64,000 nt of DNA, taken from the human T2T-CHM13v2.0 reference genome, Homo sapiens. Shown here one piece after another: positions 1 through 64,000 of the stretch; within the stretch, counting starts at the first letter, position 1; the number at the start of each line of letters is the position of its first letter. A model generated the notes under the pieces. The model was not told where the DNA came from, searched no databases, and saw only the letters and a list, made by a program, of their open reading frames with translations. Where the stretch lies: the NCBI RefSeq assembly GCF_009914755.1, contig NC_060927.1, one strand, 5' to 3'. The position numbers and the translations under genes are program-made.

Positions 1-1738
1 AGACAGAATAAGCAGCTTTATCCTTGATTAAGCTCTTTATTTTGTCAAATAACCACAAACATCCTTTAAATAACCATGACAAGATCCACCCCACTCTAGC
101 AGCTGCTCTTGGAACTGTGCAGCTGTGCTATAATCTGGGTTATTGGAAATTCTCAAAACTGTCATCTTATAGCCTATGAAAAGTAAACCAAGGAGTTGGA
201 GAAATTCCACTGATTTCCAGCATAAGCAAAAAGTACCTTGTATTTGCACATGGTGAATCATGTACATGTTTCTTTTTCAGAAAAAAAAATCTCTCCAGTA
301 TTGTTTTGAAATTTTAAAAGGTCTCAGCTATGAGTCTGCAGAACTTTCTGGTGTCATTAAGGAAGCAGGTTACAGGCCAGCATATCTTCAAATAGCTACA
401 CAGGTGTTAGAACTGCATGGTCTTATAAAGAAGACAAGTGTGATTATGGAATCCTGCACACCGCATAGTCATATCTTTCAAGTCCCAGACCTTAGCCAAG
501 AGCAGGTACAACCACTCTGTGGCCATTAGCATGTAACCAGATTACCCTCCAATCAGACAAGTCACTCCAGCACAAGTCAGAAAATATGAAGGAGCAGAAA
601 TACAAATGTTCAAAACTCAGCCTCAAAAGGAGATGTGAAAAATTGCTAAACACTTACATTTTAAAAAACAGATGTCTTGTCTCTAATCGTTTGAAGCCAA
701 TCAAGTCTCTACGTGCATCTACTCAAGTAAAGAACAATGAGGCACCTACGACATTTTTGGATAGCCGTCATATGAGTCCTCTCTAATTTCTTCCTTTCCC
801 TCCTCAAGAACCAAAATAGGTATATATTATCTTTTTTAAAAAACAAAAAGCAATCACTAGGACCTGTTTTATGAAAGCTTGTCCAAGAAAATTGAGTAAC
901 TTTCTCAGTATCATTGTTTATTTCCCAGCTAGGACTAAAGAGGTAATGGGACTAGTTGAAGGTACAGTAGGTTCCCTCTTGTAGGATAGATATACTCAGG
1001 ACCAGTGGATGGCTGTTTAAAGTAAAAGTTGGTCAATATGGACTATTATAAATTGGTTAGTACTTTAAACATTTTAACGAAAACATATAAATATACATCC
1101 ATTCACCAATCTTCAGATATAGGGCAAATTATCACAATATCGCATTCAAATTTCCAATTAGTTTCAGAGCAGGAACGAACACAAAGTCCCTCATCAAGCA
1201 TGTCAAGTGTGCTTTCTAGACTGGTACGATCCCTCCTTCTAATCTCAATTGTCTCATTTACATCTACTTAGACAGCAAGCCCAGTGCCCTGTCCTTACCA
1301 ACACTCCCCAAGCCTTCACCTTAGTTTTCATAGAAATAACTCTCATTCAGACATTTCATTGACTTATATAGTGTCTAATTATATTATATAATTATAATAA
1401 GCATATATTAGATTTACAATAAAAAATAGCTGCAGTAAACAGATTTTTGAAATAAATAATTTAACTAGTGGTAGCAGAAGCACATGGATGTGCTAGAAAG
1501 TAGCCTACAGTTGTGGGAACTACAGGTTTAGTGGCTGTATTAGAAACAGGCTTTAAGAGGGAAAGGAAAACTCCAGCAAATCCAGAAAGTTGATAATTGA
1601 AGATCAGCTAGGAGTGTTTCTATCAAACTAGTTGCGGCACTGGATTGTGCCCATGAGAGAAATAGGCCTAATGAATTCCTTTCCCAAACATAGTTGCAAA
1701 ACACATCACCTGGGTATTTCCAAAATCATCCCATTTCA

Positions 1739-1761
1739 GTGTGTGTGTGTGTGTGTGTGTG
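1739..1761. repeat. (GT)n microsatellite
   Basis: About 11 uninterrupted GT units. Confidence 0.95.
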
Positions 1762-2539
1762 GTGGAAGTGCTCAGAGATGTTTTTAAGCCTTTTAAATTT
1801 TTTATAATTTAAAAAAATGTATGTGAATATATTTTATGTCATCTAGAAAGCCACCTCAAAACTGAATACCGCCTCCCCGAGTGTTACTATTATATCACAG
1901 AATTTAACTTTGTACGTGTTGGTAAGCATGACTGTTATTAGGTCAGTACCATGTAATACCAAACTAATTGTTCTGCACTGTATTTGTATGAATTTATGTT
2001 TGTCAGTAATAATGACAATTTGCCTTTGTCAACATAATCTGTAGTTGAAAGGCCTGTCTTTCATTTAAAAAAAACATACTTCAGTTTAAGATATTAACAC
2101 TGAACCCAATTTGATATAACAGCAACATGGTATAGTGGAGAAATGTACTAATTGCTACAAATAAATAAGAAATAGTATAATTGTATACTTCATGCATAAA
2201 TGTACTCACACCAAATGAAGGAGAAATCACAGTAGTTTATAAGAGTTTAATAGTTCAAATTTTCTACTTAGAGATGAAGAGAATAAAGAAATCTGAGCTT
2301 CAGTCATGTAATTTTAAAATGGGATGCCCAAATCACATCCAGTATTTAGAATGACAGTTTGAGAGCAGAATCAGTGTTTAAAGTATTACTATTTTTCAAC
2401 ACCTGCAAAAATAAAAAACTTCAGATATTTATCCTCTATCATAATTATATTAGATACTACTTTAATTTAGAATTCAACAACAATACAATGACAATCTTAT
2501 CCTGAATAGACATGGAACCTTTGAAGTTAAAGTGATAGC

Positions 2540-2770
2540 TCATTGAGAAGGCATTCTAGGATTGTTTATTGGCAGAGTTTCAGTTAAGGATGAAGTCTAA
2601 TTATGGCAAGCTAGCAAACAAAGCCTCAAAATTGTTAATGATATGCACAGCATACTTATATAAGCAGGCATTCTCTACGTTTGCAGAATTGAAGTTCAAA
2701 TACAGGACCAAATCAAATATGTTATATATAGCAAAATATAATTTAATTTCAACAAAATGTGCATATTAAA
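2540..2770 (+). mobile_element. Degenerate hAT-Charlie transposase C-terminal (dimerization domain) remnant
   Basis: ORF 2569-2769 (AEFQLRMKSNYGKLANKASKLLMICTAYLYKQAFSTFAELKFKYRTK) resembles the hAT C-terminal motif FW...Y..LA.KA.KLL.PF.TTYLCE.AFS.L..IK.KYR.RL. Boundaries uncertain. Confidence 0.5.
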
Positions 2771-2857
2771 TTAGTTCATTTGAATTGTATTGGATTTGAA
2801 AATATTATTTGATTATTTGTAAATTTGCTTTTCTTTCATAGTTGTTTAACAGCTACA

Positions 2858-3018
2858 TCAGATGTGGTAGTGCATGCCTGTAGTCCCTATGTGGGAGGCT
2901 GAGGCAGGAGGATTTGCTCAAGGTCAGGAGTTTGAGGATGCAGTGAGCTATAACCACTCCACTGAACTCCAGCATGGGCGACAGAGCCAGACCCTGTCTC
3001 TAATAACAAAAACAAAAA
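2858..3018 (+). mobile_element. Old Alu monomer (FRAM / AluJ right arm)
   Basis: gcctgtagtccc...gaggctgaggcaggaggat...gcagtgagctat...gggcgacagagccagaccctgtctc followed by an A-rich tail. Confidence 0.8.
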
Positions 3019-3089
3019 GGTTACTTTTAAAATATTTAAACTGTTACTAATTAAAGTAAGAAGTAAGAAGGAAAATGATTAAGAAGAGA

Positions 3090-3742
3090 GGCTGGGCACA
3101 GTGGCTCATGCCTAGAATCCCAGCACACTTTGGGAGGCCAAGGCAGGAGGATTGCTTGAGGGCAGGAGTTCGAGGCCAGCCTGGGCTACATAGCAGGAAC
3201 CCCTCCCGCAATGATATGGTTTGGCTATGTCCCGACCCAAATCTCAACTTGAATCATATCTCCCAGAATTCCCACGTGTTGTAGGAGGGACCCAGGGGGT
3301 TGTAATTGAATCATGGGGGCAGGTCTTTCCTATGCTATTCTCGTGATAGTGAATAAGTCTCACGAGATCTGATGGGTTTATCAGGGGCTTCTGCTTTTGC
3401 TTCTTCCTCATTTTTCTCTTGCCACTGCCATGTAAGAAGTGCCTTTTGCCTCCGCCATGATTCTGAGACCCCCTCAGCCATATGGAACTGTAAGTCCAAT
3501 TAAACCTCTTTTCCTTTCCAGTTTCAGGTATGTCTTTATCAGCAGCGTGAAAACGGAGTAATACACCCATCTTTGCACACACACACAAAATTAGCTGTGG
3601 GGTGGCACATGCCTGTAGTCACAGCTACTTGGGAGGCTGGGGCAGGAGGATCTCTTGAGCCCAGTAGTTCGAGGCTGCCATGTGTTATCAACACTACACT
3701 GCACTTTAGCCTGGATGACAGTGAGACCTCCATCTCAAAAAT
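3090..3742 (+). mobile_element. AluJ split by a THE1A LTR
   Basis: Left arm 3090-3211; linker and right arm 3566-3742, with the AluJ-type gaggatctcttgagccc. Confidence 0.85.
3212..3565 (+). mobile_element. THE1A (ERVL-MaLR) solo LTR
   Basis: tgatatggtttggct...aatctcaacttgaat...aattaaacctctt...taataca; TG...CA termini; about 354 bp. Confidence 0.92.
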
Positions 3743-4879
3743 ATTAAAAATTTAACAAATTTTAAAAGAGCTACAGATGCAAGAAGTTGATAAATACACA
3801 TGAATATAAAATACCTAAGTAATAGAAAAATAAAATAGTTTTGCAGCTCCCATGTCTTTGGGTGGCTCCACCAGTCTCTGAGCAGGTTTTTATTGGCACC
3901 ACACAGTGTTCCAGTCTCACTTGTGCCCAGGACTCTAATCAGGCACTTCTCCAAAGAAAGAATTGGGAAAGTAAGATCTGTTCACTAAGTATGTCGTTGC
4001 TGCTGTGGTGCCACTGCTTACATGCTCTTCCAAGAGACAGAACTGATAAATGTATTTTTAATAGATCATAAATTCATATTGATCAGTTCATACTGATATC
4101 TCCAATTCAAGTTCATTAACACAAGATTCTCCCTCACTTTCCTCATTCCATCTTCATTTTTCCTTTTTCCTGTAGTGAGGACCCTCATTCCTAAAGTCAG
4201 TATTTGTACACATATACTCTATCATACCATACATACAAAACAGTTTCAGAATTAACTGAATTAACAGTTAGTTCAATACTACAACTAACCTCAATACATA
4301 AAAGTAAAGTTCAAGATTTCTGTCCTGCCTGTACCTGCACCCGTACCTTCCTAGACAATTCAGGCCCAAAGCCATTCAAGGAGGTGGAGGCATCTGTATG
4401 TGATAGGGGGAGCCAGAGTGGCCCAGTGTGGGGAGTGGAAGCTCACCCAGGGTTCCTGAAACCCCTTCAGGTAATCTACAAGGTTAAACTATTTTCAGAA
4501 TAACACTAAGGTAACTTGCCTTTTGCACTTACATCATCTCATGAGTATACTTTGGAGTTTACCAAAAACTTCAGGACATCATAACTGCGTGAGGCTGGGT
4601 TTTCTCCCACCAAAGTAGTATAATGGGATACTTGAATATAATCTAGCTGCCTTCCAATAAGCTAGACATCTGAGGTTTATAGAAACATAAAACAATGCCA
4701 CACTTCTCACTAAATTATTTGTTTTGGGAAATAATTACTTTCCATAAAGATATTTCATTTATGTTAACATGTAATGGGTTTATGAGTTATAACATGAGTT
4801 AACATGTATGGGTTTATAACTTTTGATGAGTTAGTTTTTATTTTTAAAATTTTAATAAATATTTTTAAAATTTACAAGT

Positions 4880-5385
4880 TTTTTCTTGTTTAAATATGAT
4901 TATAATGATTATTTTACACATTTAATGGGTATAAGTGCCATTTTGTTACATAGATATATTGCATATCAGTGAACTCTGGGCTTTCAGCGTAACCATCACC
5001 CAAATAGTATACATTGTATCAATTAAGTAATTTCTCATCTTCTAGACATCTCCAATGTCTACGATTCCACTATGTCCCTGTGCACACATTGGATAACTAT
5101 ATGCAGGAGAATGAAACTGGACCCTCATCTCTCACCATATACAAAAATTAACTCAACATGGATGAAAGACTTAAAGGTAAAACCTGAAACTATACAAATA
5201 CCACAAGAAAATCTAGGAAAAAACTCTTCTGGACATTGGCCTGGGCAAATAATTCATGACTAAAACCTCAAAGGCAAATGCAACAAAAACAAAATAGGCA
5301 AAAGAAATTTAATCAAACTAAAAAGCTTCTGCACAACAAAAGAAGTAAACAACAGAATGGACAGCCAACCAGCAGAATGAGAGTT
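4880..5385 (-). mobile_element. L1MA insertion with 5' inversion (twin priming)
   Basis: 4880-5090 is an L1MA 3'UTR plus A-tail on the minus strand. 5090-5383 is L1 ORF2 C-terminal sequence on the plus strand ([22 protein letters not shown]). agtttt occurs on both sides. Confidence 0.8.
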
Positions 5386-5434
5386 TTATTTTCTAATATG
5401 GTAAATATTAATAGAGCTAACCTACATAAACTAA

Positions 5435-5790
<356 letters not shown>

Positions 5791-5859
5791 AGGAGTCCTC
5801 CATAATTTTTAAGAGCGTAAACAGTCTTGGAAGCTGGGGAAGTGAATTGAGAACTACTT

Positions 5860-6310
5860 CTTTAATGCAATGGCAAAGAAATAAGGGTGAGGGAGAACTG
5901 TAACAGATAAGAGACTTACATAATAACCAAACGTAATGAACGTGTGTCTTTTGGATCCTAATTTTAAGAAATCAACTATACAAAGACATTTTTGAGATAT
6001 CAGGAAAATGTAATTATGTACCAAGTACTATTAGATGACATTAAGGGATTTTAATCTTGCTAGATATGATAAAGGCACAGTGATTATGGGAGAAAACACC
6101 TGTCCTTATCTGTTGTATATGCCTTCTGAAATAGTTACAGGTGAAATGAAATGATAAAATTTTCTTTAAAACACTTCAGAAGAAGACAAGTAGATGAAAC
6201 AAAGTTGGCAACTACTGACAATGTAAAATTTGAGTGCTGGATATATGAATTAATGATAATATCTCTACATCAGTGTATCATTGAAATTTTCCAAAACAAA
6301 CTTTACAAAG
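5860..6310 (+). mobile_element. Old L1M (ME/MC) 3'UTR fragment
   Basis: ttggatcct...aaagacatttttgaga...ttagatgacattaaggga...ttgaaattttccaaaa resembles old L1M 3' ends. Confidence 0.55.
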
Positions 6311-7087
6311 AGAAACAACAAAAACTTAAATGATGCTCAGTTTAAGATTTCCAAGGGAACATATTTTATAGAGGTTCAAATTTAATTTTCAATTGATAAA
6401 TGTCAATTTCTACTTTCTCCTCAAAGCCATGTTTAATTAAAAGGACATCAATAGGCTGAGCACAGCTAGAAAATAATGAGAATTTCAACAGATGGTCATG
6501 TATTCTTTCCTCTACTTGACTTCAAAAATTTCCCCAGATTACTCTACAAATACCTATGACTGTATGGAAAATCCCAGGAAATTCTGAAGTTACAAAATAA
6601 ATTTAGTACTGGAATAGGGAGTGTGTAAACTAATTAGGGAGATCCTTGTAATGAAAATAATTTATAGCAAACTTGAAGTAAGCCCTTTTATTCTTAACCA
6701 AGTAAGATCAGTAACATGTTTTCTTGACAAAAAATGGAAGCTTGCTCATATATTAGAGTCTCCTGATAACAGGTGAATTAATTTTATGAAGTAACCTATC
6801 TTATCTTCTGGAAAGCAGGACTCTGTGAGGGAGGGAGGAAGGGAGGGAGGGAGAGAGGGAGAAAGAGAGAGAGAATGAAAGAATAGGGTTCCTGCCCTGT
6901 ATTCTAGTTAGAGATCTAAGAGACAAGAAGACTTGACTCTACAAAGTGCCTAAATGTGTGAGACAGGATAAAAGTTTCACCATGTGCCTGAGCAATCTGA
7001 GAAATCTTCCTGAAAAACTGGAATTCAACTTTGAAGTATGGGTTCAATTCAAAAGAGCAGAAATGAAGACCATTCCAGGTGAGGCAC

Positions 7088-7632
7088 TGTTGGGAAAAGG
7101 GCTTGTGGGGTGCCTACATAAACTGGCCATAAAAATATGGGACAATAAGTTAGAAAAAGCCACAAAAGGCCTCTGATGAGGAAAGCCTCCTAATTGCCAT
7201 CATGTTCCCATCCTCAGAGTGAAACCTGCTTTCTTATCTGTAAACACTGTGTTCAAAAAAAAAAAAAAAACCACTCCTTTAAAACATTAAAATGTGAACA
7301 AACGTGCAGACTCCTAGTTAAGCCCGTTCCCACTAAGTTAAAGATATACTGTTTAAGCACAAAAAAAACTCATTTAAACCACTATTGCTACAAATTATGC
7401 CTATAACAGATTGCCTCCTTTTCACTGTTTCACCCTAAACATCTGCTTCTTAAATCTAAGTAATTATACTCAATGAATAGTATAAAAACCAAAGCTCTAG
7501 GCCTTTTACACTTCCATATTTTACACTGGCCCCCTGGCTCCCCACCTTTACTCTTAACCTGTCTCTTCTCAATCCTTTGTTGCCACCAAACTTTAAATAC
7601 CCTACGGGTGGTATTAAGGCTGGTCCCCAACA
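7088..7632 (+). mobile_element. HERV-K (ERV2) solo LTR, LTR14-like (HML-1), G-to-A hypermutated
   Basis: TGTTGGGAAAAGGGCTTG...GGCTGGTCCCCAACA termini; perfect 6-bp TSD aggcac (7082-7087, 7633-7638), the size typical of betaretrovirus-like ERVs. Confidence 0.85.
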
Positions 7633-9471
7633 AGGCACATAGCAAGAATAAAATCAGAATAAAAGTAGAAAATTCAAGGTATGTTTAAGAAAAATGAGTG
7701 GGTCAGCCTTGCTAAAGCAGAGAGATTGGTGAAGGAATAATAAGGAATAAGTGGGAAAAGGGTCAAGTCCAATTGTGGAAAACCTTGAATGCTAACATGA
7801 GTACCGAGAAAACCATTCTGAGCACAGGAGAGGCAGCAGCACTGCAGGAGATTTATTTGACAGTGCACACAAATTTATTCAGATATGACAAGAAGATATT
7901 ACAGGCAGGATCTAATGGAGTATGGTAAAAAAAAAAATGTGGCTGGCATAGTGGAAGCCAGACTAGAAAGGAAGAAACACAAACAAGACACACAGAGCGG
8001 AAAACAATTAAAATGACTTGATAAGCCTCCTGAAAATTCTTAGATTTAAGACCTTTAATAAAAATCTTAAATGTAGTGAGCTGATGCATGCATTTGCCTC
8101 CATTTTCTCCTAGATACATGGAAGCAAAGGTATGAAGTATAAAAAGAATGAACCCATAATAATAAAAAAGTGGGAGAAAATTAAGTTTCGTCAATGAATA
8201 AGGTATTTCAAAAAACTTGCTAACCATATGATGAGCTGGCAGATAAAACAGGTGGAGAGAGGCCCCATAGCTGTCACTGAGTTGTGGAGGACATGGCCAT
8301 CAATGTGTCCAATAAAACTAAAGAGAGACTCTGAGCTGAGGTCAACAGATAAAGTGGAGGGCATGAGTGTGCAATGGGGCTAAAAACTGAGAGATCCATA
8401 TAAGTCTTCATATGAGACATCTGCACCAGTCAGCGCTCTCCACCCACAACTCACAGCATAGGCATTTACCACCCAGCCAAAATAATGGATGCTTCTTTTC
8501 CAGATAAATTGAAATAAATATTTGCTGAAAGCCAAGGATATTTTCATAGACATTTATATTTCTTTCTAGTACAATTTAGGGGTTGGGGTCTATTCTGTCC
8601 TATAGCAGTCTTTTCACCTCCTCTTGTAATGTAAAGCAAGCCAGTCGATGGAAACTACTCATCCACATAAACTCTTTGTTAAGAATTTCCATTCAGAGAA
8701 GACATTTAACTGAAAAATAAAGCTATGTATAAAATAATGAATATATGAGCAATAAATAGGATAATTGGCATGTGCCAATTATCCTATTCTTTAATCATGA
8801 ATGTAAATAAGCAAACAAGGACCACCAGATAGGCAAAGAGAGTCAAAATTATTGAAGTAAAAGACAATCCCTCTGCCACAAGAAGCAAAAGCAAAACCAA
8901 AAAATAACAAAAGTCCTTGGTAGAAACAAATAGTCCAAGATATAGAAGAGAACTTTTAAAAGATAAAAGAAAAATTTGAAGTTTACTTAGAAGTTGAATC
9001 TACAACACTGGAACACAAGGCAACAAAAAAAAGAAAAGAAAATTAAAGAGAGCTTTTAATAATTTTTTTAAATGCCAAAATAAAATAAAAATTTAGTAGA
9101 ATGACTGGAAAATAAAGTTTTAGTAACATCTCAGAATAAGAAGACAGAGACGTGGATTACATTAAAAATAAAAGACACGGGGAACCAATCCAGGGGATTC
9201 AATTAACAGGAACTTCAGAAAAGGTAAAAAAAAAAATGATAAAGAAAAAATTATCAAAGGGGATAATTTCAGAGATTAAGGACAAATCTTCAGAGTTAAA
9301 GGGTCTGCTAAGTGTGCATTAAAAATACGTCTTGAAAATATAAAAATTATACTTAGATGCACCATTGTAAGATTTTTAGATGAAGAATAAAGAGAAAATC
9401 CTAAATAAAAACAAAATAAAAATCAAACAGGCATGAGACTTCTCATCAGCAACGGTGCATACTAAAACACC

Positions 9472-9958
9472 ATGGTAAATTAAGAATATTAATGGCCCAA
9501 AATAATGATCTCTGTGTATCCACCCTTGCCTTGTAACTGTTTTCTCTTATCTGACTCTGAGTTCAGCCGTGTGACTTGCTTAGGCCAATGGGATGGTTAG
9601 AAAAGGTGCTTATGTACTTCCACTCTTTCTCTTATATCCCTGCCACTATCGTGGGAACATACCCAGGCTAGCCTACTGGGAGAATAAGAGAATTACATGA
9701 GAGACAGCTGAGTCATTTCAGGTGATCTCATCCTACACCCTCCTATAACTAGCCAATTCCCAAACATATAATAATCTCATAAATGATCAGCAGAGTTGTA
9801 TAGCTACTCAGTTGACCAAAGACTCACGAGTAGTCCAACTGAAACCAAAGGAACCATCCAGGCAACTCAGACTTGGGAGCAATGGTTGGGTTTTTTGAAG
9901 CTACCACATTTAAGGTACTTTGTTGTACATCATTTTGTGGAAATAGGTAACAGATAGA
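9472..9958 (+). mobile_element. MLT1G/H-like MaLR LTR
   Basis: gtgtgacttgcttaggccaatgg, cccaggctagcctactgg, and a terminal aataggtaacagata. Confidence 0.7.
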
Positions 9959-11280
9959 AATACAAAGGATCAGTGCTGTCAAAATTTTGAGGGAGTTTTA
10001 AATCTAAAACTCAATACCCAGACCAACTATCAATTAAGAGTGAGGCAAGAACAAGATATTTTACAAATGTAAGAACATGTATCCATTCTCTTCTCACGTA
10101 CCATTTTTTTTTTCAAAAAAATTACTTGAGAATGTTTTCCAGAAAAATAAGGGACAAAGCAACATAGAATGAGGCACTGCATCTAGAAAACAGTGAATCC
10201 AATCCAGAGTGTTCCAGGATAAAATCTGTGCAATAGGCCCAAGGAGAATGTCAAATGATTAAGGGGCACAGGCTCTGAGAAGGAGATGTCCGGGGGAAAA
10301 AAAAGACGCACTAAAAGAGTAATATGACTGAGAGATTAGAAAATAGTGAAAATGTGTTACAAAAATAGGATAGGAGGGCCATCAGTGAAAATGGCAAGTG
10401 AGGACATCTAAAATGACTATTCTCCCTAAAAGCAGTAAGAGTACTGGTAAAACTTCTTAGAATCAACTTTTTCAGAACTCTGGAAATTAATAAAAGGCTT
10501 GCTGCAATGTAGGAAACATGTATTCAAGAAAAGCAGTTAGATCTCAGTAATAGTAAGTTTTATGGCCTCTTAATTTGCCCCATTTCTATCTCCCACTCTT
10601 TAGCTCTGTAATAGCTTTGAAAACTACCCACAATCACAGTACAAAACAGCAGTCTGGAAGCCACTGGATGGGGCTATGCATTCCCAGAGGACTGTCACTA
10701 TTTGGCCCATCTGGGATTCCCTGGAAGACCCTTCTCACAAAGATGCCTTTGTTTAACCTGACTTGGAGCTTATCCAGTGTAACAATTGGATATCCACATG
10801 CAAATAAATAAAGCTGGACATCTATCTCATATAATATTCAAAAATTCACTTAAAATGAATTAAAGACCTAAAAGTAATAGTTAAAACTATAAAACTCTTA
10901 AGCAAGAATGTAAATATAATTTCTGTGACCTTGCATTAGACAATAGTTTCATCGATATTATACCAAAAATGCAAGCAACAAAAGAAAAAGTAGAAAAATT
11001 GGACTTCATCAACATCTAAAATTTTGTGCTTCAAAAGACATTATGAAGATGGTGAAGAGACAATCCACGGATCAGCAAATAAATCATATCTGATAAAGTT
11101 ATAGTATCTGGAATATATAAAGAACTCTTAACAACTAATCAATAAGAAGACAACCCATTTTTTAAAAATGGGCAAAAAATCTGAATAGACATTTCTCCGA
11201 AGATATACAAATAGCCAACAAGCACATGAAAAGATGTTCACTGTCATTAATCATTAGAGAAATACAAATTAAAACCACAA

Positions 11281-11490
11281 GGGCACACATGAACATAGAC
11301 TGTGGAATAATAGACATTAGGAAGGTGGGAGGGAGGTGAGGGATGAGAGATTACTTAATAGTTACAATGTGCACTATTCAGTTGATGGTTACACAAAAAG
11401 CTCATACTTCAACACTACACAATATATCCATGTAACAAAACTGCACTTGTACCTCTTAAATGTATACAAATTTTTAAAAATAAATAAGAA
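11281..11490 (+). mobile_element. L1MA 3'-end fragment nested in L1MB
   Basis: gtggaataatagacatt...gtaacaaaactgcacttgtacc plus A-rich tail, interrupting the host aaaaccacaa|tgagatacca. Confidence 0.75.
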
Positions 11491-11870
11491 AACAATGAGA
11501 TACCAATTCACACCACTAAGATGACTATAAATTAAAAAAGAGATAATAACAAGTGTTGGCAAGGATATGGAGAATGGAACCCTCATTGCTCTTGGGAATG
11601 TAAAATGATGCAGCTGCTTTAGCAAATAGTCTGACAGTTTCTCAAAAGGTTAAGCATCAAATTATTGTATGATCCAGCAATTCCACTTTTAGGTATATAC
11701 ACAAAGGAAATGAAAAGGTATGTTCACACCAAAACTTGTGCATGTATATTCATAGTGGCAAAATTGTTAATAGCCATCAATAGAAATAATCTAAATTTCT
11801 ATCAACTGATAATAAACAAAACGTGGTATATCTACATAATTGAATATTATTTAGTCACAAAAAGAAATGA

Positions 11871-12161
11871 GGGCGGGCGCAGTGTCTCATGCCTGTAATC
11901 CCAGCACTTTGGGAGGCCGAGGCAGGTGGACCACCTGAGGTCAGAAGCTAGAGACCAGCCTGGCTAATATGGCGAAACCCCTTCTCTACTAAAAATGCAA
12001 AAATTAGCCGGGTGCAGTGGTGGGTGCCTGTAATCCCAGCTACTTGAGAGGCTGAGGCATGAGAGTCGCTTGAACCCAGGAGGTGGAGGTTGCAGTGAGT
12101 CAAGATCACACCAGGACACTTGAGACTGGGTGACAGAGCAAGACACCGTCTCAAAAAAAAA
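11871..12161 (+). mobile_element. AluSx-like
   Basis: Full dimer; aaaagaaat on both flanks (TSD). Confidence 0.93.
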
Positions 12162-12484
12162 GAAATACTGATTTGTGCTACAATATGGATGAACATGCTA
12201 CAGCATAGATGAGAACATTATGCTAAGTCAAAGAATTTAGATGCAAAAGGGGATATAGTTTATGATTCCATTTATATTAAGTGTCAAAAAATAGTCAAAT
12301 CCAAAGTAGACTGATAGTTGCCAGGGACTGGGTCCGGGGAGGAATGGGACATGACTGCTAAAGGGGTTTCTTTTTTAGATGATGAAAATATTCTGGAATT
12401 AGTGGTAATGGTTGCACAACTTTGTGAAAATACTAAAAGCCACTGAACTGGACACTTTAAAGGTTTAAATTGTGTGATATGTAA

Positions 12485-12785
<301 letters not shown>

Positions 12786-13579
12786 CATAGCTCAATTTTA
12801 AAAAGTAATAATGAAGGATAAGAATCACAAAGTTTCCTCCCCACAAAATGTCACATTCTAAATATTGACTGAAGTGGAAAGTGATGTTAGGCAATTGGTA
12901 CAATATAAGAAAAGAGACCTGGAAACAGAGAACAAGTTCCTTCAGCACCTGGGGATATCAACATTGAATTTTGGGGGAAAGAAATTAATAGGAACCCACA
13001 TGATACATACAATAATGTTATAGTAATGTAGGCAATTTTTTTTGGTTTTCAACCTTTAGAGATGATCAAATGCAGCAAACTTGTAAAGTGGTTGCAGACA
13101 GAAGGTAACTGTGGCCTATGATAAGGGTACAGGAGAGAGCAGAGGCACTGATGTTCTTATTTTACAAAGAGAGATCAAGAAATAATATCAGGAGCTGAAG
13201 AACAAGAAATAGATGCTCACAGAGATTAAAGTAACAAAAGAAAAAAATAAAATAATTAAAATCACAAATACAATATCAAAACTTCAGAAGAAGACGAGAG
13301 TAAAGAATCTAAAGGCTCATCTTTTACATTGGGGCATAAATAGAGATGGTCTGAAGTTGATAATTCAATAATTAAATAAAGGTATAAGCACATTGCCTAC
13401 AGTTTTTGAAGTAACCACTAGGACAATAAAAACTGTTTAAACATATTTCCTGTGAGAGTGGAAGAACAGATGGGCAAGGGGGAAGCAGAAAACTGTTGCT
13501 TTTTAGAAGCTCTTCTCTACTCATTTGATGCCATGTACCTGTATTTGTTTATTTGAAAGTAGTTCATTAGGAGTTTTAC

Positions 13580-14050
13580 GACTTATTTGATGGATGACAA
13601 ATGATAAAGAAATGAAGGCTGACCTTATCTGACCCCAAGTAATTCGAAAAGTGATCTCAAAGAAACAGAAAAATTGAAAAGAGGAGAAACCAGCAACTTA
13701 TTTGGGGGAAGAAGATAAAGACACTGAAAGATGCAATCAGAAGAATATAACAGGCATGAAAATAAGTGTCCAGAAAAATTCTAGAGTAAAATAGAAACTC
13801 TTACATTTACATGACTGTAAGAGTTGGACTGACACCAACAAAAGTTGAAGAGGAAAACAAAAAAGGAAGAAAGAATTTTAGAGGAATTCCAGACAGTGAA
13901 GCTTAGAGCACCCCTGGTGAAGGCATAGAAGGAAGAAAGAGAAAGAAACAGTGTAGTGTATATGGTCAAGGAATGAGAAAGTTGACCGAAATATGTCCAA
14001 AATTATAAACACTGACTCTATCAATTATAATTAAAGAGGTAGAAAATACA
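13580..14050 (-). mobile_element. L2 fragment
   Basis: Purine-rich degenerate sequence resembling antisense L2. Confidence 0.4.
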
Positions 14051-15580
14051 AAGAGTGGAAAGCAGCATTGAATGCCCTACACTCCAGGGTAGCTAAATTC
14101 CCTGTGGCATTCGCAGACAATCCTTAAAATAGACTCATGGAAGTTGAAAGTTGATCCACAATTTTCCTATTTAAAACTGGCTCTCTCATAACACAATTGA
14201 AAAAAATTACTGCTTGTTATACTTTTAACTGTGTAATGCATGTAAAAAAAAAGTTCTGCCAACTCTAGTCTAAATCCTTCTCATCTATCGTGACCTGTTC
14301 CAAAAACATATCATTCGGGGGAAAAAAATACACGCAATCACAGAGAGCTTGAAGTCATTATTTCCTCAAACTCAGTGATGTAACCTTTGAGGATTATATC
14401 AGACAACATTACTAGATGAAGACAATGTAGAAACATTTATGTTTTGCTTATTTTTATAAGAAACTTCATGCAGCATTCACCTTGGGTCTCCAGGAAAAAG
14501 GCATATGCAATCATGAGTGTCATGGAGCTGATAATAAAAGAGTGCTTATTATGAGAAAGATCTAAAGTTACAATCTAAAGTTTGAAGGAAATGTGCATTT
14601 GCAAATGAAACCAATGGGCCTTCTGCATAAATTACAAATATGCATCATTGCTTCTCACTGACAATACCAAAACCTCTATGGCTGCCTCATCAATCTAAGC
14701 TACACCAGTTTAAAACTCTGCCATGCACATCCCGTTCTGCTGTTGTCTCCTCTTTTCTCTCTATGACAGCCACATGTATTTAGAGATTCCTCCAGCGGTC
14801 ACCATTTTCTTATTTCCAACTCGCTCCCCAACCCTCCCAATTTGCTTCTGTTTCATCACTTCATTCAGGTGGTTCTGGCTAATGTGAGTGAGGACCGTGG
14901 TGTTTCTAAAATGGTTGTATATTTTTCAATGCTCTTCCTATCTCTTGTCATAGGCTGCATTCAATACCTTGAACCAGTCCCTTGTTTTTGAAACACTGTC
15001 CCCCCTGTTTTTCAAGATATAGCACTCTTAATGTCTCACTTGTAAGAACATTCTCATTTCAATTATCCATCTGTAAGCCCAACACTATAAATCCCTATAC
15101 GCACCCAAATGTACAAGTATCTTTTTGTTGTTGTTGTTGTTGTTTTTGTAACATCTTTTATTTGTATACAATTATAAATTATAAACTTGTTTTATTAGGA
15201 TTTTTCTTTTTTAAAAAAATTTATTTTTAGTCAGCTTACTCCCTTTTATTTACCAGCAGTTTGCTCTGACAGAATAAATTACAAACTATTGTTTTGCTTA
15301 ATCCTTTTAACCATCATGTCAGGCACACAGGTTGGAGGATATTATCTCCCATTTCATGGACAGAGTGGAAACACTGTACCCATATTTAGTGTAAGACAGA
15401 GCTCGGATATAAGCCTTGGGCTTCCATAGTCACAACTGCTTTTTTCCATAACTTTGTAATACATCATTTTAAAGTAATCTGATTTCACAAGTTTTACAGT
15501 ATAAGAGTAACATCTATAGCATCTCTTCTTGGCAGGTTACCTCTGGAGAGAACCAATCTAATTATCTCATACACTGGCAC

Positions 15581-15877
15581 TTTTTTTTTTTTTTGAGACA
15601 GAGTTTTGCTTTTGTTGCCCAGGCTGGAGTGCAATGGAGTGATCTCAGCTCACTGCAACCTCCGCCTCCCTGGGTTCAAGCAATTCTCTTGCCTCAGCCT
15701 CCCAAGTAGCTGGGATTACAGGCAGGCACCACCACGCCTGGCTAATTTTGTATTTTTAGTAGGGACAGAATTTCTCCATGTTGGTCAGGCTGGTCTCGAA
15801 CTCCTGACCTCAGGTGATCCGCCTGCCTCAGCCTCCTGAAGTATTGGGATTACAGGTGTGAGCCACCGTGCCCAGCC
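15581..15877 (-). mobile_element. AluSq/Sp-like
   Basis: gagttttgcttttgttgcccaggctggagtgcaatgg; degenerate TSD ta(c/a)actggca. Confidence 0.93.
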
Positions 15878-16289
15878 TAAACTGGCAAGTTTTAAGGCAG
15901 CTACATCTCTAACTTGATTTACCAGCTATGCTTGAGGGTCCAAGTAGCCAAAATTGCAGCCAAACTGATCTGAAAGGACCAGGGAATAGAATGGTCAAGC
16001 ATGTTTCCAAGTTTAACCTAGGCCTGGCACATCCTTGCCAATTGCTCAGATGGCAAGTGAGGGGCAATTAAGTGAAGAGAATAGCAGGAAGACCCACTTG
16101 GGGTGGACACTGATGAAAAACACAAGCAGTATCAGACCCACTGTTTTCAGGATTAAAATCCCCAGATGCCCAATTATTGGTCTACTATGTCACTACCAGT
16201 AGGACAAAAGGCAATACTTCTGAAGACTAGAATACGCAAGGAAAAAATTAAGGTGCCTGCCTGTCTGGGGCCTCTTTTAACACTTATCC

Positions 16290-17575
<1,286 letters not shown>

Positions 17576-18095
17576 GGGCAAATTTGGTTTAAAAATAGTA
17601 TATGGCTTATAGACCATCCCTCATGCCAATTCAGACCTGATTTTCTCCAATTTTTAGCTTAAAGTGTGTTTATTCTTATTCTTATACATGTACAACCATA
17701 AAGATTGCTCAAAGTACTGAAATGCTATAGCACCTATGAAGATATCAATTTCAGAGCCACAGGGAATAGTAATAAGATGAATACAGAATTTTTCATACCG
17801 AATAAGTATTTTAGATAATGCCAAATAGACTTTATAGCTAGATTCTATAGCTAGACTAAATGTCTGTTCAGATAACACTCAATAACATCTGAATCAACTG
17901 ATCTTTATTCTGGCTCTGCCTCATAGAATTCAGGAAAGTTCTTGTGTCAGGCCTTTTTAGCCTGGGGGTAGAGGAGGGGAAGGGAATGGAGAAAGCTACA
18001 AATAAAGACGAGTCTGTTGAGACTTGACTATACGTTAGTCTAGCAATCAAATGTTGTATAATTCCAAAAGAGATGACCTATCTGTGGCCCAGATG

Positions 18096-18758
18096 CAGAG
18101 CCAGCAACATAATCTATGGGGTGCTGTTCACATGCACCCTAGAACTTAAAGTATAATAAAAATATATATATATAAAATAAAAAATAAATAAATAAAATTT
18201 GCCAGAAAACGAAAAAAAAAAAAGAAAAAGAAAATCCAAGTCCCTTCATTCAAAAAGCAGAAGACTGCCTTCTGCAGTCTCTTGATTGATCTTTCATGGT
18301 GGTTTTATTTTTATCGTTATTATCTTGCTATTTAATGTTACATTCCCTTGGACACAAAACACTCATGCAGTGAGTGCAGACAACAAGTACCTTGGTCCCT
18401 GCTCCTGTGACTTCTGATACACAAGTATCCAAAACTGACCTTCCCCATGCCTGGTCCCATAGAGGGTATGGAGGGCCACAGCAATCAATGAATGGGGCAG
18501 AGGAGCAGGTGGCTGAGAACCCAATCTGAGGAGTCAGGGAGGGAGCAGGAGGCAGGACTACTTGCAGCCAAGGCTCTAGGTTCCCAGTGCATGTTCTATT
18601 GTCCCATCAGACATTAGTTATAAAGCGCAAATTCAATAATCCAGTGTTAAGAATTTCAAAATGATGCCAGCAGAGCATTAAACCCTAAGTGCAGGGTCCC
18701 TTTCTGAGTGTGGACCCTATGCAACTGCACATGTCACACACTTGTGAAGCTGACCTTG
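18096..18758 (-). mobile_element. MER45-family hAT-Tip100 DNA transposon
   Basis: Termini match the reverse complement of MER45 (cagagccagcaacataat...; taagaatttcaaaatgatgccagcagagcattaaacc...gaagctgaccttg). Confidence 0.75.
18122..18223 (+). mobile_element. Ultra-short L1PA 3' stub with composite tail
   Basis: cacatgcaccctagaacttaaagtataataaaa, A-rich tract, tttgccagaaaacg, then A12. Confidence 0.8.
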
Positions 18759-19261
18759 TGCAGATAAAATGGTTTCTAGTGAACCACAGTGAAGAAGGTA
18801 TAACTTATTCTTACACATTCAGACATCTCTATCTGAAACTATGTACTCACAGGTGTATCCTGTCATGGAAAAGGTAGATTTGTGCGCTCTGGAAACTGTT
18901 GATTTCTACTAAGTAGTCAAACTGTACTAAGTTCATTCTGTATCACTCAGATAAGTGCAACTTGTGTAATATTTCCAAGTGTTGTCAGTGCCTGGTGTTT
19001 TCTCAAATCCAGTAGACAAGACCCACTTATTTAATTATTAATCTAGAGCATATGCTCTCTTAGGACATGAATAATCATCTTCCTATCTCTACTATAATCA
19101 ACAGTACCTTGTATCGGTTGATGCTCAATAAATGATTCTTGAGTTGGAATAATAAACTCCATACTCCTCTTCTAATTATGCTATTCCTAAAATAAAAGTC
19201 AATTTAAAAATGCATGGTGGAATCTTTAAAGTATCAGCCTATTTGGTGTATGTATGTATGT

Positions 19262-19263
<2 letters not shown>

Positions 19264-19300
<37 letters not shown>
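19264..19300. repeat. (CA)n microsatellite
   Basis: About 18 CA units. Confidence 0.95.
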
Positions 19301-19304
<4 letters not shown>

Positions 19305-20034
19305 GAGTCTTAATTCCACACATTTCTTCTCAAGAGTTCAAGGTGGCTATCAGGACCAAGCCTACAAATAAAGAGATTGAAATTTCCACAAAGTTATCAC
19401 TTTAACCAAAAGGAAGTCCTAGTTAAAATGCAAAAACAAAAACAATATTTACAAAGAATATTTTAAAACTTGGAGAAGAGCTTATGGTATAATTAAATAA
19501 AAAACCAAGAGGAAATAATATTGCCAGTCTTCAGAATAAGAACATGTACTTATATACACGAAGTAAAAAGATTGGAAGGAAACATTATCCGACATTATTA
19601 GTATTTATCTCTTGGTGTATAAGATTATGAGAGATTATAGTTTTTAAATTTATTTTGTGTATATATTAAAATTTTCTTCTATACTGGGCATATGCTGCTT
19701 TTATATTCATAAGTTTTTTTTGAAAAGCAAACATTTGAAAAGAATAACTTTTAGTCGTTTAAAGTGGCAGTTAAAATTATTTTTTATTAATAAAGTCTTT
19801 TGGCATCAATATTATGGCATCCCAATATATATTTTTTAAGTGATGAACAGCTTCCTTAGGCCATTTAAATCTTCATCACTAGGCAGAGAATATTTCATTG
19901 CTTAAAGGAGCTTTTGAAATGCCACTCAGAAAGTCAGTGAGTTAAATCCAAACCCCATCCGGTTGTTGTGAAAGAGGCATATAAATGGCTTTTCATCTCA
20001 CTTCTCTGATTCATATTTTATTCAAGATATTGGT

Positions 20035-20445
20035 GTGTTAGTTAAGTAATTCTCGATTATGCTGCAGTAACAAATAAACCTTGAAGTGTCAGTGGCTTAA
20101 CTACAAGGGTTTATTTTTCACTCAGGTCAACCCAATCCAAACCAGGTGGCCAAGTAATGACTCAGGATCCAGGCTCCCCAATTTTGCAACTCCATCATCT
20201 TATACTTCTTCACTTCCAGTTACACAGATAGAAGAGAGAAAGATATAGTAGAGGCACATACACAAATGTGTATGTGTGTATACGTGTGTGTATGTATATA
20301 GTGATGGCGTGTGTGTGTGTATACATATATATATATTTAGCCAGACCTAGTCATTGGCCCCACCCTAACTTCAGTACTGCAGTGGTGACTGAAAAATGTA
20401 GAGAAGTGCAAAAGAATATTTGGTTTTTACTGCTACTGACTGTCA
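20035..20445 (-). mobile_element. Old MLT1 (K/L-like) LTR
   Basis: ttatgctgcagtaacaaataaacc...cagtggcttaa...gtttatttttcactca is the typical antisense MLT1 end. Confidence 0.5.
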
Positions 20446-21838
20446 CAAGATTTTAAAATTTCAAATAACATTAAAGAAGGACATGGGAATTATCATAATG
20501 GGGCAAAAGTTAAACTAGGATATAAGATACTATATTAGCAGAAACTATTTTTTCTTCAAAAGATTGACGAAAACATCTGAGAGGATATGACAAGACAGAT
20601 CATTGATATTAAGAGGTGTTGAAGGTGAGATTAAATAGAGCTGAAAGCATGAAACAATACCCTGAGATGTCAGACAACTCTGCTCACCACACTCAGATTT
20701 CCTGAGGTTCTGTATTGAGACAGGCAAGCAGGGCTTTTAAAATGTCCCAGCAGAATTAAAAAGCTGCCACAACTTATTCATTTCTCCAAGTGTGATATAT
20801 GTTGCTTACAATAAACTTCAAAGAGGTATGTGCTGATGGTTTCTAACTGCCATATAAACACCACTTCATATAAACATCAGCCTGGAACTCCACCAACTCG
20901 TACAGACCTGATGGATATTCACCAGGGCAAACTAGCAAAGGACTATTTTTAAGCCTCCACAACTGAGGATAACTTTGTTAATTTTTCTACTTATTTAGTA
21001 GAGTGCCCATTTAATGTTTGTCCTTCAGGCAGGAATGTATGCTCTTCACGGTTTTACATGTCAGTTTAGATTTCTCAAGAAAAAGGTCTATAAATTTAGG
21101 GGAAAGAATGTTTACCAGTCATGTACACTATGCCTACGATTATACTCTTGAATTCATTGGTCCCTTAAGTAAACGTTGGTGATTGATTTACAAATATAGT
21201 AACTGAAATCAATGGAAGATACATTTGAAATATAATTCTAATCACATATGTACATGAGATAATTTTACAAACGTGACCTCATGCCTGTCACATGGATTAA
21301 GTTCATTAATGCCAAAATGTGAGATAAATTATTTCTATACCACATTTTCCTATAAATGGCCAAGAAAGGTTTAAGGTAAACTAATGCTTAGGCAAGCTAT
21401 ATTTGTCAGAAATTTCTAAAGGATAATTCTTGCTCCTTCAATTTAACAATAAGAAAGGAGAAGAAAAGAAAGAAAAGGAGAAAGGAGAAGAAAGGAAAGG
21501 AAAGGAGAAAATCTATTTGAATTATTTAGAGAACATCCTGTACTCTCTTTAGATCATATGTATTCAGTTTTGTTTCACTGGTGTTCTTTATTGTTTTGTT
21601 TCTTTATTATTTCTGATTTTGTAATAAATGGAGGGTAAAATACAAAATTTCTACTGGTTGCTAAATAGACAGCTGTGAGATCTATAGTTTTATACATTAA
21701 GGGATGGAATCTCTGAGTAAACAATTTTGATTGGCTCTTACTATCTTGCAAGCTCCTTCTTCATTAAACTAAATAAATCATCAGTTTAATTCATTGGGAA
21801 ATCTCCAGAAGAGGTTCACAAGTATAAAAAGCTTTTGG

Positions 21839-22217
<379 letters not shown>

Positions 22218-23291
22218 TCAGAGTGAATCTTAAATTATCAAACAAATGAAAGGGTTGATTCATCATTTCAATTTCCTTATCTTGGATGCATTACTGAAAC
22301 AACAATTAAATTTAACTTTCAGTCATGAGGAATTAAACAGGCATGACTTGGTAAGAGCCTGCTCCATTTTCCCCTAGAATAAGTCAATATGGTTTATAAC
22401 TGAAAACAATCTCAAGGGAATTTTGACTCTGTCATTTTCCCAAAACAAATGGCTCTGCTGCTATTGCTTCCAGAACAGCATAACATGCCACTCAGAGTCT
22501 TTATGCTGCTGAGCCACTCATATGCGTGTGTCAGAATTAATCTGACATCCTAAAAGCAGAGGGGGGCTTGGGCCAGTTGCATTGATGTGGGCTATATTTT
22601 AAGCATCTGTTTACTAGTCTGTCTCCTACATTAAACTGTGAGCAACATCAGAGGGTCTCTCATAATCATCATTGCATTTTTTTCAGCACAAATCTCAACA
22701 CTGAAAAATGTTCAATTCATTTTTTAAAAATGTGTTCATAGAATACCAAATTTTAGTGAAACCAATATAGTCAGTAGTGGTGGAATAGATACTAAGTGTG
22801 TAATTAAGTTATGTATAGACTCTCTTCTTTCCAAATGCCAGTAACCCAATAAAAGGACCTTCCTTTTGTATTCTCGGCCATAACTAATGTTGAAATTAGA
22901 AAAAAAAAAAAAGGAGAGATTATCTCAAATAAACGACTGCCATGAATTCTTGTTACATGAAGAAAGCTAAATGGAGATATTACTTCTTTTCTAAGGTTTA
23001 TGAAAATGTATTTAAATTATTTTCCTTAAAAAGAAGTAGAACTGCTAATATATTATATACTCCAAGAATGCATTCAAAACAAAAATTCCCATTCACATTT
23101 TCAATCTCAACCTAAATTTATATTTTTGCAAGTCCATCCTCTTCCTCTATTCTCTCTTATTCTCTTTCCTGTCACTAATTTTCCTAGATAGAAGAGGATT
23201 TCTGTTTTGAAGTTCAGTGAGTGAGGGTATTTAAAAAAAGAAATGAAAGGAAGAAAAAAACCTGACACAACACAGGTGAGTTTTTAAATTT

Positions 23292-24428
23292 TTTTGCACA
23301 GCAATGGAAATAATCAAAAAATGAAAAGGCAGCCTACAGAATGGGAGCAAATATTTACAAAGCACATATTCAATAGGGTGCTAGTATTCAAAATACATAA
23401 GGAAAGCAAACAACTCTAAAGCAAAAAAGCAAATAACCTGATTTTAATATAGGAAAAGGATCTGTATAGACATTTTTCCAAACAAGACATACAAATGGAC
23501 AACAGGTTAGTGAAAAAGGTGCCCAACATCACTAATCATCAGGAAAATGCAAATCAAAACTGAAATGAGCTATCTCACACCTGTTAGGATGGCTATTACC
23601 AAAATGTTAAGTGATAACAAATGTTGGCAAGAGTGTGAAGAAAAGGAAACCCTGATATACTGTTGGTGGGATTGTAAATTAGTACAGCTATTATGGAAAA
23701 CAGTATTGAGTTTCTCAAACACTAAAAATAGAACTACTATGTGATGAAGTAATCTCACTTCTGAGTATATATCTAATCAAAATTTCAAAGACGTATGTGC
23801 ACTCCCATGTTAATTGCAGCATTACTCACAATAGCTAAGATATAGGAGCAACCTAGGTGTCTATCACTGAATAAATGAATAAAGCAAATGTGATGTATAT
23901 ATATATAATGGAATATTATTCAGTCTTAAAAAAGAATGAAATCCTGTTATTTGTAACCACATGGATGAACCTAGAGGACACTATGTTAAGTGAAATATGC
24001 CAGATATAGAAAGACAAATACTGTATGATCTCACTTACATGTGTAATTGAAAAAAGTTAAACTCATAGTAGAAGCAGAGAGTAGAATGGTGCTTGCCAGG
24101 GTCTGGAGGGGGAAGGCAGAATGGGGAGATGTTTGCCAAAGGGTGCAAAGTTTTTGTTAGGATAAATAAATTATAGAGATCTAATGAACAGCATGTTGAC
24201 TATAGTTAATAATACTGTATTTTATACTTGAGATTCACTGAGTAAATCTTGAATGTTCTCATCACACCACCAAAAAAAAGATAACTATGTGAGGCAATGA
24301 ATATATTAATTAGCTTGATTGTGGTAATCATTTTACAATGTACATGTATATCAAAACAACACGCTTTACATCTTAAATATATTCAATTTATATTTGTCAA
24401 TCATACCTCACTAAAGCTAGGGGAAGAT
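23292..24428 (+). mobile_element. L1MA (MA7-9-like) ORF2 end and 3'UTR
   Basis: ORF 23547 [17 protein letters not shown]...CWWDCKLVQ is the L1 ORF2 C-terminus; 3'UTR ends at tcaatcatacctcactaaagct. Confidence 0.85.
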
Positions 24429-24479
24429 AATACACCTTTAAACAATTTTTATAAAAGGAAAATAATTGTCCGTAAGATA

Positions 24480-25500
24480 TTTGACTGAAAATAGGGAAAC
24501 TATTAAGAAGCTGTTGAACTAATCTAAGAATGGAGTAAGGCTAGTCTAGACTTGACTCTGGACCAGTGGTTATTAAACTCCATCACCCATAAGAATCACC
24601 TGGATAACTTACTAAAACACAGATAAAAAAGATTTTAATCCTGAAGGTCTGCGATAAGACCAAGCACTTGCATTTCTAACAGGCTCCTAAGTGGTACCCA
24701 TGCTGTTAATCTACAGACCATCTCTGAGTAGCACTGCTCTAGACTACTGAGGTAAAAGCAACAAAACCAGAAACCATTTTTACTAAGAATCAGAATGACC
24801 TAACAAACCTAGGTATAAGGAAAAAGATACTAAAATTTCTAGCATGATGTTTGTGGTGTTGACCTGCATGGAAATTGGAGGAAAAAAAAAATAAACAAGT
24901 TAAGAGAGTAAGAGAGGTTTGTTTTTATAAATGCTGGATTTGAGATGACATCCGGATATTGATGTGTATATGACTTGCAGACAGCAGGAAATGAATGGCT
25001 GTCATGGACATATAGTTAGACTTCAGATTTCAAGGTAAAGATTTACAAGTTTCATGAACACAGTAGTCAAACTCGAGAGGGGACTCTGAGTTATGAGAAG
25101 AAATCAAAAAGCCACTCACAGAACCTCAAAGAACTGTCATGTCATGGGGTGGGAGAATGAAAGATATCAAAAGAAAGAGAAGGACTGGTTACAATTATTA
25201 TGATAGGAGAGAAGCTAATAGGTAAGTGAGTGTTGAGTGTTACAGTTAAAGAAGAGAACATTTCATTTATTATTAATAAGTTGTCTGTGCTGAATACTTT
25301 AAAGAGATTAAGGAGAATGAAAACCAAAGAAAGATCCAGGATCAGTAGCTTACTGTATTCACTAATAAACTCTCTGACAACCTCAGTAGTCACTGACAAA
25401 CTTTGGAGAGCATCGTACCAGTAGCATTGAGCAGAAGCCAAACTGGAAATAGTTAAGAACAAAATGGGAAAAGAAAAAGTGAGGCAGTTCATGTGAATAA
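24480..25500 (-). mobile_element. L2 fragment
   Basis: Degenerate antisense L2 (tttgagatgacatcc, gcagaagccaaactg); accounts for ORFs 25142/25230. Confidence 0.55.
24564..24736. mobile_element. MER5A hAT-Charlie MITE
   Basis: cagtggtt...gaatcacctgg...tgcatttctaac...tgagtagcactg; 8-bp TSD ctctggac/ctctagac. Confidence 0.85.
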
Positions 25501-25620
25501 AATAGGAGAATCACATTAAACTTAAATTTTGTTTACAGAACTAAGGCTCAAGAACATCTATGATATTTACACCTTCCATTTTCATTTTCTTTTTATATTT
25601 CCAAAGAGTCCTGCATAGGT

Positions 25621-26091
25621 TACAAGAGGCTGAAAAATGGTTCCCCCCAAAATGTCCATAGTCCAGTCCCTGGAACCTCTCAATATTACCTTTACAAATG
25701 TGATTAAGTATCTTGAAATGGGGAGTGAATTCTGAATTATGCAGATATGTCCTAAATGCAATCATAGGTATTTTTATGAGGGAGGCAGAGGGGATTTCAC
25801 ATACCCAGAATGAAAAATAAATGTGAACTGAAGTGAGATGCTATGCTGCTTCCTTTGAAGATGAAGGAAGGGGCCACACACCAAGGAATGCTGCTCTAGA
25901 AGCTGTAAAAGACAAGAAAACAGATTCCCTTCTAGGTCCTCCAGAGGGAGCATGACCCTGCCAATCTTGGCAGTTTCAAGTGAAACAATTTCAGAAGTCT
26001 CAGCCTCAAGAACGACAGGAGAATAAATTTGTGTTGCTTTCAGCTACCAGGGTTCTGGTAACTTGTCATAGTGCCACAAGAAACTAACACA
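25621..26091 (+). mobile_element. MLT1B/C-like MaLR LTR
   Basis: ccccaaaatgtccat...gtgattaag...gattcccttctag...gagaataaatttgtgttg...aactaacaca. Confidence 0.8.
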
Positions 26092-26305
26092 TAGGTCAAT
26101 ATTCAATTGTAACTTCGCAATAAATTAAATTTAGTGTATTGAGTCATCTACTGTTAGACAAAATAACACTCTAAGTGATTATGAGATACTTCTCAATTGA
26201 GGATCACAATATATTGTTACTTTCCTCATATCCAACTCGGTAAGAAATATTTCTGCTGTGTTATAAGGCTTTGTGGGGCATCCATATTTAAAGAATATGA
26301 AAAAT

Positions 26306-27329
26306 GGTGGAGCCAAGATGGCCGAGTAGGAACAGCTCCAGTCTATAGCTCCCAGCACGAGCGATGCAGAAGATGGGTGATTTCCGCATTTCCAACTGAG
26401 GTACCAGGTTCATCTCACTGGGGAGTGCTGGACAATTGGTGCAGGACAGTGGGTGCAGCCCACCGTGCGTGAGCTGAGGCAGGGCGAGGCATCGCCTCAC
26501 CCGGGAAGTGCAAGGGGTCAGGGAATTCCCTTTCCTAGTCAAAGAAAAGGGTGACAGACGGCACCTGGAAAATCGGGTCACTCCCACCCTAATACTGCAC
26601 TTTTCCAATGGGCTTAACAAACGGCACACCAGGAGATTATATCCCGCACATGGCTTGGAGGGTCCTACACCCACAGAGCCTCACTCATTGCTAGCACAGC
26701 AGTCTGAGATCAAGCTGCAAGGTGGCAGCGAGGCTGGGGGAGGGGCACCTGCCATTGCCCAGGCTTGAGGAGGTAAATAAAGCAGCAGGAAGCTCGAACT
26801 GTGTGGAGCCCACCACAGCTCAAGGAGGCCTGCCTGCCTCTGTAGGTTCCATCTCTGGGGGCAGGGCACAGACAAACAAAAGACAGCAATAACTTCTGCA
26901 GACTTAAATGTCCCTGTCTTACAGCTTTGAAGAAGGTAGTGGTTCTCCCAGCATGCAGCTTGAGATCTGAGAATGGACAGACTGCCTCCTCAAGTGGGTC
27001 CCTGACCCCCGAGTAGCCTAACTGGGAGGCACCCCCCAGTAGGGGCAGGCTGACACCTCACACGGCTGGGTACTCCTCTGAGACAAAACTTCCAGAGGAA
27101 GGATCGGGCAGCAGCATTTGCGGTTCACCAATATCCACTGTTCTGCAGCCACCACTGCTGATACCCAGGCAAACAGGGTCTGGAGTTGACCTCCAGTAAA
27201 CTCCAACAGACCTGCAGCTCAGGGTCCTGACTCTTAGAAGGAAAACTAACAAACAGAAAGGACATCCACACCAAAAACCCATCTGTACGTCACCATCATC
27301 AAAGACCAAAGGTAGATAAAACCACGAAG
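26306..27329 (+). promoter_or_regulatory. L1 5'UTR internal sense promoter (YY1 site aagatggcc) and antisense promoter region
   Basis: YY1 motif at about 26315-26323. CpG decay is visible, so activity is unknown. Confidence 0.75.
26540..26755 (-). pseudogene. L1 antisense ORF0, truncated
   Basis: MAGAPPPASLPPCSLISDCCASNE* (stop at 26683-26681), continuing in frame as VGVGPSKPCAGYNLLVCRLL...IRVGVTRFSRC. Confidence 0.85.
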
Positions 27330-28356
27330 ATGGGAAAAAAACAGAGCAGAAAAACTGGAAACTCTAAAAATCAGAGTGCCTCTCCTCCTCCAAAGGAACA
27401 CAGCTCCTCACCAGCAATGGAACAAAGCTGGATGGAGAATGACTTTGACGAGTTGAGGAAAGAAGGCTTCAGAAGATCAAACTACTCCGAGCTAAAGGAG
27501 GAAGTTCAAACCAGTGGCAAAGAAGTTAAAAACTTTGAAAAAAAAATTAGACGAATGGATAACTAGAATAACTAATGCAGAGAAGTCCTTAAAGGACCTG
27601 ATGGAGCTGAAAACCATGCCATGAGAACTACGTGACAAATGCACAAGCCTCAGTAACCGATGCGATCAACTGGAAGAAAGGGTATCAGTGATGGAAAATG
27701 AAATGAATGAAATGAATGAAATGAAGCGTGAAGAGAAGTTTAGAGAAAAAAGAATAAAAAGAAATGAACAAAGCCTCCAAGAAATATGGGACTATGTGAA
27801 AAGACCAAATCTAGGTCTGATTGGTGTACGTGAAAGTGACAGGGAGAATGGAACCAAGTTGGAAAACACTCTGCAGGATATTATCCAGCAGAACTTCCCC
27901 AATCTAGAAAGGCAGGCCAACATTCAAACTCAGGAAATACAGAGAACACCACAAAGATACTCCTCGAGAAGAGCAACTCCAAGACACAAAATTGTCAGAT
28001 TCACCAAAGTTGAAATGAAGGAAAAAATGTTAAGGGCAGCCAAAGAGAAAGGTTGGGTTACCCACAAAGGGAAGCCCATCAGACTAACAGCTGATCTCTC
28101 GGCAGAAACTCTACTAGCCAGAAGAGAGTGGGGGCCAATATTCAACATTCTTAAAGAAAAGAATTTTCAATCCAGAATTTCATATCCAGTCAAACTAAGC
28201 TTCATAAGTGAAGGAGAAATAAAATCCTTTACAGACAAGCAAATGTTGAGAGATTTTGTCACCACCAGGCCTGCCCTAAAAGAGCTCCTGAAGGAAGCAC
28301 TGAACATGGAAAGGAACAACCGGTACCAGCCACTGCAAAAACATGCCGAATTGTAA
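27330..28356 (+). pseudogene. L1 ORF1p, disrupted
   Basis: MGKKQSRKTGNSKNQSASPPPKE...RYQPLQKHA; frameshift in the A-run at ~27540 and TGA at 27622. Confidence 0.95.
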
Positions 28357-28404
28357 AGACCATCAAGACTAGGAAGAAACTGCATCAACTAATGAGCAAA
28401 ATAA

Positions 28405-32234
<3,830 letters not shown>

Positions 32235-32819
32235 ACAATGAGAACACATGGACACAGGAAGTGGAACATCACACACCGGGGACTGTTTTGGGGTGGGGGA
32301 AGGGGGAAGGGATAGCATTAGGAGATATACCTAATGCTAAATGACGAGTTAATGGGTGCAGCACACCAACATTGCACATGTATACATATGTAACAAACCT
32401 GCATGTTGCGCACATGTACCCTAAAACTTAAAGTATAATAATAATAAAAAATATATATAAATAAATGATTTATAAGATATAAAAAAAGTATATGAAAAAT
32501 TAGGTAGAAGGTAGAAGGTACAGATTTTATCACCTAAAGTTTACCTTTTTAAAATATAGTTTGGCCAAGTAGCCAAAGTGGGTTGTCCAGCTAACAACTA
32601 AGTGACAAATGTGCCAGAAAATATAGTCATCGGCATTTTATAAGACAGATACAAAGATTAAAATCCCAATGTTTTAGTAATTATAAAAGTCCAATAACAA
32701 ATCCTAACAGGAAAAAAATGGAATAGCATGGAAATTCCAGAAAAATCAATATTATGTGGGAAGTGACAGCCTTGTCAACAAAGATAATTTGTATTCAATT
32801 GTATTACTTTTTAAAAAAT

Positions 32820-33190
32820 TATTTATATCAAGTCAACAATGAAAAAAACTCAATTTAAAAATGGGCAACAGAATTGAATAGATATTTCTCGAAAGGTATA
32901 CTAATGGCTAATAAGCGCATGAACAGATGCTCAATCTACTAATCATTAGACAAATGCAAATCAAACCACAATGAAGTAATACCACTTCACGCCCTTTAGG
33001 ATAGCTAAGGTCAAAACAAAAAATCTGCCAAATGGAAAGTAAGTGTTTGTGAAAATGTGGAGAAATTGGAACTCTCATGTATTGTTGGTGAGGATGTAAA
33101 ATGGTGTAGCAACTATAGAAAACAGTTTGATGGTTACCCAAAAAATTAAACATAGAATTAATATATAATCTAGCAATTCCCTTCAGGATA
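32820..33190 (+). mobile_element. L1MB-like ORF2 end; its 3' tip reappears at 35399-35530
   Basis: aaaatgggcaa...atgcaaatcaaaccacaatga...tagcaattcc; host of Tigger1. Confidence 0.7.
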
Positions 33191-33807
33191 CAGAAATACA
33201 TCATTTTATTGCATTTTGCAGATATTGAATTTTTTACAAATTGAAAGTTTGTGGCAGCCGTGTATTGAGCAGGTCTGTTGGTGCCATTTTCCAACAGCAT
33301 GTGTTCACTTTGTGTCTTTGTGTCATATTTTGGTAATTCCCACAATATTTCAAAGTTTTTGTATTATTATTACATCTGTTATGGTAACCTACAACCATCT
33401 TTGATGTTACCACTGTAATTGTCTTGAGGCCCCACAAAGTGCACCCATATAAGATGGCAAATTTAATCAATAAATGGTGTGTGTGTGTTTGTGTGTGTGT
33501 GTCCTGATAATTCCACTGATGGCCATTCCCCCATGTCTCTCCTACTCTCTGGCCTTCCAGTTCCCTGAGATGCAAAACTATTGAAATTAGGCCAATTAGT
33601 AACCCTACAATGGTCTCTATGTGTTCAAGTGAAAGGAAGAGTCACATGTCTCTCATTTGAAATAAAAAACTAGAAATGATTAAGCTTAGTGAGGAAGGCA
33701 TGTCAAAAGCCACAACAGGCCAAAAGCTAGGCCTCTTGTGCTAAAGAGTTGGCCAACTTGCGAATGCAAAGGAAAAGTTCTTGAAGGAAATTAAAAGTGC
33801 TACTCCA

Positions 33808-34542
33808 TCCCGTTGTGCACATGTACCCTAAAACTTAAAATATAAAAAAAAAATAAGTACTCTTAAAGCTAGCACTGTTTTGATCCCCATCACTGAAGTT
33901 TGCAACATTTACCTTATTTGTTCAATATAGTGCATTTTAACAGAACATGTTAGAAAAGACAGATTACTGCCACAGATGAAAACTGGATGGTTTTCTTTTG
34001 TTTGTTGAAAACCTTATTACTTTGACAGCTTGAGATTCTGGAGACATCACCTTTCTATGTACTTATTATTATTATTTTAAACAATCAACAGTTGTTAAAA
34101 TAAACAGTTAAAATAAAAGTTATTATTTTAAACAATCAAAATGCTTTAATCAGAACTTGTATGAAGAGTAGATTTGATGGACAATGTAAGAGGAAGCTTT
34201 GGAGCCTGATGAGAGGGACTCAAGGGGACTTTTTTGAGTCTTTGAGATGATGTCTCTGCCCATGCCCAGCCTGAAGAAGGGAATTCTAAGAATCACCATT
34301 AATTAATATGCATTCCTACCCTACTTACATATGGCTCTGTCAATACCAGTGGTTGAGTCTGATTGTTTTAACCAACTGTTTTGAGCTTGTCTTAGAGCTC
34401 ACCCCAATTAAAACTTGTACTCTTCAAGAGCATTGACATAGATCTTGGCCTTCTATTTCCATTTTGTCTCTGTTGTTTTATTACAAAGTAACAATTTCTA
34501 CATACTGTGGCTTCTACAGGTAGGCTTTATTTGTATCTGTGT

Positions 34543-34575
<33 letters not shown>

Positions 34576-34909
34576 ATAAATAATACCAATTTATAATCAT
34601 CTGGAGATTAATTTGATAATACTTTATGGTTGAAATTCTCTTACCTATTACCCAGCAATTCTGCTCCTAAGGGAATCATGCATGTATACAAGAAAACTTA
34701 AAAGGATATTTAATGCAACATTGTTTGTAATGGCAAAAAATGGTAAACAACGTAATTGTTCATCAGCAGGTAAATAAATGTACTATAGATTATATATGCA
34801 ATACAAATAGGATTCTGTGCAACAGTTAATATGAATAAATTGGATTTGAAAAATAAATATGATAAATCTCAAAAATATAGTATTGAGTATTAAAAAAACA
34901 GAAAAAAAT
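33808..34909 (+). mobile_element. L1-mediated 3' transduction (L1PA stub, ~1 kb transduced flank, A-tail)
   Basis: TSD aaaagtgctactcca at 33793-33807 and 34910-34924; L1 3' end cgttgtgcacatgtaccctaaaacttaaa from 33811. Confidence 0.88.
34543..34567. repeat. (CA)n microsatellite within the transduced segment
   Basis: About 12 CA units. Confidence 0.9.
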
Positions 34910-37900
34910 AAAAGTGCTACTCCAGAGAGCACATATATGATTAAAAAAAATAAAACGATCTTACTGATGATACAGAGAAAGATTTTGTGGTCTAGATAGA
35001 AGATAAAACCAGCCACAACATTTCCTTAAGCCAAAGCTGAATCCAGACCAAGGCCCTAACTATTCAATTCTATGAAGGCAGAGAGGTGAGGAAGCTGCAA
35101 CAGAAAAGATGGAACATAGCAGAGGTTGGTTCATGAGGTTTGAGGAAAGAAGCTTTCTCCATAACATAAAAGTGCAAGGTGAAGCAGCAAGTGCTGATAT
35201 AGAAGTTGTTTTTTATATTTGAGCAAAGAAAGTGCTTTCTTGAGATAGAATCTACTCCTGATGAAGATGCTACGAACATTGTTGAAATGACAACAAAGGA
35301 TTTAAAATATTACATACATTTAGGGGGTAAAGCAGCAATTTTGAGAGGATTGACTCCAATTTTGAAAGAAGCTCTACTGTGGGTAAAATGCTATCAAAAG
35401 GATGGTGAAAACGTTCTGTTGATGGATGATGGTAATAGTTGCACAACAATATTAATGTATTCAATGCCACTAAACTATACACTTAAGTTGTAATGGTAAG
35501 TTTCATGCTATGTTTTACCACAATAAAAAATCGACTTGTGGTAATGTTAGATTTTGATCTGAACTGCTAAACATCCCTAACGTTGTCCTGTCAAGGGGAA
35601 CCTCAGCCACCATGAAGCATATGACAAGAAGCCTCCACAAATATGAGCACTTCCCCATTTTACTGGCAAACAAGTGATGGGTCTTACTTGACCAGAATTC
35701 TCCCTTCTTCCACATAGTCTTACAGCTGTTTTAGGGGCAATGTCGAGACCTCATCTACAAGGATACCAGGGCACAGCCAAGGTTCCCTAGTGCCTGTTAA
35801 CATGATGTTTCTCTTCCTGGTCAGGCCATATATTCCTTCTCTGGAAATTGGTAGGAAGGTACAGTATCTGTGAAGGTTATTCTGTATAATACTTTAGGAT
35901 GCCTTAATTACTAGTTATAAATATGTTCTCTTGTATATTATGACTTGTTTGTCAGTCTGTACTTGCTCATGCCTTATTGCATGTCGTGTAAAGAAATTTT
36001 CATCTATCATCTACTTACTTCCTGTAAGGGGCACTCCTATTTGTTCATTCATTAATATGCTCTGCAGATTCCTTCCATTTTCATGCTCACTCTGTGACTG
36101 AGGGCCTAAGTAAGCCACATGGTGCATCAGCTTGGAGACAGATAAGAGGCAACCAGAATCCAGCTGTCAGCACTGTTGTTATTTACCCCAGTGACTATGC
36201 CTGTATTTCTCATGCTAGAGTTCTTCCTAGTGAGCGTCATTTTGCCTATCTCCAACAGTGAAAGCACTTGGCAAGTGCCTAACTGTCTTCTCTAAGTCTG
36301 AGTAAAATGGAGACAATTATTCTTCCTGGGGTTTTGACAATTAAATGAGAGAAAACATGGCATACAGTTAAACGATAAAGACATTCAATAAATGTTCTAT
36401 GAGTATATATATGAGTTATGTATCAGACACTTTTTGTGTGCAAATTTTAATCCCTTAGTAACCCTATATGAAACATTTATCCTAGTTTTACTGATAAAGA
36501 ATCTGAGGCTTGGAGAGGTTAAATGAAATATCCCAAGTTACACAGACTAATTTTACTTCAAGTCTGTGGAATTCCATGTTCCCAGTATCACATCATCCTT
36601 TACCAAAGAGCTAATGAACTGAGAAAGATAACACTGTTGGAAATATCTGAGATGTATTAAGACCAACAGTCTTTTAATACTATTCAAATAGGATAGCAAA
36701 TTGTTTTGCCTTCTACCAAGGTTATCTCAGTAATACCTAGCAAGAGATTTGGAGTTTTGTGCATTCTCTTGACCTAAAATTCCATGAACTGATTCCAGTT
36801 AATAGAAACTAACTTTCAATTAATAGAAACTACTTCATAAGGAAGTAATGAAAGGACTTAGGCACAAAAATCTTCACTACAGTTGTCAGTAATTGTGAAA
36901 AATTACAAAGCACCTAAACATACTTAAGTAGGAAATCAGTTAAATTACAAAATCTAATAGAATGTTATGCCATTATAAGTCTTATAGATGTATTTTTGAC
37001 ACACACATAAATAAAAACAGCATGTACAGAGTAGGCTGTGCACATACAGAAAATCGTCTAGAAACATATATTCTGAAAGGTGAACAACTATCTCTAGGTC
37101 ACATGAGATTATGGGTCATCATTCTCTCTTATCTGTATTTCTGATTTTTCTAAAATAAATATATACTACTTATCTACTAAAAGCATGATTTAAGATGTTT
37201 TTACTAAAAGGATGAATAATAAGATATTGATTAAAGAAAAAATTTGGGAAATTATCATTATAAAGAAATAACTGACACATCAGAAATATTTAAGGGATGT
37301 TTCTATGATTAATAAAACTCTAAAGAGAAATTATGAAAGGAAATTAACAAGGAAATACCACATTCTTCTGATTAGAGAGAAAGTACAGGGCTCCAAATGG
37401 GATAAATGTCAAGGAGCTTCCCTGATTTCTATTTGACCTCACATATAATGCAAGAGTACATCATAACAAAGCCCTGAGCAGCAGAGTAGTATAATATAAA
37501 TGAGCATTTCCAAATATATCCTATGGATAATACAAGTCCCCCCAGATGAATATTAGTAATATCAGTCTATGGTCAAATAAGCTTGTGAAGTGCTTGGTTT
37601 TAAAAAAGCTAAACCAATTTCTTTACTGCAGGATTTCTCAAACCCTTTGATATGCTTCATGCACTATGAGTCACCAAAAACAGATATAAGATGCATGCAA
37701 CGTTCACTAAATAAATGGAATTACATCATTACTGTGGCTTCTCTTTCCGAAATAATATTCCAGAAGACACTTCGAAAACCTGGATTTAAGGAACACATGG
37801 AGGGAGCCTACATAACTGAGCAGAATACTCACCAAAGGCAAGTGAAATTGAATATATGAAGTTTACATAGAGGGATTTTGAAAAATATCAGACAAAAACT

Positions 37901-38282
37901 AATAGGAGAAATGAGGAGGCTGGGGCTGGTAAATATAAAGAGAAGACAGATTCAGGGTAGGCTAAAACTGTCAGATTTTGATAAATAAGATTACACTGAG
38001 TCAATTCAGACCTTCAAACCTGAGCCCCTAAGTATCACTGACTGACTACTTTCTTCTCTCTGGGCTATCCTTACTTAAATATCTAATACAAACTAATATT
38101 CTTCTGTATGACAAGATATTATAATAGGAACCCTCTCCCTGTTTTGGCTGAGACCTCAGAGAGATAGGTACCTACTATTGCCACATTCTCAAGCAGCATG
38201 CTACGCTGTGCAGGGCTTCTAAAAAAGCAGCAAAGAGCCAAGTTTGTAACACTTTCCAGCCTTTTAGAAAAGATAAGGAAGC

Positions 38283-38664
38283 TGTATTAGACTGTTCTTG
38301 CATTGCTACTACCTGAGACTGAGTAATTTATAAAAAATTTTTAAAAAAAGGCTTAATCGGCTCACAGTTCTGCAGGAAATACAGGCTTCTACCTCTGAGG
38401 AAGCCTCAGGAAACTTACAATCATGGTGGAAGGCAAAGGGGAAGCCATCTTCACATGGCAGACAGGAGAGAGAGAGAACCGGGAGGTGCTACACACTTTT
38501 AAACAACTAGATCTTGTAAGAGCTCTATCACGAGACAGCATTAGGTGCTAAACCACTAGAAACCACCCCCATGATCCAAATTCCCTCCAACCAGGACTCA
38601 CCTCTAATACTGGGGACCACAATTCAACATGAGATTTGAGTGGGGACATAGCTAAGCCATATCA
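38283..38664 (-). mobile_element. MSTA-like MaLR solo LTR
   Basis: tgtattag...ggaaacttacaatcatgg...catgagatttg...ccatatca; perfect 5-bp TSD gaagc. Confidence 0.9.
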
Positions 38665-38927
38665 GAAGCCAAATGGTGAGAAAACTCCTTTAGAGAGAAT
38701 TGTTGGTGGGTTATGAGCCTTGGGAAACAGGTCCTTCTACTTTCCTCAAACCTTGTGAGGGAGTCTTTAGAAAGACCACTTGAAGGGCTTAATATGTATC
38801 CTTGGGTTTGCAGATACACAGTATAATTTCCCAATAAGTTTCAGACACCAGGCTGAAAGTAAGACACGTTGTGTGGAGCCCCTACTTTGAAGACAGAGCA
38901 AGCATGATAGCCATATTTGGGACAGCA

Positions 38928-39303
38928 TATATCTTGGCCAGCTCAGGCTGCTATAATAAAATAGCATAACCCAAGTGGCTTAAACAACAGACATTTATTT
39001 CTCACCGTTCTGTAGCTGAGAGATCCAAGATCAAGGTACTGACTGGTCAGGTTCTGGTGGGGGCCCTTTTCCTCTTTTGTAAGCAACTGTCTTCTCACAG
39101 TGTCCTCACATGGCAGAGAGAGGAAGGAGAATCAAGTTCTCTGGTGTCTCTTTTTATAAGGACACTAATCCCAACATGGGGGTCCCACTCTCATGACCTC
39201 ATCTAAACCTAATCACTTCTCAAAGGCCATGCCTCCTAATACCATTACCTTGTAGGTAAGGATTTCAACATGAATTTAGTGGGGACACATTCAGTCCATA
39301 ACA
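38928..39303 (-). mobile_element. MLT1A0-like MaLR LTR
   Basis: ggctgctataataaaata...ggcttaaacaacagacatttatttctcac...ggggacacattcagtccataaca. Confidence 0.85.
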
Positions 39304-40681
39304 GTCTGTAATTCCAGAGTTGCTTGGGACAAGGGATGTGTTAATGCTTCTCCTGGACTAGGGATGGTCAAGGGTCAGAATCTGCCTGCCTGGGGGACTA
39401 GGAGGTGTGGGAAACCCAGTGCATAAAAGCTAAAGTTGTACTGCCAGAAGTTTGAAGACTGAAGAAGGAGTTTTAAGCACCAGCTAAAGAAAATAGTTAT
39501 TGAACTACAGATAGGGGGCTGCTGTAGTTTGGTGGGGAAGAGGTCCCTGAAGATCAACAAAGCATCCCATGAAGCTCAGCTTTAAATATACACTAAGGGT
39601 AGAAGAAGCCAAATCTTTATAAATTGGGGTCAGCCATGCAAAACCTTTCCTGGTTATTACCCATTTCTCCTTTCCCTATGGTTCAAACCTGGGATATGGT
39701 TCAGAAGCCCAGGATAGAAAGTGAGAAGGGAAGAGGAGCTGGCATGGAAAAGAGAGGGAGAAAAAGAAACCTAACCTGAACCCACTCCTCTGACAGAAGA
39801 TAGAAACTGAAGTAGAAGAGAAGTTTTAACTTAGTTTTGACTATTTCATGATTCTCAATGTTTTATTCACTTAAACTAGACTCTTTGAATAGGGGAAGAA
39901 GACTTAATATCTGAGCATTTAGATTTTAACCAAAGGCAAAGAAAAAACTTTTTCGTAGAAAAATTTTGAATGAGAGATGGTGATGAATAAAATGATTTCC
40001 AAGTATGCCGTAAATGTTTTGCTCCTTCAACACAAAAGTTAAACTTATAATCCTTGAGGAGTAACTAGAAATTCATTTTTATTCCTCACTATTTTTAAAG
40101 ACCAACTGCCTCTGTTTCCTTACTACCCACTTAGTCCTTGCATCCTTGAAACTCTTTATCTATAGAAATTGCCAATACAAGTTACTGTTGAGTTCCATCA
40201 AATAAGTTTTTTTAAGAAAGAATCCCATTATAATGTAAACTATTTTAGAAAAATCAAATCCAGCCTCATGCTAGAGAACAATACATCATGTCATAGTTGG
40301 TTTTATCCCCAAAACACAAGAAGAGTTTCCTATTAGGGCATTATTAAAATAATTCATCACATCAGTCAAAGGAGGAAAAATGATGTGATTATTATAAAAT
40401 TCATAAAATAATTACTGATTTTAACAAATCTTAGAAAATGAATAAGACTCATGGCTTCTTGTGATAAGGATCCTCTTAGATTGAACATTTGACAGAATTG
40501 TGCATGTGAACCTGGCCAGATGTTTTGCTGCTTGACTATGCCACCCACCTATGATGAGGGATTTGTGTCTAGGTTACACAACCATAGATGCTGTGATAAA
40601 AAGCTGGCAACACAATACCCTAATTGCTTCCAAGAAAACTAAGTAAACACAGTGTCATCTCATGGTATAGTTGGAGAAGGG

Positions 40682-40830
40682 CAATGATTCTCTAACCTAG
40701 CTGCACATTAAAATCACCTGGCCGACTTTTAAAACATACTGACACAGGAAGTACAGGACTCACCTCAGAGATTCAGATTCAATTCACCTAAAGTAAGGCC
40801 AAGGCCTTTTTGTTTTTAAGTTTCCCAGGT
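40682..40830. mobile_element. MER5B-like MITE fragment
   Basis: ttctctaacctagctgcacattaaaatcacctgg...cagagattcagattcaatt. Confidence 0.65.
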
Positions 40831-40838
40831 ATATAGTA

Positions 40839-41264
40839 CAACCGACCCTTGAACAGGGCAGGGATTAGGGGCACTGACTCATACAGTTGAAAATCCACAT
40901 AGGACTTTTGACTCTCCACATAAACTTAACTAATAGTCTACTGTTAACTGGAAGCCTTACCAATAACATAACTCAGTTAGCACATATTTGGTATGTTATA
41001 TGTATTATATACTGTATTCTTGCAATAAAGTAATCTGGAGAAAAGAAAATGATATGAAGACAATCACAAGGAAGAGAAAATATATTTACTGTTAAGCATA
41101 AGTGGATCATCACAAAGATCTTCATCCTTGTCATCATCACACCGAGTAGGGAAGGAGGAAGAAGAGGGGTTGGTCTTGCTGTTTCAGGGATGGCAGAAGT
41201 GGAAGAAAAACCTCATATAAGTGGACCCAGGCAGTTCAAACCTGTGTTGTTCAAAGGTCAACTG
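40839..41264 (-). mobile_element. Tigger2a (MER28) non-autonomous DNA transposon
   Basis: TIRs ca.ccgacccttgaaca / tgttcaaaggtcaactg with TA on both sides. Confidence 0.9.
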
Positions 41265-41391
41265 TATTTCATCATAAAACAAAGGGGATGTGATTTATTC
41301 CTTGGCAGCTGCAAATCTGTGGCGTGGGAAGGCTTTTGAAAACTAATGGTAATTTTCCCTCTCATCAAAGATATACAATCTTCTAAATTGA

Positions 41392-41809
<418 letters not shown>

Positions 41810-43969
41810 CCTCTGCACTTTAAAATCCTCTTACACTTCAACATCTTCACCTTCCCATGACTTCATAGCTAACCTTTATAATTTTAAAACTATTACTCTC
41901 TTCAACAAAAGAAGGCAAAGGCAATGACTAATTAGTTAGAGAAACTTCAAATTTGTATTTTTGAAGGCAGGAGTAGAGGACTTACAAGATTAGACAAGGC
42001 ACATGGCATACATTCATGTTGGCATAACAAGAGCTCTTGAATTGTTTTTCCAAGTCAATGTGTTTGCCAGGTAAAAGAAAAAAGGGAAAAAAAACTGCCA
42101 GGGAGGCAGGAATATTTCAGCATGAACTCCTAGCTGTTTCATACATAAGCACAAAAACATCTTCACACTGAGTACATAAACTCTACTAAAGCACTCTCTC
42201 TGAAGAGAAAAACATCCTTCAACCTTGATGCTATTTCTCTAATGACTTAGGAATGTGATCTCTAATCACCACTGAAAGCCACACAGCAAATGCCCTGGGC
42301 TGGGTTTACATCCTACAGTGTTTTGTTCGATTTCTTAATTTTTGCAAAATTCTTTGAACTTTTACTATGTTTATTCTACTTAAACTAGATGGTTTGAACT
42401 AGTTCCTCACAAGCCAGGAATGTCCCTTTGTATCTTTATCCCATAGCAACTGGTACCAATTAGCACTCAATAATAACTCAACAACAGTTGCTTAAAATCT
42501 TCTTCTTCTTCACCCTAAAGCAAGATCTCACATGAATACAAACCTAAATAAACAGTCCTTGGGTAAAGAGCATCTCCTCAAACTCTATTTGTTGGAAGAC
42601 TCTGTCCTGTTAAGATACGCAGTTATAGGAGAAAATGGAGGGGCAACCACAAGTGGTAGACAAGGTGGCTTATTCATTTTGGGAGCATAAGAAGAAAGCT
42701 CCCTTGCTTTCTCCATTCTCCAGCAATCTCCATTGCCATAAGTGGCTTCAAATGGCACCAGAAACAGCCAACACCACCAAGGGAGGAGACCAAATCCCAG
42801 AAGGAGAATAGGCTGAGTGACTGTGGCTGTCATATTGATTTGTGGCTAGATGAGCCTCCTTTGGAGGAAACCCAGAAATATTAGGAGAAAAGATCCCTTT
42901 GAAAGGTATGGAAAGTCTTACACAGGGAACTGGAGGCAAAAACAGGAACTCTGACTTGCTACTGTCACTGTGACCCTGTTGTTACCCTCAGGCAGGTGAA
43001 ATATGGTCATGTTGAGTTGTAACCAAAAGGGAATGCCAGAGATGTACCAGCGTGCTTTCTCCTGATGCTCTTAAGCCCAAAGTCTGCCATTTCTACCCCT
43101 CCCAGCTTCCCCAAATTCCTTCTCCAACTGCACAAACCATACATGGGGAAGCATGAGGTTTGCAGAGCCAAGACTCAAACCTTAGTTTGTGTGATGTATT
43201 CAAACCCATATACTTGCTTGCTGCCATACATGCTGACATAGGTCAAATGTGCATGAAACTGAAACATAAATTAGACTGCACCTTTTGTGGGATTTACTAC
43301 TATTAAAAATAAAGTATCCAAAAATGGAAATTCAACAAAAGGAAGGCTGTATATTCTTTTAATGTCATACTGAAACGTCATCTGACGGGTCCACCCAAGA
43401 ATTATTTAATCTTGTGGGAGATGTACCTTTCTTTGAGTTGCTATATAATGTCGATTCTGTGAGGATATGTAAAAACTTGTAGATTTTTGTCTGGTAGAGA
43501 TGTAAATAGATTTCTGTTCAGTAGAAAAAAACCCAAAAGTACAATGTTACTGCCCTTTAGAACTTTGGCCAGTTATGCCTCTAACTTAGCCAACTCATTG
43601 TAACATGCCATTCCCAACAAACTATATAATGCAAAAGCCCTTTGAATTCATTTATCATCTGCTGTCTCCATCATTGAGTTAAATAAATTTTTTTACAAGA
43701 TTTCACTAAGTATTTATATGTGTCATGTTAACATTGTTGAAAATTATACTTTGACACTAAAATATACTGCAAAGATTTGAAATAGGAAGTTATTTTATTA
43801 AGTAGGGGGCAAGACCAAGGTAAGGTAAGGTTTCATGGATGAAAAGTCACTGATTGGGACCTGGAGGGTTGGAAAAGATTTCACCAGTAGCTGTGGGAAG
43901 AAAAGTCATTGCTGGCACAACTTCAAACACATGTTTACATGGAAAGTTGACAAAGAGGTTCTAGCCTGG

Positions 43970-44830
43970 ATAATTTAAAAACACTTACTTTAGATCCATT
44001 TCATGTAACCTTCTAAATAAAATGTCATCAAATGGGATTCACCTCTACATGAAAATAATACATTATGATTAAATAGAACTTATTCCACGAGGCAAGGAAG
44101 TTTCAACATTTGAAAATCTATCAACATAATAAACTACTTCAAGAAATTACAGGAGAAATACCATGTGATATCAATAAATGCAGAAAAAAAGACTCAAAAT
44201 TAAACCACCATTTCTAATAGAGATACTAAATAGATGAAAACTACTTAAATATAATAAAAATTATTTATCAAGAATCAACAGCAGATACCATTATAAATAA
44301 TTTTTAAACAAAGCCATTGTCATTAATGTCAAGAACTAGAGAGATGATTGCTACCATCATTATTGATTTACCATTGATAGCAAATGCCACACAAGTTTTA
44401 GAAAAAATAAGTATCACGTAAAAGTCATTGGAGAAAAACAAGGTTAATCACTTTACCGACAGGAATATATTAAAAAAAAAAAAGAAGAGAGAATTAATAT
44501 AAATGTGTGAAGTGAATAGGTACAGGATGATTTTTTAATCAATAAATTGTCCTTGTTTAGCAATAACTGAGAAATGGAAACAGGAAAGAATTTCTGTTTT
44601 TAATGACAACAATAACAAGAAAAGTGCCTAGGAGTTCATTTAATGAGAATTCGATATGAAGAAAGATCTATATGAAGAAAAGTTGAAATCCTATTGAAAT
44701 ACAAAAAATAGGATAGGAAGAAATTGAAAGATGCATACTATGTTCTTGGTTAGGAATATTATAAAAGTACAGATTCTTCCAAAATTAATACATAAATCTA
44801 ATGTAATTTCAATTAAAAAACCTAACAGAG
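43970..44830 (+). mobile_element. Old L1M ORF2 (RT region) fragment
   Basis: tcaataaatgcagaaaaa, gattcttccaaaattaatacataaatctaatgtaatttcaattaaaa. Confidence 0.6.
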
Positions 44831-44935
44831 ATGGTTATATTGTATTAAAGTTTTTATAGAATCTTAATTCCCTTGGATCCTATCTTGTGTTTTAATATTT
44901 TCATAGCCTTTATTATCTTCTAGAGGTATATAGGG

Positions 44936-44938
<3 letters not shown>

Positions 44939-44978
<40 letters not shown>

Positions 44979-44986
44979 CATGCGTA
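44939..44986. repeat. (TG)n(CG)n alternating purine-pyrimidine tract
   Basis: About 16 TG units followed by cgcgcgtgcatgcgta. Confidence 0.9.
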
Positions 44987-47900
44987 TCACATTTCCGCCA
45001 AGGGGAAAGTATGCTGTGGTCTCAAGTTTTCAGTCATCTTCCTACCTCTTCTGTGTGGTAGAAGACCCCAGTGCAACAGAAAACTCTCTTCTGCACTAAA
45101 GGAGGCTGAGGAGGGATATTTGCTCTGGTTTGATGATGGAGGGAGGTGGGAGACAGACAGGGAGGGATGAAGAGGGAAAACAATAGTTTCAACTCTCTGC
45201 TGGAGCTCTCTTATTTTTACTGAAATATCTAAAGGCAGTTTTACTCCTTAACATGATGACTCCCTGTCTTCTACACGATAAATGTACATTCACATTAATA
45301 TAACTTAAATCTCATTTCTTACAAACAAGTAACCTTAGCCTAAAATAGCATGTGCCTGTCTTGGGAGCTTCCTTACATTGTACACAGTTTTCCTCCCTCA
45401 ACTGATGATGAAGAACACCTTGTTCAAATGTCCTCTTTCTAATTCCTACTTCTCTCCTCTTGGTCCACAACTGGTTTGCAGTGTGACAGAGGTGTGGCAG
45501 CACCTCAGTTCAGGTACCCTCAATAAAATCAACTAAGGAGAAAAATGAACCTTTATAGGTCAAGTTGCCTCCAAAGATGCTTAGAAAGACTAAAGCACTG
45601 GGAAGTCTGACACTGACTTCTTGCCCCACTCCAGGTCATTTTGCCCATAATTCTTAGAGACTCCTTTTGCCTCTCAATGACAACATGCGTTTTTCTTGCT
45701 TAGTAAAAATGTTATGTAAGCACTGTTTTCTCTCATCAACACATTATTCAGAAAAGGACAGAAAATATTAATGTCTCATTCAAAGATTTCACTATATTGA
45801 AACTGCAATTTAAAGTTTTACAGAGGATAACAATTAATTTATTACAAGTCTGTCATTGCAACTTCTTAAAACCACAAATAGTATACTCTCTAGGCACCAT
45901 TTTCTCTAAATTGTAGGGTTGGGGAGGGAGGCTTGCTGTTTTTTACATAAAAGAACTCTAATAGCTACAAGGACCCCTGTTGAAAATTAGCTTTTGTAAA
46001 ATCAGCCATCTGTACAGACAGAAAGTACACAGACAGCTTAATTTGCCTAATCGACAACTTTAAACCTTCATTCCCAAACCCATAACACATTCCAACTCAT
46101 TAAAAGTGGTATTGCCTATGTTTGTTATCTGTGAATAGTGCCAGCTGATGCTACAAAAGATAGCAATCTGAGCAAAGCATCCTTTTTGGGAATAAAACAA
46201 CAGCTGCTGTCCAGGCAACAGTATTATTTATTATGTTCAATTACTAAAGCAAAAGAAAATATAAAGTGTCTGAAATGGGCCAGCTAATAAACACCCACTA
46301 TTTACTGCTTAATCACCACCAGGAAATATTTTACATCATAAACAGCTGATAAAGAGAACATTTTTATTATTCTCACTAAACACAGAGGTGTTTCTCAGTC
46401 AAGACACTCAATTCATACTTTAAATCCCACTCCTCCTTCAACAAGAATCATTCATGAGCACCTCCTATGTGCCAGGCACTAATCCTTTCTGAGATATCCA
46501 TATGTTCAACATTTAGTGAGTTCTAAATTTTTCATATTCCAAAACATATGATCGTTTTACATGAAATCTAATTTCTTATGATGTTAATCAGTAGATATAT
46601 TCTTTAAATTAATGGTCACATTTTAAATCTAATCCCATTAGGTGAATTCATTTTAAGCAAATGTGAATTAGCTCCTACACCATGGACAACACAGATTTCC
46701 CTCTGGAATAACTGTCTCCTGAAGTCTTTCATTAAAACTAACCTCAAATAAAGCTCAAGGCAAGAAGAAACCCCCCAAATCGTTTTGCCACTCCAGAACC
46801 CACTTTGAAGCCCCAACAAGCGAAATGGAGTTTGAATAGTTAATTATATTCTATTAAACATGCCAATAGCTTTATCAAAATATATGTGTTTGCCAGGTTA
46901 GGAAGGCAGGTCGCTTACCTGTTTCCTGATTTCAACTTGCTCTGACAGCAAGGTTATTGGAAAGGTCAGGACACAGCGATGACTCAGTGCTGGGAGTACG
47001 TGGGTTTGGAATGGTTTCCTGCCTCTACATGAAGCATCACAGAAAGCCACCAAAATTGTTCGACTTCGGGAAATGGCGGGGGTAAGATGAACCCAGCTGG
47101 CAATACAGTAAAACTCACTTTATCCCACAACAGCACAGTCAAGCCAGCCTCCACTTCTGAGCTGTTTCACTAATTTCCTGAAAATCTTCTGAGACCTTAT
47201 TTCATCTGTTAGAAGACAAACCTGATTTAAGTAAAGTTCAAAATCCTTTGGAGGCACAGGTGTTCAAACTAGAAAACATAAGAATCACCTGGAGTGTCTC
47301 ATCCCAGTCCTTCTGAATCAATATCTTTGTGGGGTTGCGGGTGGGGAGTGCACTTGTTTATAAGTATTTCGGAAAGAGTTAATACTGTTGTAAAAACACT
47401 GATCTAAAATGCAAACCTACTCCCTAATGAACAGGTATAAGAAATGACTGCTTCATTCTTTTCACTAAAAGAAATCAGATAGGTGTTTAAAGTCCCTTGG
47501 AAGAAAAAGCTACCAAAAGAAAAAGAGTTGAGGTCTGTCTCTGGCTGACAGCTAGATCACTTTTAACTTTAACCCAGACCAACTAATACCAGCATTTCTT
47601 CAAATATGATGCCATCGACTCTACTTAGTTAAATCCTAGAAAGAAGAAGAGTGAGAGAAAATGTCACAACCCTAAAACTGATTTCCACCATTTTGAGCTT
47701 TTGGTACAGAAAAAGCTTGGACTAAGAGCATGATTCGGAAGAGAAGAGTAAAGGAGTTAGTGTTCCTCATAATCAGAGAACTGAAGTCCTTAAAATCAGA
47801 CTCAGAGCTCCAGAATGGGTGAGACAAAAGCAGAATGTGTCAGATGCCAGCTGTGTCCTTCATATCTCAGACCTCAGCTTGGTGCTCCCCTTTGATTGGG

Positions 47901-48112
47901 AGAAAGTCCCATACACCAGCAGGCCACACCAACACACTCCTCTCATAAACCAAGGGGATATGAGGTCATCCTGTAGCCTACCTTCATCTTACCCACCTCC
48001 ATCTTCCCCTTAGTTTTTGCAAAGGTGTGGTGTAAGCCAATGCCATTTTGCTGGAGCATGATTAACTGGAAATATATTGAAGTAAACATAAGCATTAACT
48101 TCACTTTAAGTT

Positions 48113-48607
48113 AATTGGTGGTTAATTTTATGTGTCAACTTTAGTGGGACCTGGAGTACCAAGAATAAACCTTATTTCCGGGTATGTCTGTGAGGGTGTT
48201 TCCAGGTGAGATTAGTATTTTAGTGAACTCAGTAAAGGAGATTCCCCTCCCCAGTGTGAGTGGGAATCATCCAATCCATTGAGAGCCTAAGTAGAACAAA
48301 CAGGCAGAGGAAGGGGGAATTTGCTCTCTTGCCTGAATGCTTGAGCTGGGGCATCAGTCTTCTGCTCTTGATGGAGATTTACACTATTAGTGTTCTGGTT
48401 CTCAGAACTATTCCACCAGCTTTCTTGGGTCCCCAGCTTATAGACAGAAAATTGTAGGACTTCTCAGCCTCTATATTTGCTGAGCCAATTCCTTAAAACT
48501 TTTTAAATATACATACATACATACATATACATCTATATGTACATACATCTGTATAGGTACATACACATATACTATTGGTTCTATTTCCCTGGAGAACCCT
48601 AACACAC
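48113..48607 (+). mobile_element. MLT2B-like ERVL LTR
   Basis: tggttaattttatgtgtcaactt...gtgagggtgtttcc...catccaatccattgag...attggttctatttccctggagaaccct. Confidence 0.85.
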
Positions 48608-49764
48608 AAATCTAATCTGAACTCCAGACTAAATATCTAACAAGCATCTTAGAGAAGATAAGATCAATAGGCCAATATTTGGTCCTTTCAGTGGTTTGTC
48701 TAGTAATTCCCTTGGAGACACATCAGTGCTGACCCTCTTTTGTCCCCTCAGCACAGGTTGGTAGAGCTGACATAAGTCTCTGACCAAGTCTTAAACCAAG
48801 CTTGTGGCAGGCAAGTATAAAATAAATCTGAGACTTCTGAGATCTAGCTAAGACTTCTTATGAAGAGATCAGAAACTCAAAATATTGACTACAGCTGGGA
48901 CTAAACTAAAGTCAAAATACCCATGAAAAGGCTAAGCCTTGGCTTGAGCTCATCTGACCACAAATGGACAATGACAAGTCTGTCACCTCAACATGCTGGC
49001 CTCCTGGTCAATTAGAGTCAACATGCTGGCCTCCGGCAGAGTGGGAGACATCCAGAAAGGACAGCAGGAGGTATGGTAAGTGGAAGAGTCAGTAAACATC
49101 CTTGGATGCAGGTGACCCACAGGAGTCAATGTAAGCAAATAGCACCTAGGCAAAACTGCCCCGTAACTGCCAGAAATTATGGCGATACTTTTGGATCCCC
49201 ACATTTGAAGAACAAAGGGTGTAAGTGGAAAATCCCTACTGAAAGCTAACTTATGTATTTATCTAACTTATTTATATATACTTACGTATGTATCTTATAA
49301 ACGAGGCCTACCACTCACACAAGATCAACAAATGAGTCTACATATGGCAAGCAGCCTTGTCAGTTTCAGAGTGTAATTAGTATGAAGGCTAATTAATTTG
49401 GTTTTATCATATTTATATTGATTAGTATAAATCAGTAATGACTGCCTGTCCCATATTTCAGATATTCCCAGGAGTGATAAAAGAGAAATTAAATCGCCAA
49501 AAGTGGAGTTATACATTAGATCTAAACATCACTATGGCTCCTGCTTCCTTCCCACTCACTCTAAACCTCAGTGCCTGATGGCCTAGACTCTTTATAACTT
49601 GACGCTACCTTAAATGCCTGGTTATTTCCTAGCCTCAGCCTCTGTGCCAGGCATGAAAGCCTCTCTCTTTTGTGCAAGTCACCACACACGGTGCCTCCTC
49701 TCCTTTACTCATGCCATTCCTTTAACTTATCATTCTTGTCCCTCTGCCTCTCCTGGTGCACTTG

Positions 49765-50300
49765 CATGAGTTAAGTCTGTTTGGATTGCAAGCAACAGAA
49801 ACCCAACCCAAATGTCTTAAGTAAAAATAAGAATGCATTGGCTTACATAACTAAAATGTAAAGAGTAACACTGGTTTCAGGCACAGCTGGATTCAGCAGC
49901 TCAAATGATGTCACCAGGTTCAGTTCCTCTGCATCTCAGCTCTTCCCTACACTGAGTTGACTCCATTTTCAGTCATGCTGCCCCTTGTGGAGGAAAATGA
50001 CTGCAGTTGAAAAGAGAGGACCCTTCATGACAACTCAAAAAGTTCTTGATTGAGTCTTATTAGCTCTGATTGACCTGAATTGGGTCATGTGTTCATCCCT
50101 GAACCAACGGTGGCCAGAGGAAGGAATACATTGGTGACTTACCATTTGGTCATATGATACCCATGGAGACAAGAGTGGAGTCAAGGTCATCTGAAACACA
50201 TGGGCTGAAAGTGGCAAAGTGGCAGTTAGTTCTCCAGAGCAAAATCAGAATATTGTTATCGTAAGAAGGGAGAGTGAGAGTTGGGGGCAATACAACAGAG
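49765..50300 (-). mobile_element. Old MLT1J/K-like LTR
   Basis: ggattgcaagcaacagaaacccaac...ggtttcaggcacagctggattcag...gctctgattgacctg. Confidence 0.65.
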
Positions 50301-50798
50301 ACCCTCTCTACACCTATACATCTTTTGGGGCCTGGCCATGTTTCTTCTCTTCAGAAGAGTTCCAATTCAATTTTTTTATACTTACTGTGAATATTAAACT
50401 ATTAGCTCATGTTTTAGAACTTTATTCACTAACTGACCTATGTGTGCCTATTTTATTTCTCCAACTACACTGAAAGCTCCTTCTGGGCAAAGACCATGGC
50501 ATTTCTCTTTTTGTATTCTCTCACTGGCATTCGATAAATAATTAACTTTGTACCAGGCACCGTATCCTGAGAATTTCATAGGTGTGGTTTTCGGCTTCTT
50601 AAAATCCCACAATCCAAAACCAGTCACAGTGAAGAAATATAGGTATCAAATGAAAAAGGCATTAGCCTGAAACAAGAAAACATTGATTTTTAAGGTGTTA
50701 TTACTTACTACTACCTGTACCTACTTCCCCAAGAAGGTTTTCGTTTCATGTGTCTTGGAATAACATGACATAAAACTACCAAGATGATGGTACAAGAT

Positions 50799-50999
50799 CA
50801 ATGCTGTGTCCAAGGGAGAGATTACAGTCATGAGTTCTTAGTTTCTGTTTTGCTTGGGCCAGTAAAGCCCCTTCCTCATCCCTCTTTTCCACATATCACT
50901 AGAGACAGAAGCTAAAAACCATGGCTTCAGGCTGCTAAAATCCTAAAACAAAACAAAACAGAACAACCAAAACAAAATAAGTTGTGTTGGACAAGCTTG
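50799..50999. mobile_element. MER107-like hAT MITE
   Basis: gtgtccaagggagag...cagtaaagccccttcctcatccc...ccatggcttcaggctgc...gttggacaagcttg. Confidence 0.7.
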
Positions 51000-51152
51000 G
51001 TATAGATGTAGAAAGTGGCCCCAAATTCCCTGCAAGGAAAGGGACTTTGCCATATGACTATGGCAAAATTAGTTAGACATACGGTAAGCAGTGTTAGCCC
51101 TGCTGTAAACCTTGAATACAAATTCTACATTATACTATGATTGCATGGATAG

Positions 51153-51503
51153 TGATATAGTTTGACTGTGTCCCCGTAAAATCTCAATTTGAATTGTATC
51201 TCCCAGAATTTCCACGTGTTGTGGGAGGGATCTAAGGGGAATAATTGAATCACGGGGGCCGATCTTTCCCGTGCTATTCTTGTGATAGTGAATAAGTCTC
51301 ACGAGATCTGATGGGTTTATCGGGGTTTCTGCTTTTGCTTCTTCCTCATTTTTCTCTTGCCACCGCCATGTAAGAAGTGCCTTTTGCCTCCTGCCATGAT
51401 TCTAAGGCCTCCTCAGCCATGTGGAACTGTAAGTCCAATTAAACCTCTTTTGTTCCCAGTTTCAGGTATGTTTTTATCAGCAGCATGAAAATGAACTAAT
51501 AAA
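51153..51503 (+). mobile_element. THE1A solo LTR
   Basis: Close match to 3212-3565; perfect 5-bp TSD gatag (51148-51152, 51504-51508). Confidence 0.93.
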
Positions 51504-53159
51504 GATAGTTTTAACAGCACTACTTCTTCTCACAGCCACCACCAACAAACACACAATAACAACCACAAAAATCCAGAGGATTCTCTTTCTCTCTTTGTGA
51601 GCTCTATGCTGCCTCACTTCCATCTTTAAAAAGAAGCAGAGGATCTGACTCCAGGCCAGTGTGATCCAGGGAGTCAGGTTGACAGGTTAATACATTCAAA
51701 CTCTCTGCCCCTCTCCTTAGAGATTCTAACCTTGTTCTATGTCCCCATTGGGAATTGATTTGCCTACATGTCAGGGATTAGACTGTATTGGGAACATCAT
51801 GGTTGAAAGTGAAACTGAGCCCTGGCTTCCTGTGAAAGCATTCAAGAAACCAGTTTCTTGAAACTAGTACGATTCTAGCCCCAGCATATTTTCAGTTTCT
51901 GGTATTTCCATTAGGTAGAAAAAAAATAGAATCTTGAAGCCAGGTCTCTCTTTTTTCCCCTCTTTTAACAACTAAACTGCTTTATACTAGCTTTTCCAAT
52001 TGTACATTTTATGAAGCAACAGGAACAAACTGTTAAATTGGTGGGAGGTCACAAAAAAAGTCCCAGGGACCCAATAGCCTGAGTTGTTCAGGTAGAGGAT
52101 GCAGGTCCCACATCCTAATGCACCTTCTTAATCTCCTTGGAATCTTTAAAATGCTATTTAAATGTACTATGCTGCTTTCTAAGTGTTAACCATGACAGAT
52201 ATAGGCTCAAATTGCAGGCTGAGAAATGAAAGATTTGGAGATTTTAAAATAATAATATTGTCTCATATGTATTCTTTTTAAATAATTCAGCAAATACGTA
52301 CTGAGTTCCTGCTGCATGATAGGCATCGTGCTAACAGCTGAGTACAACAAAGAACCAGTCTGACCGATGAGTTTCCCAATTAGTAAAGATTTTCTCCAGA
52401 GAGCTTTATAAACAGGGTGTGCTCTTCCACTCTCACTGTGAGCTTGAGTTGGGTAAGCTCACTAATCCAGGGATGCTAGCGCTATGATTCTGAAGTGCTC
52501 ACCCACCCGCATAACCACATCCATCCACTCAAGACGCCCCTAAGGCTACGTACGGATCAGTCCCACTGACCAAGTTTCCTTTCTGAGTTTCCACAGGTGA
52601 CATCTTCAGTTTCAAATCAAACAAGGTCATCTGGTAGCACATTTCTTAGGGGGGATTAATTTGTCAGACTGCAATTTCCTTGAGGACTTGCCTCACTGTT
52701 CAGATAATATCTGGTAAGCATGTCACTGTCTTCAGAGGAAGAGTGCAATATAAACACCAAACTTCTGGTGTGGTTGTTTCCTCGTTGTCTATATTCTCAC
52801 TCTTTGAGTTCCCTTTATTAGAGTTTTTTGCTTGCAGGATCCTGCATTCTTCCTGTTGGTATTTAATCTGTACGCAGAACTGGGCAGGGAGAGAAGGGTA
52901 AAAGTAGTGGCACATTTTGCCATGAGACAGGAGCCCAAATGCTCTGAGCTTCAGGATTTCTTCCAGTTCCATGATTTGAACAAGAGCAGACTGAATACAG
53001 GAAATTACATATAGCTAAAGCATTCTTTCTTCACGTCTGTTATGCCCTTGGTGGGCCCAATAGGATGCCAGTGGGGTTCCGGAGTCCAAGCCAATGGTAC
53101 ACAAAGTGACAATGCCTAAGGTGAGTTTAAATTCTACCCAGAGAAATGGATCAAAACCA

Positions 53160-53430
53160 GGAAAGTGTCACAAAAAGACAAATACAGTATGATTCCACTC
53201 ATATGAGGTACTTAGAGTAGCAAATTCATAAAGACAGAAAGTAGAATGGTTGTCAGGGCCTGTGGGGAGGCAGCAATATTTAATGGGTACACAGTTTCAG
53301 TTTTGCAAGATGCAAAGAGTGCTGGAAATTGGTCTCACAACAGTGCGAATGTACTTAACACTGTTGAGCTGTACACTTAAAAATGATTCACATGAAAAAT
53401 TTTATGTATATTTTACTACAATTTTAAGAA
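53160..53430 (+). mobile_element. L1MB 3'UTR fragment
   Basis: gacaaatacagtatgattccactcatatgaggtac...tgtacacttaaaaatg. Confidence 0.8.
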
Positions 53431-53474
53431 ACAGAAAGGCCAAGTATTCTGGTAGATTAAAACTGCTTTAGTGA

Positions 53475-53900
53475 TGTATGTTTATTGCAGCACTATTTAT
53501 AACAGCAAAGACAAGGAGTCGACCCAGGTGTCCATCAACAATGGACTGGATAAAGAAAATTTGCTACAGATACACCATGGAATACTATGCAGCCATAAAG
53601 AAGTATGTTCTATTGGGTACACCTGGGCACAAAGGTGGGCACAATAAACACTGGGAATTTTATTTATTTTATTTTAAGTTCTGGAATACATCTGCAGGAC
53701 ATGCAGGTTTGTTACATAAGAGGGAATTTTAAAAGCAGAGAGGGAAAGAGTGGGGCAAGGGCTGAAAAACTATCCACCAGGTACTATGTTCACTACACGG
53801 GTGGCAGGATCATTAGAAGCCCAAACCTTAGCAGCACACAATATACCCATGTAACAAATCTGCACATGTACCCCCTGAACCTAAAATTTAAAAAAATTAA
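53475..53900 (+). mobile_element. L1PB-like 3' end with nested antisense L1PA stub
   Basis: MFIAALFITAKT...CPSTMDWIKK; gctgaaaaacta...catgtaccccctgaacctaaaa. Confidence 0.85.
53662..53721 (-). mobile_element. About 60-bp L1PA (older, PA8A-13-like) 3' stub
   Basis: tttaagttctggaatacatctgcaggacatgcaggtttgttacata; TSD gggaatttt at 53653-53661 and 53722-53730. Confidence 0.8.
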
Positions 53901-54549
53901 TGCTTTAGTGAGGAAAAAAATGGAAAGCAAAGCCCCAAAACAGTCAGGAGCAGGGTACTCACGGGATGGGAGCAAGGGCTGCAGAGAAGAGACAGTGCCC
54001 AGGACTGTTTTTCAAAATCAAGGTTTTATGTTCAAAATTTGCTGTTATTGGGAGCTGACCATGCAATACTAGCTGGTTGTCCTGGTTTGGAGTCACCAGT
54101 CACAGTGGGCATATTAGACATTATTGAACACCTCCAGTCTGCATTAGAGAGGAGGCATGTACCTCAGAGACACGTGGTTTCAAATTTTAGGTCCAACTTC
54201 AGAACAGAGCAAAACTTTTCAAATTATGTTTAACATGTTATTCCTTTGGACCTCACCAAATTGATCAGGAGCTTCAGAAAGTAAAGCATTTCTTCTTTGG
54301 TTAATGGCCTCCAGGAAGCAGAAAGAGAAGGAAAGGATTAAAATGACATGGCAAAAAAAAAAGAGTCAAAGAAAAATATTGAGTGTTACATTGTTCCATA
54401 ACATTTTTACTATTTATTTAGAAATTCTTTGTGATGTTTGCAATTTTGCTTCTCAAAAATAATCTGGTCACTCCAAATTTAGACCAATAAAGATTTTCAG
54501 GCTGGAAACCACTATACCACCCTCTTCAGAGTGCCATAAATGTGTCTCC

Positions 54550-55540
54550 TGGACTTCAAGCTCAACCTTTGCAAAACTGAAGATAGACCAAACATACTTT
54601 TCCTCCTGAGTTCTCTTTCCCAGTAATGACACCAGCATCCTCGCAGCCACCCTTGAACTTGAAATATTGGAGTCAAAGAACTTCTCCTCAACCCACACCA
54701 ATTTGGTTGCCTAAGCCCTTCAACTGTGCCTTAAGGATACTTGCCACATCCATCTCCTCCTCTCCACTGCCTCTGCCTCTGATCTAATTCAGTTCTTAAC
54801 ATCAATCTTTTGCTTGGTATGCTGCTAGAGCTTCCTAAAGGGTCCCAGCTTTCACTCTCCTGGTTTCCACTCCAACTTTTTAATAGCCATGGGGGTTGCA
54901 AGCTTATACTCCCTCCTTAAATACCTTCAGTGGTTTTGTTTGGATGATCAAAGTCCAAAGTACTTAGTCTCAATTTTATGTTCCCACAAAAACTTTTTCA
55001 AAACTTCTCTCTTAGCCCCATCTTCTGCTATATCCTTTTAGGTACCTATGCTTTGCCATATCCAACTACTCACCATTCCCCAAACATGCTAGGAAATTGT
55101 ACACATCTGTGCTTTGATTATATAAGCTCTTCCCTCAACCAGGATGTTTTTATCTTCCCCATCTTTTTCACTCATTGAAATTCTACCCATCTTTTATAGT
55201 GTATCACAAACACTATCTCCTCCATGAAACTTCTAAGATTTCTCATTGGAATGAATCATTTCTTGTTCACACTCAACTGCTATTAAATGCCTAATATGAT
55301 ATTTTGGGTACCAAGTCACAGGTCCTGTTTCAGAAAGCTAACAGTGAGCCATAAAGAAAACATACTATAGTTTTTCTGTTATTCTTGCCTATATTTGTTG
55401 TTTACATTTTTATCTTGCCAGTAAGATGTTAAATTTCTTTATGTTAGAAGACACATCTCATTAACTTCCTTTAAACCACTATTGATGTAGTAACAGTGTT
55501 TTGAATTTAATAGGTACTCAATAAAAATAAATGAATGGAA
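54550..55540 (+). mobile_element. L2 3' portion
   Basis: catctcctcctctccactgcc...taggtactcaataaaaataaatgaatg. Confidence 0.65.
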
Positions 55541-56419
55541 TAATTCATCTTTACATCCTAATTTACTATGTCATTACGTTCTAGCCTTTTAAAGCAACAA
55601 AAGATATGATTTCACCTTTGTGTTTCATTCTTACCAAGGAATTCAAAGTTACTCATTTTGACACTTTTTAAGGCCAGTGGCTAGACACAACTTAATATAT
55701 AATAAGTAGTAGCTTTTCTCTTTCCCAGCAACATCTAGTCAGAAGTGAGGGGGAAAAAATCTAATTCACATTAGCTACAAAATTGTAAAATATTTGAGAA
55801 TAAATTTACCAAGAAGGATACAGCACCAATATAAAAACATAACTACAACATTTTATTGAAGGGCATAAAACTAGTTCTGAATAAATAGAAAGATATACCA
55901 TGTCTCTGGAAAGTAATAATTAAAATATTAAAAATATAACTTTTCAAAATTAATACATAAATTTAAATCTACTCCACTTGGCAAAAAAAAAAAAAAATTC
56001 AGTGGATTTGCCAAGTTGTATAAAATCAAGCTATATATGCATCTCAAAAATGTTACATACATTCCTAAAAGTAATACTTATTTTTTAAACACCAGTGCCA
56101 CTAGCCTTATGTACCAGAATATTATATGCAATCATATGGTATGGACATTTTCTAGGCATTTCCAAGAATGTTTTTAAAAAATTACATTCCTCCATAATGC
56201 TCTCTAGAGAGGCTGAATGTGCAGAAATTAGCAGCAAAATCTGCAGTTAATAATATATTCCAAATTCTTTTTTTTTTTTAAGATAGGTAACTATAGCTTT
56301 GAAGGACAACGCTGGAAAGAATTCCACAAGATCCATCAAAGAATCCTCTGCCATTTGTGAGCATTTGCCTTAACCAATGTTTAAAAGATGGTAGGAGGAA
56401 AGATGCAGGAGTGTCTTTG

Positions 56420-56775
56420 GTGGGTATCACAGATTATTATTCAGAACTATTCACACTCGCTATCTCAGACTTGGCCATGTGAATTGTTTTTGCCAAGAGA
56501 ACATTAGCCGGTGTGACATGGTCAAAAGCTTGCAAATTACTTGCATAACTAGCCTTGCTCCCTTTCACTTCTGCCATTTCTATGAGAAGAGCATCCATGA
56601 GTGAGCCTAAGGGTCCAGGAAAAAGAAAGACACTTGGGAAACAACTGCTCCAGCAAGACCACCCCAACTGGGCACAACCTGAAAAAAAACCCATAGACAT
56701 GTGAGCTAAATAAATGCTTACTGCAGTATGCTTCTTAGATTTGGGGCCTGTTTGCAATGCAACAATATAATACAG
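56420..56775 (+). mobile_element. MLT1I/J-like LTR
   Basis: gacttggccatgtga...gtgagctaaataaatgcttactg...gtttgcaatgcaacaatat. Confidence 0.6.
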
Positions 56776-56858
56776 TAAGCTCCCTCCCCCGTGTCACTGT
56801 AATCTGGCAAACAACATCTTCATCCTCACTTTCAGGCTTAGTCCCACACCTAATATCT

Positions 56859-57374
56859 TGTGCTAGATATCTCATATTTGTTCCTTCAAATCCATGCCCC
56901 ATCTTTCTCCAGCCTGCTTTCTTCTCAGGGACACTGACCTGGATGAACTGTGTTGACAGACTCCCTTTTCTCAGGTTTCCGGTAGGGCTCAGCCAATGGG
57001 AAGCCAGAAAAAAAAAGAGAGAGAGGGAGAGAGATTGCTAAGAGGGTGGAGAATGAGGTCTGGCATTTATTCCCTTGACTTCCTGCCTGTGATATCACCT
57101 TAGACTTGCTGTGTCTCTTGACCAAGCATCATTTCTCTCAAGGTGACTCCTCTGATTCCTTCTGCATTCTGGTAACAGCTCCCTCTCTTGTCTATCTGGG
57201 CCTAGAGTGGTAACGGTTCTACTGCCACTGATCCCAGGTTACTGCACCAATTCCTGGGGTCCCCTATTCCCCAGAACATTCACTTTTGCAGATGGTCCCC
57301 TTGCAAATAGATCTTTCTGGAAATGTCCTGATTTGTGTGTGTCACCTCTTTCCTGTTGGGATCCTGACTGATAC
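56859..57374 (+). mobile_element. LTR33-like ERVL LTR
   Basis: ggctcagccaatgggaagcc...gaggtctggcatttattcc...ttcctgttgggatcctgactgataca. Confidence 0.6.
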
Positions 57375-57889
57375 ATGTCCCCTCTGGATCTCTCACACCT
57401 TCTGCCTAGCATCACTTTTCTGATGACAGCTTACCTATTTTATTCTTCCTCTCATTTAGACTTTGACCTTATCAATCCACCCTGTCTGACTTAACGTCTC
57501 TTAGGTTGGACATGGTCAAAGAGTCAGTCATTGAGTATTTAATTGAGTATTTACTAAGTGTTACTAGGCAATAGAGATACAGCAGACTCTGCCTTCAAGG
57601 ACTTCATCATATAGTCAGAGAAATAGACAAATCAAATTAAAATACAATGTGGCAAGAACAATAATAGGGATATGCACAAAATGCTATAGAAGCCATAGAA
57701 AAAAGGTTATGTAACACAGGACATCCATAAAAAGTAGGAGCTATGTCAGTAATGATGACAGAGATAAGGTAATAATGTGTGGGAACTGTAGAGACAATTA
57801 ACAGTCAGGGAAATGCAGGGCTGTGTATTTCTAGGTGTGTACATTTGACCAGATACAATTATTTGTTTTACACATTGGAATTCCATAAA

Positions 57890-59180
57890 TTATTTCTTTT
57901 TTATTGATACGTAATATTTGTACATATTTATGGGATACATGTGCTATCTTGACACGTGCATGCGATACCTAATGATCAAATCAGGGCATTTAGGATATTC
58001 ATCACCTTAAACACTGATGTCTTTGTGTTGGGAACATTTCAAATCTTCTAGTTATTTTGAAATGTACAATGTATTATTGTTAACTGTAGTCACCCTACTG
58101 TTCCATTAAACACTAAAACTTATTCTTTCTATCTGACTGTATTTGTACCCATTAACCAACCTCTCTTCATTCTCCATCTCCCTACATATCCTTCCCAGCC
58201 TCCAGTAACTATCATTTTACTCTGCCTCCGTGAGATCAGCATTTGGTTTCCACACTTGTCTTTCTGTGTCTGGCTTATTTCAGTTAACATAAAGTTCTCC
58301 AGTTCCCTTCGTGTTTTTGTAAATGTCAGGATTTTATTCTTTTTTATGGCTGAAATAGTATTCCATTGGGTGTATGTATATTTATGTGTATATGTGTGTA
58401 TGTATCACATTTTCTTTATCCAATCATCCACTTACGGACATGTAAGCTAATTCCATATCTTGGCTATTGTGATAGTTTTATAATAAACATGAGGGTGCAG
58501 ATATCCCTTAGACATATCAATTTCCTTTCCTTTCCTTTGAATATTTATTCAATGGTACTGCTGGGTCATATTATAGTTCTATTTTTAGCTTTTTGAGAAA
58601 CCTCATACTGTTTTCCATATGACTATATTAATTTACATTCCCACCAACAGTGTATAAGAGTTCTCTTTTCTCTGCATCCTTGCCAGCATGTATTTTTTGT
58701 CTTTTTGATAATAGCCATTCCTACTGGAGTAAGATAATATCTCATTGTGGTTTTAATTTCTATTTTCCTGATTATTAGGATTTTGAACATTTTTACATAT
58801 ACCTGTTGGCCATTTGTACATATTCTTTTTAGAAATGTCTATACAGATATTTTGCATATTTTTTAATGGGATTTTTTTTTTTGCTGTTGAGTTCCTTGTA
58901 TATTCTAGATATTAGTCCCTTCTCAAGTACATAGTTTGCAATGTTTCTGCCACTTAACAGGTTGTCTTTTCTCTCTGTTGATTGTTTCCTTTGCTATGCA
59001 GAAACTTTTTAGTTTAATATAATCCAATTTGTTTGTTGACTTTTAGTTTTTGTGGCCTGTGCTTTAGAGGTCTCAGCCATAAAATCTTTGCCTAGGCCAA
59101 TGTCCTGGAGCATTTTCTCTCTGTTTCCTTCTAGTAGTTTTATAGTTTTGGATCTTACATTTAAGTTTTTAATCCAAATA
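57890..59180 (-). mobile_element. L1MA (MA4/5-like) 3' end
   Basis: tttattgatacgtaatatttgtacatatttatggg...tttacattcccaccaacagtgtataagag...ttttatagtttt. Confidence 0.88.
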
Positions 59181-61968
59181 AATCATTTCTTTTGAACAAA
59201 AATTCAAAGACTTTGAAGCCTGAAAGCCTATAAATCAAACAATAATTGAAAAGAATTTGGAAAACTGGAACCGCTAAAATCTATGAACAAGAGGTAATAA
59301 AATCAGAAGAACTACACAATGGAACAGGAAATGATGAATATTTGTGTTGCTTGGAAATAATAGCATTAACTAAACTAGCTGTGAAACTGAAGAGTAGCTT
59401 TCAGCAACCACATACACTAGAAGGTAGAGGCAAAGGCAAAAGAAGCTCTGTTTTTTTTTTTAAATCAAGAATATATGTGGCTTGGTAAAATATCTGCTCC
59501 AATTACACTGGACAAGATTTACTACAAAAATGTTTTCTTTGCCTAACTAAGTTTTAAAGACTGGATTGTGCATAGAAGCATAATTAACACATATTTTTTA
59601 AAACAACTATTCAAAAAATCAATAAGTGGTTACTGCTCCTGTAATTTTGAAATGACCAGGGAGACAGTATATAGAAGCAGTGGATGGTTTGAGGAAAGGG
59701 TTCAAACATGTCTCTGGCCTAGGGAGAAGCAGTCCTCAGCAGAGAGGCAGAGAGTTTGTAGGAATTAACAGGACTCAGTAACTGCCAACTGTCATTATCT
59801 GAGCACCTATTCTTTTGTGCTTTCTGCTATGGAATTATGCTTATTCATATTTAGAGTTGACATTTATTAAGTCTTCTTACGGCCCAGGAATTATGCTATA
59901 AATTTTATTAATACAAGTAATATAAAACTGATCACTAGTAAACAAAATTATTAATTTTAAAAGATAATTATTGAAAACCTGTTATGTGCCAGGTATTGTG
60001 CCAAGCATTTTATATACTTATTTCCCATTTGTAATTAACTATCTGGGTTTTATATTCATCCACTCAATAAGTGTTTTACTCTTTCTTCCATATACATTTA
60101 TATTATGTGAACTGTTTAAAAGAACACTATGAGTTTTGTAAATGAACAAAAAATACATAGACCCATACTAGTAGGAGACATTGAAGTCCCTGTGCTAACC
60201 TGGAGATAGAACCATGAGCAAAATGGGCAAGAGGACTGTCCTCATGAAGCTCTAATAAGGAAGACAGACAATTACAAGTAAGCAAGTAAATACCTAACAT
60301 ATTGGATGGTGATAAGTCAGGAAGTGAAGATAAATGAAGGAGAGTAAGGAAGGCAGATAAAGATAAGGAAGTGGGTGGGGGACGCTGGCTGGAGGGAGTC
60401 TTTTACACAAGGTAATAATGTGTGGGAACTGCAGGACTTATAGGAACTTATAGAACTTATAGGAAAGGTCTATATTTATGAAAAAGAGACATTTTAGCAG
60501 AGACCCGAAACAGGTAAGGACAGAATTTTTCCAAGCAAAACAGAGATAGATGTCATCATTAGACCTATTTTACAAGTGAGGAATCAGGACTGATAGAGAC
60601 GGGCACAGACAGCAATGTTCATCAGATATTCCATTTGTTCCTCTACATTTCCCTGTCCCCTTTCAGTTACAAAGCATAATGACAAATTAACTGGAAATGG
60701 TTACAGTACAATATGTTAAGTTTGAGTAATGTGTTTTATTTTCAGAATCCTATGCCTTTTATTACAAAATTAACAATGTTTTGTAAACCACTCAAGCAAT
60801 ATAAAAGCATGCTAAGAGAAAGTAAAATTCTTCCTTAATCCAACTTTCCAAAGGTTACCATAATTAATAGCATGTGTCCTTCCAAATACTTTGTTATAAC
60901 AGTATATTATTATATAAAAATAAGTATGTCCATTTCATAATATTTCTTAAAATTAGCTGAATATCAGTGGAGTGGCAGTTGAAGCGAGATGGACATTCTG
61001 GGGTAGGAGGTGTAGCAGTGCGGGTTTTGATACTGAGCGTCAGCACCTGTGATCCCTCTAATAGAGATTCAGAGTTTATAGAACTTGGCACTGGTGATGG
61101 TGGAACAATCTTCTCACTGAGCCTCTTTCTGGGACATAATTTTTGGGCACTGTTCTTCGCTGCTTAGCCTCCAAGCCTGGTTCTCCTCCAATCCTCCTTG
61201 CAATTCTGGACAATGCCCAATTTCGTTTGTAAATTGAAATGTTAAATTGCAAGTAGAGACTGAAAAGCACCAGAATCCAATTCTCAAAATATTCCTAAAT
61301 GAGGAGCCAAACCAAATTGCAGAAATTTCCAAGCAGGTGGCTGAGAACCAACATGCTGTTTACACTTTAAAGAAATTGTTTTTCTGCTTGAATTAACCAG
61401 AGTTCATTTCTACTCATTGCAACTAAGCTACCTGACAGACACAATGACCTTAATTAACCCCTGGCCAGAGTTGATTGGTCAAAAGTTGGAAACCTCAACC
61501 CACCTTGACTCTCTTATTATCCAGTTCTGCATTATGACATTTAGTGGCCTAAAATGGTAATTTGTTATCTCCCAATGTTCAGAGGATGGCTGGACTCAAC
61601 TAGGAAGTGTCACTTGGGATCCTTCATGTACTTGCAGTCAGATATCAGTTGGGCCTGCAGTCATCTGAAGGCCCAGCTAAGCTGGATGTTTAAGATGATT
61701 CACTTATATGCCTGGCAACTGTTGCTCACTGCCCAGTGGGTTTTCGGTTCAGGCTATTAACAAGTGCACGCTACATGGCATCTCCGTGTGGTTTGAGCTT
61801 CTTGCAACATAGTGAGAAGTTCCGATAGAGAGCATCTAATAACTAGAATTCCAAGAACCCCAGGTGGGAAGCTGCAAGGCTTCAAAATTCACACAACATC
61901 ACACCCCATTCAAGATAGAGTCACAGAAACAGCTTAGATTTGGGAAAGGGACCTGTAGTATAAGGGCA

Positions 61969-62438
61969 TGTGGCCGGCAGAAAAATAGTCCTCCAAAGAT
62001 GTCCATGTTCTAAGCCACAGAATGTTACCTTATATGGCACAAGGGGCTTTGCAGATGTGATTAAGTGTATAAACCTTGAGATGGGGCGATTTTCCCTGTG
62101 CCCAATTTAATCATGTGTGTACTTAAAAGTGGAGAAATCTTTCTCAGCGCCAGAGAAACAGAGAGAAGGCAACATGAAGACTCGGCCTGTCATTGCTAGC
62201 TTGAAGATGGAGGAAGGGATCTCCAAACCAAGAATGCAGGCAGCCTTGAGAAACTAGCAAATGCAAGTAAATAGATTCTCCCCTAGAGCTTCCAGAAAGG
62301 AATGCAGCCCTGCTGGCATATTGATGTCGGCCAAGTGCTACCTGGGCTGGACTTAGGACCTACAGAATAGTAAGATAATTCATGTTAACCCACAAAAACT
62401 ATAGCAATTTGTGATAGCAGTGATAGGAAACTAATTTA
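61969..62438 (+). mobile_element. MLT1D/E-like LTR nested in an older antisense MLT1 (~61545-62490)
   Basis: tgtgg...ccaaagatgtccatgt...ctttgcagatgtgattaag...gattctcccctagagc...ggaaactaat. Confidence 0.75.
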
Positions 62439-63412
62439 CTAGAAGGCATGGCTCATTGGAATATTATCTTTGAACACCAGGTACCACACCTGACCTATAA
62501 GAGCCCTTTCTTAGAAGTTCAAAATTACAGGTAAAAAATCAACCTCTTAGGTGAAAAAGATTTAAATCCACAAAAATGTTGGTGGCAGTCTGTTTTCTAC
62601 CCTGTGCTCTGTAATTGAAATACTGTATAACACTTACAACTTTTGAAATGAATTAATGATAGCAATGCTAATTGAAAATGAAAACTCTCAGACACTTAAC
62701 CTGTTATTTGATCTCCATTGTACAAAAGAGGCTTTATCAATTTACTGGAACAATCAGCCTATGTCTTCCAACAATTAGACCATTTAAATCTAGAGATAGT
62801 CATTTGCTTTAATAAGTAAGTTCCTTAGGTAAGAAAGAAATATATACATATGCTTTGGTAGATATAAAATAAGTGTTCAAATGTAACTAACTTTAAGCAG
62901 GAACTAGACAGTGTGAACTGGGATATCTGGATAGGGGAGTCTAAGAGACTAAGAAGTTAGGCATCTGAGTTACCCACCTGACCCAAAGGCAACCAGGCTA
63001 TAGCAACACACAGATAACAAGTTGAGGAAAGAAGAAATATTCCGGAGTTTTTTACACAAGTTTTTCTATAAGTCTGGTTATAGGATAGTAAGATAAAAAT
63101 CAGCTGAATTCTCAATATTTAGTTTTTTTTAGTGGTTCTGTTATTCAAACAAACAAAAATTGAAATATAAATTTAAAGAGTGTGGGATTGTCCTGTCTCC
63201 AATCACTACTTTACTCTTCTCCTTCCTACTCAACAGCACTTAACTTCCCCAGAAAATGCATAATGAGATGCTCAAGATTATGTTAGTGGAAAACTGCTTT
63301 TTTAACTTATTTGGAATAAACAATGTTTACCATGAAGATTTTAAAAACTAAGCCAGAGTCTTCCTTTGATACTAACAAAATATTGGTGAACAAAGGAAAA
63401 GCTGTGTTTTAA

Positions 63413-64000
<588 letters not shown>

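What the first reader, a model, noticed from the sequence alone, without database searches (positions are those of the whole stretch)
7088..7632. HERV-K LTR14-like solo LTR with an APOBEC3-type G-to-A hypermutation pattern
Seen in sequence: the plus strand is G-poor. My hand count for 7261-7500 is about 23 G vs 53 C, with no GG and about 5 GA. Long A-runs occur at ttc(A16)cc, cac(A8)ct and tataaaaaccaaag. Against my recollection of the LTR14 consensus, many G positions read A (tttGaaGcattGGaat becomes tttaaaacattaaaat; ttaGatctaagtGattGtac becomes ttaaatctaagtaattatac), mostly in GA/GG context. Established knowledge: APOBEC3 deaminates minus-strand retroviral cDNA, giving G-to-A on the plus strand; GA-to-AA points to A3F/D/H-type and GG-to-AG to A3G. 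Inference: a fixed record of germline antiviral editing before integration.
Basis: partly seen in the sequence, partly recalled or inferred. Interest (0 to 1): 0.7.

Follow-up and report, generated by a model that had tools for sequence, protein, structure and literature searches.

The report
APOBEC3-scarred HERV-K(HML-10) solo LTR
This is the leftover end-piece of an ancient retrovirus in the human genome that has A in place of about a third of the Gs its sister copies carry, likely because a host antiviral enzyme (APOBEC3) attacked the virus before it inserted; it is real but already listed in a published catalogue.

Summary
Window 7088-7632 is a complete 545-bp LTR14 solo LTR of HERV-K(HML-10) with a perfect 6-bp target-site duplication; it is element 10 of Broecker 2016. 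Against sister copies it shows non-CpG G>A at 36.5 of 100 sites and C>T at 5.4 of 113 (p = 2e-9). The changes sit in GA (21 of 28). GG sites change almost only where the next G has also become A, so this is a GA-type (non-A3G) APOBEC3 footprint, not a GA/GG mixture. No A-rich subfamily turned up (best relative 83%). The long A-runs align to mixed A/G tracts in the other copies. The first 55 bases are nearly spared, as reverse-transcription timing predicts. A gorilla entry carries the same sites. The finding is not new: Knisbacher and Levanon 2016 list this element with 26 edited sites (supplementary data S8), and all 26 read A here. Sharing with Old World monkeys and the identity of the enzyme remain untested. 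Verdict: real, a clean example, already known.

The parts
7082..7087 (+). left copy of the 6-bp target-site duplication AGGCAC
   Evidence: the same TSD is given for element 10 in Table 1 of PMC5142424
7088..7632 (+). complete LTR14 (HERV-K HML-10) solo LTR, 545 bp, TG...CA ends, G-to-A hypermutated on the viral plus strand
   Evidence: 78-83% identity to 40 other genomic matches including the C4-gene provirus LTRs; substitution counts
7088..7142 (+). 5' end of U3, nearly spared by editing (1 of 17 G sites changed, against 35 of 82 downstream)
   Evidence: p = 4e-3; cut point chosen after seeing the data
7255..7270 (+). A16 run. The aligned stretch in the other copies is a mixed purine tract (median 11 bases, 4 G); likely converted by editing, then lengthened by slippage
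   Evidence: the gorilla sites shift by 2 bases across this run
7361..7368 (+). A8 run; median 3 G in the aligned stretch of the other copies; also A8 in the independently edited copy L023
7484..7488 (+). A5 run; median 3 G in the aligned stretch of the other copies
7633..7638 (+). right copy of the target-site duplication AGGCAC; no internal proviral sequence follows

Best explanation
[quoted passage not shown] Shown: family, ends and TSD, G>A excess, GA context, confinement to the LTR, the same sites in a gorilla entry. Inferred steps: (1) the enzyme deaminated C to U on single-stranded minus-strand cDNA; (2) GG pairs were lost stepwise, an edit at the second G making a new GA-like target; (3) the start of U3 escaped because plus-strand synthesis covers it first; (4) the provirus integrated, and its two LTRs later recombined to leave one LTR between the TSD copies; (5) edited purine tracts became pure A-runs that then slipped in length. 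The copy is likely an inert relic.
For: Non-CpG G>A 36.5/100 vs C>T 5.4/113, p = 1.7e-9; A>G only 1.1. Context: GA 21.2/28, GG 5.7/24, GC 2.5/20, GT 4.8/21; GA exceeds GG against 13 of 13 comparators, p 4e-3 to 1e-5. The first G of a GG is changed in 6.6 of 8.5 cases where the next base reads A in this copy and in 0.7 of 19.6 where it is still G. 5' sparing: 1/17 vs 35/82; also seen in L003, L019 and L008; sparse editing just downstream of the 3' PPT is described for HIV (PMC1635257, passages). Flanks keep their GA dinucleotides: 54 and 47 per 500 bp against 13 in the LTR. In the sibling PKIB provirus, both LTRs share 12.9 of the 13.8 G>A of the 5' LTR but only 5 of its 20 other differences, so LTR G>A excess in this family can predate integration. 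The published screen lists this element; 26 of its 26 sites read A here. Gorilla chr3 entry: 22 of 22 sites read A here, score 20.5 against a null maximum of 12.1.
Against: A solo LTR has no partner LTR or internal genes, so pre-integration timing is inferred for this copy, not shown; gorilla sharing dates the changes only to before the human-gorilla split. The HIV model predicts a lightly edited LTR, whereas about three quarters of GA sites are changed here. There is no smooth 5'-to-3' rise, and the other heavily edited copy L023 is hardly spared at its 5' end (46% in the first 110 bases). GC and GT sites are also raised (12-23%, against about 5% for C>T). All human A3s except A3G share the GA preference (PMC3532371, passage), so the enzyme cannot be named. 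The Alu 1.3 kb upstream shows a small G>A lean (4.5/46.6 vs 1.5/62.9; not tested for significance).
Confidence: 0.9

Rival explanations
1. The copy belongs to an A-rich HML-10 sub-lineage that replicated with these As already in place, so it records viral drift rather than one editing event.
For: HML-10 is A-biased overall (PMC5667498, passages). L001 and L023 share 27.6 G>A sites against 21.3 expected from the +1 context (p = 0.002). Only 43 of the 70 catalogued elements were examined.
Against: With +1+2 context the expectation is 24.7 (p = 0.07). The two copies share only 1.7 other differences, while L023 shares 11-12 with L052, L049, L044 and L041. They fall apart on a tree without A/G columns, though deep support is weak. 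No copy is closer than 83%.
Confidence: 0.03
2. Post-integration, kataegis-like deamination of the chromosomal locus in the germline by a nuclear TC-type APOBEC3 (A3A or A3B).
For: Same dinucleotide preference. Timing relative to integration is not shown for this copy. Slight G>A lean in the neighbouring Alu.
Against: The polarity is that of the viral plus strand here (+ on chr3) and in L023 (- on chr22). The flanks are not GA-depleted. The sibling provirus has the same G>A in both LTRs.
Confidence: 0.04
3. Reverse-transcriptase error under dCTP shortage, without a deaminase.
For: It would also be strand-specific and precede integration (own knowledge); raised GC and GT rates show some context-free G>A.
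Against: About 76% of GA sites against 12-24% of the other contexts. Context-free G>A is how PMC3532371 models RT error (passage).
Confidence: 0.02
4. Ordinary ageing (CpG decay) or a sequencing artefact.
For: Sanger G>A error clusters exist (supplementary note S5 of PMC4866542).
Against: CpG sites were excluded, C>T is at background, and divergence other than G>A (0.045) is ordinary for the family (0.024-0.094). The same sites appear in the T2T window, the published human table and gorilla.
Confidence: 0.01

Closest known systems
This very element in Knisbacher and Levanon 2016 (PMC4866542), supplementary data S8, track 'Human LTR ERVK', chr3:100807957-100808502+
   Same: Same length and strand; 26 of its 26 listed sites read A in the window at zero shift, and 25 of 26 read G in at least 25 of the 49 other copies.
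   Different: The table gives coordinates only. In the passages and parts read, the element is not discussed or assigned a family or context; 'LTR14' has 0 occurrences in the main text and the searchable supplement. I count about 36 non-CpG G>A sites against 26 clustered ones.
HERV-K(HML-10) solo LTR no. 10, 3q12.2 (Broecker 2016, PMC5142424, Table 1)
   Same: chr3, + strand, about 545 bp, intergenic, TSD AGGCAC.
   Different: That paper has no occurrence of 'APOBEC' in its main text.
APOBEC3F-type edited HERV-K elements of Anwar et al. 2013 (seen only as cited in supplementary note S8 of PMC4866542) and GA-to-AA human ERVs of Ito et al. 2020 (PMC6955324, section 7)
   Same: GA-type G>A footprints in human ERVs, including HERV-K.
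   Different: The three A3F-type elements named there are 3-kb HERVK stretches on chr15 and chrY, not this HML-10 LTR. 'LTR14' and 'HERVKC4' were not found in Ito's text or 9 supplements; family names inside figures cannot be seen.
A3G-hypermutated HERV-K(HML-2) proviruses (Lee 2008; title seen in reference lists only, paper not held; GG detail recalled)
   Same: Hypermutated class II HERV fixed in the germline.
   Different: GG-to-AG there; here GG-to-AG is at background (0.7 of 19.6).
mA3-edited mouse Mtv proviruses (PMC12548423, passages)
   Same: Edited LTRs, and new targets made by editing consecutive cytidines.
   Different: [quoted passage not shown]

Membership tests
HERV-K(HML-10) / LTR14 solo LTR | Full-length similarity to the LTRs of the C4-gene provirus and other HML-10 loci | tested here: met
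   78-83% over the whole length to 40 matches, including chr6:31.84-31.88 Mb; loci match Table 1 of PMC5142424 by chromosome, strand and order
HERV-K(HML-10) / LTR14 solo LTR | About 550 bp, TG...CA ends, 5-6 bp target-site duplication | tested here: met
   545 bp, TGTTG...CAACA, AGGCAC twice
HERV-K(HML-10) / LTR14 solo LTR | No internal proviral sequence on either side | tested here: met
   9 provirus-end loci match window 4000-11000 only in the LTR, in an Alu and in one short stretch near 11000
HERV-K(HML-10) / LTR14 solo LTR | Match to the Dfam/Repbase LTR14 model | not testable with these tools
   No such library is held; the RepeatMasker label LTR14 comes from PMC5142424
APOBEC3-hypermutated retroelement | Plus-strand G>A far above C>T and A>G outside CpG | tested here: met
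   36.5/100 vs 5.4/113; A>G 1.1
APOBEC3-hypermutated retroelement | Enrichment in GA and/or GG context | tested here: met
   GA vs GC+GT p about 1e-5 to 3e-7 with 13 of 13 comparators; Hypermut-like GRD test p 1e-3 to 3e-2
APOBEC3-hypermutated retroelement | Changes present at integration (both LTRs, internal genes, oldest orthologues) | tested here: inconclusive
   Solo LTR; gorilla shares the sites; shown only for the sibling PKIB provirus; no match in the orangutan, rhesus and gibbon parts read
APOBEC3G-type (GG-to-AG) hypermutant | GG-to-AG dominant | tested here: not met
   0.7 of 19.6; 2.0 of 20.4 with two comparators
APOBEC3F/D/H-type (GA-to-AA) hypermutant | GA-to-AA dominant | tested here: met
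   21.2 of 28
APOBEC3F/D/H-type (GA-to-AA) hypermutant | Attribution to one enzyme | not testable with these tools
   All human A3s but A3G share the preference; +2 and -1 contexts are flat at these small counts

The most novel reading that the evidence does not exclude
HML-10 met a non-A3G APOBEC3 in the catarrhine germline about 25-35 million years ago that could nearly saturate GA sites inside the LTR itself. At least 4 of 50 LTRs carry the mark independently, the editing seeded the same poly-A microsatellites convergently at two loci, and the PKIB provirus shows extra 3'-LTR-only edits (6 vs 1) of the kind so far reported for mouse proviruses, which would bias LTR-based dating of human ERVs.
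Probability: 0.25. Interest if true: 0.4.

Novelty: already known. Interest (0 to 1): 0.2.

Why it matters
It is a clean fossil of antiviral editing in the primate germline and a good teaching case. It shows two side effects: editing doubles the apparent age of a copy (0.127 vs 0.061 differences per site, about 56 vs 27 Myr at the rate used by Broecker), and it turns mixed purine tracts into A-runs that then vary in length between human and gorilla. It opens no new mechanism; the phenomenon, the GA context in human ERVs and this locus are all in print.

Tried and rejected
A-rich subfamily: searches with the window copy, an ordinary copy and the second edited copy (40 candidates scored each, of 98, 342 and 108) found no close relative. 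Common edited ancestor of L001 and L023: rejected. The single-comparator overlap test was inflated by the comparator's own private changes and was redone with two comparators. 3'-LTR-specific editing across 6 provirus pairs: only PKIB leans (6 vs 1); the other five are balanced (4/4, 5/5, 5/3, 4/4, 8/10), so it is not claimed. Older orthologues in the published table: orangutan part 300 has no chr3 row between chr20 and chr6; rhesus parts 351-352 have one chr2 element, of 954 bp; the 543-bp element in gibbon part 136 does not match above chance; the rhesus chr4 555-bp element could not be assigned. That screen is conservative, so absence says little. The chimp and baboon tracks and the remaining parts of the other tracks were not read. 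Lee 2008 and a paper sought as Anwar 2013 were not held. Literature searches for LTR14/HML-10 with APOBEC gave no paper on this locus beyond a family-level remark on A bias.

Full report
Observation. The element runs from 7088 to 7632 (545 bp; A 181, C 133, G 77, T 154), with AGGCAC on both sides and TG...CA ends. The A-runs are at 7255-7270, 7361-7368 and 7484-7488.

Identity. A search of the window's genome gave 40 other matches at 78-83%, among them the LTRs of the C4-gene provirus (40 of 98 candidates scored). Table 1 of PMC5142424 (section 5, part 1 read) lists HML-10 element 10: 3q12.2, + strand, solo LTR, intergenic, TSD AGGCAC. That paper took its elements from the RepeatMasker class LTR14 and dates the family to 35.3 +/- 7.8 Myr. 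LTR14A/B/C belong to other HML groups. No internal proviral sequence lies near the LTR.

Method. I compared copies with copies. 52 loci gave 50 LTRs from 43 insertions: three duplicates were dropped (L031, L032, L038), one locus holds two LTRs, and six proviruses give two each. That is 43 of the 70 catalogued elements. A site counted when two comparators agreed, averaged over all pairs of 13 comparators picked for low G>A. This choice slightly raises G>A counts in every other copy, which used all 29 copies then held, gives the same result for this one.

The excess. Against 28 of 29 single copies G>A is 31-50 and A>G 1-11; the exception is L023 (19 vs 24), itself edited. With two comparators: all G>A 39.4, A>G 1.1, C>T 7.6, T>C 3.3; outside CpG, G>A 36.5 of 100 sites and C>T 5.4 of 113, p = 1.7e-9. 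Divergence other than G>A is 0.045, inside the family range of 0.024-0.094, so the copy is not simply older. Of the 50 LTRs, 4 pass p < 0.001: L023, L001 (this one), L008 and L003.

Context. GA 21.2 of 28, GG 5.7 of 24, GC 2.5 of 20, GT 4.8 of 21. GA exceeds GG with 13 of 13 single comparators. The first G of a GG is changed in 6.6 of 8.5 cases where the next base reads A in this copy, and in 0.7 of 19.6 where it is still G. The A3G product GG-to-AG is thus at background, and the GG losses look like stepwise editing (inference; new targets from consecutive cytidines are described for mouse Mtv21, PMC12548423, passages). GA is the preference of A3D, A3F and A3H (PMC6955324, section 7) and of all human A3s but A3G (PMC3532371, passages), so no single enzyme can be named.

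Place and time. The flanks keep GA (54 and 47 per 500 bp against 13). The first 55 bases are nearly spared (1 of 17 vs 35 of 82, p = 4e-3; first 165 bases 6 of 38 vs 31 of 62, p = 6e-4; cut points post hoc), as in L003, L019 and L008, but much less so in L023. PMC1635257 (passages) explains low editing just downstream of a polypurine tract by short single-stranded time; it also predicts a lightly edited LTR, which this copy is not. The two LTRs of the PKIB provirus share 12.9 of the 13.8 G>A of the 5' LTR but only 5 of its 20 other differences, so G>A excess in HML-10 LTRs can be present at integration. For this solo LTR that step stays an inference.

Independence. L001 and L023 share 27.6 G>A sites (24.7 expected from +1+2 context, p = 0.07; 21.3 from +1 alone, p = 0.002) but only 1.7 other differences, and L023 shares 11-12 with another sub-lineage. 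A tree without A/G columns separates them, with weak deep support. They read as two events hitting the same hot spots, and both have the family's longest A-runs (16 and 13; next 7).

Consequences. The TATA box, enhancer and poly(A) signal named in PMC5667498 (section 6) are present in 34, 40 and 38 of the 49 other copies and absent at those places here. Only the enhancer is hit by G>A changes; the other two are lost by other changes. No function was tested.

What is known. PMC4866542 (passages of the main text; parts 1, 136, 154, 300, 351, 352, 388 and searches of the supplement, which is cut at 65,536 rows) lists chr3:100807957-100808502+ in the Human LTR ERVK track with 26 sites. At zero shift 26 of 26 read A in the window, against 13-20 at shifts of 1-2 bases. 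L023 is listed too (chr22:21173215-21173768-). The gorilla track has chr3:100049071-100049615+ with 22 sites: after shifts of 0, 2 and 1 base at the two A-runs, 19 of 22 equal listed human sites and 22 of 22 read A here; a shift-tolerant score is 20.5 against a null maximum of 12.1. Orthology rests on chromosome, position, strand, length and site pattern, not on flank alignment. No match was found in the orangutan, rhesus and gibbon parts read; chimp and baboon were not read. Other supplementary data of that paper (S1-S7) were not among the files held, and figures of PMC6955324 cannot be seen; either may name LTR14 and its context.

Verdict. Real, well supported, already catalogued. What I add is the link between the two tables (HML-10 element 10 = the listed edited element), the GA-only context, the 5' sparing and the origin of the A-runs. 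Interest 0.2.

Noticed in passing
L023:1501-2053 (G000:C22:21227639-21228191, - strand): A second, more heavily edited LTR14 (non-CpG G>A 46.8 of 100, GA 20.8 of 28, more GG and GC change). It fits element 61 of Broecker (PI4KA intron) by chromosome and strand, is listed in the published edited-site table, and a gorilla chr22 entry matches 10 of 11 sites.
   Followed up: yes
L003 and L019 (G000:C6:123.69-123.70 Mb): Both LTRs of the 6q22.31 (PKIB) provirus are moderately edited, with 6 G>A private to the 3' LTR against 1 in the 5' LTR, like the 3'-LTR-specific edits of mouse Mtvs. Internal genes were not examined.
   Followed up: partly
L008 (G000:C1:212288204-212289249): Tandem double LTR14 with shared moderate G>A excess; fits Broecker element 5.
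   Followed up: partly
window 6827-6874: (GAGG)n/(GA)n purine microsatellite about 210 bp upstream of the LTR.
   Followed up: no
window 3239-3563 and 51179-51501: Two copies of another repeat, 85-97% alike in blocks; they look like MaLR (THE1/MST) LTRs, label recalled.
   Followed up: no
window 31250-31832 and 63414-64000: Two L1-like stretches 96-98% identical to each other (label recalled), so relatively young insertions.
   Followed up: no
PMC4866542 data S8, rhesus ERVK track, chr1:15826909-15828463-: A 1.55-kb rhesus element with over 200 listed edited sites, far denser than the human examples.
   Followed up: no

What the first reader, a model, noticed from the sequence alone, without database searches (positions are those of the whole stretch)
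33793..34924. Fossil L1 3'-transduction: ~1 kb of foreign genomic DNA inserted into Tigger1
Seen in sequence: Tigger1 breaks at ...gaaatt|AAAAGTGCTACTCCA and resumes 1.1 kb later after an exact second copy of that 15-mer. The site is TT/AAAA, the L1 endonuclease consensus. Inside, in order: a ~35-bp L1PA 3' tip, a short A-run, ~1040 bp of non-L1PA sequence, AATAAA at 34852 and an A-rich tail. The cargo contains a (CA)n and a degenerate old L1ME-like piece (~34600-34890). Established knowledge: L1ME families predate Tigger1 and could not have inserted into it themselves, and L1 read-through mobilises 3' flanks. Inference: the cargo is a copy of the flank of a source L1PA elsewhere and can identify that source. 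It is not the flank of the adjacent full-length L1 ending at 32484.
Basis: partly seen in the sequence, partly recalled or inferred. Interest (0 to 1): 0.8.

Follow-up and report, generated by a model that had tools for sequence, protein, structure and literature searches.

The report
Old L1-carried DNA copy from chr16
A 1.1-kb insert in an old DNA transposon is a retrotransposed copy of a chromosome 16 segment with a short L1 end attached, an ordinary relic of L1 activity, except that no L1 now sits at the chromosome 16 parent site.

Summary
An exact 15-mer (16 with the preceding T) flanks a 1.1-kb insert in a pogo/Tigger-type transposon. All 11 other copies examined carry that 15-mer once. 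In order, the insert holds 3-4 unassigned bases, a 34-base L1 3' tip, an A-run and 1.05 kb of foreign DNA.

The own-genome search found exactly one paralogue, C16:59425578-59426683 (minus strand). It differs by 41 substitutions in 1028 aligned columns (3.99%); identity is 90% when indels count.

- The chr16 parent has no L1 at the junction, and no L1PA-like DNA in the 20 kb fetched around it. Homology stops at TTCT/AAAAA, an L1-endonuclease-like site.
- Most of the "A-rich tail" is templated by chr16. Only four A are untemplated.

Best reading (0.65): a severely 5'-truncated L1 3' transduction whose source L1 on chr16 was never fixed or was later lost. Rivals are a reverse-transcriptase template switch from a chr16 transcript onto L1 RNA (0.15) and nested insertions (0.08).

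No sibling copies exist in this assembly. This is a known kind of event, with no sign of function. Interest is low.

The parts
33201..33792 (+).
   Evidence: Aligns at 73-86% to 11 other genomic copies. The first look found 3755 candidates for 33560-33807. The homologous stretch of copy L015 encodes a CENP-B_N domain, E 1.3e-16.
33793..33807 (+). 5' copy of the target-site duplication (15 bases; 16 with T at 33792). It is preceded by TT, giving TT/AAAA
   Evidence: Present once in 11 of 11 other copies of the host repeat.
33808..33811 (+). 3-4 bases at the 5' junction that I could not assign (filler, or diverged L1)
   Evidence: They do not align to the adjacent L1 end. Read directly.
33812..33845 (+). 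L1 3'-terminal tip, 34 bases, sense strand
   Evidence: 2 mismatches in 34 to 32405-32438, the end of the adjacent L1; 0 expected by chance. Alignment.
33846..33853 (+). A-run after the L1 tip (the whole run of 10 A is 33844-33853). The last five A also match the A5 at the chr16 junction
   Evidence: The blastn homology with chr16 begins at 33849.
33854..34904 (+). Cargo: a colinear copy of C16:59425578-59426678 (minus strand)
   Evidence: 41 substitutions in 1028 aligned columns and 69 gap columns. Only two copies in the assembly.
34543..34567 (+). (AC)n microsatellite inside the cargo, also present in chr16 (2 bases longer there)
34676..34904 (+). Degenerate old L1 fragment (ORF2 C-terminal region, sense) that forms the 3' end of the cargo. 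It carries the poly(A)-signal-like hexamers at 34834, 34852, 34874 and 34889
   Evidence: DNA matches of 63-78% to 8 other loci. In 4 of those 8 (L003, L004, L006, L007) the matched place translates to L1 ORF2 C-terminus-like sequence at E 1e-3 or better. The chr16 parent gives E 0.021; the window copy gives no protein hit.
34905..34909 (+). Untemplated A4 (34905-34908), the remnant of the second poly(A) tail. T at 34909 is either a tail variant or the first base of a 16-base duplication
   Evidence: chr16 has 3 A after ACAG and then other sequence; the window has 7 A and then T.
34910..34924 (+). 3' copy of the target-site duplication
34925..35208 (+). Host repeat resumes
   Evidence: Right-hand alignments to 9 of 11 other copies run from 34904-34909 to about 35141-35208.

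Best explanation
This is a single L1-mediated retrotransposition event (target-primed reverse transcription). It pasted one chimeric RNA into a Tigger-type transposon on chr3.

Proposed sequence of events:
1. An L1PA element sat on chr16, at the TTCT/AAAAA site now at about C16:59426683.
2. Transcription ran past the L1's own poly(A) signal and through 1.05 kb of downstream DNA.
3. The transcript was cleaved and polyadenylated inside an old L1 fragment there.
4. L1 endonuclease nicked the chr3 target at TT/AAAA (or T/TAAAA).
5. Reverse transcription copied the whole flank but only the last 34-35 bases of the L1 before the 5' end was joined. This produced a 15-16 base target-site duplication.

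The source L1 on chr16 is absent from this assembly. Most likely it was a polymorphic insertion that never reached fixation; less likely it was later removed.

The insert is a neutral fossil. I see no sign of function.

Shown: the duplication, the L1 tip, the parent locus, the colinearity and the empty parent site. Inferred: that an L1 once sat at the parent site.
For: 1. A single exact 15/16-base duplication at a TT/AAAA site encloses the whole insert. The target is undisrupted, with one copy of the 15-mer, in 11 of 11 other copies of the host repeat.
2. The order L1 3' end, then A-run, then unique DNA, then a second short A tail is the order of a partnered 3' transduction, as described in passages of PMC9311842 and PMC7058536. 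In chimeras made by template switching or RNA ligation, as censused in PMC11838501, the foreign RNA lies 5' of the L1.
3. The cargo is colinear with a single parent locus on chr16. That locus extends beyond the cargo on both sides, so chr16 is the donor.
4. In chr16 the homology stops exactly at a run of five A preceded by TTCT, an L1-endonuclease-like site. Runs of 5 or more A start at only 73 of 20000 positions there (0.37%), and 29 of these follow a T. This is what the 3' copy of the source L1's own target-site duplication would look like.
5. The cargo ends 22-47 bases after AATAAA/AATATA hexamers and is followed by untemplated A.
6. The 3.99% divergence between the copies falls in the period when L1PA subfamilies were active. 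L1PA5 is put at 20.4 Myr in passages of PMC5237266; L1PA6 to L1PA3 are put at 26.8-7.6 Myr in PMC4083085.
Against: - No L1 lies at the chr16 junction in this assembly. No L1PA-like DNA was found in C16:59416001-59436000 at E 1e-5 or better. The defining feature, cargo directly 3' of a source L1, is therefore not observed.
- The A-run between the L1 tip and the cargo is short: 10 A, of which 5 may be chr16 sequence. That leaves the source L1 a tail of only about 3-8 A, unless the run has shrunk since.
- The terminal tail is only 4 A.
- There are no sibling insertions with the same flank.
- 33808-33811 is unexplained.
Confidence: 0.65

Rival explanations
1. Template-switch chimera. L1 reverse transcriptase began on the poly(A) tail of an independent, unspliced chr16 transcript and copied about 1.05 kb. 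At the A5 stretch its T-ended cDNA jumped onto the poly(A) end of an L1 RNA, copied about 35 bases, and the product was then joined to the target. No L1 ever sat on chr16.
For: - The chr16 parent has no L1 at the junction, nor in the 20 kb fetched around it.
- The junction lies in an A-run, where a T-ended cDNA could pair with an L1 poly(A) tail.
- The A-run is short.
- Template switching by ORF2p is an accepted route to L1 chimeras (passages of PMC11838501).
Against: - Known chimeras have the opposite order, with the foreign RNA 5' of the L1.
- It needs an independent polyadenylated transcript from an AT-rich stretch with no evident promoter. I had no annotation for chr16 to check this.
- The TTCT/AAAAA site is equally well explained by an L1 insertion site.
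- Three chance requirements are replaced by one in the read-through model.
Confidence: 0.15
2. Two nested TPRT events. First a 35-base L1 stub with a poly(A) tail inserted and produced the 15-mer duplication. Later a 5'-truncated retrocopy of a chr16 transcript inserted into that A tail, and its own target-site duplication is hidden among the A's.
For: The cargo is flanked by A on both sides (10 A on the 5' side, 4-7 A on the 3' side). Poly(A) tails are good L1-endonuclease targets (established knowledge, recalled). The chr16 parent has no L1.
Against: - The 3' side holds only 4 untemplated A, too few for a retrocopy tail plus a duplicated A-tract plus the rest of the first tail, unless shrinkage was heavy.
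- It needs the same unexplained chr16 transcript as the template-switch model.
- It needs a truncation point that happens to fall at the chr16 A5 run (0.37% of positions).
Confidence: 0.08
3. A DNA-level event, such as a double-strand-break repair patch or a segmental duplication, copied chr16 DNA into chr3 without reverse transcription.
For: None specific. It would explain the absence of an L1 on chr16.
Against: - The exact 15/16-base duplication at TT/AAAA.
- An L1 3' tip at the 5' end.
- The cargo ends just after poly(A) signals, with untemplated A.
- The sense orientation of all parts.
Confidence: 0.02

Closest known systems
L1 3' transduction (partnered, with severe 5' truncation)
   Same: Same order of parts: L1 3' end, A-run, downstream unique DNA, second poly(A). 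One target-site duplication at an endonuclease-type site. The donor is on another chromosome. Description as in PMC9311842 and PMC7058536 (passages read).
   Different: Only 34-35 bases of L1 remain. The parent locus carries no L1 in this assembly. Both A-runs are very short.
Orphan L1 transduction
   Same: Unique DNA from downstream of an L1 is moved almost without L1 sequence (definition in PMC7058536).
   Different: A true orphan has no L1 sequence at all. Here the 34-base tip survives and is what ties the event to L1.
U6/L1-type chimeric retrocopies (template switching or RNA ligation)
   Same: Two RNA-derived parts in the same orientation inside one target-site duplication (PMC11838501).
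   Different: In the known class the non-L1 part lies 5' of the L1 part. Here the L1 part is 5' and ends with its own A-run.
Processed retrocopy of a cellular transcript
   Same: A colinear RNA-derived copy ending after poly(A) signals, with a target-site duplication.
   Different: There is no spliced gene structure and no known parent gene was checked. An L1 tip is attached at the 5' end.

Membership tests
L1 3' transduction | Target-site duplication flanking the whole insert, at an L1-endonuclease-type site | tested here: met
   Exact 15-mer (16-mer) at TT/AAAA. The site is single-copy in 11 of 11 other copies of the host repeat.
L1 3' transduction | L1 3' end followed by an A-run and then non-L1 DNA, all in sense orientation | tested here: met
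   34-mer with 2 mismatches to the adjacent L1 end; then A10; then the chr16-derived cargo.
L1 3' transduction | Cargo ends at a downstream poly(A) signal and carries a second poly(A) tail | tested here: inconclusive
   Hexamers end 7-47 bases before the templated end, but only 4 untemplated A remain.
L1 3' transduction | The parent locus holds the cargo directly 3' of a full-length L1 | tested here: not met
   The parent was found on chr16, but the junction is empty and no L1PA-like DNA lies in the 20 kb fetched. An unfixed or lost source would also give this result, so membership rests on inference.
L1 3' transduction | Empty site in species that diverged before the event | not testable with these tools
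   No primate genomes are held.
Template-switch / RNA-ligation L1 chimera | The non-L1 RNA copy lies 5' of a 5'-truncated L1 inside one duplication | tested here: not met
   The order here is reversed: the L1 tip is 5' and the cargo 3'. Class as described in PMC11838501.
pogo/Tigger DNA transposon (host element) | Transposase with a CENP-B-type N-terminal DNA-binding domain; many dispersed copies | tested here: met
   CENP-B_N, E 1.3e-16, in homologous copy L015 across the insertion site. 3755 first-look candidates, 40 scored at 85-88%. The window's own fragments gave no Pfam hit. The subfamily name Tigger1 was not tested.
Old L1 (L1M-type) fragment inside the cargo | Similarity to the L1 ORF2 C-terminal region | tested here: inconclusive
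   Weak DNA matches to 8 loci, 4 of which translate to an L1 ORF2 C-terminus at the matched place. chr16 parent E 0.021; no protein hit for the window copy. Pfam gave 0 families.

The most novel reading that the evidence does not exclude
No L1 ever sat at the chr16 site. The insert would then be a reverse-order chimera. L1 reverse transcriptase would have started on a non-L1 polyadenylated transcript and jumped onto the 3' end of an L1 RNA. Chimera censuses that look for foreign RNA upstream of L1 would miss this class, and such insertions would be misread as 3' transductions whose source was lost.
Probability: 0.15. Interest if true: 0.35.

Novelty: new member of a known kind. Interest (0 to 1): 0.15.

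Why it matters
This is a clean worked example of an old L1-mediated transfer of about 1 kb of chr16 DNA into chr3. The donor locus is identified to the base. The donor site is empty, which shows that the flank of a transduction can outlive its source L1. That is a caution for any attempt to trace ancient source elements from cargo alone. The insert can serve as a presence/absence marker for primate phylogeny. It changes nothing in what is known about L1 biology and has no evident function.

Tried and rejected
**Pfam scans**
I then listed stop-free frames and scanned those.
- The window's own Tigger fragments, the old-L1 fragment of the cargo, and an L1 ORF2 C-terminal piece from L023 all gave 0 families.

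**Protein search of the cargo**
- tblastn with the four open frames of 150 aa or more from the window's L1 found nothing in the cargo, chr16 or L003-L010. These frames do not cover the ORF2 C-terminus.
- I repeated the search with the C-terminal piece from L023.

**Searches for a source or siblings**
- Source L1 near the chr16 parent: none in 20 kb.
- Sibling transductions: none, using the whole cargo or its first 122 bases.

**Sources that were closed or not held**
- Ages were therefore taken second-hand from passages of PMC5237266 and PMC4083085.
- My recollection that earlier surveys also met L1-less parent loci remains unchecked.

**Limits of what was tried**
- Dating is loose. Per-copy divergence is about 2.0%. 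This gives about 31 Myr at the 0.64 per Gyr rate quoted in PMC5237266. It gives about 12-20 Myr at faster phylogenetic rates that I recall but did not verify.
- The L1 subfamily of the 34-base tip could not be assigned. No repeat library is available here.
Full report
**What is in the sequence**

The 15-mer AAAAGTGCTACTCCA occurs exactly twice in the 64-kb window, at 33793-33807 and 34910-34924. None is expected in shuffled sequence. With the preceding T the repeat is 16 bases; the 17th base differs.

Between the two copies lie, in order:
- four unassigned bases (33808-33811);
- a 34-base stretch (33812-33845) that matches the 3' end of the neighbouring L1 (32405-32438) with two mismatches;
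- a run of ten A (33844-33853);
- about 1.05 kb of other DNA.

The neighbour is an L1 by Pfam. It has the ORF1 domains Transposase_22, Tnp_22_dsRBD and Tnp_22_trimer, plus Exo_endo_phos and RVT_1.

**The host element and the target site**

The flank 33560-33807 is a high-copy repeat. The first look found 3755 candidates, and 40 were scored: the window's own copy at 100% and 39 others at 85-88%.

I fetched 11 other copies and aligned the window to them:
- In all 11 the left alignment ends at window 33805-33808.
- In 9 of 11 it resumes at 34904-34909, with 16-21 bases of overlap in the subject.
- L016 resumes at 34960, and L018 has no right match.

Each of the 11 copies has the 15-mer once (3 mismatches or fewer) at the homologous place, preceded by TT in 10 of 11. 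The insert therefore interrupts an otherwise continuous element, and the 15-mer is a target-site duplication at TT/AAAA.

In copy L015 the homologous stretch encodes a CENP-B_N domain (E 1.3e-16). This places the host among pogo/Tigger transposons. The window's own decayed fragments gave no Pfam hit.

**Where the cargo came from**

A search of the window's own assembly with 33854-34890 returned 14 candidates, all scored:
- the window itself;
- one full-length paralogue on contig 16, minus strand;
- 12 short weak matches to query positions 821-933.

By blastn the homology runs from window 33849 to 34904 and corresponds to C16:59425578-59426683. It shows 90.05% identity over 1116 columns, with 41 mismatches and 10 gap openings.

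In a global alignment of the core there are 1028 aligned columns and 69 gap columns. The 41 substitutions comprise 29 transitions and 12 transversions, 4 of them at CpG. That is 3.99% divergence, or 4.1% by Kimura's two-parameter distance.

Most gap columns come from a 59-base tandem duplication present only in chr16, and from a 9-base indel.

The chr16 sequence continues on both sides of the homology. The chr3 copy is bounded by the target-site duplication. So chr16 is the donor. The first 122 bases of the cargo also occur only at these two places. There are no sibling copies in this assembly.

**The two junctions in the donor**

*5' side.* chr16 reads ...GTTCT AAAAA TAAGTACT.... The window reads L1 tip, ten A, then TAAGTACT....
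- There is no L1 3' end at the chr16 site.
- A blastn of the window's L1 (26400-32520) against C16:59416001-59436000 found nothing at E 1e-5 or better.
- The prediction that the paralogue lies directly behind an L1PA 3' end is therefore not met.
- The break does fall at an L1-endonuclease-like site, TTCT/AAAAA. Runs of five or more A begin at only 73 of 20000 positions in that region, and 29 of them follow a T.

*3' side.* chr16 shares the stretch A7-CAG-A3 with the window and then diverges.
- Only 34905-34908 (four A) is untemplated.
- Candidate poly(A) signals end 44-47 bases (AATAAA, 34852), 22-25 bases (AATATA, 34874) and 7-10 bases (ATTAAA, 34889) before the templated end.
- ATTAAA at 34889 reads TATAAA in chr16.

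**The old L1 piece in the cargo**

Window 34676-34908 gives weak DNA matches (63-78%) to eight other loci. In four of the eight (L003, L004, L006, L007) the matched place translates to sequence like the C-terminus of L1 ORF2 at E 1e-3 or better.

The query for that test was a 181-aa piece from L023 that is 91% identical to the window's own L1. The chr16 parent scores E 0.021. The window copy gives no protein hit.

An old, sense-oriented L1 fragment is therefore likely, and it supplies the poly(A) signals. Its subfamily was not tested.

**Mechanism**

These are the hallmarks of target-primed reverse transcription by L1:
- a duplication at an endonuclease-type site;
- all parts in sense orientation;
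- a 3' end just after poly(A) signals, followed by untemplated A.

The order L1 end, A-run, unique DNA, second tail is that of a partnered 3' transduction (passages of PMC9311842 and PMC7058536). Here the L1 part is cut down to 34-35 bases, which is close to an orphan transduction (definition in PMC7058536).

What is missing is the source L1. The simplest account is that an active L1PA sat at the chr16 TTCT/AAAAA site as a polymorphism and was never fixed, or was later removed. Non-reference polymorphic source elements are routinely allowed for in present-day data (PMC7058536, PMC9311842). I give this reading 0.65.

**Rivals**

*Template switch (0.15).* Reverse transcription would start on an independent chr16 transcript and jump, at the A5 stretch, onto the poly(A) end of an L1 RNA.
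- It explains the empty donor site and the short A-run.
- Censused chimeras have the foreign RNA 5' of the L1, the reverse of what is seen here (PMC11838501).
- It also needs an unexplained transcript.

*Nested insertions (0.08).* An L1 stub would insert first, and a retrocopy would later insert into its tail.
- It needs the same transcript.
- It fits poorly with only four untemplated A at the 3' end.

*DNA-level copying (0.02).* This does not explain the TPRT hallmarks.

**Age**

About 2.0% divergence per copy gives roughly 31 Myr at the slow rate quoted in PMC5237266 (0.64 per Gyr). It gives roughly 12-20 Myr at faster phylogenetic rates that I recall but did not verify.

That span covers L1PA3 to about L1PA7. 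L1PA5 is put at 20.4 Myr (PMC5237266). L1PA6 to L1PA3 are put at 26.8-7.6 Myr (PMC4083085). For both papers I read only the passages found. The 34-base tip is too short for me to assign a subfamily here.

**What could not be done**

- No primate genomes, repeat library or chr16 annotation were available. The orthologue test, subfamily names and transcript evidence remain open.
- The original surveys of transduced sequences and of L1PA ages were not held.

**Verdict**

The event is of a well-known kind and has no evident function.

Noticed in passing
L002 about 1640-1760 (C16, minus strand), corresponding to window 34696-34754: The chr16 parent carries a 59-base tandem duplication that the chr3 copy lacks. 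The two chr16 units differ by 4 substitutions and a 4-base indel. The chr3 unit keeps a CpG that has decayed differently in each chr16 unit. This suggests the duplication arose in chr16 after the copy was made.
   Followed up: partly
L002 about 2660-2760 (C16), about 110-190 bases upstream of the cargo start: A second, diverged copy (76.8% over 82 columns) of the (CA)n and the roughly 60 bases after it (window 34530-34604) lies just upstream of the donor junction on chr16. It is an old local duplication and is not part of the transferred segment.
   Followed up: no
window 26477-32484: The adjacent L1 is near full length. Its ORF1 domains are recognisable, but ORF2 is broken into several open pieces of 299, 216 and 213 aa. 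Its tail region (32440-32484) is A/T-rich and irregular.
   Followed up: partly
window 35208-35490: The host Tigger-type copy seems internally deleted or rearranged after about 35208. Against L016 the alignment jumps from subject 1234 to 263. By my reading only, 35400-35490 looks like the 3' end of another old L1.
   Followed up: no
window 33808-33811: Four bases (TCCC) between the 5' duplication copy and the L1 tip match neither the host repeat nor the adjacent L1 end. They may be untemplated filler at the 5' junction.
   Followed up: no
L023 964-1009 and 247-789: Another copy of the host repeat (C10:48.10 Mb) has its own L1PA-type insertion nearby. Its L1 3' end matches window 33813-33856 at 91%, and its ORF2 C-terminal frame is open for 181 aa.
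   Followed up: no
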